A stretch of DNA of 7,461 nt from IMG/VR virus record IMGVR_UViG_2778261152_000006. The stretch is one strand, 5' to 3'. The notes beneath the pieces were generated by a model, which had not been told where the DNA came from, made no database searches, and saw nothing but the letters and a program-made list of their open reading frames with translations. The translations under genes and the position numbers were made by a program. Of the stretch, positions 1-7,461 are shown one piece after another. Numbering within the stretch: position 1 is the first letter of the stretch; each line of letters begins with the position of its first letter. Source of the stretch: a virus. Taxonomy: Duplodnaviria > Heunggongvirae > Uroviricota > Caudoviricetes.

Positions 1-201
1 TTCTTGATCTGTATCTTTATCTGTATCTTTATCTGTCGTGACTCGTCGTGACATGTGCGTGACATTTCGTGACGCGCTCACCAGGAGGTGGATATACACT
101 GCCATCACTGTTGCAATTGGCTGCCCTGACACCCTGGCAATTGTTCGCCACTTAGGGTCATTTGGCATGTCATGCCATAATCTGAGCCAGGCGTTAGCCA
201 T
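1..201 (-). CDS. Replication-initiation-like protein (YdaU/DUF1376-like), N-terminal 67 codons only; continues beyond window start
   Basis: Not in the ORF track because it runs off the edge. My own minus-strand translation from ATG (plus 199-201) gives MANAWLRLWHDMPNDPKWRTIARVSGQPIATVMAVYIHLLVSASRNVTHMSRRVTTDKDTDKDTDQE with no stop to position 1. SD-like GAGGTGA lies 5 nt upstream. Position directly downstream of the CII-like gene matches the lambda cro-cII-O layout. Family assignment is from memory of the motif pattern, not a search. Confidence 0.5.
   Translation of the reverse strand, partial: MANAWLRLWHDMPNDPKWRTIARVSGQPIATVMAVYIHLLVSASRNVTHMSRRVTTDKDTDKDTDQE
7..36. repeat. 12 bp tandem direct repeat ATCTGTATCTTT x2.5
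   Basis: atctgtatcttt atctgtatcttt atctgt read directly. Lies inside the YdaU-like coding frame (minus strand), where it encodes DKDTDKDTD. Confidence 0.8.
37..73. repeat. Four CGTGAC (GTCACG on minus) hexamer repeats phased at 10-11 bp; iteron-like
   Basis: CGTGAC at 37, 47, 58 and 68. The helical-turn spacing and the adjacent AT-rich tandem repeat resemble an iteron plus AT-rich origin arrangement. Confidence 0.6.
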
Positions 202-272
202 ACTCACCTCTTTTGATACCGAATCTTTTTACTCACAAATTGCCGGAAGTGATCCGGTATGAATATTGCGAG

Positions 273-698
273 TCAATGCACAGCCACAATATTTCCTGCA
301 GGGCCACCACGATTCATCTGGTTGAAACCAGCGATCGCCACTGCGACAAAATCATCAGCGTCTCTCACCAGTCGTTCCCGCGTCTCCACTAGTTCCCGAA
401 AATAGGCTGAGCTATGGCTGCGCATTCGGGCCACCAGCAGAGGTGGCATTGCTTTTTCGATAGCTGGTAACAACGCCTGAATTTTTTCAACTGCATCAGG
501 GGTGTCTTTCTCTACCCAGCGGAAAATTTTCTGGGTATTGCGAGCCAGGGCTTCCGGATGGCTGTCGTCATACAGTTCTGGGAACGTCATACCCAGTTCA
601 AAATAAGCCCTGGTTATTTCAGCTGCCGGAACTTTTTCACCGTCCGGATGCGCCCAGGCATTCATCGCCATGCGGATGTGTTCATGCTTGATTTTCAT
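273..698 (-). CDS. ydaT: CII-like prophage regulator (YdaT family), 141 aa
   Basis: ORF-track 141 aa protein starting MKIKHEHI, which I recall as the YdaT N-terminus. GGAG lies about 8 nt upstream of the ATG on the minus strand. Start overlaps the end of the upstream Cro-like gene by 17 nt. Symbol is tentative. Confidence 0.7.
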   Translation of the reverse strand: MKIKHEHIRMAMNAWAHPDGEKVPAAEITRAYFELGMTFPELYDDSHPEALARNTQKIFRWVEKDTPDAVEKIQALLPAIEKAMPPLLVARMRSHSSAYFRELVETRERLVRDADDFVAVAIAGFNQMNRGGPAGNIVAVH

Positions 699-963
699 GA
701 ATCAAGCTCCTAGAAAGTGGTTGTGTTAACATTTTGGTATCTTCCAGCTCGGGCCAAATATTCATCCAATCAAAAGGCCTTAGTTGCTGACGTGTAACTT
801 CACCATTACTGGCTCGCTCAATAAGGACACATAACGATGCCCCTAACACTTGACCTTTACTCAATGCCTTTCTTAGATAACCGATGCTGGTACCACACTC
901 GCATGCAAACATACGCTGTTCATCTGACGAAAGAGAATTGAGAAATATTCTTAATTCTTCCAT
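682..963 (-). CDS. Cro-like HTH regulator (YdaS-family analogue), 93 aa
   Basis: 93 aa ORF with an HTH-like segment (ECGTSIGYLRKALSKGQ) and a ...GEVTRQQLRPFDW tail typical of Cro/YdaS-family proteins. Strong SD AAGGAG 6 nt upstream of the ATG on the minus strand. Divergent from the repressor gene across a 100 bp operator-bearing intergenic region. Confidence 0.7.
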   Translation of the reverse strand: MEELRIFLNSLSSDEQRMFACECGTSIGYLRKALSKGQVLGASLCVLIERASNGEVTRQQLRPFDWMNIWPELEDTKMLTQPLSRSLIHENQA

Positions 964-992
964 AGCTACTCCTTAGTAAACACAGCAAAGAA

Positions 993-1069
993 CACCCATA
1001 GGTAAACAAAAGTCAATACCCACAGGTTGTTTACCTTGCAGTAATCGCATCTATTATTTACCTATGGAC
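993..1069. promoter_or_regulatory. OR-like operator cluster between the divergent Cro-like and repressor genes; repeated TACC-N4-GGTA / GGTAAA half-sites
   Basis: CCATAGGTAAA at 996-1006 and its reverse complement TTTACCTATGG at 1057-1067 (11/11). GGTAAACAA at 1001-1009 and its reverse complement TTGTTTACC at 1027-1035. The last site overlaps the repressor ATG at 1064. Confidence 0.5.
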
Positions 1070-1483
1070 AAATATGAATTTAGACGACAGCAACTCATCA
1101 AAATTCGTGATGAGAAATGCGATGGTAAAGCGGTTAACGTGGCCAGAAAGATCGGGCGCGAGCCTTCTTATGTATCAAGAATGTTGTACCCAGAGGGGAA
1201 AAAGGGAAAAAAACGGATCGCTGATGATATGGTGGAGATTATCGAAGAGTCCTTTGGGTTACCCCGGGGATGGATGGATGGTATCGTTTCATCATCAACG
1301 AACACAGCCTCCAGTTATGAAACAAGGGTTCTAACGCCACGACAACGTATTTTTTTAGATCTCTTAGACGAACTGCCAGAAAGTGAAGCGGATAACTTAT
1401 TAAAAACTCTTGAAGAGAAAAAACAGTATTACAATATGATCTACGAAGAAATCCGTAAAAAGAAAGCACAAAACGCATCATAG
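1064..1483 (+). CDS. Prophage repressor (CI/RacR analogue, HTH), 139 aa
   Basis: 139 aa ORF divergent from the Cro-like gene, in the position of racR/cI. No in-frame alternative start upstream (stop at 977-979) and no SD, suggesting a leaderless mRNA. Shorter than the 158 aa I recall for K-12 RacR, so probably a variant immunity allele. Confidence 0.7.
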   Translation: MDKYEFRRQQLIKIRDEKCDGKAVNVARKIGREPSYVSRMLYPEGKKGKKRIADDMVEIIEESFGLPRGWMDGIVSSSTNTASSYETRVLTPRQRIFLDLLDELPESEADNLLKTLEEKKQYYNMIYEEIRKKKAQNAS

Positions 1484-1525
1484 CTCACCAAACAACTAGT
1501 CACCAGTTAAGACACCGCAAAAAGT

Positions 1526-1574
1526 TACCCATGGGTATTTACTTTTTAAATACCTATGGGTATCCTTCTTTTCA
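1526..1574 (+). promoter_or_regulatory. OL-like operator palindrome downstream of the repressor gene; also folds as a 15 bp stem-loop followed by a T-rich tract (possible terminator)
   Basis: TACCCATGGGTATTT (1526-1540) and the reverse complement of 1548-1562 (TACCCATAGGTATTT) match 14/15, the mismatch being a G-U wobble in RNA. Loop 1541-1547. Followed by ATCCTTCTTTT. Core ACCCAT(A/G)GGTA is the same motif as at 995-1004. Confidence 0.45.
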
Positions 1575-1737
1575 TACCAACCCACCCCGCCCCACAGAAT
1601 GCAGGGCAATACTTCGAGTTACCAGGCAGTGGTCAGGGGTTAAGTAGCCAGCCCGAGGCGTAAGAACATGACGGCGGGATTCAAATTTTGCAGTGCAGCA
1701 GTTAGTTCCGCCACCCGGCGTTAAGGGGAGAGATAAG

Positions 1738-1872
1738 ATGGTGCATTACGAAGTAGTTCAGTATTTGATGGATTGTTGCGGTATCACTTACAACCAGGCT
1801 GTGCAGGCTTTACGCAGCAACGACTGGGATCTCTGGCAGGCAGAAGTCGCTATACGTAGCAACAAGATGTGA
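1738..1872 (+). CDS. ydaG: Small Rac prophage protein YdaG (44 aa)
   Basis: My translation MVHYEVVQYLMDCCGITYNQAVQALRSNDWDLWQAEVAIRSNKM matches my recollection of K-12 YdaG. SD AGGGGAG about 7 nt upstream. Below the ORF-track size cutoff. Confidence 0.7.
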   Translation: MVHYEVVQYLMDCCGITYNQAVQALRSNDWDLWQAEVAIRSNKM

Positions 1873-1882
1873 GATTCGCAAA

Positions 1883-2038
1883 ATGCAAAAAATCGACCTC
1901 GGCAACAACGAATCCCTGGTGTGCGGCGTGTTCCCCAACCAGGATGGAACGTTCACTGCCATGACGTATACCAAAAGCAAAACATTTAAAACCGAAACTG
2001 GTGCGCGCCGATGGTTGGAGAAGCACACAGTAAGCTAA
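1883..2038 (+). CDS. ydaF: Small Rac prophage protein YdaF (51 aa)
   Basis: My translation MQKIDLGNNESLVCGVFPNQDGTFTAMTYTKSKTFKTETGARRWLEKHTVS matches my recollection of K-12 YdaF. Stop TAA at 2036-2038 overlaps the convergent sieB stop. Confidence 0.65.
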   Translation: MQKIDLGNNESLVCGVFPNQDGTFTAMTYTKSKTFKTETGARRWLEKHTVS

Positions 2039-2523
2039 CGATTAAAACGTCTACTCCTGCTGTTCCAGAATAACTTCATAAAATGGGAGTATTTTTCGGT
2101 GACGAGATAATAAGAACAGTTTGCGCTATCACTCTGATGTTGAATGATGCCCTTCCGTTCTAATTTTTTCATAACCGGGTTACGGCAAGGAGAAGTGATA
2201 ATAAGATTTCCTGTTTTAAGGAAATCTTTAAATACAGCGATTTCTTTCTCAGATAAACGAAGCAATACTCGTTGCTCTGGTAGTAATGAATAATGCTTTT
2301 GAATATGTGCTCGCAATCTTGAGAAGGAAATGGCGACCACGAAAGAAAAGGCAAAAACGATAATCTGAAAGAGCCAAGGCATTTCAGTATAAGCATTGAA
2401 TGCGACAGTAAACTCTTTCGGTATCAGCCAGAGAGTGAGACCAAAAATGATAATCGTATACATAAGTCTTTCGAGTGGCTCGTTAGCAAAAAGTTTCAAC
2501 AATGGAGTAAATACATCCAACAT
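2035..2523 (-). CDS. sieB: Superinfection exclusion protein B (162 aa)
   Basis: The 266 aa track ORF (2035-2835, minus) contains the SieB sequence from its internal Met105 (MLDVFTPLLKLFANEPL...). ATG at plus 2521-2523 (cat on plus). Hydrophobic membrane segments are present. I chose the internal start because it matches the known about 162 aa protein. Confidence 0.8.
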   Translation of the reverse strand: MLDVFTPLLKLFANEPLERLMYTIIIFGLTLWLIPKEFTVAFNAYTEMPWLFQIIVFAFSFVVAISFSRLRAHIQKHYSLLPEQRVLLRLSEKEIAVFKDFLKTGNLIITSPCRNPVMKKLERKGIIQHQSDSANCSYYLVTEKYSHFMKLFWNSRSRRFNR

Positions 2524-2740
2524 ATCAATAACTCTCAACTGTAAGGGTATTGAAATGTTAACACAAGCTCTCGCTGTAGGGGTATAGCCGAGACCACCGA
2601 AGCCCGGAGGTGGTGAAATAAAACCGGGCACAACACGAAGGCGCATTTCCGATATCCATAAAGAGTCGGTCTTGTCTGTTAAATTTAAATGGTGGAGTGC
2701 GCCTCCGGTTGTAAATAACGACATTGCTGTGTGTAGTCCT

Positions 2741-2792
2741 GGCGGCATCAGTTTTTTTCTTGAAGTTCGGCTGATGTCCGCCCTTTTTAAAG
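2741..2792 (+). terminator. Candidate plus-strand intrinsic terminator (tL-like) in the sieB-kilR intergenic region
   Basis: GGCGGCATCAG (2741-2751) pairs with CTGATGTCCGCC (2771-2782): 11 bp with one bulge and a GC-rich base, followed by CTTTTTAAA. The 19 nt loop is unusually large, which lowers confidence. Confidence 0.3.
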
Positions 2793-2963
2793 TGAATTTT
2801 GTGATGCGGTGAATGCGGCTAAGCGCACGTGGCACAGTTAAAAGTCATGTTAGTCCTTATTGGTTTGGGTGGGAAAGCCGACTGTAATTGTTAACTGGTT
2901 GCAGTCACCTGGAGGCACCAGGCACCGCATCAACAAAGTTCATTTGTAAAAATGGAGATAATT

Positions 2964-3185
2964 ATGATTGCACATCACTTCGGAACTGATGAAATACCAC
3001 GTCAGTGTGTGACTCCTGGCGATTATGTTCTTCATGAAGGCCGGACATATATTGCCTCGGCAAACAATATTAAAAAGCGAAAACTATATATTCGTAACCT
3101 GACCACAAAAACATGCATTACTGACCGCATGATTAAAGTCTTCCTCGGTCGTGATGGTTTACCTGTAAAGGCGGAGTCATGGTGA
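2964..3185 (+). CDS. kilR: KilR, Rac prophage cell-division (FtsZ) inhibitor, 73 aa
   Basis: [77 protein letters not shown] at 2954-2957, 6 nt before ATG 2964. The track ORF starts 12 nt earlier at ATG 2952, but that start lacks the SD spacing. Confidence 0.8.
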
Positions 3186-3355
3186 TGACTAAGAAAATAA
3201 AATGTGCTTACCACCTTTGCAAAAAAGACGTTGAAGAAAGCAAAGCTATTGAAAGAATGCTTCACTTCATGCACGGGATTTTATCAAAAGACGAACCGAG
3301 AAAATATTGCAGTGAAGCTTGTGCCGAAAAAGACCAGATGGCACATGAACTTTAA
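3185..3355 (+). CDS. ydaE: YdaE, small Cys-rich (CxxC...CxxC) protein, 56 aa
   Basis: My translation [56 protein letters not shown]. Its ATG overlaps the kilR stop (TGATG). Below the track size cutoff. Confidence 0.7.
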   Translation: MTKKIKCAYHLCKKDVEESKAIERMLHFMHGILSKDEPRKYCSEACAEKDQMAHEL

Positions 3356-3429
3356 TTAATTGACTATTCGAAACTGAATTTATGCCAGAAATGGCAGGTA
3401 TTCGCTCAACCTTAATTAAGGAGAAAAAC

Positions 3430-3705
3430 ATGATTACCAATTATGAAGCCACTGTTGTAACTACCGATGACATTGTTCACGAGGTGAATCTGGAAGGAAA
3501 GCGCATTGGCTACGTAATTAAAACAGAAAATAAAGAAACCCCATTCACTGTGGTTGATATCGATGGTCCATCAGGCAACGTAAAAACACTTGATGAAGGT
3601 GTCAAAAAAATGTGCCTGGTGCATATCGGAAAGAATCTGCCCGCAGAAAAAAAAGCCGAATTTCTGGCAACTCTAATTGCAATGAAATTAAAAGGTGAAA
3701 TCTGA
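3430..3705 (+). CDS. racC: RacC, 91 aa
   Basis: Track ORF 3382-3705; I take the internal start MITNYEAT... at 3430, which is preceded by a strong SD AAGGAG (3418-3423). This gives the 91 aa I recall for RacC. Confidence 0.8.
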   Translation: MITNYEATVVTTDDIVHEVNLEGKRIGYVIKTENKETPFTVVDIDGPSGNVKTLDEGVKKMCLVHIGKNLPAEKKAEFLATLIAMKLKGEI

Positions 3706-3711
3706 AAGAAA

Positions 3712-3734
3712 TAGCCTGCGTATGGCGCAGGCTA
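3712..3734. other. Perfect 9 bp inverted repeat with 5 nt loop between racC and recE
   Basis: TAGCCTGCG-TATGG-CGCAGGCTA, 7 nt after the racC stop and 72 nt before the recE ATG. No T-tract after it on the plus strand; T-rich sequence follows on the minus strand. Confidence 0.4.
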
Positions 3735-3806
3735 TGAACAGTGTGTATCCGGCAAGATCATTCACTGAACAAAACGAATTTTAATCTGAGTTGAGGTTAA
3801 AAAACA

Positions 3807-6407
3807 ATGAGCACAAAACCACTCTTCCTGTTACGGAAAGCGAAAAAATCATCCGGTGAACCTGACGTCGTCCTGTGGGCAAGCAACGATTTTGAATCGA
3901 CCTGTGCCACTCTGGACTACCTGATCGTTAAGTCAGGTAAAAAACTGAGCAGCTATTTTAAAGCTGTTGCCACGAATTTTCCTGTCGTTAATGACCTGCC
4001 CGCTGAAGGTGAGATCGATTTTACCTGGAGTGAACGCTATCAACTCAGCAAAGACTCCATGACATGGGAACTAAAACCGGGAGCAGCACCAGACAACGCT
4101 CACTATCAAGGCAATACCAACGTCAACGGCGAAGACATGACTGAGATTGAGGAGAATATGCTACTCCCAATTTCTGGCCAGGAACTGCCCATTCGTTGGC
4201 TTGCTCAACACGGCAGCGAAAAACCGGTAACGCACGTTTCACGCGACGGACTCCAGGCATTACACATTGCTCGGGCTGAAGAACTACCGGCTGTTACTGC
4301 CCTGGCTGTTTCCCACAAAACCAGCCTGCTCGACCCGCTGGAAATTCGCGAACTCCACAAACTGGTTCGTGACACTGACAAAGTTTTCCCTAATCCTGGT
4401 AATTCAAACCTGGGACTGATAACTGCTTTTTTCGAAGCATACCTGAACGCTGACTACACCGATCGAGGACTGCTGACAAAAGAGTGGATGAAGGGTAATC
4501 GTGTTTCACACATCACTCGCACGGCTTCCGGTGCTAATGCTGGCGGCGGAAACCTCACCGATCGCGGCGAAGGTTTCGTACACGATCTGACGTCACTGGC
4601 GCGCGACGTAGCCACTGGCGTACTGGCCCGTTCAATGGATCTGGACATCTATAACCTTCATCCGGCACACGCTAAACGCATTGAGGAAATTATCGCTGAA
4701 AATAAACCGCCCTTTTCTGTTTTCCGCGACAAATTCATCACCATGCCTGGCGGGCTGGATTATTCCCGCGCCATCGTGGTTGCGTCCGTAAAAGAAGCAC
4801 CAATTGGGATCGAGGTCATCCCCGCGCACGTCACTGAATATCTGAACAAAGTACTGACTGAAACCGATCATGCCAACCCTGATCCGGAAATCGTGGATAT
4901 TGCCTGCGGTCGCTCCTCTGCCCCGATGCCGCAGCGAGTAACAGAAGAAGGAAAACAGGATGATGAAGAAAAACCGCAACCATCTGGAACAACGGCAGTT
5001 GAACAGGGAGAGGCTGAAACAATGGAACCGGACGCAACTGAACATCATCAGGACACGCAGCCGCTGGATGCTCAGTCACAGGTAAATTCTGTTGATGCGA
5101 AATATCAGGAACTGCGGGCAGAACTCCATGAAGCCCGGAAAAACATTCCATCAAAAAATCCTGTCGATGCCGATAAATTGCTTGCTGCATCACGTGGTGA
5201 ATTTGTTGACGGAATTAGCGACCCGAACGATCCGAAATGGGTAAAGGGGATCCAGACTCGCGATTGTGTGTACCAGAACCAGCCAGAAACGGAAAAAACC
5301 AGCCCAGATATGAATCAACCTGAGCCAGTAGTGCAACAGGAACCGGAAATAGCCTGCAATGCCTGCGGCCAGACTGGCGGGGATAACTGCCCTGACTGTG
5401 GTGCGGTGATGGGCGACGCAACATACCAGGAAACATTCGCTGAAGAGAGTCAGGTTGAAGCTAAGGAAAATGATCCGGAGGAAATGGAAGGCGCTGAACA
5501 TCCGCACAATGAGAATGCTGGCAGCGATCCGCATCGCGATTGCAGTGATGAAACTGGCGAAGTCGCAGATCCCGTAATCGTAGAAGACATAGAGCCAGGT
5601 ATTTATTACGGAATTTCGAATGAGAATTACCACGCGGGTCCCGGTATCAGTAAGTCTCAGCTCGATGACATTGCTGATACTCCGGCACTATATTTGTGGC
5701 GTAAAAATGCCCCCGTGGACACCACAAAGACAAAAACGCTCGATTTAGGAACTGCTTTCCACTGCCGGGTACTTGAACCGGAAGAATTCAGTAACCGCTT
5801 TATCGTAGCACCTGAATTTAACCGCCGTACAAACGCCGGAAAAGAAGAAGAGAAAGCGTTTCTGATGGAATGCGCAAGCACAGGAAAAACGGTTATCACT
5901 GCGGAAGAAGGCCGGAAAATTGAACTCATGTATCAAAGCGTTATGGCTTTGCCGCTGGGGCAATGGCTTGTTGAAAGCGCCGGACACGCTGAATCATCAA
6001 TTTACTGGGAAGATCCTGAAACAGGAATTTTGTGTCGGTGCCGTCCGGACAAAATTATCCCTGAATTTCACTGGATCATGGACGTGAAAACTACGGCGGA
6101 TATTCAACGATTCAAAACCGCTTATTACGACTACCGCTATCACGTTCAGGATGCATTCTACAGTGACGGTTATGAAGCACAGTTTGGAGTGCAGCCAACT
6201 TTCGTTTTTCTGGTTGCCAGCACAACTATTGAATGCGGACGTTATCCGGTTGAAATTTTCATGATGGGCGAAGAAGCAAAACTGGCAGGTCAACAGGAAT
6301 ATCACCGCAATCTGCGAACCCTGTCTGACTGCCTGAATACCGATGAATGGCCAGCTATTAAGACATTATCACTGCCCCGCTGGGCTAAGGAATATGCAAA
6401 TGACTAA
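3807..6407 (+). CDS. recE: Exodeoxyribonuclease VIII (RecE), 866 aa
   Basis: 866 aa [32 protein letters not shown]... ending ...[11 protein letters not shown], matching the length and sequence I recall for K-12 RecE. The C-terminal third carries the nuclease domain; the middle is acidic and low-complexity. GAGG 9 nt upstream of the ATG. Confidence 0.95.
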
Positions 6408-7086
6408 GCAACCACCAATCGCAAAAGCCGATCTGCAAAAAACCCAGGGAAACCGTGCACCAGCAGCAGTTAAAAATAGCGACGTGATTAGTTTTATTAA
6501 CCAGCCATCAATGAAAGAGCAACTGGCAGCAGCTCTTCCACGCCATATGACGGCTGAACGTATGATCCGTATCGCCACCACAGAAATTCGTAAAGTTCCG
6601 GCGTTAGGAAACTGTGACACTATGAGTTTTGTCAGTGCGATCGTACAGTGTTCACAGCTCGGACTTGAGCCAGGTAGCGCCCTCGGTCATGCATATTTAC
6701 TGCCTTTTGGTAATAAAAACGAAAAGAGCGGTAAAAAGAACGTTCAGCTAATCATTGGCTATCGCGGCATGATTGATCTGGCTCGCCGTTCTGGTCAAAT
6801 CGCCAGCCTGTCAGCCCGTGTTGTCCGTGAAGGTGACGAGTTTAGCTTCGAATTTGGCCTTGATGAAAAGTTAATACACCGCCCGGGAGAAAACGAAGAT
6901 GCCCCGGTTACCCACGTCTATGCTGTCGCAAGACTGAAAGACGGAGGTACTCAGTTTGAAGTTATGACGCGCAAACAGATTGAGCTGGTGCGCAGCCTGA
7001 GTAAAGCTGGTAATAACGGGCCGTGGGTAACTCACTGGGAAGAAATGGCAAAGAAAACGGGTGATGATGCCAACTTACTGATTTAG
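6400..7086 (+). CDS. recT: RecT recombinase, truncated by IS1: 220 native codons plus 8 IS1-encoded codons (GDDANLLI), then stop
   Basis: [32 protein letters not shown]... matches RecT up to ...WEEMAKKT. The IS1 terminal repeat then begins at 7060. Full-length RecT is 269 aa as I recall it. The ATG at 6400 overlaps the recE stop (ATGACTAA). Track ORF 6343-7086 starts at an upstream ATG that I regard as not used. Confidence 0.9.
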
Positions 7087-7114
7087 TGTATGATGGTGTT
7101 TTTGAGGTGCTCCA

Positions 7115-7390
7115 GTGGCTTCTGTTTCTATCAGCTGTCCCTCCTGTTCAGCTACTGACGGGGTGGTGCGTAACGGCAAAAGCACCGCCGGACATCAGCG
7201 CTATCTCTGCTCTCACTGCCGTAAAACATGGCAACTGCAGTTCACTTACACCGCTTCTCAACCCGGTACGCACCAGAAAATCATTGATATGGCCATGAAT
7301 GGCGTTGGATGCCGGGCAACCGCCCGCATTATGGGCGTTGGCCTCAACACGATTTTCCGCCATTTAAAAAACTCAGGCCGCAGTCGGTAA
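7115..7390 (+). CDS. insA: IS1 InsA (transposition regulator), 91 aa
   Basis: [91 protein letters not shown] is the IS1 InsA sequence. Confidence 0.95.
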
Positions 7391-7461
7391 CCTCGCGCAT
7401 ACAGCCGGGCAGTGACGTCATCGTCTGCGCGGAAATGGACGAACAGTGGGGCTATGTCGGG
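7309..7461 (+). CDS. insB: IS1 InsB (transposase frame), N-terminal 51 codons; partial at window end. Active product is the InsAB' frameshift fusion
   Basis: -1 frame relative to insA translates [51 protein letters not shown], matching the InsB N-terminus. Open to the end of the window. Confidence 0.8.
7366..7372 (+). other. IS1 A6C programmed -1 ribosomal frameshift motif (AAAAAAC) at the end of insA
   Basis: TTAAAAAAC at 7364-7372 sits in the insA/insB overlap, where the IS1 frameshift window is known to lie. Confidence 0.7.

Follow-up and report, generated by a model that had tools for sequence, protein, structure and literature searches.

The placing of a replication origin inside the gene for its own initiator is a textbook arrangement. 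In phage lambda, ori lies within gene O and consists of iterons and a 39-bp region of high AT content, and small in-frame deletions in the gene O origin of lambda and Stx phages inactivate it (PMC6022878, PMC7466680). In the Bacillus phage SPP1, oriL lies inside gene 38, where direct repeats bound by the replisome organizer gp38 accompany an AT-rich DNA-unwinding element (DUE); this origin is sufficient for in vitro replication (PMC6316719, PMC5737612). For the Rac prophage, an active origin, oriJ, has been reported (PMC3945230).

Here, we describe a related arrangement at one end of a 7,461-nucleotide stretch of tailed-phage DNA (IMG/VR record IMGVR_UViG_2778261152_000006), the whole of which is referred to below as the window. 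By analogy with lambda and SPP1, positions 1–73 of the window probably represent the core of an origin of that style, situated inside the phage's own initiator gene and crippled in this particular copy. What is new here is that a probable origin of this kind belongs to a family of DnaD-like initiators carried by temperate phages of Gram-negative hosts. A literature search, which covered sources other than reviews in subscription journals, returned no publication on this iteron or on the origin of this family.

The locus resembles SPP1 oriL in that the candidate origin is embedded in a replisome-organizer gene and that its direct repeats, like the AB boxes of SPP1, stand by an AT-rich putative unwinding element. 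As for the SPP1 initiator G38P, the N-terminal domain of the protein (N-domain) spans the Phage_rep_org_N models, here at scores below threshold, and its predicted fold is like that of the DnaD N-terminus. It differs from SPP1 in its Gram-negative hosts and in having two repeat arrays ~260 bp apart, one of them within the coding sequence of the DNA-binding domain. SPP1 also has a second origin, oriR, elsewhere in its genome, whereas complete phage Tritos, which carries the module described here, has no second cluster of repeats; and SPP1 encodes its own loader and helicase, whereas the downstream genes here vary.

With ori-lambda, the locus shares a mid-gene position in DNA coding for an interdomain linker, and an order, read along the gene, of iterons first and a tract rich in AT and purines next (PMC6022878, PMC7466680). 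The genomic position, after cro/cII-like genes, is the same, the N-terminal origin-binding module and its iterons recombine with different C-terminal modules, and in-frame deletions occur inside the origin, as in the r-mutants of lambda (PMC6022878). The iterons of lambda, however, are 18-bp inverted repeats, each taken by an O dimer and present as four or six in a single array, whereas those described here are direct cores of 6–7 bp at 10–11 bp spacing in two arrays. Such short direct cores at helical-turn spacing, the paired arrays, and the clean co-variation of iteron class set the locus apart. We rejected an assignment to ori-lambda proper, as neither 18–19-bp iterons with inverted symmetry nor an initiator of the lambda O family was found.

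A third comparison is with ydaU in the Rac prophage of E. coli K-12, which lies at the corresponding place in a Rac-type prophage (ydaS-ydaT-initiator), has internal direct repeats in mid-gene, and encodes the same C-terminal tail, ...IPPGFRG. The two genes nevertheless belong to unrelated initiator families, the repeat sequence of ydaU (AAACAGATGTTCAA) is a different one, and in K-12 a DnaC-like gene, ydaV, lies downstream.

Phased repeats in the window lie inside an initiator gene

The hexamer CGTGAC (GTCACG on the strand of the gene) occurs on the plus strand of the window at 37–42, 47–52, 58–63, and 68–73, exactly where the earlier note had placed four copies, with spacings of 10, 11, and 10 bp; one further copy, the fifth and last in the 7461 bases, lies at 4368. 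First-order Markov resampling of the window (500 replicates) gave no phased run of four (copies of one hexamer spaced by 9–12 bp), the best runs having three copies (4/500). The AT-rich 12-bp tandem repeat that adjoins the hexamers had been described as 2.5 copies at 7–36; it is present, and Tandem Repeats Finder extended it to 2–36, with 2.9 copies of the unit TCTTTATCTGTA and 95% matches. Both the CGTGAC array and the tandem repeat are genuine, chance being ruled out. Together they occupy codons 43–67 of a gene on the minus strand with its start at 201. Its translation from 201 to 1 (MANAW...SRNVTHMSRRVTTDKDTDKDTDQE; complete fragment, MANAWLRLWHDMPNDPKWRTIARVSGQPIATVMAVYIHLLVSASRNVTHMSRRVTTDKDTDKDTDQE) agrees with the DKDT repeat said to be encoded by the tandem array. 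The features at this end of the window are as follows.

1–36, minus strand: AT- and purine-rich tandem tract, GATAAAGATACA × 2.9 on the gene strand, encoding DKDTDKDTD; candidate DNA-unwinding element
37–42, minus strand: iteron core GTCACG, equivalent to B5 of intact genes, closest to the AT tract
47–52, minus strand: iteron core GTCACG, equivalent to B4 of intact genes
58–63, minus strand: iteron core GTCACG, A2/B3 hybrid within the deletion junction
68–73, minus strand: iteron core GTCACG, A1/B2 hybrid within the deletion junction
57–77, no strand assigned: deletion scar, formed by the one surviving copy of GCGCGTCACGAAATGTCACGC (gene strand), a 21-bp repeat; placed by alignment to the intact homologue L001 from both ends
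1–201, minus strand: initiator gene with internal deletion, first 67 codons, ATG at 199–201, exiting the window
205–210, minus strand: Shine-Dalgarno sequence GAGGTG, 3 nt 5' of the ATG, by direct reading of the sequence

The feature is cut by the window edge, as the earlier note held, in that an AT-rich tail (GATCAAAACAC) is lost and homologues run on with GATCAAGAAGATCAAAACAC; the tandem array itself, however, ends there and has no leftward continuation, judging from the intact and short homologues L001, L146, and L148. Within the whole window, the AT tract does not stand out, ranking only 322nd of 7422 stretches of 40 nt in AT content. We found no DnaA boxes and no Rfam families in the window, and a scan for promoters and terminators near the repeats gave nothing above chance.

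The intact homologue in E. coli H7 (L001) is a protein of 356 aa annotated 'phage replisome organizer', which is also the NCBI name of its relatives. It matches phrog_3729, 'replication initiation protein', over residues 1–356 of 356 (E = 5e-257), and the 67-residue fragment encoded in the window matches the same family in two stretches (E = 1e-36), in keeping with the initial description of the gene as replication-initiator-like. The accompanying label, YdaU-like, had to be dropped: Pfam gave no match to DUF1376 even at E ≤ 10, and BLASTP against K-12 YdaU aligned the last 19 residues only. No Pfam family, that of lambda O included, matched the protein above cutoff. PF09681 (score 12.8 bits, cutoff 23.3; E = 0.12) and TIGR01714 (score 15.4 bits, cutoff 49.8; E = 0.015) both remained below threshold, with alignments at residues 5–125 that cover nearly the whole of either model.

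An AlphaFold model computed from 34 homologues predicts a confident N-domain (residues 4–95), with a helix-turn-helix (56–63 and 67–77) and a beta wing, which resembles the N-terminal domain of DnaD; a basic helix (110–126), a disordered linker (131–244), and a helical C-terminal domain follow. The gene is thus a replication initiator, a 'phage replisome organizer' with a DnaD-like winged-helix N-domain. As a separate observation, the last ~19 codons of the intact gene (L001:2401–2460, outside the window) encode a tail, ...PD.EIPPGFRG, common to the intact initiator, the unrelated K-12 YdaU, and the C-terminus of the primosomal protein DnaT (NF002770, residues 333–356); it looks like a portable docking peptide.

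Intact homologues carry two arrays and an AT-rich tract

In intact genes, repeats of the same core form two arrays ~260 bp apart. Array A of L001 has cores at gene nucleotides 129, 139, 149, and 160 and an inverted copy at 192, and encodes residues 43–55, a loop with a dip in model confidence; array B has cores at nucleotides 389, 399, 409, 420, and 430, and encodes the first part of the disordered linker. Directly downstream of array B comes GATAAAGATACAGATAAAGATACAGATCAAGAAGATCAAAAC, and the AT-richest 40-nt stretch of the gene begins at nucleotide 440, directly after the last iteron. The cores encode SR, VT, and GH. A 21-bp stretch is common to both arrays, its two copies lying 270 bp apart. 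The initiator coding sequence contains repeated sites in either form, four in the window and 4 + 1 and 5 in intact genes. The four-hexamer array, although real, is a recombinant remnant, and its N-terminal position within the gene is a property of this allele, due to the loss of 270 bp, since array B of intact genes is found in mid-gene.

A scan of one genome per species yielded 57 more loci, and the counts given below refer to 58 homologous genes of at least 600 nt, which came from Gamma-, Beta-, and Alphaproteobacteria, Acidobacteria, Planctomycetes, and several phages; when viral contigs were scanned with an alignment of the N-domain, the matches were all identical E. coli prophage copies. 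In 49/58 genes, one 5-mer formed two phased runs, at positions that were constant between genes; these genes thereby retain the lambda-like layout proposed in the earlier note, iterons and an adjoining AT-rich tract inside an initiator gene, while clear phased runs were absent in 9/58. Neighbouring cores were spaced by 10 bp in 206 instances and by 11 bp in another 50, with a fixed core of 6–7 bp and variable 4-nt spacers.

By locus, the core was GTCACG in 26, GAACGC in 14, GTAACGC in six, GCAACGC in one, and GTGACG in one, all of which conform to NNN-ACG(C). Lineages differ in their class (GTCACG, CGAACGC, GTAACGC, GCAACGC), whereas in any one gene array A and array B have the same core. More distant N-domains showed the same layout with cores GAACGC (L005) and G[AT]AACGC (L006) in two uncultured phages, and with GCAACGC and an inverted CGTTGC in the Ralstonia phage Firinga (L007). 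An inverted copy lay 32 bp downstream of array A in 16 of 25 loci of the GTCACG class. The 45 nt past the last iteron of array B had an AT content of 0.68, compared with 0.45 for the gene, and were higher than the gene in 51/51 loci; they were 74% purine on the coding strand.

Proposed function of the arrays

On the model of lambda and SPP1, the N-terminal winged-helix domain of the initiator would bind the short direct repeats in intact genes, and a 6–7-bp core at every 10–11 bp would place the bound copies on one face of the helix. The sites contacted would be array A, four direct copies and one inverted copy within the coding sequence of a loop in the binding domain itself, and array B, five copies that lie ~260 bp further downstream, where the linker-coding sequence begins. 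The (GATAAA/GATACA)n tract that comes next, an AT-rich region flanking the iterons and, by composition, the candidate unwinding region, would then melt through the joint action of negative supercoiling and the initiator complex bound at the iterons. A DnaB-type helicase, or its loader, would be recruited onto the melted tract through the C-terminal domain of the initiator. No helicase-loader gene lies beside the initiator gene in L001 or Tritos (L156), where a DUF977 gene is next instead; elsewhere, the downstream genes include a DnaC-like one (L151) and a DnaB-like one (Firinga).

Initiators of iteron plasmids commonly autoregulate, which counts for a different reading of the arrays, namely as operators through which the initiator or another phage regulator autoregulates or blocks transcription of the early operon, replication starting elsewhere. 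The position of array A early in the gene, and the inverted copy downstream of it in many loci of the GTCACG class, would suit a possible roadblock or loop. We nevertheless regard this as unlikely. The AT-rich tract that follows array B at every locus measured is a signature of an origin, not of an operator, and the helical phasing of four to five direct copies is that of lambda and SPP1 origin complexes (PMC7466680, PMC5737612). Moreover, phage Tritos offers no other phased cluster to serve as an origin: of its 25 GTCACG copies, nine lie within 310 bp of the initiator gene, and the others are single and near chance expectation. The two functions are also mutually compatible, and, with the arrays taken as an origin, array A may play an auxiliary part, take part in looping, or serve in autoregulation.

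The window carries a 270-bp deletion allele

Each full-coverage match in complete E. coli genomes fell into two pieces spanning 270 bp beyond the query, since the window allele is without 270 bp that are present in intact L001. The window matches L001 to the end of the first 21-bp copy and resumes at the start of the second, so that exactly 270 bp are missing. These break points indicate that the deletion arose by recombination between the 21-bp repeats common to both arrays. It is in frame and removes residues 48–137, which in the AlphaFold model comprise the recognition helix, the wing, and the basic helix. What the window retains is a hybrid array of four iterons (A1/B2, A2/B3, B4, B5) abutting the AT tract; three more direct iterons have been lost, together with the inverted copy and the DNA-binding domain of the initiator.

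An assembly artefact was rejected as the source of the gap. The junction 30-mer was found in four independent metagenome contigs, in which it is read through on both sides and the open reading frame (ORF) continues to the normal stop, and the short allele is also present in Shigella sonnei and E. coli drafts, its product being listed in the NCBI protein database as a 264-aa 'phage replisome organizer [Shigella sonnei]' (P0002; 37 contigs). A search of IMG/VR did not return the junction 30-mer.

Recombination between the arrays has thus cost the phage 270 bp and left it with a hybrid four-iteron array and an initiator gene without codons 48–137, whose product, to judge from the predicted fold, should be unable to bind that array. 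As the hybrid array and the AT tract are both retained, the cis element itself may still function with an intact initiator provided in trans. Most simply, the window copy is a replication-dead remnant in a decaying Rac-type prophage, dead because the DNA-binding domain of its initiator was excised by recombination between the initiator's own candidate binding sites; the loss of this domain would account for the failure of prophage replication.

A less likely reading, improbable in our view, is that the short allele is no debris and has been exapted (domesticated) as an anti-phage interference module, made up of an origin core and an initiator devoid of its DNA-binding domain. Equally improbable is the mode of action that it would entail, in which the retained C-terminal domain, which docks the helicase or loader, titrates or poisons the replication proteins of superinfecting phages with the same origin. 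In its favour, the deleted ORF runs uninterrupted to its usual stop in all copies found, which represent three distinct prophage contexts, all short alleles have a marker SNP in common, which suggests a single origin and subsequent spread, and ectopic copies of lambda ori are known to block lambda (PMC4488673, PMC3349717). The C-terminal part also has a pN/pS of ~0.2 between short alleles, but this divergence is not datable relative to the deletion and may reflect recombination with intact alleles. Furthermore, the allele is rare, with seven members in its protein cluster against 5786 in the full-length cluster, and deletion between the 21-bp repeats is automatically in frame, because 270 = 90 × 3. 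Were the short allele such a module, inter-array recombination would be a built-in, recurrent off-switch for prophage replication.

Apart from the allele in the window, several others illustrate that the initiator gene is prone to repeat-mediated deletions. Among in-frame deletion alleles, P0018 (302 aa) is without array B and the AT tract, P0008 (324 aa) is missing 32 residues between two PEADSA repeats, and P0005 is 344 aa long. Near-identical short alleles (window 2–36, L148, L151) also vary in how many GATAAA/GATACA units they contain and in what order, giving the tract peptides DKDTDKDTDQE, DKDTDTDQE, and DTDKDTDKE; the tract is slippage-polymorphic. In the Shigella and E. coli drafts L151–L154, the short allele sits in a prophage backbone different from that of the window, with a paaR2-like repressor, a PaaA2-ParE toxin-antitoxin pair (paaA2-parE2), and, downstream of the allele, a DnaC-like loader and a type II restriction-modification pair.

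The N-domain is the constant partner of the iterons

The N-domain is joined to unrelated C-terminal domains in L001, L003, and L004. In the O157:H7 prophage L004, which has a lambda-P-like gene downstream, and in the Pseudomonas phage phita81A (L003), which is 69% identical over residues 1–138, the two GTCACG arrays and the AT tract are kept. Any given family of flanking genes is present in at most 15 of 55 loci (27%). As the C-terminal domains and the neighbours both vary, the N-domain is left as the sole constant partner of the iterons, and the two move as one cassette. The core class is likewise independent of the host, the same class being found across Escherichia, Pseudomonas, Bordetella, and Chromobacterium, and different classes within one genus, and therefore the presumed reader of the iterons is carried by the element, the N-domain being the sole constant candidate.

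It is accordingly very unlikely that the arrays are read by a host factor or by another phage protein, as sites of packaging, partition, or recombination: one core class would have to serve very different hosts, no neighbouring gene family is frequent enough, and the arrays always lie inside the gene for this N-domain. What speaks for such a reader is that binding by the N-domain is deduced and that no class-specific recognition residues were found; the positions that track iteron class are 46 and 48, in the loop whose codons form part of the iterons, some indel columns, and position 115, where R and K interchange conservatively, with none identified outside the iteron-encoded loop that would account for the class.

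Core starts were distributed over the three reading frames as 140, 123, and 123, and a peptide repeat is therefore not what the cores represent; together with a spacing of 10–11 bp, this rules out a peptide-repeat origin of the hexamers. Observed genes had 8–9 phased copies, compared with a mean of ~1.5 and a maximum of 4–5 after codon shuffling. The AT tract behaves differently, as 140/142 copies of GATA[AC]AGA are read as Asp-Lys or Asp-Thr, that is, almost always in one frame, so that constraint on the peptide may contribute to its conservation or even explain it. The outcome that the earlier note had named as refuting its own reading, that homologous replication genes would have no repeats or mere expansions of coding repeats, was not borne out. 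That the repeats are slippage-prone coding repeats in a low-complexity linker, with no role at the DNA level, is scarcely credible, since, for all that the AT tract is a 6/12-bp tandem repeat of allele-variable copy number read as (DK)/(DT)n and that the gene has several in-frame inter-repeat deletions, the iteron cores are equal across three frames at a spacing that is no multiple of 3, occur in two arrays 260 bp apart that change in step between lineages, and score far above the codon-shuffle null.

Prophage context

Upstream of the initiator gene, two further genes of the module lie on the same strand.

273–698, minus strand: YdaT-family gene, directly upstream of the initiator gene (Pfam PF06254, E = 7e-10)
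682–963, minus strand: YdaS/Cro-like regulator, first gene of the rightward early operon (Pfam PF15943, a weak match below cutoff)

The counterpart of the YdaS-like gene in L001 is annotated 'transcriptional regulator'. A divergent gene of 139 aa (window 1064–1483), for which Pfam gave no match, faces the initiator, YdaT, and YdaS genes from the position of a repressor. The remainder of the window is Rac-like, with sieB, recE, and a recT cut by IS1.

The replication module is present in ~2000 of the 5426 complete E. coli genomes searched, and the arrays provide a concrete candidate origin for a module that is also carried by the viable phages Tritos, Evi, and 606R7. The lineage series GTCACG, GTAACGC, GCAACGC, CGAACGC offers a route to how a DnaD-like winged helix reads DNA. 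Standard pipelines miss origins inside coding sequence, and the two-array signature could be used to locate them.

Three minor observations concern the surroundings of the module. A palindrome with a 16-bp stem and a T-run, terminator-like in appearance, follows the divergent 139-aa gene at 1526–1562. The left end of IS1 occupies window positions 7061–7461, with the inverted repeat ggtgatgatgccaacttactgat and an InsA ORF at 7115–7390; the window ends within this element, which is inserted in recT, so that the recT ORF (6343–7086) stops at 247 aa. Lastly, K-12 ydaU (L155:2972–3063; NC_000913.3 1421471–1421562) contains four direct repeats of ~14 nt, similar to AAACAGATGTTCAA, which may be the iterons of oriJ.

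Follow-up and report, generated by a model that had tools for sequence, protein, structure and literature searches.

A predicted lambda-type operator region in a variant Rac prophage of Escherichia coli with a non-K-12 immunity module

The window, meaning the whole stretch of 7,461 nucleotides that was analysed, shares its att site (ttcA) and its gene order with the Rac prophage of E. coli K-12. It carries a divergent gene pair to which PHROG assigns transcriptional regulator/repressor functions, consisting of a Cro-like gene and a repressor gene. As reported in a preliminary description made from the sequence, their start codons are 100 bp apart (964-1063). The genes considered here are the following:

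273-698, minus strand: YdaT/CII-like protein of 141 aa (PF06254, phrog_163), second gene of the PR-like operon, 33% identical to K-12 YdaT
682-963, minus strand: Cro-like protein of 93 aa, with a weak match to the YdaS family and homologous to Cro of phage mEp043
1064-1483, plus strand: repressor of 139 aa (phrog_5736)

An Rfam search of the whole window gave no match. In the repressor, an XRE/lambda-repressor-like helix-turn-helix (HTH) domain (residues 1-72) is joined by a disordered linker to a helical C-terminal domain that resembles DicA (89-138). Its AF2 model has a pLDDT of 86.7, and the PDB fold matches are XRE HTH proteins. As modelled, the protein has an N-terminal HTH and a C-terminal domain like those of lambdoid CI, the latter with a predicted role in oligomerization. 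A winged-helix repressor was considered and discarded, given that the PDB sequence search returned an insignificant match (ADAR1 Z-alpha, E 0.08) and the fold search gave XRE HTH proteins. The Pfam search of the repressor yielded no match, Peptidase_S24 included, and PF00717 was found only in its relatives of 221-242 aa. Across 33 proteins, 23 columns in residues 1-72 are invariant, and no other protein segment is as highly conserved as the HTH domain. This conserved N-terminal domain, MDKYE..REPSYVSRMLYPEGKKGKKRIADDM..LPRGWMDG, is present in the repressor of the window.

Between the two start codons and downstream of the repressor gene, we located sites of the TACC-N4-GGTA type:

993-1004: O1, CACCCATAGGTA, a one-mismatch match within the core of the Cro-ward (PR-like) promoter; position weight matrix (PWM) score 15.3
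1017-1028: O2, TACCCACAGGTT, adjoining the PR-like -35 element, with its centre at -41.5 relative to the predicted transcription start, the repressor ATG; PWM score 14.5
1032-1043: O3, TACCTTGCAGTA, a weak predicted operator covering the repressor (PRM-like) -35 element; PWM score 8.7
1059-1070: candidate O4, TACCTATGGACA, over the ATG, with one good half-site (TTTACC) and a right half fixed by codons 1-3
1526-1537: OLa, TACCCATGGGTA, a perfect palindrome and exact match adjoining the PL-like -35 element; PWM score 21.9, the best in the window
1551-1562: OLb, TACCTATGGGTA, in the spacer and -10 element of the PL-like promoter; PWM score 19.7

Excluding the candidate O4, these sites lie at -71, -47, -32, +43 and +68 relative to the repressor gene, and O1, O2 and O3 each have one core mismatch. 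In O1 the outer half-site is mutated from TACC to CACC, so that the palindrome is broken and the core TACCCATAGGTA quoted in the preliminary description is absent from the window; T at position 993 is the other E. coli allele. The remaining strings quoted there were found where they had been placed, CCATAGGTAAA at 996-1006, TTTACCTATGG at 1057-1067, GGTAAACAA at 1001-1009 and TTGTTTACC at 1027-1035, and their inverted pairing was returned by the repeat finder as pairs I4 and I13. We rejected 996-1006 and 1057-1067 as a single long-range inverted repeat, since only adjacent 12-bp palindromes are conserved in relatives. The region does contain three related TACC-N4-GGTA palindromes, as had been proposed, but these are O1, O2 and O3 rather than the sites then listed, and both O2 and the downstream pair had been missed.

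Searching the window for TACCNNNNGGTA with at most one mismatch gave 8 matches against 1.3 expected, a count that none of 200 shuffles reached. Five of the eight form two clusters, one starting at 993, 1017 and 1032 and the other consisting of the exact copies at 1526 and 1551, while those at 513-524, 4285-4296 and 6701-6712 look like chance. Using a PWM trained on the sites of 16 other loci, with the window left out, the six best-scoring positions were O1, O2, O3, OLa, OLb and 1059-1070. The density check suggested earlier also came out in favour of the sites: the 7.5-kb K-12 Rac region holds no exact TACC-N4-GGTA site, and in the 122.5 kb of the relatives described below, 67 exact sites were counted where 1.9 would be expected, 34 of them within a 56-bp window. 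Single 4-mer half-sites are frequent in an AT-rich spacer and the 1059-1070 site does look like a chance match, but given the shuffles and the conservation of positions across proteobacterial classes, we regard chance as an exceedingly improbable source of the matches as a whole. For O1, O2, O3, OLa and OLb, it is ruled out by the shuffles, the PWM, the conserved positions and the density in relatives.

The 1059-1070 site scores 10.4, below the 95% shuffle threshold. It occurs in the E. coli relatives (L027-L033), is weakened in Salmonella (TACT in L030) and is absent from all distant relatives. The proposal that the repressor regulates itself through this site over its ATG is thus not borne out, as the site has one good half and is confined to very close E. 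coli and Salmonella relatives; O3 is the conserved candidate site for negative autoregulation.

To assess conservation, we gathered 23 loci solely by way of the repressor protein and added the lambdoid phage mEp043 (about 24 in all, with some 20 other genera). Sites at -72, -47 and -32 relative to the ATG recur in these relatives, together with the downstream pair 25 bp apart. A homologue of O1 is present at -72/-71 in 23 loci, with the consensus tTTACC-YRYR-GGTAAa and a YRYR spacer in 16 out of 16. O2 is kept at -47/-48, with the right half GGTT or GGTC, in all relatives that contain Cro. O3 is kept at -32/-33 with a spacer that is non-YRYR in 11 of 15 loci and YRYR in 4; in the window it is degenerate, with AGTA and a non-YRYR spacer, the commoner E. 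coli allele having GGTA (G at 1040). The downstream pair, 25-26 bp apart, is kept in 19 loci. Mean pairwise identity reaches 0.91 in the TACC/GGTA core columns, compared with 0.41 in other intergenic columns and 0.45 in the N4 spacer. At the level of sequence, these sites exist, and their distances to the repressor ATG, to the promoter hexamers and to one another stay fixed even between distant bacteria. Such position-specific conservation in about 24 related loci strongly supports the earlier suggestion of multiple dimer-type operators for a CI/Cro-like switch, and points to a 14-bp palindrome, (T/A)TACC-YRYR-GGTA(A/T), as the predicted operator unit; we consider the switch reading as a whole highly likely.

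The sites are interlaced with predicted promoter elements:

989-994, minus strand: PR-like -10, TGTTCT in the window, TATTCT in other E. coli and TAAACT or TAAGCT in most relatives
1011-1016, minus strand: PR-like -35, TTGACT; GTCAA is kept in nearly all relatives (identity 0.76 against a background of 0.41)
1030-1035, plus strand: PRM-like -35, TTTACC, the left half of O3, kept in the alignment
1052-1057, plus strand: PRM-like -10, TATTAT, 6 nt before the ATG
1538-1566, plus strand: PL-like promoter, TTTACT-17-TATCCT (8/12, below the scan threshold), read from the sequence

The promoter scan of the window called the PRM-like promoter (TTTACC-16-TATTAT, 9/12), whereas the PR-like and PL-like promoters, scoring 8/12 or less, were not called and are assigned through conservation. 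The TAnnnT of the PR-like promoter was read from the alignment and the sequences of relatives, its -35 to -10 distance being 16-17 bp, and TTGAC and TAnnnT are kept both around O1/O2 and around OLa/OLb. In most aligned relatives, a TAnAAT-like hexamer stands exactly 6 nt from the repressor ATG. Given this short distance and the lack of a Shine-Dalgarno sequence, the repressor mRNA is predicted to begin at about 1064 without a leader; lambda cI and paaR2 (PMC8630535) and K-12 racR (PMC9638921) are likewise leaderless.

Such overlaps raise the question of whether the repeats are simply promoter elements and accidental echoes of them, read by RNA polymerase alone. The TTTACC at 1030-1035 is indeed the -35 element of the sole promoter called by the scan, and predicted -10 hexamers include the outer TA of both O1 and OLb. 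However, both halves of the palindrome are conserved, even in spacers where polymerase needs no particular sequence (GGTA of O3, the inner GGTA of O1 and TACC of OLb), and promoters alone would not account for a spacer that keeps YRYR or for the same 12-mer occurring five times at fixed spacings of 25 bp and 15 bp. This explanation therefore appears very improbable.

The downstream pair lies just 3' of the repressor gene, 460 bp from the intergenic sites, in the position of OL and PL. The PL-like promoter points to ydaG/ydaF and onward to kilR, racC and recET, and relatives have TTGACn and TAnnnT in the same places as its hexamers. The RNA fold of the predicted PL leader (1573-1737) does not differ from that of shuffles (z -0.26), so a put- or nut-like RNA there is without support.

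Alternatively, 1526-1562 could be mainly an intrinsic terminator or a 3' stabilizing hairpin of the repressor mRNA, with operators restricted to the intergenic region. The scan reports a 16-pair hairpin resembling a terminator, with TCCTTCTTTT after it, the RNA fold has -24.1 kcal/mol (z -5.3), and in close relatives the N4 spacers covary so that the stem is kept (CATG/TATG in the window, CACA/TGTG in L027 and CGTG/CATG in L030). A hairpin, though, arises from any two copies of the palindrome, and all relatives have one, with -9 to -24 kcal/mol; conservation does not extend to the T-run that follows, even in L027 and L030. For most relatives, the pair is placed 0.4-1.9 kb past the repressor gene with other genes in between, always with a TTGAC-like hexamer before it and TAnnnT after it. 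Moreover, in the GenBank record of mEp043, the depositors independently placed a 'putative PL' on the homologous pair, which lies upstream of gene N. A predominantly RNA-level role thus seems unlikely, although the E. coli subclade leaves room for a dual role as terminator and operator.

The third question is which protein reads the sites. They might be bound by the Cro-like protein or a host factor and not by the 139-aa protein. In 18 loci the Cro-like gene and the O1-O3 set are inherited together, and protection of the intergenic region in prophage CP-933P is seen with YdaS as well as with PaaR2 (PMC8630535). As the loci were gathered through the repressor, co-inheritance cannot tell which of the proteins binds, the Klebsiella loci being the sole partial exception: these keep the repressor homologue, O1 and the OL pair but have neither a Cro-like gene nor O2, and an O3-like site is present in three of the five (L010-L012). 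In addition, the 23 invariant residues among the 72 of the repressor HTH domain match an invariant operator core. We find it quite improbable that the repressor takes no part; binding by both the repressor and the Cro-like protein is the expected case and belongs to the best explanation. Comparison of the two proteins revealed no sequence similarity, so that shared recognition residues cannot be argued from sequence.

Taken together, it is highly probable that OR (O1-O3) and OL (OLa/OLb, 460 bp away) form a lambda-type immunity switch of a non-K-12 Rac module. In the mechanism we propose, the 139-aa XRE-type repressor would bind the 14-bp palindrome as a dimer. The analogy of other lambdoid switches suggests that the 93-aa Cro-like protein would recognize it as well. 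Repressor dimers on O1, in the PR-like spacer and -10 element, and on O2, 24-25 bp away at the -35 element, would silence the operon for Cro, YdaT and replication. The dimer on O2, centred at -41.5, may also stimulate the leaderless repressor promoter, as lambda CI does at OR2, and the weak O3 over the -35 element would allow negative autoregulation when repressor is abundant. With the same geometry, OLa and OLb would repress the PL-like promoter, which is predicted to drive ydaG-ydaF and then kilR-racC-recET. The centres of O2 and O3 are only 15 bp apart, which makes their simultaneous occupancy and a lambda-like cooperativity uncertain.

This layout resembles that of lambda, as judged from established knowledge and the comparison in PMC8630535. 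In both, repressor and cro are divergent and about 100 bp apart, three palindromes lie over two back-to-back promoters (predicted ones in the window, the PR-like one assigned from conservation), the promoter-proximal site is nearest to consensus and the third site is weak. The O1-O2 spacing is 24-25 bp compared with 24 bp in lambda, and the O2 centre at -41.5 compares with -42 for lambda OR2. In both, the repressor mRNA has no leader (a prediction for the window), and a second operator cluster lies on PL downstream of the repressor operon. The differences are that lambda has 17-bp sites rather than sites of 12-14 bp (TTACC-YRYR-GGTAA), an O2-O3 distance of 23 bp instead of 15 bp and an OL of three sites instead of two, and that the repressor of the window lacks the S24 autocleavage domain and any similarity detected by Pfam HTH models.

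Among plaque-forming phages, the closest relative is mEp043 (Aguilavirus mEp043). Over residues 1-86, in the N-terminal domain, its cI shares 65% identity with the repressor of the window, and the segment assigned to the recognition helix, REPSYVSRMLYPEGK, is identical in the two repressors. The Cro proteins are homologous and the layout of O1/O2/O3 and the OL pair is the same. However, mEp043 cI has 228 aa, and family members of similar length carry Peptidase_S24 (PF00717), in contrast to the 139 aa and DicA-like C-terminus of the window's repressor; likewise, mEp043 has a lambda-type cII and N where the window has YdaT and Rac early genes. Given the shared REPSYVSRMLYPEGK and the same operator cores, strains with this Rac variant should resist mEp043-type phages by immunity. 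Wild-type mEp043 and its clear-plaque mutant c-1 are identical over 5.2 kb around cI, so the comparison carries no information on a link between the repressor and lysogeny.

In K-12 Rac, the racR-ydaS gap holds three inverted-repeat operators, the promoter of racR is leaderless, and the racR ATG is also covered by a site (PMC9638921); the operators are (T/A)TAGGC-n3-GCCTA(T/A) (PMC9638921). Neither TAGGC nor GCCTA occurs in 964-1063, and the supposition that the repressor is a RacR homologue finds no backing in BLASTP, which gave no significant alignment with K-12 RacR; K-12 YdaS is weakly similar to the Cro-like protein. Since the repressor is unrelated, the operators are different and TACC-N4-GGTA is missing from K-12 Rac, K-12 Rac is, as read from sequence, heteroimmune to the Rac of the window. 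The prophage is thus very probably a variant Rac of E. coli with a non-K-12 immunity module, and the region its lambda-type OR.

The same architecture, with other operator sequences, is experimentally established for K-12 RacR (PMC9638921) and for PaaR2/YdaS of CP-933P (PMC8630535). In CP-933P of E. coli O157:H7, PRM, PR and PL have been mapped by experiment, the repressor gene is leaderless, the repressor activates PRM at low dose, and YdaS and YdaT take the parts of Cro and CII (PMC8630535, PMC9986795). Unlike the window, this prophage has palindromic operators of 18 bp, four of them in OR, built on the half-site GTTTAGTAA, and its repressor gene is followed by a toxin-antitoxin pair, of which the window has none.

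DicA of prophage Qin is likewise a short prophage repressor without an S24 domain. Its residues 84-129 are 33% identical to the C-terminal 46 residues of the repressor (E 1e-7), with a weak match to NCBIfam PRK09706, but the N-terminal DNA-binding domains have no detectable similarity, so that a different operator specificity is expected. The best superposition of the DNA-binding domain was with the restriction-modification (R-M) controller C.Esp1396I (TM 0.71, rmsd 2.6 Å), a match that is not specific as all XRE domains superpose well. R-M C proteins belong to unrelated systems without sequence similarity. They bind two adjacent palindromes, with activation from the distal one and repression from the proximal one, which covers the -35 element; this arrangement resembles O2 and O3 at 15 bp.

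The allele at 993 bears on both promoter and operator. T993C alters O1 and also the second-position A of the predicted PR-like -10 element (TATTCT to TGTTCT); as this damages the -10 element, the lytic promoter is probably weak whatever the repressor does. The C allele is rare, with 20 carriers among 5,426 E. coli genomes and T993 in about 620 others, and a single-base difference from strain CP53 falls at this position. The T993/C993 pair therefore offers a natural experiment on promoter/operator overlap.

A bolder interpretation, to which we give rather little credence, is that the O1-25 bp-O2-15 bp-O3 layout with its graded site quality, found from Enterobacterales to Burkholderiales and Xanthobacteraceae, is a distinct and old switch design. 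O2 and O3 would then act like the activator and repressor sites of R-M controllers and not like lambda OR2/OR3. Where phage immunities usually diversify, a single operator specificity would have persisted in different bacterial classes. T993C, in turn, would have locked the lytic promoter off by natural mutation, making the repressor dispensable in a domesticated Rac.

On the highly probable reading as a lambda-type switch, the module leaves the concept of how such switches work unchanged. Our literature search with the motif strings and mEp043 returned nothing relevant, and no paper describing the motif or the mEp043 operators was found. By its sequence, this appears to be an uncharacterized immunity type, ordinary in kind and conserved from enterobacteria to alphaproteobacteria, for which we found no prior description. 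Knowledge of the operators should help in annotating this Rac variant and its relatives, and in predicting the control of the recET/kilR early-left operon and of the potentially toxic YdaS/YdaT operon. We provisionally refer to the repressor/Cro/operator cassette as the mEp043-type immunity group, to which the window would belong by both its proteins and its site layout. The module is present in 813 of 5,426 complete E. coli genomes (~15%), and its repressor is currently annotated as 'hypothetical protein'.

The window is Rac prophage DNA of E. coli and matches strain H7 and others with 100% identity over positions 250-1700; there the element adjoins ttcA, and its genes stand in the Rac order intR-xisR-ralR-recT-recE-racC-kilR-sieB-ydaF, then repressor, cro-like and ydaT-like genes and last the replication genes. 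The immunity module differs from that of K-12, and BLASTP found no similarity between RacR and the 139-aa repressor, which has no Pfam family and is labelled 'hypothetical protein' in RefSeq. Present in 813 of 5,426 complete genomes of E. coli, the module is common; it is unannotated. Its protein-coding features are:

273-698, minus strand: YdaT/CII-like protein, 141 aa, divergent from the repressor gene
682-963, minus strand: Cro-like protein, 93 aa, weak YdaS match
1064-1483, plus strand: repressor, 139 aa, PHROG 5736 'transcriptional regulator'
1328-1480: DicA-like C-terminal domain of the repressor, residues 89-138

Allowing at most one mismatch, the motif TACCNNNNGGTA has eight matches in the window against 1.3 expected, a number reached in none of 200 shuffles. 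Five of the eight fall into two clusters, one (993-1004, 1017-1028 and 1032-1043; O1, O2 and O3) inside the 100-bp gap separating the two start codons and the other (1526-1537 and 1551-1562; OLa and OLb) consisting of exact copies that begin 43 nt beyond the repressor stop codon. With a weight matrix built from 68 sites of other loci, the window sites not being used, the top six matches start at 1526 (21.9 bits), 1551 (19.7), 993 (15.3), 1017 (14.5), 1059 (10.4) and 1032 (8.7), and the seventh scores 6.0; in shuffled sequence the maximum is 7.3 at the median and 14.4 at the 95th percentile. A check of sequence and repeats located the strings quoted in the preliminary description where it had placed them, except for the 'core palindrome TACCCATAGGTA', since 993-1004 reads CACCCATAGGTA. 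Its three sites in the gap correspond to pieces of O1 and O3; O2 was overlooked, and the downstream pair was left unconnected.

Scanning the repressor protein against one genome per species yielded 23 loci from Yersinia, Arsenophonus, Edwardsiella, Klebsiella, Brenneria, Leclercia, Aeromonas, Paraburkholderia, Herbaspirillum, Alcaligenes, Stenotrophomonas, a Xanthobacteraceae MAG and others, and the lambdoid phage mEp043 was added through a phage search. Repressor homology is limited to the N-terminal 72-86 residues (39-82% identity). In nearly all loci, the exceptions being those of Klebsiella, Rahnella and Ewingella, TACC-N4-GGTA starts at -72, -47 and -32 as counted from the start codon of the repressor; in the window the figures are -71, -47 and -32. 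A downstream pair, its members 25-26 bp apart, occurs in 19 loci (window counted), downstream of the repressor operon and 0.04-1.9 kb beyond the stop codon of the repressor gene. Among 16 relatives, window excluded, mean pairwise identity is 0.91 over the 24 core columns, 0.45 over the N4 spacers and 0.41 over other intergenic columns. Exact sites number 67 in 122.5 kb of the relatives (1.9 expected), 34 of them inside a 56-bp interval upstream of the ATG, and none was found in the heteroimmune K-12 Rac region, used as control. That the sites are chance matches is contradicted by these statistics and by the conservation of half-sites lying within promoter spacers. As judged by this comparison, operator specificity is conserved unusually widely.

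Five Klebsiella loci (L006, L008, L010-L012), in which the repressor homologue has 233 aa, retain the repressor, O1 and an OL-like pair, with an O3-like site in L010-L012 only, and lack the Cro-like gene, O2 and TTGAC. By this pattern the sites go with the repressor, and O2/TTGAC with the predicted Cro-ward promoter; the loci look like a repressor-only remnant or another type of element.

The promoter scan called a single promoter, on the plus strand, TTTACC (1030-1035)-16-TATTAT (1052-1057), whose -35 coincides with the left half of O3 and whose -10 ends 6 nt ahead of the repressor ATG. No Shine-Dalgarno sequence precedes this ATG, and a TAnAAT-like hexamer stands at the same 6-nt distance in most aligned relatives, an arrangement that implies a putatively leaderless repressor mRNA. 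The cI mRNA of lambda is leaderless. The same has been shown for paaR2 of CP-933P (PMC8630535) and racR of K-12 (PMC9638921). Beside O2, a conserved GTCAA (0.76 identity) reads TTGACT (1016 to 1011) on the minus strand, and 16-17 bp beyond it a TAnnnT hexamer begins at the outer TA of O1 (most relatives have TAAACT, TAAGCT or TAAATT, and other E. coli have TATTCT); taken as the -10 of a putative Cro-ward promoter, this hexamer accounts for a conserved A located four nt outside O1. The layout of the downstream pair is that of O1/O2 at this promoter: GGTA abuts TTTACT (1538-1543), and a 17-bp spacer holding OLb leads to TATCCT (1561-1566). In the mEp043 record, the depositors' 'putative PL' covers exactly the equivalent arrangement, upstream of gene N.

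That the sites are promoter elements only is contradicted by the statistics and by the conserved half-sites inside the promoter spacers. Read as operators, they follow the consensus (T/A)TACC-YRYR-GGTA(A/T), with these forms and predicted placements:

O1, 993-1004: tTTACC-YRYR-GGTAAa; YRYR spacer 16/16; -22 to -11 of the Cro-ward promoter
O2, 1017-1028: AATACC-YRYR-GGT(T/C)AT, last A always missing; YRYR 12/13; -46 to -35 of the Cro-ward promoter, centre at -41.5 of the repressor promoter
O3, 1032-1043: arms good, spacer mainly non-YRYR (YRYR 4/15); -32 to -21 of the repressor promoter
OLa, 1526-1537: promoter-distal, the weaker OL site; YRYR 7/12; -47 to -36 of PL
OLb, 1551-1562: promoter-proximal, the better OL site; YRYR 10/12; -22 to -11 of PL

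From these forms we infer a probable affinity order of O1 and OLb > O2 and OLa > O3, which parallels OR1 > OR2 > OR3 of lambda. That the sites exist, are conserved and symmetric, and lie where they do is a matter of observation, and suggests the following scheme. Repressor dimers on O1 and O2 would block the Cro-ward promoter, and the dimer on O2 may, from -41.5, stimulate the leaderless promoter of the repressor gene; O3, lying over the -35, would mediate negative autoregulation. OLa and OLb would repress PL and hence ydaG-ydaF and the early-left genes beyond, while the Cro-like protein would compete with the repressor for the same sites. O2 and O3 are spaced by 15 bp, compared with 23 bp in lambda, so that two dimers would sit almost back to back. 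The controller proteins of R-M systems have paired activating and repressing sites, a pair that O2/O3 resembles at this spacing.

O3 is the conserved candidate for autoregulation. The preliminary description had taken a site over the repressor ATG to be consistent with this role, and 1059-1070, TACCTATGGACA, is indeed perfect in its left half, TTTACC, and has a spacer of YRYR type; codons 1-3 (ATG GAC AAA) set its right half. It is retained in E. coli relatives, weaker in Salmonella (TACT) and missing in all distant relatives, and its conservation carries little weight because the close relatives are too similar. We regard it as a candidate operator, no more.

The segment 1526-1562 could also be a terminator, possibly as a second role in an E. 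coli subclade. Within 1526-1575 the OL sites pair into a 16-bp hairpin, after which comes a T-rich tail, TCCTTCTTTT; the RNA fold is -24 kcal/mol (z -5.3), and in close relatives the N4 spacers co-vary while the stem is kept (CATG/TATG, CACA/TGTG, CGTG/CATG). However, a hairpin arises from any two copies of a palindrome, and the tail is not conserved, whereas the promoter hexamers are. In the E. coli/Salmonella subclade the OL operator pair may also serve the repressor mRNA as a terminator or 3' stabiliser. Past the OL pair, the predicted PL leader (1573-1737) has no significant fold. A boxA-like CGCTCTTTAAC(A)A lies ~50-65 nt downstream of the pair in loci L005 (Edwardsiella hoshinae) and L016 (Aeromonas piscicola), placed similarly to that of lambda nutL; the window has instead another conserved stretch, CCAACCCACCCCGCCCCACAGAA at 1579-1601, in common with Salmonella locus L030. 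The PL operon of related prophages L028, L029 and L031 encodes an Ash/pRha-domain protein.

In the AlphaFold model of the repressor (33 homologues; pLDDT 86.7), a disordered linker (73-91) joins five helices at the N-terminus (3-72) to two at the C-terminus (92-138). Its best PDB fold matches are XRE/lambda-repressor-like HTH proteins, namely the Rep repressor of a Salmonella temperate phage (5d50), C.Esp1396I (TM 0.71, rmsd 2.6 A), HigA and SinR. Residues 89-134 share homology with the C-terminal end of DicA from prophage Qin (33% identity, E 1e-7), and most relatives are proteins of 221-242 aa with a Peptidase_S24 domain in place of this DicA-like part. One DNA-binding domain is therefore joined to either a LexA/CI-type self-cleaving or a short helical domain, a domain swap; with Peptidase_S24 replaced, the Rac repressor is presumably not RecA-cleavable, which suggests that it is not inactivated through RecA-stimulated self-cleavage. 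The Cro-like protein, a homologue of mEp043 Cro, is inherited together with O1-O3 in 18 loci.

The window and strain CP53 differ at a single position in 1,451 bases, with C instead of T at 993. In exact 36-mer searches of 5,426 complete E. coli genomes, the C993 allele was present in 20 and two T993 alleles in 510 and 110 (~620 together); C993 is a rare derived allele. On one strand the change removes the first T of O1, which is invariant, and on the opposite strand the second base, A, of the predicted -10 of the Cro/YdaT promoter (TATTCT to TGTTCT). By the general rules of promoter function, C993 should strongly weaken the predicted lytic promoter. O3 reads AGTA (A at 1040) in both the window and CP53, the commoner allele being GGTA.

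The module shares the logic of the lambdoid OR/OL switch; the underlying principle is textbook, and the module follows a known kind of switch with its own sequence. Switches of like logic have been dissected in K-12 Rac, with operators TAGGC-n3-GCCTA (PMC9638921), and in CP-933P, with half-site GTTTAGTAA (PMC8630535), but the operator sequences of neither match those of the window. Its closest relative in a plaque-forming phage is mEp043, for which our literature search found no published operator analysis. Two predictions follow from the module, one on cross-immunity to mEp043 and one on how T993C acts.

Within the Cro-like gene leader, 973-981 (TTAGTAAAC; minus strand GTTTACTAA) agrees at 8 of 9 bases with the PaaR2/YdaS half-site of CP-933P; it is a single copy, and the resemblance is probably coincidence. 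In the repressor gene, an A5GGGA7 run (1193-1215) codes for EGKKGKKR. The window was compared here with loci L031-L033; many E. coli genomes have one more A at ~1206, which shifts the frame, and the gene is then called as 135-136 aa from an out-of-frame ATG at 1074 (P0010-P0018). The extra A could reflect either slippage in the Lys-codon A-run, inactivating the gene repeatedly, or a homopolymer sequencing error. The recT frame of the window (6343-7086) stops early, at 247 aa, and an ORF at 7115-7390 after it (region 7086-7461) resembles IS1 InsA; in strain H7, recT has 269 aa and IS1 lies in kilR instead, which indicates separate IS1 insertions within one prophage lineage.

Follow-up and report, generated by a model that had tools for sequence, protein, structure and literature searches.

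The stretch of DNA analysed here, which we call the window (7461 bp), belongs to a lambdoid E. coli prophage of the Rac type and contains its immunity region. Over bases 600-1700 it matches the chromosome of E. coli strain H7 with 100% identity, and there the PGAP annotation runs from a YdaT-family (cII-like) gene through a divergent "transcriptional regulator" (YdaS/cro-like) to a 420-nt "hypothetical protein" gene, WP_000362155.1, and from there to ydaG/ydaF, sieB, kilR, ydaE, racC, recE, and recT. The coordinates of the WP_000362155.1 gene match those of the ORF that an earlier note, made from the letters alone, had taken for a repressor gene probably expressed from a leaderless mRNA. The Rac prophage of K-12 has an equal gene order, with racR occupying the place of this 139-aa ORF. 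The genes of the immunity region are the following:

273..698, minus strand: cII-like gene of the YdaT family, 141 aa, downstream of the cro-like gene (Pfam YdaT_toxin, E 7e-10)
682..963, minus strand: divergent cro-like gene of the YdaS family, 93 aa (Pfam YdaS_toxin, E 9e-6; PHROG 35; "transcriptional regulator" in PGAP)
1064..1483, plus strand: repressor gene, 139 aa, identical to WP_000362155.1 (ORF list, PGAP, PHROG 5736)

The product of the cII-like gene also matches PHROG 163, "CII-like transcriptional activator" (E 9e-46), and the intergenic region between the repressor gene and the cro-like gene is 100 bp long. The repressor ORF is intact, and the region is conserved in 822 of 5426 complete E. 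coli genomes (~15%), with carriers that include CFT073 as well as O157, O111, and O103 strains. An Rfam search of the window returned no RNA family. Further along the window, recT is interrupted by an IS1 element at about position 7060, and frameshifted alleles of the repressor gene are present in other strains.

The 139-aa protein has a predicted N-terminal HTH domain of the Xre/cI type (approximately residues 1-75), a disordered linker (residues 77-87), and a helical DicA-like C-terminal domain. It matches PHROG 5736 ("transcriptional regulator") with an E-value of 4.4e-70, residues 1-139 covering profile positions 1-133 of 133 in an alignment that begins at residue 1. The last 50 residues resemble the C-terminus of DicA (NCBIfam PRK09706, E 2.8e-5, which is below the family cut-off); a Pfam search of the protein gave no match, and a sequence search of the PDB gave nothing significant. 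A database search retrieved 317 homologues. Residues 1-75 are 65-80% identical to the N-domains of many S24 (LexA-type) peptidase repressors of 220-240 aa from Salmonella, Klebsiella, Pantoea, Edwardsiella, and others; relatives with the same N-domain carry PF00717, and one of the N-domain relatives is the annotated cI of the functional lambdoid phage mEp043. The AlphaFold (AF2) model, with a pLDDT of 85 overall and above 90 for residues 1-70, consists of a helical N-domain and a long helical C-domain, and a Foldseek search of the PDB retrieved the Rep protein of phage SPC32H (E 6.5e-4), C-proteins, HigA, and the N-domains of the lambda and TP901-1 cI proteins, mostly with weak E-values. No C-terminal S24 (LexA-like) self-cleavage domain is seen in the repressor, whether by Pfam search, in its DicA-like C-terminus, or in the AF2 model.

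Judged by sequence and modelled fold, the 139-aa protein is a repressor-type protein at the cI position. The earlier note's designation of it as a repressor holds up well, being supported by the modelled HTH fold, the N-domain common to mEp043 cI and the S24-type repressors, the cI position itself, and the palindromes described below that flank the gene on both sides. We considered whether the protein might be a RacR homologue and rejected this, as a BLASTP comparison with K-12 RacR gave an E-value of 2.3 and genomic position alone is shared. Because the repressor proteins are unrelated and their operators differ, the window's prophage is, by this comparison, a heteroimmune Rac-type prophage relative to K-12 Rac.

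The nearest in-frame stop codon 5' of ATG 1064 is TAA 977-979, the 29th codon upstream, and the 28 sense codons between the two include no ATG, GTG, or TTG. PGAP places the start of WP_000362155.1 in both E. coli H7 and CFT073 at the same ATG; CFT073, whose protein is identical, departs from the window at two intergenic positions. Across the family M1 and the motif MDKYE are invariant, while codons 2-5 vary synonymously (GAC/GAT, AAA/AAG, TAT/TAC, GAA/GAG), and in the alignments M1, K3, Y4, E5, R7, R8, and L11 are all invariant. Because of this combination of invariant residues and synonymous variation, translation can be placed at the MDKYE ATG throughout the family; the upstream ORF extensions made by gene callers in relatives are short and unrelated to one another. 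By these alignments ATG 1064 is the true translation start, and the same ATG is used family-wide. The earlier note had put forward ATG 1064 as the only possible start, citing an in-frame stop with 28 codons between and no alternative start among them, and both the stop and the uniqueness of the start are confirmed, with the invariance of M1 in homologues as further support. Two later starts, GTG 1139 and ATG 1181, were rejected, since both lack a Shine-Dalgarno sequence and residues 1-25 belong to the best-conserved part of the family. An 86-aa ORF starting at the out-of-frame ATG 1074 was rejected as spurious, its start being annotated only in the frameshifted alleles P0012 and P0018.

There is no Shine-Dalgarno sequence before ATG 1064. 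The 21 nt that precede it (AATCGCATCTATTATTTACCT) contain a single G, and the best duplex with the 3' end of 16S rRNA has an energy of +1.9 kcal/mol, against anti-Shine-Dalgarno duplexes of -8.6 kcal/mol for the neighbouring cro-like gene, -6.5 kcal/mol for the ydaT-like gene, and -8.3 kcal/mol for the ydaG-like gene. The absence of such a sequence, also claimed in the earlier note, is thus borne out by the comparison with neighbouring genes. Folding of the predicted repressor mRNA leaves nucleotides 1-26 unpaired.

The repressor gene is flanked on both sides by copies of a short palindrome. The pattern TACCNNNNGGTA (TACC-N4-GGTA), searched with at most one mismatch, has eight matches in the window compared to 1.3 expected, and five of the eight flank the repressor gene. 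These sites and the promoter of the divergent gene lie as follows:

993..1004, unstranded: putative operator O1, CACCCATAGGTA, centre at -65.5 from A1064, overlapping the spacer and -10 of the divergent PR-like promoter
1017..1028, unstranded: putative operator O2, TACCCACAGGTT, centre at -41.5 from A1064
1032..1043, unstranded: putative operator O3, TACCTTGCAGTA, centre at -26.5 from A1064, covering the -35 and spacer of the repressor promoter
989..1016, minus strand: predicted PR-like promoter of the cro-like gene, with -35 TTGACT at 1016-1011 and -10 at 994-989
1526..1570, plus strand: two perfect putative operators, TACCCATGGGTA (1526-1537) and TACCTATGGGTA (1551-1562), 25 bp apart, just past the repressor stop codon

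Since O3 covers the -35 and the spacer of the repressor promoter, it is the predicted site of negative autoregulation. By analogy with lambda, O2 would probably repress PR and would possibly activate the repressor promoter. The PR-like promoter was read off the sequence and compared with relatives, in which the hexamer beginning at the last TA of O1 is TAAACT, TAATAT, or TAAATT; the promoter scan itself did not call it. A start near 982 would give the cro-like gene a leader of about 19 nt with the Shine-Dalgarno sequence AAGGAG, to which the -8.6 kcal/mol given above applies. The -10 of this promoter reads TGTTCT in the window versus TATTCT in other E. coli variants. The difference is due to a rare derived allele, a T-to-C change giving C at 993 that is found in 20 of the 822 carriers and that turns the predicted PR -10 from TATTCT into TGTTCT and weakens O1; this C993 allele may damp the expression of toxic ydaS/ydaT-type genes.

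On the other side of the gene, the downstream operator pair forms a 16-bp hairpin followed by a T-run (fold -24.1 kcal/mol, z -4.6), which looks like a terminator-like end of the repressor transcript. By analogy, the sites at 1526-1562 also look like lambda OL beside a PL-like promoter for the ydaG-recET direction. A possible fourth operator, TACCTATGGACA, lies over the start codon at 1059-1070 with two mismatches; in relatives the bases 5' of the ATG lack conservation, and coding constrains the downstream half of this candidate.

The predicted promoter of the repressor gene has two elements:

1030..1035, plus strand: predicted -35-like hexamer TTTACC, matching at 4 of 6 positions, with a spacer of 16, overlapping the left half of O3 (promoter scan)
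1052..1057, plus strand: predicted -10 hexamer, TATTAT, belonging to the PRM-like promoter of the repressor gene, with 6 nt between it and the ATG (promoter scan)

This is the pair that the earlier note had picked out, a -10-like TATTAT with a weak -35-like TTTACC 16 bp upstream, and the scan of both strands of 600-1900 found no sigma-70-like match other than TTTACC-16 nt-TATTAT (9 of 12). As to the weak -35, the hexamer matches at only 4 of 6 positions and belongs to O3: ATTTACC is conserved in relatives as part of that operator, and as TTTACC lies within O3 its conservation is not creditable to -35 function. No E. coli or Salmonella variant of the immunity region departs from TATTAT, and the bases 5' of it vary; likewise CTATTATTTAC(C/T)TATGG is fixed within the E. 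coli and Salmonella variants, and the adjacent bases differ. The number of promoter-like matches in 600-1900, one observed against a shuffle expectation of 2.1 +/- 1.6, is not above chance, so that within this one sequence the information lies only in where the match falls.

That position is a specific one. Transcription usually starts at the seventh base downstream of the -10. Six nucleotides, TTACCT (1058-1063), lie between the -10 and A1064, which makes A1064 the seventh base downstream. It is the only well-placed purine, 1058-1063 being all pyrimidines except for A1060, 3 nt past the -10. Transcription would thus most likely start at A1064, the first base of the start codon. A start a few bases away, for example at 1060 or 1066, would yield a very short leader or an AUG-less, untranslatable transcript, and we regard it as quite unlikely. 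RNA polymerase does shift its start by 1-2 nt, two further purines, A1060 and G1066, lie close to where a start is expected, and relatives have gaps of both 6 and 7 nt between the -10 and the ATG; A1060, however, is just 3 nt from the -10 and A1064 is at the optimal position, and in lambda, racR, and paaR2, which share this geometry, the first transcribed base is the A of the ATG (PMC9638921; PMC8630535). Moreover, a transcript with a leader as short as 1-4 nt would in effect still be leaderless.

Because a single promoter-like match is not above chance, the argument for leaderless expression from A1064 is carried by the relatives. One genome per species was scanned, which gave 45 loci with the same N-domain and 33 after removal of near-duplicates, from Enterobacterales, Aeromonas, Neisseria, Burkholderiales, Nitrosomonadales, Xanthomonadales, and others (gamma- and betaproteobacteria); these relatives are not phylogenetically independent, so the counts that follow overstate the number of independent events. 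If any hexamer that scores at least 4 bits with the -10 matrix is taken as -10-like, and the gap is counted from its end to the ATG, 15 of the 33 loci have one at a gap of 6 nt (7 loci) or 7 nt (8 loci), compared with none of the 33 at gaps 0-5 or 8-10 and a background of about 1.4% per position at gaps 0-5 and 8-44. With the looser pattern nAnnnT the count at these two gaps rises to 23 of 33; in every listed locus the best hexamer has T as its sixth base. The hexamers include TAGAAT, TAAAAT, TATGAT, and TAGACT, among others, and several betaproteobacterial relatives have a weak one (TGAAAT, TTGAAT, TCGGAT). The bases between hexamer and ATG vary freely.

The operators keep the same register. 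Relative to the ATG, 22 of the 33 relatives have O2 at -41.5 or -42.5, 27 have O1 between -65.5 and -68.5, and 23 have O3 at -26.5 or -27.5. The upstream architecture can be written as caATACC-N4-GGttATTTACC-N4-GGTAA, 8-10 variable bases, the -10-like hexamer, 6 or 7 variable bases, and the ATG. Sequence comparison thus supports an ATG locked to promoter and operators at single-base resolution across distant hosts, as is predicted for a leaderless gene; a leadered gene would not keep this register, because the length of a leader can drift. The same comparison bears on whether the -10/ATG arrangement could be coincidental, or another binding site, with the gene of a cryptic prophage silent or not expressed from it. 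The promoter count in the single sequence would allow this, and the prophage is decaying, as the IS1 in recT, the mutated PR -10, and the frameshifted repressor alleles elsewhere indicate. Against that stand the positional -10 peak in the 33 non-redundant relatives with its typical A2/T6 pattern, the intact ORF and its conservation in the 822 genomes, and the functional phage mEp043, which has the same layout with TAGAAT + 6 nt + ATG of the annotated cI, and we consider mere coincidence or silence very improbable.

Start codons other than AUG work poorly without a leader, and the 42 loci whose protein begins in the MDKYE manner (MDK/RY/FE) all use ATG. Of the 33 relatives, 28 have no Shine-Dalgarno sequence; the control set for Shine-Dalgarno strength was a crude one, every ORF of 100 aa or more in the loci with spurious ones included, which makes its p of 0.024 only indicative. 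The Edwardsiella loci have a GGAGG upstream of the -10, as lambda has GGTGA, and because of that position it could serve only leadered transcripts. In Orbus (L034) there is a real Shine-Dalgarno sequence, AAGGGGGG, at normal spacing, with the -10 displaced and a longer gap, from which it follows that the leaderless arrangement is not obligatory.

Leadered transcripts are also at the centre of the alternative to which we give the most weight, although we still consider it unlikely: that the repressor is made mainly from transcripts starting further upstream, with internal initiation at AUG 1064 without a Shine-Dalgarno sequence. Such transcripts could come from a PRE-like promoter within the cro-like and cII-like genes, activated by a YdaT-type protein, or from extra intergenic promoters as in K-12 racR, and the U/A-rich upstream stretch would perhaps aid internal initiation. 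A CII-like activator gene (PHROG 163) is present, the YdaT of CP-933P is an activator of a PRE-like promoter and racR of K-12 is transcribed from three promoters (PMC8630535, PMC9638921), and the sequence 5' of the ATG is A/T-rich. However, no other sigma-70-like promoter is found on the plus strand of 600-1900, and the lack of a Shine-Dalgarno sequence here, unlike in K-12 racR (AGGAG) or lambda (GGTGA), would make internal initiation poor. Transcription mainly from further upstream would also leave unexplained why the -10 and operators keep a single-nucleotide register with the ATG across distant hosts. Leadered transcripts could nevertheless coexist with the leaderless one during establishment.

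We therefore return to the leaderless reading, to which we assign a probability of about 0.78: the repressor gene would be transcribed from a sigma-70, PRM-like promoter with its start at A1064, giving an mRNA that begins 5'-AUG and has no Shine-Dalgarno sequence. This expression mode, which the earlier note had proposed as probable, is supported by the -10 at 6-7 nt in relatives, the absence of a Shine-Dalgarno sequence, the operator register, and the unpaired 5' end. From the sequence itself, the conserved geometry, the missing Shine-Dalgarno sequence, the operator family, and the modelled HTH fold, we infer the following scheme, in which every protein-DNA and RNA step is a predicted one, including the exact transcription start, translation from the 5'-AUG, the binding of palindromes by the protein, and activation from O2. 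Sigma-70 RNA polymerase would transcribe the 139-aa repressor gene from the PRM-like promoter TTTACC-16 nt-TATTAT, beginning at A1064, so that the 5' end of the mRNA is the AUG, with neither leader nor Shine-Dalgarno sequence, and the ribosome would initiate straight on this 5'-terminal AUG. Repressor dimers would then bind the 12-bp palindromes TACC-N4-GGTA. Occupancy of O1 and O2 would shut the divergent PR-like promoter of the cro-like and cII-like genes, and O2, at the position from which lambda cI on OR2 touches sigma, would probably also stimulate the repressor promoter. At high repressor levels, O3, lying over the -35 and spacer, would shut the repressor promoter in negative autoregulation. 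The hairpin made by the two OL-like operators, together with its T-run, would end the repressor transcript.

A wider reading, on which we place about even odds, is that the leaderless layout is hard-wired in the whole MDKYE-type repressor family, whose members occur in gamma- and betaproteobacterial prophages, with the divergent cro-like arm leaderless too in many non-enteric members. Promoter, three operators, and start codon would then form one unit of about 80 bp in fixed register. In many non-enteric relatives (Burkholderiales, Xanthomonadales, Hydrogenophilaceae), the cro-like gene begins 6-9 nt after its -10. If the wider reading is true, both arms of the lysis-lysogeny switch are leaderless in such members, and the two start codons are the two transcription starts.

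The mechanism proposed for the window's gene is that of the lambda PRM paradigm; it changes no concept and would not surprise a specialist. What it bears on is a repressor that is carried by about 15% of complete E. coli genomes and annotated merely as a "hypothetical protein". Its recognition as a cI-position repressor fixes the start codon, which several gene callers extend or shift in relatives, and yields predicted operators and promoters for a Rac-type prophage that is widespread. It would also be a further case for the association of leaderless mRNAs with the repressors of mobile elements in enterobacteria, and the conservation across the family gives a clean set of cases for studying, by comparison, why leaderless expression is so frequent among repressor genes. 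Lambda cI, racR, dicA, ymfK, and paaR2 already have documented leaderless mRNAs, and the gene in the window adds to them a well-supported prediction; literature and accession searches for 5'-end data on the protein, its family, phage mEp043, and CFT073 gave nothing usable.

The closest parallel in layout is lambda, where cI is expressed from PRM as a leaderless mRNA and the ribosome initiates on the 5'-terminal AUG. In both, divergent repressor and cro-type genes lie about 100 bp apart, with a cII-type gene after cro. Measured in the same way, lambda (NC_001416) has PRM as TAGATT + TAACGT + ATG, with OR2 at -42, OR1 at -66, and OR3 at -19; the -10 is thus 6 nt before the ATG in lambda (TAGATT-TAACGT-ATG) as it is here (TATTAT-TTACCT-ATG), and operators at about -42 and about -66, a third over the promoter, and OL-like operators past the gene are common to both, the positions in the window assuming the predicted start. 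The likeness to lambda cI and PRM drawn in the earlier note is well founded in this respect, with -10 + 6 nt + ATG in both and O1 and O2 matching the positions of OR1 and OR2. In contrast, apart from the modelled HTH fold the window's protein shows no similarity in sequence to lambda cI, and it has no S24 self-cleavage domain; its operators are 12 bp long (TACC-N4-GGTA) rather than 17 bp; O3 is at -26.5 rather than -19, with O2 and O3 15 bp apart rather than 23; and lambda has an SD-like GGTGA for leadered transcripts, whereas the window's gene does not.

K-12 RacR is encoded at the corresponding place of a prophage of this kind, with ydaG/ydaF/sieB/kilR/recET on one side and ydaS/ydaT on the other. 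It is likewise a short repressor without a peptidase domain, and its -10, GAATAT, lies 6 nt before the ATG. The racR gene has three promoters, two of them leadered, and the third, PracR3, was found to be leaderless by primer extension and -10 mutagenesis (PMC9638921). It differs from the window's gene in protein sequence (the BLASTP E-value of 2.3 given above), in operators, and in having an AGGAG Shine-Dalgarno sequence 12 nt upstream.

PaaR2 of CP-933P, from E. coli O157:H7, is another lambdoid cryptic-prophage repressor divergent from ydaS-ydaT, with an intergenic region of 97 bp (100 bp here) and PL/OL-like sites, and paaR2 was found to be leaderless by 5' RACE, N-terminal sequencing, and mass spectrometry (PMC8630535). 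In the same prophage YdaT activates the PRE-like promoter mentioned above (PMC8630535, PMC9638921). Unlike the window's protein, PaaR2 starts with MQKKE, has the operator consensus GTTTAGTAA, and shares an operon with the toxin-antitoxin genes paaA2-parE2 (PMC8630535), which the window's locus lacks.

DicA (Qin) and YmfK (e14) are, like RacR, E. coli prophage repressors whose mRNAs are leaderless by dRNA-seq (PMC4681348). The C-terminal 50 residues of the window's protein resemble the C-terminus of DicA, but its N-terminal DNA-binding domain is of another family than those of DicA and YmfK (the MDKYE type, PHROG 5736). That N-domain is instead the one found in mEp043 cI and the S24-type repressors. 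These carry a C-terminal S24 peptidase, and because of this domain the S24-type repressors are RecA-inducible, whereas the window's protein has the helical DicA-like C-terminus in its place; they share with it an N-domain at 65-80% identity, the same operators, and the arrangement TAGAAT + 6 nt + ATG.

The divergent cro-like gene of relatives from the Burkholderiales, Xanthomonadales and Hydrogenophilaceae has no Shine-Dalgarno sequence and starts 6-9 nt past a -10 hexamer of its own (such as TAAATT or TAATGT), so that in these relatives the two switch genes both look leaderless. The loci concerned, each encoding the repressor N-domain, are L022, L026, L029, L030, L032, L035, L036, L037, L039, L040 and L043-L045, in which the cro-like start region precedes position 1501 by about 60-90 nt and the encoded N-terminus reads M-D/E-K/T-L-L/R-x-Y-L-N-S-L-S. 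In the Enterobacterales, the window included, the cro-like gene has a leader of 25-32 nt with GGAG. For the repressor gene itself, a canonical Shine-Dalgarno sequence occurs in a single member of the family, the Orbus sasakiae locus (L034, 1440-1503), which reads AAGGGGGGATCT-ATG and lacks a -10 at the usual gap from the repressor ATG. This locus appears to carry a leadered derivative of the family's repressor gene.

The predicted promoter of the cro-like gene and the predicted upstream operators vary among strains. Window position 993 is C, with T in all other E. coli and Salmonella variants examined. On the minus strand (989-994), this C converts the predicted PR-type -10 from TATTCT to TGTTCT, with loss of the key A, and it also damages one half-site of the predicted operator O1, giving CACC in place of TACC. 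Of the 822 complete E. coli genomes that carry the region, 20 have the exact 30-mer with C993 and 103 the T version. C993 may be a promoter-down mutation by which a cryptic prophage has its toxic genes of the ydaS/ydaT type tamed. A further polymorphism, at position 1040, falls within O3, the presumed autorepression site; the window form, TACCTTGCAGTA, is also present in strains M10 and CFT073, and O157, O111 and other strains have TACCTTGCGGTA, a perfect half-site.

Operator-like sequence also extends over the repressor start codon, where TTTACCTATGG (1057-1067) is an exact inverted copy of the O1 sequence CCATAGGTAAA, as part of a 17-nt inverted repeat (996-1012 / 1051-1067; 88% complementarity). 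TACCTATGGACA at 1059-1070 fits the operator pattern with 2 mismatches. This sequence may be a weak fourth operator at +1, or the match may reflect chance together with coding constraint.

Some E. coli genomes carry frameshifted repressor alleles (proteins P0012 and P0018; window 1074-1334), which gene callers begin at the out-of-frame ATG 1074 (MNLDD...), the normal frame being regained later. These alleles are evidence for decay of the repressor gene in some lineages.

Elsewhere in the prophage, recT (start near 6400) is interrupted by IS1 about 20 codons short of its normal end:
7060 (window 7060-7461), beginning of the IS1 terminal repeat GGTGATGATGCCAACTTACTGAT
7115-7390, insA, after the terminal repeat

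In strain H7, whose sequence matches bases 600-1700 exactly, IS1 is located in kilR rather than recT, which means that the window derives from another, closely related strain. A YdaG-like small ORF (1738-1869, 44 aa) matches UBA-like domain profiles (PF14555, E 3e-5), which is unexpected in an early gene of a prophage.

Downstream, 43 nt past the repressor stop codon, lies an operator pair overlapped by a promoter-like sequence:
1526-1570, region with TACCCATGGGTA and TACCTATGGGTA, both perfect operator palindromes, spaced 25 bp
1538-1543 and 1561-1566, PL-like promoter, TTTACT and TATCCT separated by 17 nt

Because both operators are palindromic, the pair also folds into a hairpin of 16 bp with a T-run behind it (-24.1 kcal/mol, z -4.6), and this single element therefore resembles both an OL operator pair and a terminator of the repressor transcript.

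Follow-up and report, generated by a model that had tools for sequence, protein, structure and literature searches.

The segment at positions 1526–1566 of the window (the whole 7,461-nt stretch of viral DNA analysed here) very probably corresponds to OL/PL, the left operator–promoter, in a lambdoid prophage of the Rac type whose immunity type is not that of K-12. Two copies of an operator motif, TACC-N4-GGTA, lie there beyond the repressor gene as seen from OR and ahead of the early operon, which is codirectional with the repressor gene, and the pair appears to fit the OL/PL class on every sequence-level feature that could be tested. The sequence-only reading had proposed a layout like that of phage lambda, with operators to either side of the repressor gene and the downstream, OL-like one controlling the ydaG operon; all sequence tests support this proposal.

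The window belongs to a Rac-type lambdoid prophage of Escherichia coli, of which it represents the early region; positions 650–2100 of the window are found with 100% identity in strain H7. Genes were assigned from ORF calls, annotation and family searches. The minus strand carries a ydaT-like gene (273–698) and a cro-like gene of the YdaS family (682–963), the latter divergent from the repressor gene and joined with it in one mosaic immunity module. The repressor gene itself (1064–1483, plus strand), annotated as ‘hypothetical protein’ and encoding 139 aa, was recognized from ORF calls together with domain and family comparison. Further along the plus strand, a leader with a C-rich 5′ end (1574–1737) is common to K-12 Rac, O157 prophages and phage Tritos, i.e. 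it is kept regardless of the immunity type, and ydaG (1738–1872; ORF calls and annotation) opens the early operon, which runs ydaG, ydaF … kilR, ydaE, racC, recE, recT; sieB is listed among the window's genes on the minus strand between ydaF and kilR. The overall order is cro-like gene (minus), OR, repressor gene (plus), site pair, leader and ydaG…kilR…recET. As there are no rexAB-type genes between the repressor gene and the predicted OL, the latter starts only 42 nt past the stop codon. At the gathering threshold, no Rfam family matched anywhere in the window; in E-value mode, the region 1480–1900 returned only sub-threshold microRNA-precursor models, which reflect a generic hairpin, appear on both strands and are meaningless. 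The leader (1574–1745) was also considered as a structured RNA, e.g. a put-like element, and discarded, as its fold is no better than that of shuffled sequences (z = −0.07).

The operator motif of the region upstream of the repressor gene had been reported to recur downstream of it, and indeed two copies are present at 1526–1562. The sequence given for this stretch is correct (TACCCATGGGTATTT at 1526–1540, a 7-nt gap and AAATACCTATGGGTA at 1548–1562), and so are the distances: the repressor stop codon ends at 1483, 42 nt ahead of 1526, and the interval between 1562 and the ydaG ATG (1738) measures 175 nt. While the recurrence of the motif holds, its description as one 15-bp palindrome does not; the stretch is more aptly seen as a pair of palindromic sites of 12 bp each, whose starts lie 25 bp apart. 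The predicted distal site (OL2 by the lambda convention; TACCCATGGGTA, 1526–1537) is a perfect 12-bp palindrome, at the end of which a putative −35 hexamer starts, and the predicted promoter-proximal site (OL1; TACCTATGGGTA, 1551–1562) is a palindrome with one mismatch, whose terminal TA opens a putative −10 hexamer. In the window, copies of the consensus TACC-N4-GGTA start at 993, 1017, 1032, 1526 and 1551. Searching the window for TACCCATGGGTA with up to three mismatches, we found seven matches, compared to 2.09 expected, and none of 200 shuffled sequences reached this number; five of the seven are located in the two intergenic regions that flank the repressor gene. A literature search for the site sequences returned no paper that contains them in a relevant context.

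Around the pair, the distal site adjoins the −35 and the proximal site overlaps the −10 of a predicted promoter, TTTACT-17-TATCCT, which points into the early operon. Both hexamers match the consensus at four of six positions: TTTACT (1538–1543, plus strand) is PL-like, and TATCCT (1561–1566, plus strand), following a 17-bp spacer, keeps the TA at positions 1 and 2 and the T at position 6 of a −10 hexamer. With a total of 8 of 12, they fall below the cut-off of our consensus promoter scan (9 of 12), which made no call at 1538–1566; the assignment as PL is based on the conservation of this geometry in related prophages and not on the consensus scan. From the hexamer spacing, transcription is predicted to start at the CA of CATACC (1573–1574, plus strand). 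Homology to K-12 Rac begins at about 1573, i.e. at the predicted start, which would accordingly mark the edge of the immunity module. Just 5′ of the distal site, at about −55 to −51 from the predicted start, lies an A-tract (1519–1523, plus strand), which is possibly UP-element-like; read on the minus strand it forms the T-run of the hairpin discussed below.

Upstream of the repressor gene, three predicted OR sites share the motif: CACCCATAGGTA (993–1004, −72 from the repressor ATG), which overlaps a PR-like −10 on the minus strand; TACCCACAGGTT (1017–1028, −47), directly after which, on the minus strand, follows the PR-like −35 TTGACT (1016–1011); and TACCTTGCAGTA (1032–1043, −32), with the outer bases TACC/AGTA, which overlaps a PRM-like −35. 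The PR-like promoter thus mirrors the geometry of the downstream pair on the other strand, with a site, TTGACT and a site overlapping the −10, which suggests that PR and PL are built alike in inverted orientation, as in lambda. The PRM-like promoter (TTTACC-16-TATTAT, 1030–1057, plus strand) was detected by the scan, and the distance from OR to the ATG is fixed across loci. Its −10 ends 7 nt ahead of the ATG at 1064, close enough for the repressor mRNA to be predicted as leaderless; precedents for this are lambda cI and PaaR2 (PMC8630535).

To follow the pair beyond this prophage, one genome per species was scanned, which yielded 23 loci with relatives of the N-terminal domain of the repressor (39–82% identity), among them loci from Yersinia, Edwardsiella, Brenneria, Klebsiella, Aeromonas, Burkholderiales, Alcaligenes and Stenotrophomonas. 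These loci were chosen by the N-terminal domain alone, and sites were scored solely at the eight outer positions of TACC-N4-GGTA, allowing at most one mismatch. Across the 23 loci the motif accompanies the N-terminal domain, and in most of them sites occur at −72, −47 and −32 from the repressor ATG. Including the window (24 sequences), a pair spaced 24–26 bp is found in 20, compared to 0.06 in shuffled sequences (maximum 2), and 15, 24–26 and 39–40 bp are the only spacings observed. A second pair, with a spacing of 25–26 bp, lies downstream of the repressor gene in 17 of the 24 sequences, from Enterobacterales to Xanthomonadales. In all 17, a TTG/TTT hexamer directly follows the first site, in the same position relative to it as in the window, the spacer measures 17–18 bp, and the −10 reads TAnnnT with its TA provided by the last two bases of the second site; a conserved CAT is present at the offset expected for the transcription start. 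Only position 1 varies in 42 downstream-pair sites (A for T in 3). The distance of the pair from the repressor stop codon ranges from 42 bp in the window to about 1,874 bp, which speaks against a function bound to the repressor gene's 3′ end.

In E. coli, 822 of 5,426 complete genomes (about 15%) contain the element, and eight variants of it were compared; H7, O111:H- 11128 and O157 Z1626 are examples of E. coli with this immunity type. All substitutions within the five sites are confined to the central 4 bp, and TACC/GGTA, TTTACT and TATCCT are invariant save for one TATGCT and C993 of the window. Changes restricted to the centre are the pattern expected of half-sites contacted by a protein and separated by a non-contacted centre.

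Based on sequence comparison, we accept the 139-aa protein as the prophage repressor, without a self-cleavage domain. It matches phrog_5736 ‘transcriptional regulator’ (E = 4e-70), and its residues 1–86 share 65% identity with the cI protein of phage mEp043. The putative N-terminal DNA-binding domain is common to mEp043 cI, and the C-terminal part to the CI of phage Tritos. A profile of the N-terminal domain aligned over the whole domain to the phage repressor 5d50, at a marginal E-value of 0.015, with CI and Cro entries next. A Pfam search with the 139-aa protein gave no match, and it lacks a Peptidase_S24/LexA-like self-cleavage domain; longer relatives (223–233 aa) carry a C-terminal Peptidase_S24 domain. 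A single-sequence search of the PDB gave only marginal matches to ADAR1 Z-alpha (E = 0.08), which were set aside for the phage-repressor profile match.

A counterpart with a full set of landmarks is phage mEp043, which shares with the window the TACC-N4-GGTA operators, the OR layout, the pair geometry with its −35 and −10 and the cI N-terminal domain. Its genes and elements follow each other as cI, a small ORF, a classic terminator (GCCCGCAAAGCGGGCTTTTTT), the site pair (TACCTATAGGTA-TAGACA-…-TACCTGTAGGTA/TATATT), boxA and boxB, and gene N. The boxA and boxB hairpin between pair and gene N, GCCCTGAAGAAGGGC, is a sequence we take to be that of lambda nutL. As mEp043 is annotated with a complete early gene set and the pair is located just before nutL and N, the pair is placed at PL there. 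The separate terminator implies that the cI operon of mEp043 is terminated by an element other than the pair. Differences from the window are the C-terminal Peptidase_S24 domain of its cI, the separate intrinsic terminator before OL, and nutL and N after PL. Our literature search on mEp043 found no published operator analysis.

K-12 Rac offers a comparison of a different kind, since its backbone is homologous to the window from the leader on and includes the same downstream operon, while the sequence upstream of about 1573 differs, with an unrelated repressor and operator. At the homologous position we found two RacR operators, TAGGCATAGCCTA and TAGGCATTACCTA, 25 bp apart; the published RacR operator consensus is TAGGC-n3-GCCTA (PMC9638921). 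The first site adjoins TTGACA and the second overlaps TATAGT, which together form a near-consensus promoter (TTGACA-17-TATAGT, 11 of 12 matches), not followed by a T-rich tail. In a MAFFT alignment, the K-12 and window pairs are in register, gap-free, 47 bp before the shared CATACC. The recent RacR papers we covered describe only the operators in the racR–ydaS intergenic region, and we found no account of the downstream pair or its promoter in them. Loss or lowering of RacR in K-12 raises ydaG, ydaF, kilR, ydaE and racC 40–70 fold (PMC6765115; PMC11014345), an effect in which direct control at PL is not separable from indirect ones such as prophage excision or Cro-like action. Silencing of racR by CRISPRi gives the same derepression of the whole leftward block (bioRxiv 10.64898/2026.09.06.749655).

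Phage Tritos provides a third case. Its repressor combines a different N-terminal domain (HTH_3) with the C-terminal part seen in the window repressor, and its own GTAC-containing repeats precede the same leader, together with what we read as a promoter-like pair of hexamers, TTTACA-17-CATTAT. Hence the repeats that precede this leader at the aligned position differ among three immunity types (window, K-12 RacR and Tritos), which indicates that the operator has been replaced along with the repressor, whereas its position and the downstream transcript have remained unchanged.

In lambda, operators built on a common motif lie to either side of the repressor gene, and OL overlaps the promoter into the early operon; OR1 and OR2 are 24 bp apart. 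The likeness of the window to this system comprises the flanking arrangement of the operators, a predicted OL promoter that is codirectional with the repressor gene and leads into kil and recombination genes, adjacent sites about 24–25 bp apart from centre to centre, a repressor mRNA predicted to be leaderless and the inverted PL/PR architecture. The lambda-like layout anticipated for this region therefore stands, except for the number of sites, which is two downstream of the repressor gene instead of three in lambda. The sites also differ in kind (12-bp TACC-N4-GGTA instead of 17 bp), no N gene or nut site follows downstream in the Rac lineage, and the window's repressor is without a LexA-like cleavage domain. 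A further parallel is the Rac-like prophage CP-933P of E. coli O157:H7, in which YdaS and YdaT act as Cro and CII analogues and OR-like operators are present at a repressed promoter of the PL type; repression by PaaR2 of this PL, which carries OL1–3, was shown experimentally with gfp fusions (PMC8630535). CP-933P differs in its GTTTAGTAA-type repeats, its three OL sites and a toxin–antitoxin pair in the repressor operon. As the PaaR2 operator motif is different, a CP-933P immunity type was ruled out for the window.

A second property of the element had been pointed out, namely a strong hairpin followed by a T-rich tract, and this is borne out: the predicted energy is −22.9 kcal/mol (z = −5.07), and none of 200 shuffled sequences folds as well. 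The arms of 1526–1562 are complementary at 14 of 15 positions and can be extended to a 16-pair stem with five G-C pairs; behind it follows TCCTTCTTTT (1563–1572, plus strand; 7 of 10 T) as a candidate U-tract, and a simple terminator scan flags the same 37 bp together with this tail. A stable stem-loop with T-rich sequence behind it, located where a gene ends, resembles an intrinsic terminator, and the sequence-only reading had accordingly offered the terminator of the repressor gene, an operator or both. The scan speaks for the terminator part of this idea; the lack of conservation of the T-run and of significant compensatory variation speaks against it. If the element were solely the intrinsic terminator of the repressor transcript, the likeness to the operator motif would be meaningless and no promoter would be present. 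Such a role would suit the location 42 nt past the stop codon, an interval devoid of further hairpins, and the window's hairpin is the strongest of 17 related pairs (relatives range from −5 to −17.7 kcal/mol). Moreover, insulating the kil operon is a real need, met in K-12 by the Rho-dependent trac/timm, which ends the PRM–racR transcript and whose failure is lethal through kil expression (PMC4150792). We nonetheless find this explanation hardly credible. Because each site is itself palindromic, two nearby copies necessarily pair, which accounts for the inverted-repeat appearance of 1526–1562, and the stem needs no separate explanation; the same motif makes up the OR sites, where a terminator is not expected. 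In relatives, the pair is found up to ~1.9 kb from the repressor stop codon with genes in between, and mEp043 and two further loci (L016 and L023) possess a distinct terminator of the classic GC-rich type shortly before it. Most relatives have no T-rich tail, the Klebsiella loci that do have one show weak hairpins (−5 to −10.4 kcal/mol), and the equivalent pair of K-12 lacks a T-tract. In the window itself the T-run is interrupted by C, and the tail reads TCCTTCCTTT in five of the eight E. coli variants. Finally, co-variation of the central positions between the two sites is not significant (43 of 84 pairs, compared to 36.8 ± 4.2 in permutations; P = 0.089). The A-rich stretch 5′ of the distal site gives the element the look of a two-way terminator; as this stretch is present in nearly all relatives, with or without a T-tail, it is more simply understood as a promoter-upstream feature.

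It is possible, albeit rather unlikely, that the element has a dual use: besides being the OL/PL operator, it would also end the repressor transcript in the E. coli lineage, by means of the RNA hairpin and T-rich tail, whereby it would replace the separate terminator of mEp043-type phages; bound repressor could then act as a roadblock, too. All of the operator evidence applies equally to this possibility, the 42 nt from the stop codon to the distal site offer no other terminator candidate, and the need for insulation known from K-12 (PMC4150792) would be served. The stem reaches past the 12-bp cores by TTTA/TAAA (1538–1541 and 1547–1550), an extension that is absent from the PR copy and from a Yersinia locus (L004), and the tail is rich in T. 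On the other hand, the U-tract is poor, with UCCUUC in its proximal part, and eroded in most E. coli variants; the stem extension is altered to GGG or GAA in two strains; and the central positions give no significant covariation. Rho-dependent termination, as in K-12, could serve instead, and the T-rich tract also covers the promoter from its −10 to the predicted +1, while the PR copy is likewise followed by a T-rich tract, TTCTTTGC. Independently of this, part of the sequence constraint on the 37 bp could stem from a terminator role. We consider it very unlikely that the cro-like (YdaS-family) protein or another regulator, and not the 139-aa repressor, is the main occupant of the sites. In lambda and CP-933P, CI-like and Cro-like proteins act on common operators (PMC8630535), and here the cro-like gene belongs to the same immunity module; the motif, however, tracks the repressor N-terminal domain over 23 loci that were picked by this domain alone. 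Binding of repressor and of the cro-like protein at the sites is not mutually exclusive.

For the pair as an OL/PL element, we infer the following mode of action. Each of the two 12-bp sites would be bound by one dimer of the 139-aa repressor; with 25 bp between the site centres, binding would probably be cooperative, by analogy with lambda. Occupation of the proximal site (1551–1562) would cover the spacer and the −10, and a dimer at the distal site (1526–1537) would abut the −35. The sigma-70 promoter TTTACT-17-TATCCT would, when free, start transcription near 1573–1574 and fire into the leader, ydaG and ydaF…kilR-racC-recE-recT; with both sites filled, RNA polymerase would be blocked, and the toxic kilR and the recombination genes would stay silent in the lysogen. 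The same repressor would act on the three OR sites 0.5 kb away. A cro-like protein may use the same sites, and looping between OL and OR is conceivable.

By sequence alone, these data provide the full predicted operator set of one immunity type, i.e. three OR and two OL sites of the form TACC-N4-GGTA, arranged in a fixed geometry with the promoter hexamers. This immunity type occurs in ~15% of complete E. coli genomes and also in prophages of many other Proteobacteria, and our literature search found no published operator analysis for it. The layout is that of the lambda textbook case, to which it adds a member but no new principle. Exact coordinates are now available for the silencing proposed for the kilR/recET early operon in Rac-type prophages of this kind. 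Should the element have the dual use considered above, a single 37-bp element would serve to insulate the toxic kil/recET operon as well as to repress it, and changes in the central bases of the operators would tune both functions at once. As a by-product, the analysis yielded the equivalent RacR operator pair with its predicted near-consensus promoter between racR and ydaG in K-12.

In the K-12 Rac prophage (locus L003, from the K-12-lineage strain MC1061), the interval between racR and ydaG contains two operators matching the RacR consensus, TAGGCATAGCCTA and TAGGCATTACCTA, which lie 25 bp apart (L003 2454-2495) and bracket a near-consensus, ydaG-directed promoter, TTGACA-17-TATAGT. The RacR literature that we found treats only the operators located between racR and ydaS and does not discuss the racR-ydaG pair.

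When window 955-1075 and 1478-1600 are aligned with their E. coli variants, substitutions cluster at the four centre positions of every operator, while the intergenic DNA around the operators shows about 97% conservation in the OR region. This pattern suggests that the operator centres would be the positions of the switch with the greatest freedom to change, or those under the most active tuning. In E. coli JNEC-KY180 (L033, approximately 739-790) a CAAACAAC repeat is expanded in tandem directly 3' of the repressor stop codon, adding 24 nt to the interval between stop codon and OL and leaving the operator sites untouched.

The PR-like promoter, which targets the cro-like and ydaT-like genes, has its -10 element on the minus strand at window 989-994. 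This element reads TGTTCT because base 993 is a C; the other seven E. coli variants that we compared all carry a T here, so that their -10 reads TATTCT. Base 993 doubles as position 1 of an OR site. C993 may be a promoter-down, or an operator, mutation in the cryptic prophage of the window.

On the plus strand, the PRM-like promoter TTTACC-16-TATTAT (window 1030-1057) ends 7 nt 5' of the repressor ATG at 1064, and a Shine-Dalgarno sequence is missing. The short distance from the -10 to the start codon together with the missing Shine-Dalgarno sequence predicts a leaderless repressor mRNA, similar to the lambda cI and PaaR2 mRNAs. The distances of the OR sites to the repressor ATG are fixed at -72, -47 and -32 in nearly all related loci. 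A weaker copy of the motif with three mismatches, TACCTATGGACA, lies across the repressor start codon (window 1059-1070); in K-12, RacR operator O3 is likewise placed over the start codon of racR. The weak window copy could serve as a low-affinity site for autoregulation.

Compared with the loci L028 (2420-2839) and L008 (2501-3184), the window repressor (1064-1483) has a mosaic domain make-up: the DNA-binding domain at its N-terminus also occurs in the LexA-like (Peptidase_S24) CI proteins of mEp043 and many prophages, and its C-terminal half in the CI of phage Tritos, whose own N-terminal domain (HTH_3) is unrelated. As the window repressor is devoid of a cleavage domain, induction probably does not proceed via RecA-mediated self-cleavage.

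The leader of about 165 nt at window 1574-1737, with its C-rich 5' end CCAACCCACCCCGCCCCACAG, is kept across Rac-like prophages and phages of differing immunity types, and is 76% identical in a record labelled Actinobacillus phage. Its predicted fold is not unusual (z = -0.07) and it has no Rfam match. As Rac kil is known to be silenced by Rho, the leader may be a Rho-loading region.

At the right end of the window (7060-7461), recT is cut short at its 3' end by an IS1 element that begins at 7060 with its left end GGTGATGATGCCAACTTACTGATTTAG, followed by insA. In strain H7, which is identical to the window over 650-2100, IS1 is instead located within kilR; therefore, the window derives from a different strain. 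The left end (window 1-70) contains short direct repeats, ATCTGTATCTTT twice and then CGTGAC four times at intervals of about 10 bp, within the 5' part of the minus-strand replisome-organizer (O-like) gene. These repeats look like origin iterons of the kind present in lambda ori.

Follow-up and report, generated by a model that had tools for sequence, protein, structure and literature searches.

The window, by which we mean the whole stretch of 7,461 nucleotides that was analyzed, was identified from its list of open reading frames and from the annotation of a near-identical segment of Escherichia coli MG1655 as the early-left region of a Rac-like prophage, read here along the plus strand. The genes and features on which the analysis draws are listed below; unless another source is given, gene assignments rest on the open reading frame list together with the MG1655 annotation.

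Minus strand: ydaT and ydaS
1064–1483: repressor gene (open reading frame list)
About 1539–1565: candidate repressor-flanked early-left promoter, TTTACT-17-TATCCT, upstream of ydaG (read from the sequence)
Plus strand, in this order: ydaG and ydaF, then kilR, ydaE, racC, recE, and recT
Minus strand, start at 2523: sieB
2524–2963: gap between sieB and kilR, 440 bp
2677–2685, plus strand: TGtTAAATT, candidate KilS promoter of the extended −10 type, 6 nt short of the mapped start (read from the sequence)
2692–2788, plus strand: KilS small RNA (b4833), 97 nt here, one G fewer than in K-12 near the 5′ end (alignment to MG1655)
2722, plus strand: RNase E cleavage position reported in K-12 (mapped by alignment)
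2728–2737, plus strand: candidate seed UGUGUGUAGU, a single-stranded stretch 5′ of the hairpin
2741–2782, plus strand: terminator stem-loop of 42 nt, homologous to the DicF terminator hairpin
2741–2751, plus strand: 5′ arm GGCGGCATCAG, occurring once in the window
2771–2782, plus strand: 3′ arm CTGATGTCCGCC, with one bulged T (T2777)
2784–2788, plus strand: U-tract T5, preceded by C2783 and followed by AAAG, its last T being the annotated 3′ end of KilS
2784–2950, plus strand: structured, STnc100-like kilR leader (Rfam match, inverted repeat, and fold)
2964–3185, plus strand: kilR, the gene downstream, accessible only to polymerase that reads through the hairpin

The comparison of annotations also showed that the DUF1391 gene is ydaF in Rac and ydfA in Qin. 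The window repressor shows no sequence relationship to K-12 RacR, which makes the prophage, by this measure, one of a different immunity type from K-12 Rac. Operator-like repeats of the form ACCCATrGGTA lie on both sides of the repressor gene (997–1068 and 1526–1565), and the repeat pair at 1526–1562, which our scan scored as a terminator, frames the candidate early-left promoter. At the far end of the window, an IS1 element (window 7060–7461, with the left inverted repeat starting at 7060 and insA at 7115) interrupts recT near codon 239, so full-length RecT cannot be made by this copy of Rac. A clean minus-strand terminator (3735–3711) lies between racC and recE. It corresponds to a very strong 3′ end in K-12 Term-seq (1417486, plus strand), which was recorded under each of the three conditions and is classed as antisense to racC; the transcript ended by this terminator carries no annotation.

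A Stable Hairpin and a Short U-Tract Upstream of kilR

The first-pass annotation had placed a candidate tL-like terminator on the plus strand of the sieB–kilR intergenic region, and its description of the arms, the intervening C and the T-run agrees with the coordinates given above, as does the 440 bp assigned to that region; the distance to kilR, put at about 170 nt, is 176 nt from the end of the T-run to the kilR ATG (2964). The stem comprises 11 Watson–Crick pairs, with T2777 bulged and five G–C pairs at its base. The loop is nominally 19 nt, as first described, but the minimum-free-energy fold adds two G–U pairs and a small inner helix within it. The proposed comparison of the folding energy of 2735–2795 with shuffled sequence came out in favor of the structure, with −19.5 kcal/mol against −11.7 ± 2.4 kcal/mol in 200 dinucleotide shuffles (z = −3.3), only one of which folded as well. 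When all T5 runs on both strands of the window were scanned for a hairpin ending no more than 2 nt from the run, this hairpin ranked first at −18.7 kcal/mol, and sites at or below −18 were found in only 4 of 100 dinucleotide-shuffled windows. A consensus terminator scan did not call it, because the scan admits loops of 3–8 nt and the limit of 8 nt excludes it.

The minus-strand RNA of the hairpin folds about as well (−17.1), and no T-run follows it on that strand; the terminator therefore reads on the plus strand only, and a bidirectional terminator was rejected. We also considered and rejected a leader promoter overlapping the hairpin (TTGAAG at 2760), for which there is no acceptable −10 element at a spacing of 16–18 bp. 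With a stable G+C-rich stem-loop and a U-tract, if a short one, directly 3′ of it, the hairpin is a Rho-independent terminator-type structure on the early-left strand upstream of kilR. Since the U-tract is short (five U, then AAAG) and the stem-loop long (42 nt), the efficiency of termination may be modest.

The Hairpin Is the 3′ End of the Small RNA KilS

The MG1655 RefSeq record annotates the ncRNA kilS (b4833) at 1418405..1418502, on the kilR strand and between kilR and sieB. In the alignment with MG1655, two differences interrupt the identity of the region, namely the loss of one G near 2697 and, further downstream, a single substitution. The missing G falls at about 2695–2697, within a run that reads GGTGGGAG in MG1655 (KilS positions +4 to +6), and is the sole difference within KilS. 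The window element thus agrees with KilS both in sequence identity and in its position between sieB and kilR, and the annotated 3′ end (1418405) coincides with the fifth and last T of the run, at 2788. The hairpin is the terminator end of an already annotated small RNA, hence an element already known, and the idea of an unannotated tL terminator was rejected because the region matches, bar one G, the place in MG1655 where RefSeq annotates KilS.

KilS was named by Bar et al. (2021), who predicted it from RIL-seq (Hfq) data as 'sieB.kilR.IGR' and verified it in K-12 by northern blot as an Hfq-dependent, stationary-phase RNA of about 98 nt with its own transcription start site, the size agreeing with RNA-seq coverage (PMC8175672). 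The sequence to which their probe 1 is complementary, window 2759–2781, lies within the hairpin. The K-12 start site at 1418502 (Thomason 2015, as cited in Bar et al. 2021, PMC8175672) maps by alignment to 2692, 97 nt upstream of the hairpin end. An RNase E site at 1418471, within KilS (Clarke 2014, as given in Table S6 of Bar et al. 2021, PMC8175672), corresponds to 2722, and cleavage there would leave a species of about 66 nt, similar in size to DicF. Upstream of the mapped start, KilS-type loci share the conserved block GGTCTTGTCTGTTAAATTTAAATGG; in one further locus (L232) homology to the window begins only about 20 nt before the KilS start. The motif at 2677–2685 is a plausible extended −10 element, from which promoter activity may be inferred.

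As to the 3′ ends near 2790 on which the first-pass annotation had staked its proposal, the annotated KilS terminus at 2788 supplies one, but the curated Term-seq lists of Adams et al. (2021), which cover LB at OD 0.4 and 2.0 and M63 (exponential and early stationary growth, conditions that precede KilS accumulation), contain no end at 1418405. The KilS 3′ end consequently rests on the RNA-seq coverage and northern size of one study.

KilS-like sequences are present in 1529 of 5426 complete E. coli genomes (about 28%), 1234 of them with at least 99% identity, and KilS is without annotation in every E. coli record among the matches listed. Five phage records, including phage Rac-SA53, also carry a KilS-like sequence at 92% identity or more.

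KilS as a Diverged Paralogue of DicF

The Rfam DicF model (RF00039) matches 2728–2783 over its full length with 39.1 bits (E = 6e-6), which is below the gathering cut-off of 48. Scored with the same model, K-12 DicF reaches 76.7 bits and three further loci reach 61.1 (L137), 43.5 (L122), and 38.1 (L203), so that the scores, KilS included, appear as a continuum. When the Rac locus was aligned with the dicF–dicB region of the Qin prophage of MG1655, the two shared TGGCGG(C/T)ATCAGTTTT, then a divergent interior, then CCGCCCTTTTTAAAGTGAATTTTGTGATG, and finally a long conserved leader extending to GTCACCTGGAGGCACCAGGCAC. Gene order is likewise shared, since in both prophages a DUF1391 gene (ydaF in Rac, ydfA in Qin) is followed by a small RNA and then by a division inhibitor (kilR and dicB, respectively). 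Given these homologous flanks and the common order within a lambdoid early-left operon, KilS is, as far as sequence comparison can tell, a diverged paralogue of DicF. A dicF-like sequence in Rac may have been described earlier. The kinship goes unmentioned in the paper that named KilS (PMC8175672), and it points to testable ideas about processing by RNase E and RNase III and about the control of kilR by read-through. What the present analysis adds to an element that is itself annotated and experimentally verified in K-12 is this homology and a corrected hypothesis on silencing.

Conservation of the hairpin was followed across loci gathered by the leader motif alone, a criterion that does not select for the hairpin. 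These loci yielded ten or more distinct forms of the hairpin at the same distance from the leader motif, all with a GC stem and a T5 run followed by AAAG, and the hairpin interiors and 5′ seeds have been exchanged between variant types. The outer stem is almost invariant, with one compensatory change from GGCGG/CCGCC to GGTGG/CCACC, and for this reason formal covariation is weak (one compensatory pair, with the observed score reached in 35 of 500 shuffles). Support for the structure comes, in these alignments, from the persistence of the hairpin while its interior is replaced rather than from covariation.

At two of the loci, one in S. flexneri (L030:3236-3424) and the other at L137:5046-5234, a hairpin and leader of the DicF/KilS type are followed by isrK and C4 antisense RNAs, both matching above the Rfam thresholds, in place of kilR or dicB, which suggests that the cassette has been placed before different host-manipulating modules. 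In a wider generalization, KilS and DicF, along with eight or more other variants, would be forms of one modular cassette of lambdoid prophages, whose terminator base and U-tract stay constant and adjoin the base of an STnc100-like leader, while the hairpin interior and the 5′ seed are freely exchanged from phage to phage. Every prophage would thereby acquire a small RNA specificity of its own at the same site, directly ahead of a gene that manipulates the host (kilR, dicB, or isrK/C4-ant), and the terminator might be an attenuator under regulation, through which small RNA output is tied to read-through into the toxic gene. In this comprehensive form we consider the proposal speculative and rather unlikely.

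The kilR Leader and the Candidate Seed

Downstream of the hairpin, a long-range helix between 2784–2811 and 2923–2950 closes the kilR leader and includes the U-tract. The Rfam STnc100 model (RF02076) matches 2785–2971 over its full length with 35.5 bits, below the cut-off of 47, and the fold of 2692–2970 has a z-score of −4.0. The leader is about 81% identical to the dicF–dicB spacer.

The motif of the terminal hairpin of the leader, CACCnGGAGGCACCnGGCAC at 2906–2925, occurs at no fewer than 120 loci in the genome collection and at least as many (120 or more) in the viral collection, is spread across Enterobacterales, often in two to four copies per prophage, and displays covariation from CCUGG/CCAGG to CCGGG/CCCGG. 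Among the matches listed, 231 of 269 copies of this motif have no hairpin of the DicF/KilS type upstream.

Turning to the 5′ side of the hairpin, yncL is a RIL-seq partner of KilS (PMC8175672), and the single-stranded stretch at 2728–2737 is complementary to ACUAUACACA in the yncL 5′ UTR, a pairing that is matched by 12–20% of shuffles. The same stretch is largely kept, with one or two substitutions, across KilS-type variants whose hairpin interiors differ, and it is a candidate seed through which KilS may pair with yncL. The ACUCCG anti-Shine–Dalgarno loop with which DicF pairs with ftsZ is not found in KilS, where the alignment places UUUUUUUCUUGAAG instead. In a duplex-energy test on ftsZ with 20-nt windows, KilS was not enriched, and genuine DicF was likewise inseparable from shuffles in this test, the power of which is low.

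Alternative Explanations and the Silencing of kilR

That the arms are no more than a chance inverted repeat, or a DNA-level palindrome bound by a protein and without RNA function, is extremely improbable. The arms do form a near-perfect inverted repeat and the minus-strand RNA folds almost as well as the plus-strand RNA, but the arm sequence is single-copy in the window, a site of this quality is rare in shuffled windows (4 of 100), the hairpin lies inside an expressed, northern-verified small RNA, and a hairpin persists at this position in many prophages despite the replacement of its interior. The hairpin might also be solely a protective or Hfq-binding 3′ structure, the end of KilS being produced by nuclease trimming of longer kilR-leader transcripts. 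We judge this very unlikely, since the annotated end coincides with the final U of a U5 tract that immediately follows a GC stem of −18.7 kcal/mol, the signature of intrinsic termination, and the homologous DicF end is attributed to termination (PMC9438474). Trimming does have a precedent in the second 3′ end of DicF, 19 nt downstream, which RNase III generates from the full-length transcript (PMC5069750, PMC9438474); the homologous long helix (2784–2811 with 2923–2950) is present in the window, and KilS contains an RNase E site.

A more substantial alternative, still unlikely in our assessment, develops the proposal of the first-pass annotation. In it the hairpin is chiefly a tL-type terminator of a long early-left transcript, which comes from the repressor-proximal promoter through ydaG and ydaF, and is a major cause of the silence of kilR and recET in lysogens. 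The K-12 evidence assigns the silencing of kilR elsewhere, to the repressor and to the Rho/NusG-dependent terminator trac, which lies inside racR and acts on transcripts from the racR promoter (PMC4150792; PMC12482147), and defects in Rho are lethal through kil (PMC4150792). Lowering racR expression raises the genes on either side of the hairpin, ydaF and ydaG about 40-fold and kilR more than 70-fold (PMC6765115). Moreover, the K-12 Term-seq 3′ ends on the plus strand lie upstream of the hairpin, at 1418562 (window about 2632), at 1419679 and, as a strong end, inside racR (1420148), with none listed at the hairpin (Adams et al. 2021, supplements), and the RNA known to end there starts only 97 nt upstream. 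Strand and position nonetheless fit such a role, a candidate promoter (about 1539–1565) precedes ydaG, polymerase arriving from upstream must cross the hairpin, and in Qin, at the homologous operon, the DicF terminator stops a portion of the long ydfABC transcript (PMC5069750, PMC9438474). What stands of the earlier proposal is the type of element, its strand and a K-12 RNA 3′ end at the T-run; the known RNA that ends there is KilS, from its own start site, and not the long ydaG–ydaF transcript.

The rise of kilR on lowered racR and the lethality of Rho defects suggest that the hairpin is leaky or bypassed and not the main silencer; rather than a tight block, it appears to pass substantial transcription. 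Transcripts from the KilS promoter itself may contribute to the rise of kilR RNA. The idea that the hairpin keeps kilR and recET silent is corrected in this sense, with room left for a contribution as an attenuator. Since the window repressor is unrelated to K-12 RacR, the trac data from K-12 are not directly transferable to the window prophage.

One of the K-12 Term-seq ends mentioned above, 1418562, is classed as an 'orphan' 3′ end (Adams et al. 2021) and falls, without a U-tract, directly after a candidate H-type pseudoknot at 2595–2632 on the plus strand, CCACC-GAA-GCCCGG-A-GGTGG-TGAAATAAAA-CCGGGC. A second variant of the pseudoknot (GCCTG/CAGGC) occurs in other prophages, consistent with covariation. 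The end at 1418562 may mark a stop of upstream plus-strand transcripts antisense to the 5′ region of sieB.

Proposed Role of the Element

Together, these observations lead us to regard the hairpin and U-tract as the intrinsic terminator and Hfq-type 3′ module of KilS, a small RNA of about 97 nt transcribed from its own extended −10 promoter in the sieB–kilR gap, which would at the same time form a leaky attenuator before kilR and which is a diverged paralogue of DicF; we put the probability of this reading at roughly 0.88. RNA polymerase starting at 2692 would mostly stop at 2784–2788 and release KilS, whose terminal hairpin and U-tail would constitute the usual Hfq-binding 3′ module, whereas polymerase reading through would enter the structured leader and then kilR. 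The element would in this way both make a trans-acting small RNA and serve as a leaky attenuator before kilR.

Comparison With Known Systems

The closest counterpart is KilS of K-12 Rac (b4833), which has the same locus, the same flanking genes sieB and kilR and, bar one G, the same sequence; the window prophage differs from K-12 Rac in its immunity repressor and in the IS1 element within recT, and it is from K-12 that the KilS expression data come. Among lambda-type early-left terminators (tL1 and others), the likeness consists in a terminator placed within the early-left unit of a lambdoid prophage, upstream of kil and the recombination genes. Their N/nut partner is not seen here, no N/nut antitermination system being known or found in the window, and the documented product of the window element is a small RNA with its own promoter. 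The small RNAs of 5′ UTRs that arise by premature termination (Adams et al. 2021, PMC7815308) resemble KilS in that a short RNA ends at a leader terminator and read-through yields the mRNA, although KilS itself is absent from the 3′ ends listed in that study.

DicF shares with KilS the terminator base GGCGG...CCGCCC-U5, the downstream leader, the position after a DUF1391 gene and before a division-inhibitor gene, an RNase E site 5′ of the seed, and dependence on Hfq. Its 53-nt form is reported to arise by Rho-independent termination at the homologous hairpin (Faubladier 1990, as cited in PMC5069750 and PMC9438474), with the 5′ end made by RNase E, and its 72-nt form by an RNase III cut of the full-length transcript 19 nt further downstream (PMC5069750, PMC9438474). 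The two RNAs differ in the 5′ seed and the hairpin interior, the stem of KilS is the longer one, and KilS is made from a promoter of its own, in contrast to DicF, which is excised from the ydfABC transcript.

Follow-up and report, generated by a model that had tools for sequence, protein, structure and literature searches.

The spacer between racC and recE of the Rac prophage carries a perfect palindrome, which raises the question of what this element does and on which DNA strand it works. The DNA analyzed here (7,461 nucleotides, called the window in the following) represents the early region of the Rac prophage. Its genes are arranged in the order ydaT' and ydaS (minus strand), racR, ydaG, and ydaF (plus strand), sieB (minus strand) and, after sieB, kilR, ydaE, racC, recE, and recT (plus strand). 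racC (3430–3705, stop codon at 3703–3705) is the upstream gene of the sense operon, recE extends from 3807 to 6407 and its leader (3706–3806) makes up the racC–recE gap of 101 bp. Between positions 3640 and 3860, the window is 100% identical with E. coli K-12 MG1655, and coordinates were converted by the relation MG1655 position = 1421193 − window position. Near 7060, recT is interrupted by an IS1 element (region of about 7060–7461). Genomes without this insertion match the window only at 1–7060, and the recT open reading frame comprises 247 amino acids in the window versus 269 without IS1. Within racC, an A8 run at about 3643–3650 (GCAGAAAAAAAAGCC) varies from A7 to A9 among otherwise near-identical loci (L040, L051, L052, L079, L095, L187). 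Such a length change alters the reading frame of racC and moves its stop codon, and slippage or a sequencing error may be involved. In the kilR leader, two sub-threshold Rfam matches were obtained on the plus strand: DicF (2691–2788, 39 bits), which coincides with the sRNA KilS (b4833) of MG1655, and STnc100 (2785–2971, 35.5 bits). In relatives such as L015, L225, and L236, the equivalent kilR-leader site holds DicF copies that reach full scores (73–77 bits).

When we inspected the racC–recE spacer and applied a repeat finder, we detected the perfect inverted repeat ATAGCCTGCG / CGCAGGCTAT at 3711–3720 / 3726–3735, the arms of which enclose the loop TATGG. The first-pass annotation had described this element as a perfect palindrome with a 9 bp stem (3712–3734) and a 5-nt TATGG loop in the 101 bp gap before recE. 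Perfection, loop, and location were confirmed (the gap is bounded by the racC end at 3705 and the recE start at 3807), but the stem involves 10 bp (3711–3735) and is one pair longer. In the minus-strand RNA, this hairpin (HP1) consists of a GCCUGCG/CGCAGGC core plus AUA/UAU pairs with CCAUA as loop, and six of the ten pairs are G-C. Its calculated energy is −17.3 kcal/mol on the plus and −16.1 kcal/mol on the minus strand, and the corresponding z-scores of the 56-nt hairpin context are −3.7 and −5.4. By chance, 0.063 perfect inverted repeats with 10 bp or more and a loop of 3–8 nt are expected per window, and at least one of them was present in only 4.6% of 1000 dinucleotide-preserving shuffles. 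The window holds two such repeats (3711–3735 and 2203–2228), which is unexpected by chance. The second one, AAGATTTCCT-gtttta-AGGAAATCTT, is an AT-rich 10-bp repeat inside the coding region of the minus-strand gene sieB. The 221-bp region with the racC–recE hairpin has a median of one copy per genome (maximum 3) and was always found at racC–recE. A dispersed palindromic repeat (REP/BIME-like) was rejected because of this single-copy occurrence.

The sequences flanking the stem are asymmetric. On the plus strand, the tail GAACAGTG contains one T among eight residues and the stem of a plus-strand transcript would run into GAACAGUG (one U in eight), which is not the U-tract of a plus-strand or bidirectional terminator. 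On the minus strand, the tail TTCTTTCA contains five T among eight residues, and the stem is directly followed by U-rich UUCUUUCA, which represents the U-tract of an intrinsic terminator. Both the absence of a U-tract on the plus strand and the T-rich sequence beyond the stem on the minus strand had been noted in the first-pass annotation and hold true. The minus-strand tail UUCUUUCAGA (3701–3710) abuts the racC stop codon, and its U-tract is broken up by C residues. A terminator scan of the window ranked the hairpin, on the minus strand, first among 12 sites. The 12-mer GAAATAGCCTGC (minus-strand tail plus left hairpin arm, 3707–3718) recurs at 5346–5357 on the plus strand within recE, probably by chance. 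A search for trans-targets within the window retrieved only this 12-nt repeat, and the duplex energies were non-specific.

RNA 3'-end mapping had been proposed as a check on the element, and published Term-seq data for MG1655 (Adams et al., 2021, eLife, PMC7815308) indeed contain a strong 3' end at this site. In Supplementary file 1 of that study, position 1417486(+) appears as a curated 3' end, which is classified as "antisense, racC" and for which the printed sequence ends with ...CATAGCCTGCGCCATACGCAGGCTATTTCT. This position corresponds to window 3707(−). It is located inside the U-tract, 4 nt past the stem and 7 nt past the G-C core, the RNA ends with ...GGCUAUUUCU, and the racC stop codon is one base away from this 3' end. 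There are three entries for this site, two of which give average read counts of 185,664 and 146,140; in the first part of Supplementary file 1, only 6 of the 74 sites have higher counts (PMC7815308). For MG1655 1417200–1417899, no further 3' end is listed in Supplementary file 1 and no Rho-termination region in Supplementary file 2 (Adams et al., PMC7815308). Term-seq does not distinguish termination from processing, and the 3' end could also be left behind when exonucleases shorten a longer antisense transcript up to the hairpin. However, the conserved U-tract and the IsrB precedent described below make a processing origin unlikely. In the same dataset, there is a 3' end at 1419679(−), which corresponds to about window 1514(+). 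It is close to a terminator-like hairpin of 16 pairs directly downstream of racR (1526–1562, plus strand), and another 3' end is found within K-12 racR (1420148(−)).

To obtain comparative information, we collected about 260 recE-upstream loci from E. coli genomes, phage records, GTDB genomes, and IMG/VR, which were chosen by their RecE N-termini. At every locus with a small gene about 100–165 bp before recE, a hairpin directly follows the stop codon of this small gene. There are about 30 distinct hairpin variants, which belong to at least five unrelated stem families: GCCTGCG (K-12 type), GCCTGCAC or GGCCTGCAC (O111 type), ACGCCC(A/G)C or GGCCC (Gifsy type) and two further families with GCCCAC and GGCCGC. 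The loops differ freely (TATGG, TATGA, TATGC, AAC, ACT, TGT, AGT, TCA, CGAA, ACAGG, and others). In every variant, an A-run precedes the stem on the plus strand and thus, the 8-nt tail contains 3–7 T on the minus strand but only 1–2 T on the plus strand. When 21 Rac-type variants were folded jointly with RNAalifold, the consensus was precisely this hairpin with its 10 pairs, three of which show compensatory double changes, and on the minus strand the loop-closing pair is the only one that is ever broken. Almost all one-sided substitutions give G·U pairs on the minus strand, which correspond to A·C mismatches on the plus strand. In the terminator hairpin, this applies to the Gifsy type, to L105, L184, L213, and L221–224, and to the basal pair of the O111 type. 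Variants with such substitutions fold several kcal/mol better on the minus strand (−27.9 vs. −17.5 for L007; −14.0 vs. −9.4 for L221). In the O111 subfamily, 94.6% of the cells pair on the minus strand versus 87.9% on the plus strand, a value that we computed from identical counts. Exceptions that favor the plus strand are the loop-closing pair of L100 and a G→A exchange in the inner HP2 helix of some K-12-type loci. In L032 and six other IMG/VR loci, the loop (equivalent to window 3721–3725) reads CCATA, the exact reverse complement of TATGG, and the stem is unchanged, which represents a natural loop inversion. L005 and the IMG/VR loci L083, L085, L196, and L201 carry another gene before recE, and their spacers of only 23–40 bp lack the hairpin and the antisense module; thus, the module is optional in E. 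coli prophages.

For the Gifsy prophages of Salmonella, a small RNA encoded at the equivalent site has been described. IsrB-1 and IsrB-2 were detected by northern blotting and primer extension as RNAs of 88 and 94 nt with a Rho-independent terminator, they are induced by starvation in minimal medium, and the gene is located between STM2631 and sbcA (recE homologue) in the orientation → ← → (Padalon-Brauch et al., 2008, PMC2330248). IsrB was also reported among the ProQ-associated prophage sRNAs (Smirnov et al., 2017, PMC5391140). Among our loci, the Rfam model isrB (RF01386) matched the minus strand of the equivalent Gifsy-1 spacer (L007 1393–1480) with 99.3 bits, and matches of 50–96 bits were found in Citrobacter, Raoultella, and several IMG/VR loci. 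The last helix of RF01386 is the hairpin that is positionally equivalent to the window hairpin. The primer-extension 5' ends of IsrB map 6 and 12 nt downstream of the hexamer TAGAAT (L007 1497–1492). The E. coli RNA that shares the name IsrB (AzuCR, 1.988 Mb) is unrelated.

When the Rac-type spacers are aligned with the IsrB loci, the hexamer TAAAAT (3778–3783, minus strand) coincides with TAGAAT or TAGACT of the latter at equal distance from the recE Shine–Dalgarno sequence. TAAAAT is invariant in 30 Rac-type variants, save one that has TAATAT, and it is our candidate −10 box. A possible but weak −35 element (TTGTTT, 3802–3807, minus strand, 18-nt spacer), which overlaps the recE start codon, can be read from the sequence. 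It is uncertain, since it scored under the threshold of the promoter scan and its spacing is not kept in the IsrB loci. From the aligned −10 box and the mapped IsrB starts we infer a transcription start near G3770, so that the predicted antisense RNA (3707–3770, minus strand) combines an experimental 3' end with a putative 5' end; its length of about 64 nt is a prediction because promoter and 5' end are predicted too. This RNA would be fully complementary to the recE leader across 3707–3770. Its calculated two-hairpin fold has an energy of −24.9 kcal/mol (z = −4.9) and includes, in addition to HP1, a 5' hairpin (HP2, 3739–3767, minus strand) that is formed by CAGUG...CACUG and an inner helix and has UCUUGCCGG as loop in the window. 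The O111-type RNA has a largely different body sequence, with GAGUGAUGAA...UUCUUCACUC at the HP2 position, but adopts the same two-hairpin fold (z = −4.7). Within HP2 of the O111 subfamily, L013 and L221–224 carry G·U substitutions for which pairing is confined to the minus strand, and one substitution in L223 repairs a U·U mismatch. These exchanges indicate selection on a minus-strand RNA that reaches at least HP2. A coding role was rejected, since conservation of the 9-codon reading frame of the K-12-type RNA does not extend to the O111 type.

We also searched databases and published catalogs for this RNA. Rfam searches with the whole window and with a 151-nt slice yielded no family match at the hairpin but only weak generic terminator-containing models on the minus strand; RF01386 (gathering threshold 35 bits) gave no match at E ≤ 10 with either query. 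The antisense RNA is not among the 229 sRNA candidates of Shinhara 2011, and ECS025 of this catalog, which has a similar size, was rejected since it maps to the Qin prophage. It is also missing from the Hfq RIL-seq RNA table of Bar 2021, the supplements of the Cappable-seq, SMRT-Cappable-seq, and EDL933 studies contained no relevant match, and the MG1655 RefSeq record does not annotate an antisense RNA gene here. In the literature on racC/recE, we found no description of the hairpin or of the antisense RNA.

Taken together, these data indicate that the palindrome very probably serves as Rho-independent terminator and 3'-end-protecting hairpin of a minus-strand small RNA gene in the racC–recE spacer. 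The terminator function as such is well supported, and the antisense RNA of the Rac prophage is abundant, unannotated, and predicted to be small. A minus-strand terminator was one of the options put forward in the first-pass annotation, and it is strongly supported by the in vivo 3' end, the strand-specific conservation, and the corresponding IsrB terminator of the Gifsy prophages; that the hairpin is part of a separate small antisense RNA gene was not foreseen. As to the mechanism, RNA polymerase would most likely start about 7–8 nt downstream of TAAAAT (3783–3778) near G3770 and transcribe leftward for about 64 nt. The nascent RNA would fold its 5' hairpin (3767–3739) and then the GC-rich 10-bp hairpin (3735–3711), which together with the U-rich tract would release the transcript at 3707, so that a single base remains between the RNA end and the racC stop codon. 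The expected product is a compact two-hairpin RNA, which would be perfectly complementary to the racC–recE spacer of the early-left mRNA and would represent the positional counterpart of IsrB-1/IsrB-2.

An alternative scenario dispenses with a dedicated sRNA gene: the hairpin would act only as barrier for 3'-exonucleases, at which long pervasive antisense transcripts across recE (originating, e.g., from RalA read-through or from spurious promoters in the AT-rich prophage DNA) are trimmed back. The inability of Term-seq to separate termination from processing, the weak −35 element, and the absence of the RNA from one sRNA-seq catalog (Shinhara 2011) are compatible with this scenario. However, a stem with a U-tract and a 3' end 4 nt past the stem represents canonical terminator geometry, and the U-tract, which a pure exonuclease block would not need, is kept in every stem family. 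Moreover, the 5' ends mapped for the Gifsy counterpart are primary-like, its −10 box aligns with the candidate hexamer of the window, the minus-strand-specific wobble substitutions of HP2 indicate that the RNA is selected as a structure at least up to this hairpin, and neither a Rho-termination region nor another antisense 3' end is listed nearby. Thus, we consider trimming alone unlikely.

For the palindrome itself, two other functions have to be weighed; the first-pass annotation had suggested an RNA processing or stability element and a protein-binding palindrome. In the sense racC–recE mRNA, the hairpin might serve as attenuator, as non-canonical terminator, or as a stabilizer of the racC message that lowers recE expression. 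It must form in the sense RNA as well (−17.3 kcal/mol), it is located just after the racC stop codon, and the two plus-favoring substitutions (the L100 loop-closing pair and G→A in the inner HP2 helix of some K-12-type loci) would fit. On the other hand, no relative has a U-tract on the plus strand (1–2 T among eight residues), and most one-sided substitutions are A·C mismatches that break plus-strand pairing. Term-seq lists no sense-strand 3' end, which is a weak argument as the operon is repressed in the wild type. RNase III requires about two helical turns of double-stranded RNA. With its 10–11 bp, as compared with about 20 bp or more, the stem is too short for such a processing site within one strand. 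A sense-strand processing or stability element therefore lacks positive support, and we regard a role in the sense mRNA as very unlikely. A function at the DNA level, i.e., binding of a dimeric protein or a recombination/cruciform site, appears extremely improbable. The dyad symmetry is perfect, and the inverted loop of L032 indicates that the DNA can undergo hairpin-mediated rearrangement, but the stem sequence is completely replaced between relatives with pairing kept, the loop is free to vary and may even be inverted, the asymmetric A-run is always on one side, and the element is no dispersed repeat (one copy per genome at median). These data disfavor a protein-binding palindrome.

Whether the antisense RNA gene affects recE is a separate matter. 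Damping of recE/recT expression through antisense pairing or transcriptional interference, be it by the RNA or by its convergent promoter, is speculative, and a cis-acting brake on recE/recT, exerted by the RNA or by a promoter firing head-on at the recE ribosome-binding region, appears doubtful to us. If it existed, pairing of the 64-nt spacer might create an RNase III substrate and uncouple recE–recT from the upstream early genes; alternatively, convergent transcription might block read-through. A 64-bp duplex would be formed only between the antisense RNA and the sense mRNA, and the predicted 5' end of the RNA stops 23 nt short of the recE Shine–Dalgarno sequence (3793–3796). Such a brake, if real, would be one of the reasons why recE is classically silent in K-12 and would define a conserved "IsrB-position" control module for RecET-type recombinases of Rac-like and Gifsy-like prophages.

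As an intrinsic terminator, the hairpin is nothing out of the ordinary; the novelty lies in assigning it to an antisense small RNA gene that lacks annotation and in linking it to the IsrB position. The palindrome before recE, hitherto unexplained, thereby receives a concrete role as terminator of a gene for a small antisense RNA, and the Salmonella IsrB locus becomes part of a larger set of prophage RNAs, which diverge in sequence but are without exception encoded ahead of recE-type recombinase genes. Post-transcriptional or interference control of RecET becomes a testable idea. For recE studies, it should be considered that mutating or deleting the hairpin also destroys the sRNA gene on the opposite strand.

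Like the intrinsic terminators of E. coli sRNAs, the hairpin combines a GC-rich stem in the size range of 7–10 bp and a short loop with a U-rich tail, in which the RNA 3' end is located. It differs from canonical intrinsic terminators by its short and interrupted tail (UUCUUUC) and by its location within an operon on the opposite strand. Other small RNAs are encoded in the same prophage early region (RalA, KilS), and DicF is found in Qin. RalA is a type I antitoxin and KilS is sense-oriented in the kilR leader, 1 kb upstream in the window; neither of them is located at racC–recE, and no sequence similarity was found. Lambda OOP and P22 sar resemble the predicted RNA in being short, terminator-ended, antisense within a lambdoid early operon and fully complementary to the sense mRNA. 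OOP is encoded at the cII 3' end and sar at the ribosome-binding site of ant. In contrast to OOP and sar, the predicted RNA is encoded at a different locus and stops before the recE ribosome-binding site, and a regulatory role is speculative here.

The closest relation is that to IsrB-1 and IsrB-2 of the Gifsy-2 and Gifsy-1 prophages. The window RNA is predicted to be shorter (about 64 nt vs. 88/94 nt), and it lacks the first small hairpin of IsrB and the conserved loop CUUUGGUCGGU of the IsrB middle hairpin. This loop is present in the IsrB-type loci, with the shorter form UUUGGUC in L168 and L158. The motif UUUGGUC is kept in the minus-strand middle hairpins of L007, L019, L023, L158, and L168 on completely different stems (GUCCGG..., CUGGUCGG..., GGUGGG...), which suggests that it may be a functional single-stranded seed or protein-binding site of the IsrB-like RNAs. 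In L007 (1465–1490, plus strand) and at the equivalent positions of L019 and L020, there is an extra recE-leader hairpin GGGGTGC-TGTTAA-GGCACCTCC in which G·U or U·G pairs are restricted to the plus strand. IsrB starts in the loop of this Gifsy-type leader hairpin, and thus IsrB pairing would open the sense-strand leader structure. Since the Rfam isrB model does not match the window and the upstream genes are unrelated (we found no homology between RacC and STM2631), the kinship with IsrB that can be shown is one of position, not of sequence. L168 combines a K-12-like terminator stem with a UUUGGUC-loop hairpin, and such combinations hint at a mosaic family in which homology is not established. 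As far as the arrangement is concerned, both RNAs are antisense and encoded between a small early gene and a recE homologue, and both have a −10 hexamer, a candidate one in the window, at equal distance from the recE Shine–Dalgarno sequence and a middle hairpin followed by the terminator hairpin. The latter is located next to the upstream stop codon in both cases, and the gap between RNA 3' end and stop codon is one base in either locus (window 3707 vs. racC; L007 1393 vs. the STM2631 stop codon at 1389–1391).

Follow-up and report, generated by a model that had tools for sequence, protein, structure and literature searches.

The closest described counterpart of the locus studied here is the recET pair of the Escherichia coli K-12 prophage Rac (b1350/b1349), in which recT is intact at 269 aa, with ralR, rcbA, xisR and intR after it. 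The pair is silent under normal circumstances, and sbcA or lambda-rev activates it (PMC3945230). Recombination of double-stranded DNA requires both an exonuclease and an annealase (PMC5021808). In the homologous annealase LiRecT, residues K206, R210, N211 and K215 of helix alpha3 hold the inner strand, and W216 and I218 belong to the lower subunit core (PMC9772228). The LiRecT double mutants K206A/R210A, K206A/K215A, R210A/K215A and K215A/W216A have lost all DNA binding, and purification of W216R proved impossible (PMC9772228). Residues 225–271 of LiRecT have been proposed as a partner/SSB-binding domain (PMC9772228), and a role in contacting the exonuclease partner and SSB has been proposed for the C-terminal region of annealases (PMC9772228, PMC11611040).

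The window, by which we mean the whole stretch of 7,461 nt analysed here, contains the Rac gene order ydaT-ydaS-racR...sieB-kilR-ydaE-racC-recE-recT and shares with K-12 the arrangement of recE and recT, their 8-nt overlap and RecT residues 1–220, whereas its recT ends at codon 220, where it meets IS1. Positions 1573–7060 are 99.78% identical to Rac DNA of MG1655 (K-12), while the immunity region (1–1572) is an allele other than that of K-12. Positions 32–7060 are 99.87% identical to the Rac prophage of strain GS04, and since this near-identical prophage carries a full recT of 269 aa, the ancestral state of recT was intact. In all relatives inspected, Rac lies beside ttcA and has intR/xisR at the prophage end, which here falls beyond the window. 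A scan of the whole window with Rfam gathering thresholds for RNA elements gave no matches. The genes on the recET side of the joint are as follows:

3807–6407, + strand: recE (exonuclease VIII), full length, 866 aa, from the ORF list, with Pfam matches to Exonuc_VIII and the PDDEXK-like DUF3799
6400–7059, + strand: recT-derived part, codons 1–220 of 269, with 100% protein identity to K-12 and GS04 RecT over residues 1–220 and a Pfam RecT match
6400–7086, + strand: current reading frame, RecT(1–220) + GDDANLLI + TAG, a 228-aa product, from the ORF list, its translation and the exact protein in NCBI nr

The last 8 nt of recE overlap the start of recT (ATGACTAA), and RecE differs from that of K-12 by two substitutions (A455, A545) and from that of GS04 by none. 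Read directly, the joint runs ...GCA AAG AAA ACG / GGT GAT GAT GCC AAC TTA CTG ATT TAG, with the final recT base at 7059, the start of IS1 at 7060 and the stop codon at 7084–7086. The G at 7060 would also fit as first base of recT codon 221 (GCT), which leaves an uncertainty of 1 nt in the junction; we assign this base to IS1 because IS1 ends start with GG. Translation of 6400–7086 gives 220 residues identical to K-12 RecT (NP_415865), followed by the IS1-encoded GDDANLLI, and the reference continues to residue 269 with the 49 residues missing here (221–269; AIRRLFKYLPVSIEIQRAVSMDEKEPLTIDPADSSVLTGEYSVIDNSEE). Consistent with the preliminary description of this DNA, which had read an IS1 terminal inverted repeat from 7060 directly after recT codon 220, eight IS1 codons up to the stop, a loss of about 49 residues from a RecT of 269 aa, and an intact recE, each of these points holds when checked by sequence reading, by translation and against the reference protein. 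An exact protein look-up finds the 228-aa product in NCBI nr under the accessions RCQ21649.1 / TFA74615.1 with the title "recombination protein RecT [Escherichia coli]", from six contigs, and these entries are best read as the product of an IS1-truncated pseudogene rather than a short variant of RecT. A naturally short RecT isoform is excluded by the IS1 origin of the tail and by recT being near full length (gene coverage of 80% or more) in 1,625 of 1,749 complete genomes with the gene.

Sequence to the right of the joint belongs to the left part of an IS1 element, in the same orientation as recT:

7060–7461, + strand: IS1, left 402 nt of ~768, the window ending inside the element; identity 99.25% with the B19695 IS1 copies and 98% with IS1A of H7
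7060–7082, + strand: IS1 left terminal inverted repeat GGTGATGATGCCAACTTACTGAT, with A at position 9 in place of the commoner C
7115–7390, + strand: insA, 91 aa, with Pfam domains Zn_ribbon_InsA (3e-21) and HTH_Tnp_IS1 (1.7e-30)
7366–7372, + strand: AAAAAAC, the −1 programmed frameshift site for the InsAB' transposase, recognised from sequence, with InsB' read in the −1 frame

The left end at 7060–7082 has the length (~23 bp) and the GGT(G/A)ATG start of an IS1 inverted repeat, and 364 E. coli records contain annotated IS1 ends that match the 71 nt from 7060 at 100% identity. The insA ORF carries both InsA domains (PF03811 and PF12759, in the order listed above). The −1 frame from 7369 reads the N-terminus of InsB', whose continuation in L003, the longest of the contigs with the same junction, matches Pfam DDE_Tnp_IS1 (PF03400) at 8.6e-54; the IS1 transposases of relatives are labelled "programmed frameshift" by RefSeq. 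IS1 is common in the species, with matches in 5,072 of 5,426 complete E. coli genomes. The A at IS1 position 9 was considered as a private mutation acquired after insertion and rejected, as the 364 records share this end; the A-variant, common to all five contigs with the junction (L003–L007), is a minor but ordinary variant.

The joint between recT and IS1 could in principle be an assembly chimera, in which a short-read assembler wrongly fused recT to a repeat. The window does end within a multi-copy repeat, and its bases 7452 and 7455 differ from L003, suggesting that IS1 copies were collapsed at contig ends. However, L003–L007 have the identical junction and 228-aa protein, and they derive from three NCBI assemblies (GCA_004380855.1, GCA_004172665.1, GCA_003334315.1) and at least two independent SRA runs from another pipeline (SRR16555215 / SRR35362009), and the IS1 end is of the minority A type in every one of these contigs. 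Moreover, there is no k-mer overlap to provoke a misjoin, because recT and IS1 have only 1 nt in common at the joint. A chimera is thus scarcely credible and effectively refuted, and we treat the junction as real. It was absent from all 5,426 complete E. coli genomes scanned, among which just two matched at least 80% of the junction query (NDM1, with another junction, and B19695, with an unrelated IS1 nearby), and the left junction was likewise absent from scans of metagenome, species-representative genome and viral contig collections. Because the junction is identical across several assemblies that otherwise differ, we take the allele to be passed on vertically within a small E. coli lineage.

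How the truncation affects RecT can be gauged by placing the cut on the solved structure of LiRecT. With LiRecT chain 7UB2_E, E. coli RecT aligns at E = 1.8e-14, anchored on the common MAKKT motif, and subtracting 3 from the chain numbering recovers K206, R210, N211, S214, K215 and W216 as published, so the register is self-consistent. In this sequence alignment the cut falls in alpha3, which is the final helix in the core of the RecT/Redbeta/RAD52 fold. The residue equivalent to LiRecT K206, E. coli K219, is kept, while the positions matching R210, N211, K215, W216 and I218 are lost, and the last ~17 residues of the ordered LiRecT core (Li 207 of 224) have no counterpart in RecT(1–220). The truncated protein consequently lacks a complete core fold with its alpha3 DNA contacts and subunit-interface residues, and the C-terminal partner/SSB region (residues 221–269) is absent altogether. 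Its Pfam RecT (PF03837) match spans residues 53–220, i.e. profile positions 1–164 of 198, at 161.7 bits (E = 2e-47), compared with residues 53–244, profile positions 1–187 and 188.9 bits for intact RecT.

Loss of the C-terminus need not by itself be fatal to annealing, to judge by analogy with the N-terminal lambda fragment Redbeta(1–177), a cryo-EM construct described as still binding and annealing DNA in vitro (PMC9512822). Like RecT(1–220), this fragment is C-terminally truncated and without the partner-binding domain, but it retains the complete core fold, whereas RecT(1–220) ends inside core helix alpha3. Retained function in the truncated RecT, be it binding of single-stranded DNA, a dominant-negative effect on RecT-type annealases of incoming phages or partner-free annealing, would be in keeping with the Redbeta(1–177) activity so described, with a frame maintained in several strains and with the share of the Pfam domain score that is kept (161.7 of 188.9 bits). 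We nevertheless regard it as very improbable: three of the four inner-strand residues of alpha3 and two hydrophobic interface residues are gone, and paired mutation of the lost residues abolishes DNA binding or solubility of LiRecT. In addition, the same recT allele is accompanied in L005 by the loss of recE codons 1 to ~549, as neutral decay predicts, and selection on the product is unlikely because the operon is silent in wild type. As the cut removes alpha3 residues whose paired mutation abolishes LiRecT DNA binding, the truncated recT is very probably a null allele encoding a dead annealase, a reading transferred from a homologue of ~25–30% identity. The recT of the window is accordingly best classed, on its sequence, as a gene remnant of the RecT/Redbeta family and not as a functional member.

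The sequence thus shows IS1 joined to the Rac recT between codons 220 and 221, and we posit with high confidence that the result is a null RecT. IS1 has transposed into, or had one of its ends joined to, recT of an E. coli Rac-type defective prophage, and translation runs eight codons into the IS1 left inverted repeat before stopping, to yield a 228-aa protein expected to be incapable of DNA binding, filament formation or pairing with RecE. Because the RecET annealing pathway needs both proteins, it would be lost despite the intact RecE. From the known biology of the operon, sbcA-type derepression should not revive RecET in this strain, and lambda-rev-type pickup should not rescue the recET pair. 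This supports the suggestion made in the preliminary description that RecET is probably non-functional or altered even if derepressed, and the location of the cut inside the DNA-binding helix alpha3 strengthens that case. In practical terms the Rac annealase copy of the strain is very probably dead, and a red-defective lambdoid phage could borrow no working recET pair from it. The further remark that the prophage is a decaying element is true but trivial, Rac being a defective prophage by definition. The locus is an ordinary, routine case of prophage decay, with little significance beyond bookkeeping.

What lies on the far side of IS1 bears on how the allele arose. The window reaches IS1 nt 402 and L003 reaches nt 667, and since the window and each of the five contigs with the junction end before the element does, the term insertion is only half documented. 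A simple insertion and a deletion towards intR are roughly evenly balanced, and the consequence for RecT is the same under both. IS1 normally makes a 9-bp target duplication, and simple insertion is the default outcome of its transposition. A simple insertion would leave a complete 768-bp IS1, a duplicated target, the last 150 nt of recT, and then ralR, rcbA, xisR and intR intact. The predicted target is:

7051–7059, no strand assigned: AAGAAAACG, the 9-bp duplication predicted if the event was a simple insertion, inferred from the usual IS1 duplication and from kilR::IS1 of H7

On this prediction the IS1 right end (…GTTGGAGTCATTACC) would be followed by AAGAAAACGGCTATTCG, and with the 9-bp duplication the right end …AAGTTGGAGTCATTACC would be followed by AAGAAAACGGCTATTCGTCGCCTG. 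We give the simple insertion slightly below an even chance. In its favour, E. coli H7 (NZ_CP010171), whose Rac is 99.9% identical to that of the window, carries an IS1 of the same orientation in a different gene, kilR, as a clean simple insertion with the 9-bp duplication GGCCGGACA on both sides and recT intact; the closest intact relatives, too, hold the full recT-ralR-rcbA-xisR-intR block. Against it, the two complete genomes with IS1 in recT both show deletions, and the predicted right-junction ORFs (69, 67, 63, 61 and 34 aa, for an 8- or 9-bp duplication) have no exact match in a collection of 15 billion proteins, a weak objection given that gene callers may skip such ORFs. A search of metagenome and species-representative contigs for the IS1 right end followed by a 7–11 bp duplication and the recT remainder found none, which is uninformative as these contigs also lack the left junction.

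A deletion, the alternative to a simple insertion named in the preliminary description, has to be weighed here because both complete-genome analogues are deletions. NDM1 (NZ_CP083888, at recT nt 662) and ET245 (NZ_CP100978, at nt 626) are the only two complete genomes with IS1 in recT, and neither has a target duplication. In NDM1, recT nt 662 is joined through IS1 to intR nt 626 with 1,521 bp lost, and in ET245, recT nt 626 is joined through IS1 to intR nt 387 with 1,315 bp lost; both are deletions of the recT 3' end, ralR, rcbA and xisR into a 5'-truncated intR, and in both the recT is labelled "incomplete; missing C-terminus" by PGAP. They share with the window the orientation of IS1 and a joint only 2 bp (NDM1) and 34 bp (ET245) from the window site, but represent independent events with other IS1 variants (that of NDM1 ~5% divergent) and other junction bases, and their right sides are deletions into intR whereas the window sequence ends inside IS1. 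An equivalent deletion here, for which we see about an even chance, would bring the IS1 right end against farther DNA, most likely within intR, removing the recT 3' end, ralR, rcbA, xisR and the 5' part of intR, either by intramolecular transposition of IS1 (adjacent deletion) or by IS1–IS1 recombination. It agrees with the absence of a target duplication in NDM1, in ET245 and in B19695 (rcbA joined through IS1 to intR, 551 bp lost), all with IS1 oriented as in the window, and with five of the seven IS1 copies examined in Rac regions, which have no target duplication and bound missing Rac DNA. This sample is, however, small and biased, the genomes having been located through truncated matches, and the analogues, as independent events with different IS1 variants, provide a base rate only. 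One of the five copies, the inverted IS1 at recE of ET245, could reflect another type of rearrangement.

Taken with the window, NDM1 and ET245 make three independent IS1 joins, which fall in 37 bp of recT and share one orientation, and every recT::IS1 case whose far side is seen ends inside intR. It is conceivable, though rather unlikely, that the 3' third of recT (nt 626–662) is a target hot spot for IS1 or that IS1-mediated loss of this prophage end has been repeatedly selected; if the latter were true, loss of recT-ralR-xisR-intR would lock in the prophage and remove the RalR toxin. The clustering in recT, together with the recurrent deletions into intR, is a modest further example of insertion sequences eroding and immobilising defective prophages.

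The window is the early-left arm of a defective lambdoid prophage of the Rac type from Escherichia coli, with the following gene content:

Left end of the window, 5' part of a replisome-organizer gene
273-698, minus strand, ydaT
682-963, minus strand, ydaS-like gene
1064-1483, racR-like repressor gene
Right of the racR-like gene, minus strand, ydaG, ydaF and sieB
Between sieB and recE, kilR, ydaE and racC
3807-6407, recE
Start at 6400, recT

From 1573 onward the window shares 99.78% identity with Rac of K-12 MG1655, and over 32-7060 its identity with the Rac prophage of GS04 is 99.87%. The recT frame leads directly into an IS1 element, with the recT codons GCA AAG AAA ACG (last base 7059) followed by GGT GAT GAT GCC AAC TTA CTG ATT TAG (first IS1 base 7060, stop codon 7084-7086). 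The product thus consists of 220 residues identical to RecT of K-12 and GS04 (269 aa) and an IS1-encoded tail, GDDANLLI, and lacks 49 residues (AIRRLFKYLPVSIEIQRAVSMDEKEPLTIDPADSSVLTGEYSVIDNSEE). Sequence reading and comparison with K-12 and GS04 therefore bear out the preliminary description, which had placed the IS1 end at 7060, the cut after codon 220 and the stop behind GDDANLLI, and had reported the loss of 49 of 269 residues and an intact recE. The latter encodes 866 aa with two substitutions relative to K-12 (A455, A545) and none relative to GS04, and matches both expected Pfam domains.

The element downstream of codon 220 is recognisable as IS1 by the features that can be checked in its left half, the window stopping at IS1 nt 402. 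Over its first 71 nt it agrees base for base with the IS1 ends annotated in 364 E. coli records, an ORF at 7115-7390 matches both InsA Pfam domains, and an AAAAAAC slip site is located at 7366-7372, where the -1 frame gives the InsB' N-terminus and, continued in contig L003 (which shares the junction), matches DDE_Tnp_IS1. At position 9 (window 7068) the left inverted repeat GGTGATGATGCC has an A where C is usual; this minority variant is nevertheless shared by the 364 E. coli records, among them relatives such as CP53. Within IS1, window 7452 and 7455 differ from L003 (C/A and T/C), probably reflecting different IS1 copies collapsed at the contig ends of short-read assemblies.

The recT-IS1 junction is real. 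The exact 228-aa protein is encoded in three NCBI assemblies (GCA_004380855.1, GCA_004172665.1, GCA_003334315.1) and on Logan assembly contigs from at least two sequencing runs, and every contig encoding it shows this exact junction together with the same minority variant of the IS1 end. Since the overlap between recT and IS1 at the joint is a single base, a misjoin through a shared k-mer is implausible. In NCBI nr the protein is listed as 'recombination protein RecT [Escherichia coli]' (RCQ21649.1, TFA74615.1; six contigs). The allele is also rare: it is absent from all 5,426 complete E. coli genomes screened, of which 1,749 carry a Rac-type recT and 1,625 carry it at close to full length. 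In the closest relatives (GS04, H7, NT1F31 and others; 99.8-99.9% identity) recT is intact and precedes ralR, rcbA, xisR, intR and ttcA, indicating that this order is the ancestral state. One contig with the identical junction, L005 (GCA_003334315.1), additionally has a 2,641-bp deletion at 3233/3234 (window 2811/5453) which takes out kilR, ydaE, racC and the first ~549 codons of recE, leaving both RecET halves dead in this strain.

The window and every contig with the junction end inside IS1, as expected of short-read assemblies. Pattern scans of metagenome and species-representative genome collections gave no match to the right junction predicted by a simple insertion; these negatives carry no weight because the left junction was likewise absent from those and from viral-contig collections. 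ORFs predicted to span the right junction were absent from the protein collection, and such ORFs might never be called as genes. Analogous IS1 junctions were mapped onto GS04:

NDM1 (NZ_CP083888): recT nt 662, IS1, intR nt 626; 1,521 bp lost; no target duplication
ET245 (NZ_CP100978): recT nt 626, IS1, intR nt 387; 1,315 bp lost; no target duplication
B19695: rcbA, IS1, intR; 551 bp lost; no target duplication
H7 (NZ_CP010171): kilR, IS1, kilR; simple insertion; 9-bp target duplication

The first three are independent events, as their IS1 sequence variants differ, and share the IS1 orientation of the window. The two cases in which IS1 is known to lie in recT (NDM1 and ET245) are deletions without target duplication, the scenario which the preliminary description had set against a simple insertion. 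For the present lineage we regard simple insertion and IS1-bounded deletion as about equally probable; the consequence for RecT is identical under both.

NDM1, ET245 and B19695 represent recurrent IS1-bounded deletions of ralR, rcbA, xisR and the 5' part of intR, a loss that would immobilise the prophage. The IS1 right end adjoins intR at three different internal positions (NDM1, L001 8930/8931; ET245, L011 5394/5395; B19695, L002 9394/9395). On the recT side, three independent IS1 variants are joined within 37 bp in one orientation, at nt 660 (window), 662 (NDM1) and 626 (ET245), with left ends GGTGATGATG, GGTAATGGTG (L001 8162/8163) and GGTGATGCTG (L011 4626/4627), and recT nt 626-662 (window 7025-7061) thus looks like an IS1 hot region. 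Clustering in recT and repeated ends in intR could stem from a target preference of IS1 or from selection favouring loss of the Rac excision/toxin end, for which three cases offer a lead and no more. The recT target region contains the IS1-end-like strings GGTAATAACGG and GGTAACTCACTGG and an A-tract. In ET245 a second, inverted IS1 (L011 797-1563) truncates the recE 5' end, bracketing the Rac remnant between two IS1 copies. In NT1F31, IS1 (L012 7092-7859) lies in sieB with the same 296 bp of sieB (GS04 8296-8591) on both sides and no 9-bp duplication; PGAP annotates a partial sieB and a complete one.

E. coli RecT can be aligned to LiRecT, the RecT of the Listeria innocua prophage A118 (7UB2, cryo-EM; E = 1.8e-14), and a shared MAKKT motif anchors the alignment exactly at the cut. 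K219, T220, R223, R224, K227 and Y228 correspond to LiRecT K206, T207, R210, N211, K215 and W216. The register is self-consistent, since 7UB2 chain numbering minus 3 gives the published K206, R210, N211, S214, K215 and W216. The modelled LiRecT core comprises residues 34-224, in which alpha3 is the last helix and, with alpha2, makes up the floor of the groove that binds DNA. The inner DNA strand is held by alpha3 residues K206, R210, N211 and K215, counterparts of RAD52 alpha3 DNA-binding residues; the lower hydrophobic core between subunits is built from W216 and I218, and residues 225-271 are a proposed small partner/SSB-binding domain (PMC9772228). DNA binding is lost in the double mutants K206A/R210A, K206A/K215A, R210A/K215A and K215A/W216A, and W216R could not be purified (PMC9772228). 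By this alignment and these assignments, the IS1 junction is predicted to split alpha3 directly after its first lysine, removing ~17 residues of ordered core and the whole C-terminal region. The Pfam match is in line with this, shortened from profile positions 1-187 (188.9 bits) in intact RecT to 1-164 (161.7 bits). The truncated product still fits the family profile but lacks the complete core fold; the recT remnant should therefore be filed as a pseudogene, not a short RecT. From the homologue, we infer that recT(1-220)+GDDANLLI is a null allele. DNA annealing in vitro is described for Redbeta(1-177) (PMC9512822), which we rejected as a counter-example as this fragment keeps the full core fold.

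Double-stranded DNA recombination by such systems requires both exonuclease and annealase (PMC5021808), and intact recE can thus not sustain the pathway. Together with the mapping onto LiRecT, this supports the earlier suggestion that RecET is probably non-functional. Without activation by sbcA mutations or capture by lambda, the operon is silent anyway (PMC3945230). Truncation and loss of RecT function are supported, and the finding is ordinary overall: Rac recET and IS1 are textbook, as are pseudogenisation and adjacent deletion caused by insertion sequences in defective prophages, and NDM1/ET245-type alleles are already labelled 'recT, incomplete, missing C-terminus' by the NCBI pipeline. 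Only two points are mildly unexpected, namely the three IS1 variants within 37 bp of recT and the deletions repeatedly ending in intR.

Compared with GS04, L003, L004 and L005, the replisome-organizer (O-like) gene of the window lacks 270 bp, an in-frame difference of 90 codons. GS04 6001-6077 matches window 1-77, and the window sequence resumes at GS04 ~6348 (window 1-130 against L009 6001-6400), with the breakpoint among arrayed iteron-like repeats that contain CGTGAC; either a genuine deletion within the iteron array or collapse of repeats at a contig end could account for this. Window 1-1572, the immunity/replication side with ydaT, the ydaS-like gene and the racR-like 139-aa gene, has no K-12 Rac match, and NDM1 carries a further allele there with a LexA-family repressor; such allele differences are typical of lambdoid mosaicism.

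Follow-up and report, generated by a model that had tools for sequence, protein, structure and literature searches.

The Cys4 motif that precedes the nuclease domain of RecE is the core of a real and conserved cassette of ∼31 residues (RecE 514-544), with the consensus KVCxxCGxxGGGxCPDCG[AP]VMG[DN]ATYxE[TM]F. On balance, we think it probable that this element is a portable, presumably Zn-binding, protein-docking cassette carried by early-region DNA-transaction proteins.

The window, that is, the whole 7,461-nucleotide stretch of phage DNA analyzed here, contains the motif within a gene that is 100% identical to the annotated recE of E. coli CP53 (Table 1). The encoded protein scored 1829.9 bits against the NCBIfam RecE equivalog NF007259 (cutoff, 1269) over residues 1 to 866, which places the whole protein in this family. 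It combines the Exonuc_VIII N terminus with the PD-(D/E)XK C terminus of the RecE architecture; Pfam PF12684 matched residues 615-850 (E=4.1e-28), and residues 605-866 are the sole part of RecE with a solved structure (PDB 3H4R). Neither a Pfam domain nor a solved structure matched the linker of residues 545-604. The start of recT at position 6400 overlaps the recE stop, giving the Rac-type recE-recT order found in the E. coli genome annotation. The recT gene is cut by IS1 in the window. Explanations at the DNA or RNA level were rejected as the basis of the motif, as was an antisense gene, since the antisense ORFs 5190..5633 and 5215..5436 had no Pfam match, Rfam gave no match in the window, and no repeats were found within positions 5100-5700.

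Table 1. Features of recE in the window, with positions numbered from its first nucleotide
Feature	Position	Strand	Basis
recE (exodeoxyribonuclease VIII), 866 aa, host gene of the Cys4 motif	3807..6407	+	ORF and translation
N-terminal Exonuc_VIII domain, aa 2-178	3810..4340	+	Pfam PF06630, E=5.6e-98
Conserved block, aa 454-483, preceding the cassette in lambdoid proteins	5166..5255	+	High column conservation
Variable Q/E/P-rich linker, aa 484-513, including nonconserved C487	5256..5345	+	Gap/conservation profile, 81 distinct segments
Cys4 cassette, aa 514-544	5346..5438	+	Ungapped, near-invariant columns; core also in other proteins
First knuckle, C517-N-A-C520-G521 (CxxCG)	5355..5369	+	Translation; C517 and C520 in 81/81 lambdoid variants
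Second knuckle, C528-P-D-C531-G532 (CPxCG)	5388..5402	+	Invariant in alignments A1, A2, A4, and A5
Conserved tail, aa 534-544	5406..5438	+	pN/pS 0.31, Dam-type versus exonuclease-type copies
Acidic linker, aa 545-604, cassette to nuclease domain, including nonconserved C579	5439..5618	+	Composition
PD-(D/E)XK nuclease domain, aa 605-866	5619..6404	+	PDB 3H4R chain A match, E=3.2e-180

Positions 5355-5399 encode C517-N-A-C520-GQTGGDN-C528-P-D-C531, with the two CxxC pairs (C517/C520 and C528/C531) expected of a zinc ribbon; the codon of G532 (5400-5402) follows immediately. The original prediction had described a CxxC-X8-CxxC motif. Its Cys4 arrangement is correct, but seven residues (GQTGGDN) separate C520 from C528, so the spacing has to be amended to CxxC-X7-CxxC. 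The acidic setting that it had placed ahead of the nuclease domain was borne out, with 10 D+E and no K+R in residues 501-550 and 17 D+E against 2 K+R in residues 551-600. When the RecE sequence was shuffled, any CxxC-x(4-20)-CxxC arrangement arose in only 111 of 200,000 sequences (5.6e-4). This rate makes a chance cluster unlikely, and the conservation of the four cysteines excludes one independently of the shuffles. A DnaJ-type repeat (PF00684, CxxCxGxG) was also rejected: C-N-A-C-G-Q-T-G has glycines at +1 and +4 instead of +2 and +4, and PF00684 was not among the Pfam results at E≤10.

Conservation of the four cysteines across RecE homologs had been proposed as a check of the motif, and wherever the segment exists the outcome was clear: C517, C520, C528, and C531 were each kept in 81 of 81 distinct lambdoid linker variants. 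In the same set, the neighboring linker cysteines were poorly kept (C487 in 15/81 and C579 in 48/81), and the linker of residues 484-513 had the most indels. This outcome needs one qualification, as the cassette is not universal among RecE proteins (see below). Diversity was obtained by an exhaustive HMMER search and by locus scans. Word-index protein searches returned only short E. coli fragments with 146-aa and 42-aa queries, and with full-length RecE they returned only relatives that were ≥76% identical, all but one of them 85% or more. From 190 sources (fetched loci plus the window), we collected 186 instances of the cassette, representing ∼72 distinct variants, and all of them had the four cysteines. 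The genome scan used the pattern CPDCG[PA]VM alone, which includes the second knuckle and does not require the first; the invariance of the second knuckle in the locus sets is thus partly by construction. Two further cysteines were nevertheless present within 13 residues upstream in 21 of 21 true scan matches. Matches from Ruminiclostridium (L028 and L029) were excluded, as they are ordinary tandem CPDCG zinc-ribbon repeats that lack the tail motif.

Both TGC and TGT are in use at all four cysteine codons. Between Dam-type and exonuclease-type copies, compared over the 24 codons from the first cysteine to the tail tyrosine, pS was 0.77 and pN was 0.19, and synonymous sites were saturated. The pN/pS ratio was 0.46 on columns outside the search pattern and 0.31 in the tail, and it rose to 0.91 at the x positions of the first knuckle, which are free to vary. 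By these codon comparisons, the cassette is under purifying selection, and the profile is the one expected of a metal knuckle.

The cassette is not confined to the exonuclease in which it was noticed. It occurs in Rac-type and Gifsy-type RecE proteins (a Gifsy-type example is P0146), in lambdoid DnaQ-like 3'-5' exonucleases, and in nuclease-less "RecE-2" proteins. Individual carriers include an 823-aa Qin-type protein with a different N terminus and a PF16473 3'-5' exonuclease C terminus, an 800-aa RecE-N/DnaQ hybrid, and a 682-aa nuclease-less protein of Shigella phage 75/02 encoded upstream of gam-recT-exo. Dam methyltransferases (PF02086) carry the cassette as well, as a C-terminal tail; such enzymes are encoded in genomes of Citrobacter, Yokenella, Trabulsiella, Enterobacter, Salmonella, Kosakonia, Klebsiella, and Hafnia and by named P2-like phages (Salmonella SI7, SW3, SW5, SEN4, and SEN5 and Enterobacter phiT5282H). 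Finally, it is found on small early-region proteins (P0160, P0165, and proteins of Aeromonas phage 13AhydR10PP, Plesiomonas, and Oceanisphaera). The four cysteines are kept in every carrier class. Placement of the cassette was independent in five or more architectures and in phages of two lifestyles. Among E. coli prophages, different exonuclease genes share flanking DNA that is ∼85% identical. Because the cassette is also borne by other exonucleases and by Dam methylases, it is more likely to be a docking piece than a chance sequence.

Several of these carriers have been described in another context. Zheng et al. (Genome Res 2025; PMC12315714) reported mosaic lambdoid RecE, DnaQ-like 3'-5' nucleases, and "RecE-2" and suggested a "shuffling of partner interaction domains"; the Rec-module proteins of that study are the same carriers as found here. 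Neither the Cys4 cassette nor its occurrence on Dam methyltransferases comes up in that paper, and the word "zinc" occurs in it only twice, both times in the title of one cited reference.

The whole cassette is absent from Gifsy-2 RecE and from one Klebsiella phage RecE. The conserved block of residues 454-483 persists in cassette-less RecE relatives and is common to L001, L002, L006, and these two proteins. Because the cassette was missing in 6 of 14 informative representatives of clusters at 50% identity, that is, in about half of the divergent RecE-family lineages, it is, judging by this distribution, an accessory, shuffled module that lies outside the RecE N-terminal domain proper. Alleles of RecE with a C517F substitution made up 4 of 120 among the 90%-identity clusters listed, and a natural allele with a clean deletion of residues 488-579 exists. 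Since recE is normally silent in Rac, a cryptic prophage, these alleles may be products of neutral decay. It could be argued from the same alleles, and from the lineages without the cassette, that the element is functionless in RecE, being either a remnant that hitchhiked when lambdoid prophages recombined or a rigid spacer within disordered linker sequence; flanks that are ∼85% identical are consistent with recent mosaic exchange, and AlphaFold2 gave no confident fold. However, the cysteines, the glycines, the Pro-Asp pair, and the VMG..TY tail have been kept between Dam-type and exonuclease-type copies despite a pS of 0.77 to 0.92, the neighboring linker cysteines have not, and placement was independent in the different architectures and lifestyles, so we consider a functionless passenger or spacer very improbable.

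Within the RecE linker, residues ∼514-544 would constitute a small metal site of their own with four cysteine ligands, which is most probably of the Zn(Cys)4 type. It would be built from a CxxCG knuckle, a 7-residue Gly-rich turn, a CPxCG knuckle, and a short conserved VMGDATYxE[TM]F segment that likely either packs against this site or projects from it. This proposal of metal binding and fold, drawn from sequence, was compared with known families. In a Pfam search with a 50-residue segment starting at RecE P505, DZR (PF12773) reached E=0.01 with 16.4 bits (gathering cutoff, 27.3) and Zn_ribbon_3 (PF13248) reached E=0.022 with 14.7 bits (gathering cutoff, 27), leaving the segment below the family thresholds; the remaining matches at E≤10 were mostly zinc-ribbon or zinc-finger families. 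These two models of clan Zn_Beta_Ribbon share with the cassette the CxxCG and CPxCG knuckles and a length of ∼20 to 25 residues end to end, and the whole of the Zn_ribbon_3 profile (2-26 of 26) aligns with RecE 514-535, which corresponds to positions 10-31 of the search segment. In contrast, the scores are about half the gathering cutoff, the 6- to 7-residue Gly-rich spacer is too short for the usual beta-hairpin, and the tail VMG[DN]ATYxE[TM]F has no counterpart in either model. In the PDB, weak profile matches fell on zinc ribbons and other small Zn proteins, among them MtrI (9qtr), the 2lcq ribbon, Spt4/RpoE'', and the RadA finger. No model of the cassette itself exists in Pfam, NCBIfam, or PHROGs, where we found only whole-protein RecE or exonuclease models spanning it and the subthreshold zinc ribbons.

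Structure prediction was of low confidence. AlphaFold2 models of RecE 492-563 (72 residues, 16 sequences) and RecE 512-551 (40 residues, 21 sequences) had mean pLDDT values of 54.9 and 59.4, respectively, and no residue reached 70 in either. These models contained isolated beta-bridges around the knuckles and a helix at model residues 26-38, beginning at D537. When the 40-residue model was compared with the PDB by Foldseek, no match had an E value below 2.9. The small zinc ribbon suggested in the original prediction is partly supported, by the two CxxC pairs and by profile similarities that were to zinc-binding families only and stayed below threshold; the ribbon fold and the bound zinc are putative.

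The CxxCG and CPxCG signatures are also those of rubredoxin knuckles, and a rubrerythrin-like domain appeared among the weak NCBIfam matches (E=0.68), so an Fe-binding, rubredoxin-like Fe(Cys)4 center or a redox/thiol switch might be envisaged in place of structural zinc. Rubredoxins have roughly 25 to 30 residues between their knuckles, and the 7-residue spacing found here is far below this. Moreover, no rubredoxin model matched significantly in Pfam or NCBIfam, and the carriers have no redox chemistry. We therefore regard a rubredoxin-like center, or a redox role, as highly improbable.

The four cysteines might instead be shared between molecules. By analogy with the Rad50 zinc hook, in which CxxC pairs of two chains share one Zn, the cassette would act as an intersubunit or intermolecular metal bridge or as an oligomerization element, joining RecE assemblies that sit at two DNA ends. 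The need for full-length RecE in linear-linear recombination would then be accounted for. End-to-end (linear-linear) recombination is indeed specifically enhanced by full-length RecE, and the long flexible linker around the cassette could reach across molecules. The Rad50 hook (1l8d) came up in Foldseek, but only as a nonsignificant match (E=4.7). Against such a bridge, four cysteines within 15 residues suffice for an intramolecular site, and bridging of ends has no obvious role on Dam methyltransferases and small proteins. A Rad50-type hook in the strict sense, with a single CxxC at the apex of an antiparallel coiled coil, does not fit, since two CxxC pairs lie in one chain and the AlphaFold2 models predict no coiled coil around the cassette. 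Overall, an intermolecular bridge seems quite unlikely.

The 29-residue core had a net charge of 0 to −5 in all 72 variants, with no conserved basic residue, and the RecE core is flanked by ∼100 residues with 27 D+E against 2 K+R. This composition bears on the suggestion that the motif could mediate protein or DNA interactions, the protein half of which is the more plausible. The cassette could be a DNA- or single-stranded-DNA-binding zinc finger that tethers its carrier to the substrate, like the C4 ribbons of topoisomerase I, Fpg/Nei, RadA, and primase. In RecE, such a tether would raise processivity or end binding; in Dam and the DnaQ-like exonucleases, it would raise affinity for the substrate. 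DNA is the substrate of all identifiable carriers, the N-terminal zinc finger of RadA is among the weak PDB profile matches (E of ∼0.8), and linear-linear recombination works better with full-length RecE than with the nuclease domain (PMC11611040; PMC11610958). However, a neutral to acidic core with acidic flanks is the reverse of what DNA-binding zinc ribbons are known to have, and no significant similarity to any DNA-binding finger was found with Pfam, PDB profiles, or Foldseek, which makes a DNA-binding finger unlikely. The RadA/Sms N-terminal finger and the C-terminal Zn ribbons of topoisomerase I are likewise accessory Cys4 modules on DNA-transaction enzymes, but they have greater length and a basic character and make contacts with DNA or with partner domains, and the RadA matches (5lkm and 8rxc) were not significant.

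Because the cassette is acidic and common to enzymes of unrelated chemistry, docking is its most likely role, as judged from composition and domain context only. In Enterobacterales and Aeromonadales, temperate phages place it in flexible linkers or at C termini of RecE-type 5'-3' exonucleases, DnaQ-like 3'-5' exonucleases, RecE-2, Dam methyltransferases, and a few small proteins, and it would dock each carrier onto a common partner, either a host protein or a widely shared phage protein. A job in DNA binding or catalysis appears less likely. The closest analog for such a mode of action may be the SEC-C module of SecA, a Cys-rich metal module of ∼20 to 30 residues that is joined through flexible linkers to unrelated proteins and serves partner docking in SecA; it resembles the proposed cassette in being small, appended, and devoted to docking. 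SEC-C is basic (K/R rich) with the ligand pattern CxCxSGx8C[HC], whereas the RecE cassette is acidic with CxxC-x7-CxxC, and the two have no sequence relationship. The best PDB profile match was MtrI (9qtr chain i; E=0.0067), with CEACGRESDTKyCNDCGKVM aligned to CtaCGqtGGGkCPDCGpVm. MtrI is small and stress responsive and binds to the Mtr complex of Methanosarcina (PMC12774963), so that its role, too, lies in attachment to other proteins. The match is short and marginal, the archaeal system is unrelated, and the tail motif is not shared.

The cassette is dispensable for nuclease activity, since it lies outside the crystallized domain (605-866) and the nuclease domain 564-866 genetically substitutes for full-length RecE (PMC11611040). 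A more specific version of the docking proposal, which we put forward tentatively and consider doubtful, is that of a horizontally shuffled recruitment tag in which a zinc-stabilized VMGDATYxEMF face takes its carriers to a single hub of the host, for example the replisome, SSB, or a complex for recombination or repair. In RecE, this tag would be the part of the "dispensable" N-terminal 600 residues to which the full-length protein owes its superior linear-linear recombination. A clamp-binding motif (QL[SD]LF) in the tail was rejected on inspection by eye, as YQETF does not fit and the Dam tails lack it.

The large N-terminal part of RecE is still said to be of unknown function in recent reviews (PMC11611040; PMC11610958), and targeted literature searches found no paper that mentions zinc or cysteine motifs for either RecE or the phage Dam tails. 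Our analysis isolates within this region a discrete element of ∼31 residues under clear purifying selection, in the full-length version of RecE, which is the one that enables direct cloning by linear-linear recombination. It also supplies domain databases, in which the cassette is so far without a model, with a family definition that is ready for use. If deletion of the cassette has no effect, a long acidic stretch of RecE could be trimmed from recombineering constructs with more confidence. Phages use the cassette as a plug-in common to RecE, Dam methylases, and 3'-5' exonucleases, and if a common partner exists, the tag may be transplantable to recruit other enzymes.

The window belongs to an E. 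coli Rac-type prophage and carries its early-left region. Its recE is 100% identical to the annotated recE of E. coli CP53, and the 866-codon ORF scored 1829.9 bits against NCBIfam NF007259 (cut-off, 1269), with PF06630 at residues 2-178 and PF12684 at residues 615-850. Translation of nucleotides 5355-5399 yielded C517, C520, C528, and C531 of RecE. The original prediction of a zinc-knuckle-like motif thus had the coordinates and cysteines right and was off by one only in the spacing of its CxxC-X8-CxxC formula, since seven residues separate the two pairs. The surroundings are strongly acidic, as had been claimed (27 D+E versus 2 K+R in RecE 501-600). Among 200,000 shuffled RecE sequences, 111 contained CxxC-x(4-20)-CxxC. 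Antisense ORFs over the motif site had no family match, Rfam and repeat searches there found nothing, and the site holds no competing feature. As the sole solved structure for RecE, 3H4R, spans residues 605-866, no structural data cover the motif.

Features of the window
Feature	Coordinates	Strand	Remarks
58-codon ORF	3179-3355	+	between kilR-like and racC-like ORFs
recE, 866 codons	3807..6407	+	ORF, Pfam, NCBIfam, nucleotide identity
Cys4 cassette (RecE residues 514-544)	5346..5438	+	
recT	starts 6400 (window 6400-7461)		overlaps recE stop; cut after ...WEEMAKKT at ~nt 7059
InsA ORF	7115..7390		within IS1

The truncation of recT is caused by an IS1 element, whose end, ggtgatgatgccaacttactgatttagtgtatgatgg, starts at ~7060, so that in the Rac prophage of the window recE is intact but recT is not. 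The 58-codon ORF, which presumably sits at the ydaE position of the K-12 Rac map, encodes another short Cys-rich protein of the same operon, which its C-x4-C ... C-x3-C pattern makes a candidate for metal binding.

In complete E. coli genomes, a nucleotide search also matched the motif-containing portion of recE to genes annotated "exonuclease" or "3'-5' exonuclease" that are otherwise unlike recE. The Cys4 cassette is present in an 823-aa Qin-type protein with an unrelated N terminus and a DnaQ-like C terminus (PF16473), in an 800-aa hybrid joining a RecE-like N terminus to a DnaQ-like C terminus, and in a 682-aa protein of Shigella phage 75/02 that is devoid of a nuclease domain and encoded upstream of gam-recT-exo. 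These carriers share the segment C-x-x-C-G-Q-x-x-G-x-x-C-P-D-C-G-[AP]-V-M-G-D-x-T-Y-x-E-T-F. The cassette is missing from the RecE of Gifsy-2 (961 aa) and of a Klebsiella phage (1012 aa), which retain the conserved GISDP-type block preceding it (10 residues in Gifsy-2; GISDPTDPKW in Klebsiella). An exhaustive HMMER search with RecE 454-589 returned 57 cluster representatives, 14 of which were informative, in that they contain the GISDP block and extend far enough beyond it; 8 of the 14 had the cassette and 6 did not. Thus, the cassette is a presence/absence element of the flexible linker, 3' of the conserved block and 5' of a C-terminal domain of any type, rather than a feature of the RecE N-terminal domain, and it also occurs on unrelated proteins. 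Of 5426 complete E. coli genomes, 4735 contained DNA encoding it (median, 2 copies per genome; maximum, 9). A 2.9-kb contig binned as "uncultured Roseburia sp." (CALWLV010000260.1) encodes a cassette segment 100% identical to the window RecE over the 42-residue query and looks like a binning contaminant. The RecE segment of Actinobacillus phage vB_Apl-pPE4 (PP818812.1) is 89.6% identical to that of the window, and its recorded host, Actinobacillus pleuropneumoniae, is unexpected for an E. coli-type Rac module.

Carriers were not limited to exonucleases. When we scanned one genome per species with the peptide CPDCG[PA]VM as the sole pattern, we found the cassette at the extreme C terminus of ~310- to 350-residue proteins in Citrobacter youngae, Yokenella, Trabulsiella, Enterobacter soli, Salmonella enterica, Kosakonia, Klebsiella spallanzanii, and Hafnia. 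They belong to the D12 class of Dam DNA-adenine methyltransferases (PF02086 at 8-260 or 8-265; TIGR00571). Dam tails of this kind also occur in named phages, among them Salmonella SI7, SW3, SW5, SEN4, and SEN5, Enterobacter phiT5282H, and several Klebsiella phages, and one viral contig has a tailed Dam in a P2-like early region with C repressor, Cox, a stand-alone 182-aa DnaQ-like exonuclease, and gpA nickase. In a P2-like prophage (L111, 2416-7185), the stand-alone 182-aa exonuclease lies directly upstream of the cassette-tailed Dam, followed by gpA nickase; in lambdoid prophages, the cassette is followed directly, in one fused protein, by this same DnaQ-like exonuclease domain. Such a pattern of fusion and neighborhood hints that cassette and exonuclease may cooperate.

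Several kinds of small proteins are also ended or interrupted by the cassette: P0160 (190 aa), P0165 (179 aa; its prophage has recT and dam as well, and its gene is flanked by an RdgC-like gene and an integrase), a 335-aa Aeromonas phage 13AhydR10PP protein, and proteins of Plesiomonas and Oceanisphaera, the latter with a replication-initiation-like N terminus. The ligand arrangement is altered in the Aeromonadales and Plesiomonas variants (C-x6/7-C-x2-C-P-D-C), which still have four cysteines, and one Dam subclass reads C-x-C-C-x6-CPDC. The 190 sources (loci plus window) contained 186 instances, on PD-(D/E)XK RecE (62), Dam (47), DnaQ-type proteins (41), other GISDP-block proteins (30), and other architectures (6), and ~72 distinct 40-residue variants, two Ruminiclostridium false matches being left out. 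Next to P0165, in the early region of that prophage, lies a gene (L190, 5537-6541) for a 334-aa protein whose two DnaJ-like CxxCxGxG motifs (CSRCKGHG ... CPDCGGRG) make up a Cys-rich module distinct from the cassette.

Past the cassette, most Dam tails (loci L017-L023, L026, and L027, with Dam ORFs ending at ~4066-4132, and many of L110-L189) finish in ...[AG][AT]FD[DG]xExF-COOH, for example, AAGTFDDLEAF, AAGAFDGSEGF, or GSFDDRNIF. The C-terminal tip of bacterial SSB is DFDDDIPF, and the Dam tails likewise end in an acidic stretch and a terminal Phe; by analogy, this terminus could be a second docking motif.

Conservation of the four cysteines held wherever the cassette occurred in lambdoid phages, each being present in 81/81 distinct linker segments, but did not extend to the informative representatives lacking the whole cassette. 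The other two cysteines of the linker, an internal control, were found in 15/81 (C487) and 48/81 (C579) segments. Indels clustered in the Q/E/P-rich stretch 5' of the cassette, with none within it, and both TGC and TGT were used at each of the four Cys codons. The first knuckle is absent from the genome-scan pattern, and 21/21 genuine scan matches had two extra cysteines ≤13 residues upstream. Between Dam-type and exonuclease-type copies, pS was 0.77 (near saturation) and pN was 0.19; on columns outside the retrieval pattern, pN/pS was 0.46 overall, with a lower value for the tail (0.31) and a higher one for the two x positions of the first knuckle (0.91). Fixed Cys, Gly, and Pro with freely changing x positions look like the pattern of a structural metal knuckle. 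A functionless passenger would agree with the patchy distribution of the cassette but conflicts with this selection pattern.

C517F occurred in 4 of the 120 90%-identity RecE clusters listed, one RecE allele had residues 488-579 deleted, and the first knuckle was lost in a few fragments or deletion products. Since Rac is a cryptic prophage, these exceptions may represent decay. Three RecE variants from public assemblies are natural rearrangements with breakpoints in or beside the cassette: in P0180, 488-579 is deleted between two "RDC" tripeptides; in P0128, GANAGGGN (RecE 243-249) is joined to GGGNCPDCG, with loss of the first knuckle; and P0126 is a RecE(1-526)-RecT fusion broken within the Gly-rich loop. 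Microhomology among the codons of this loop may make it prone to deletion.

A Pfam search with a 50-residue segment (E ≤ 10) gave 14 matches, mostly to zinc-ribbon or zinc-finger families, led by DZR (E = 0.01) and Zn_ribbon_3 (E = 0.022) with scores about half of the gathering cut-offs. Membership in an existing Pfam zinc-ribbon family was rejected because scores fell below these thresholds. A PDB profile search gave marginal matches only, to small zinc proteins or ribbons (9qtr chain i [MtrI], the 2lcq ribbon, Spt4/RpoE'', and the RadA finger). AlphaFold2 with two alignments gave mean pLDDT values of 54.9 and 59.4, with no residue reaching 70; in the better, low-confidence model, beta-bridges flank the knuckles and a helix covers D537-Q549. 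Foldseek returned no significant match to the cassette model. As this structural evidence is weak, we infer both the fold and the binding of zinc from how the ligands are arranged and conserved. An iron or redox centre would also suit the knuckle signature, which is its sole support. Pfam, NCBIfam, and PHROG have no model for the cassette alone, which is best regarded as a small new family within the well-known class of Cys4 zinc knuckles and ribbons.

The carriers (5'-3' exonuclease, 3'-5' exonuclease, adenine methylase, nuclease-less protein, and small proteins) have no common chemistry; what unites them is where they are encoded, in the early region for recombination or replication of temperate phages that belong to Enterobacterales and Aeromonadales. 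In every case, the cassette occupies a terminus or flexible linker, and it is dispensable for nuclease activity. Most likely, it is a small metal-stabilised docking module, which would recruit its carrier to a shared partner, probably one from the host, since lambdoid and P2-like phages have little else in common. A DNA-binding finger would agree with the kinds of carriers but conflicts with the charge of the cassette, whose core is 0 to -5 in 72/72 variants and positive in none. An intermolecular zinc bridge is attractive for linear-linear recombination, at which the nuclease domain is inferior to full-length RecE (PMC11611040; PMC11610958), but is needless with four ligands already in one chain and has no rationale on Dam. 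The docking module remains the preferred reading. The interpretation in the original prediction is partly supported.

The same reviews describe the N-terminal region of RecE as having no known function (PMC11611040; PMC11610958). Lambdoid Rec modules were already known to hold DnaQ-like nucleases and nuclease-less "RecE-2" proteins, and Zheng et al. 2025 suspect that partner-interaction domains are shuffled; the Cys4 motif is absent from their text (PMC12315714). A literature search on RecE with zinc or cysteine and on the Dam tail retrieved no relevant paper. What is new here is that the motif forms the core of a portable cassette, which RecE shares with 3'-5' exonucleases and with Dam methylases of phages. 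As a kind of element it is ordinary, yet it gives a defined, testable handle on the region of RecE, a recombineering protein in heavy use, that is still unexplained.
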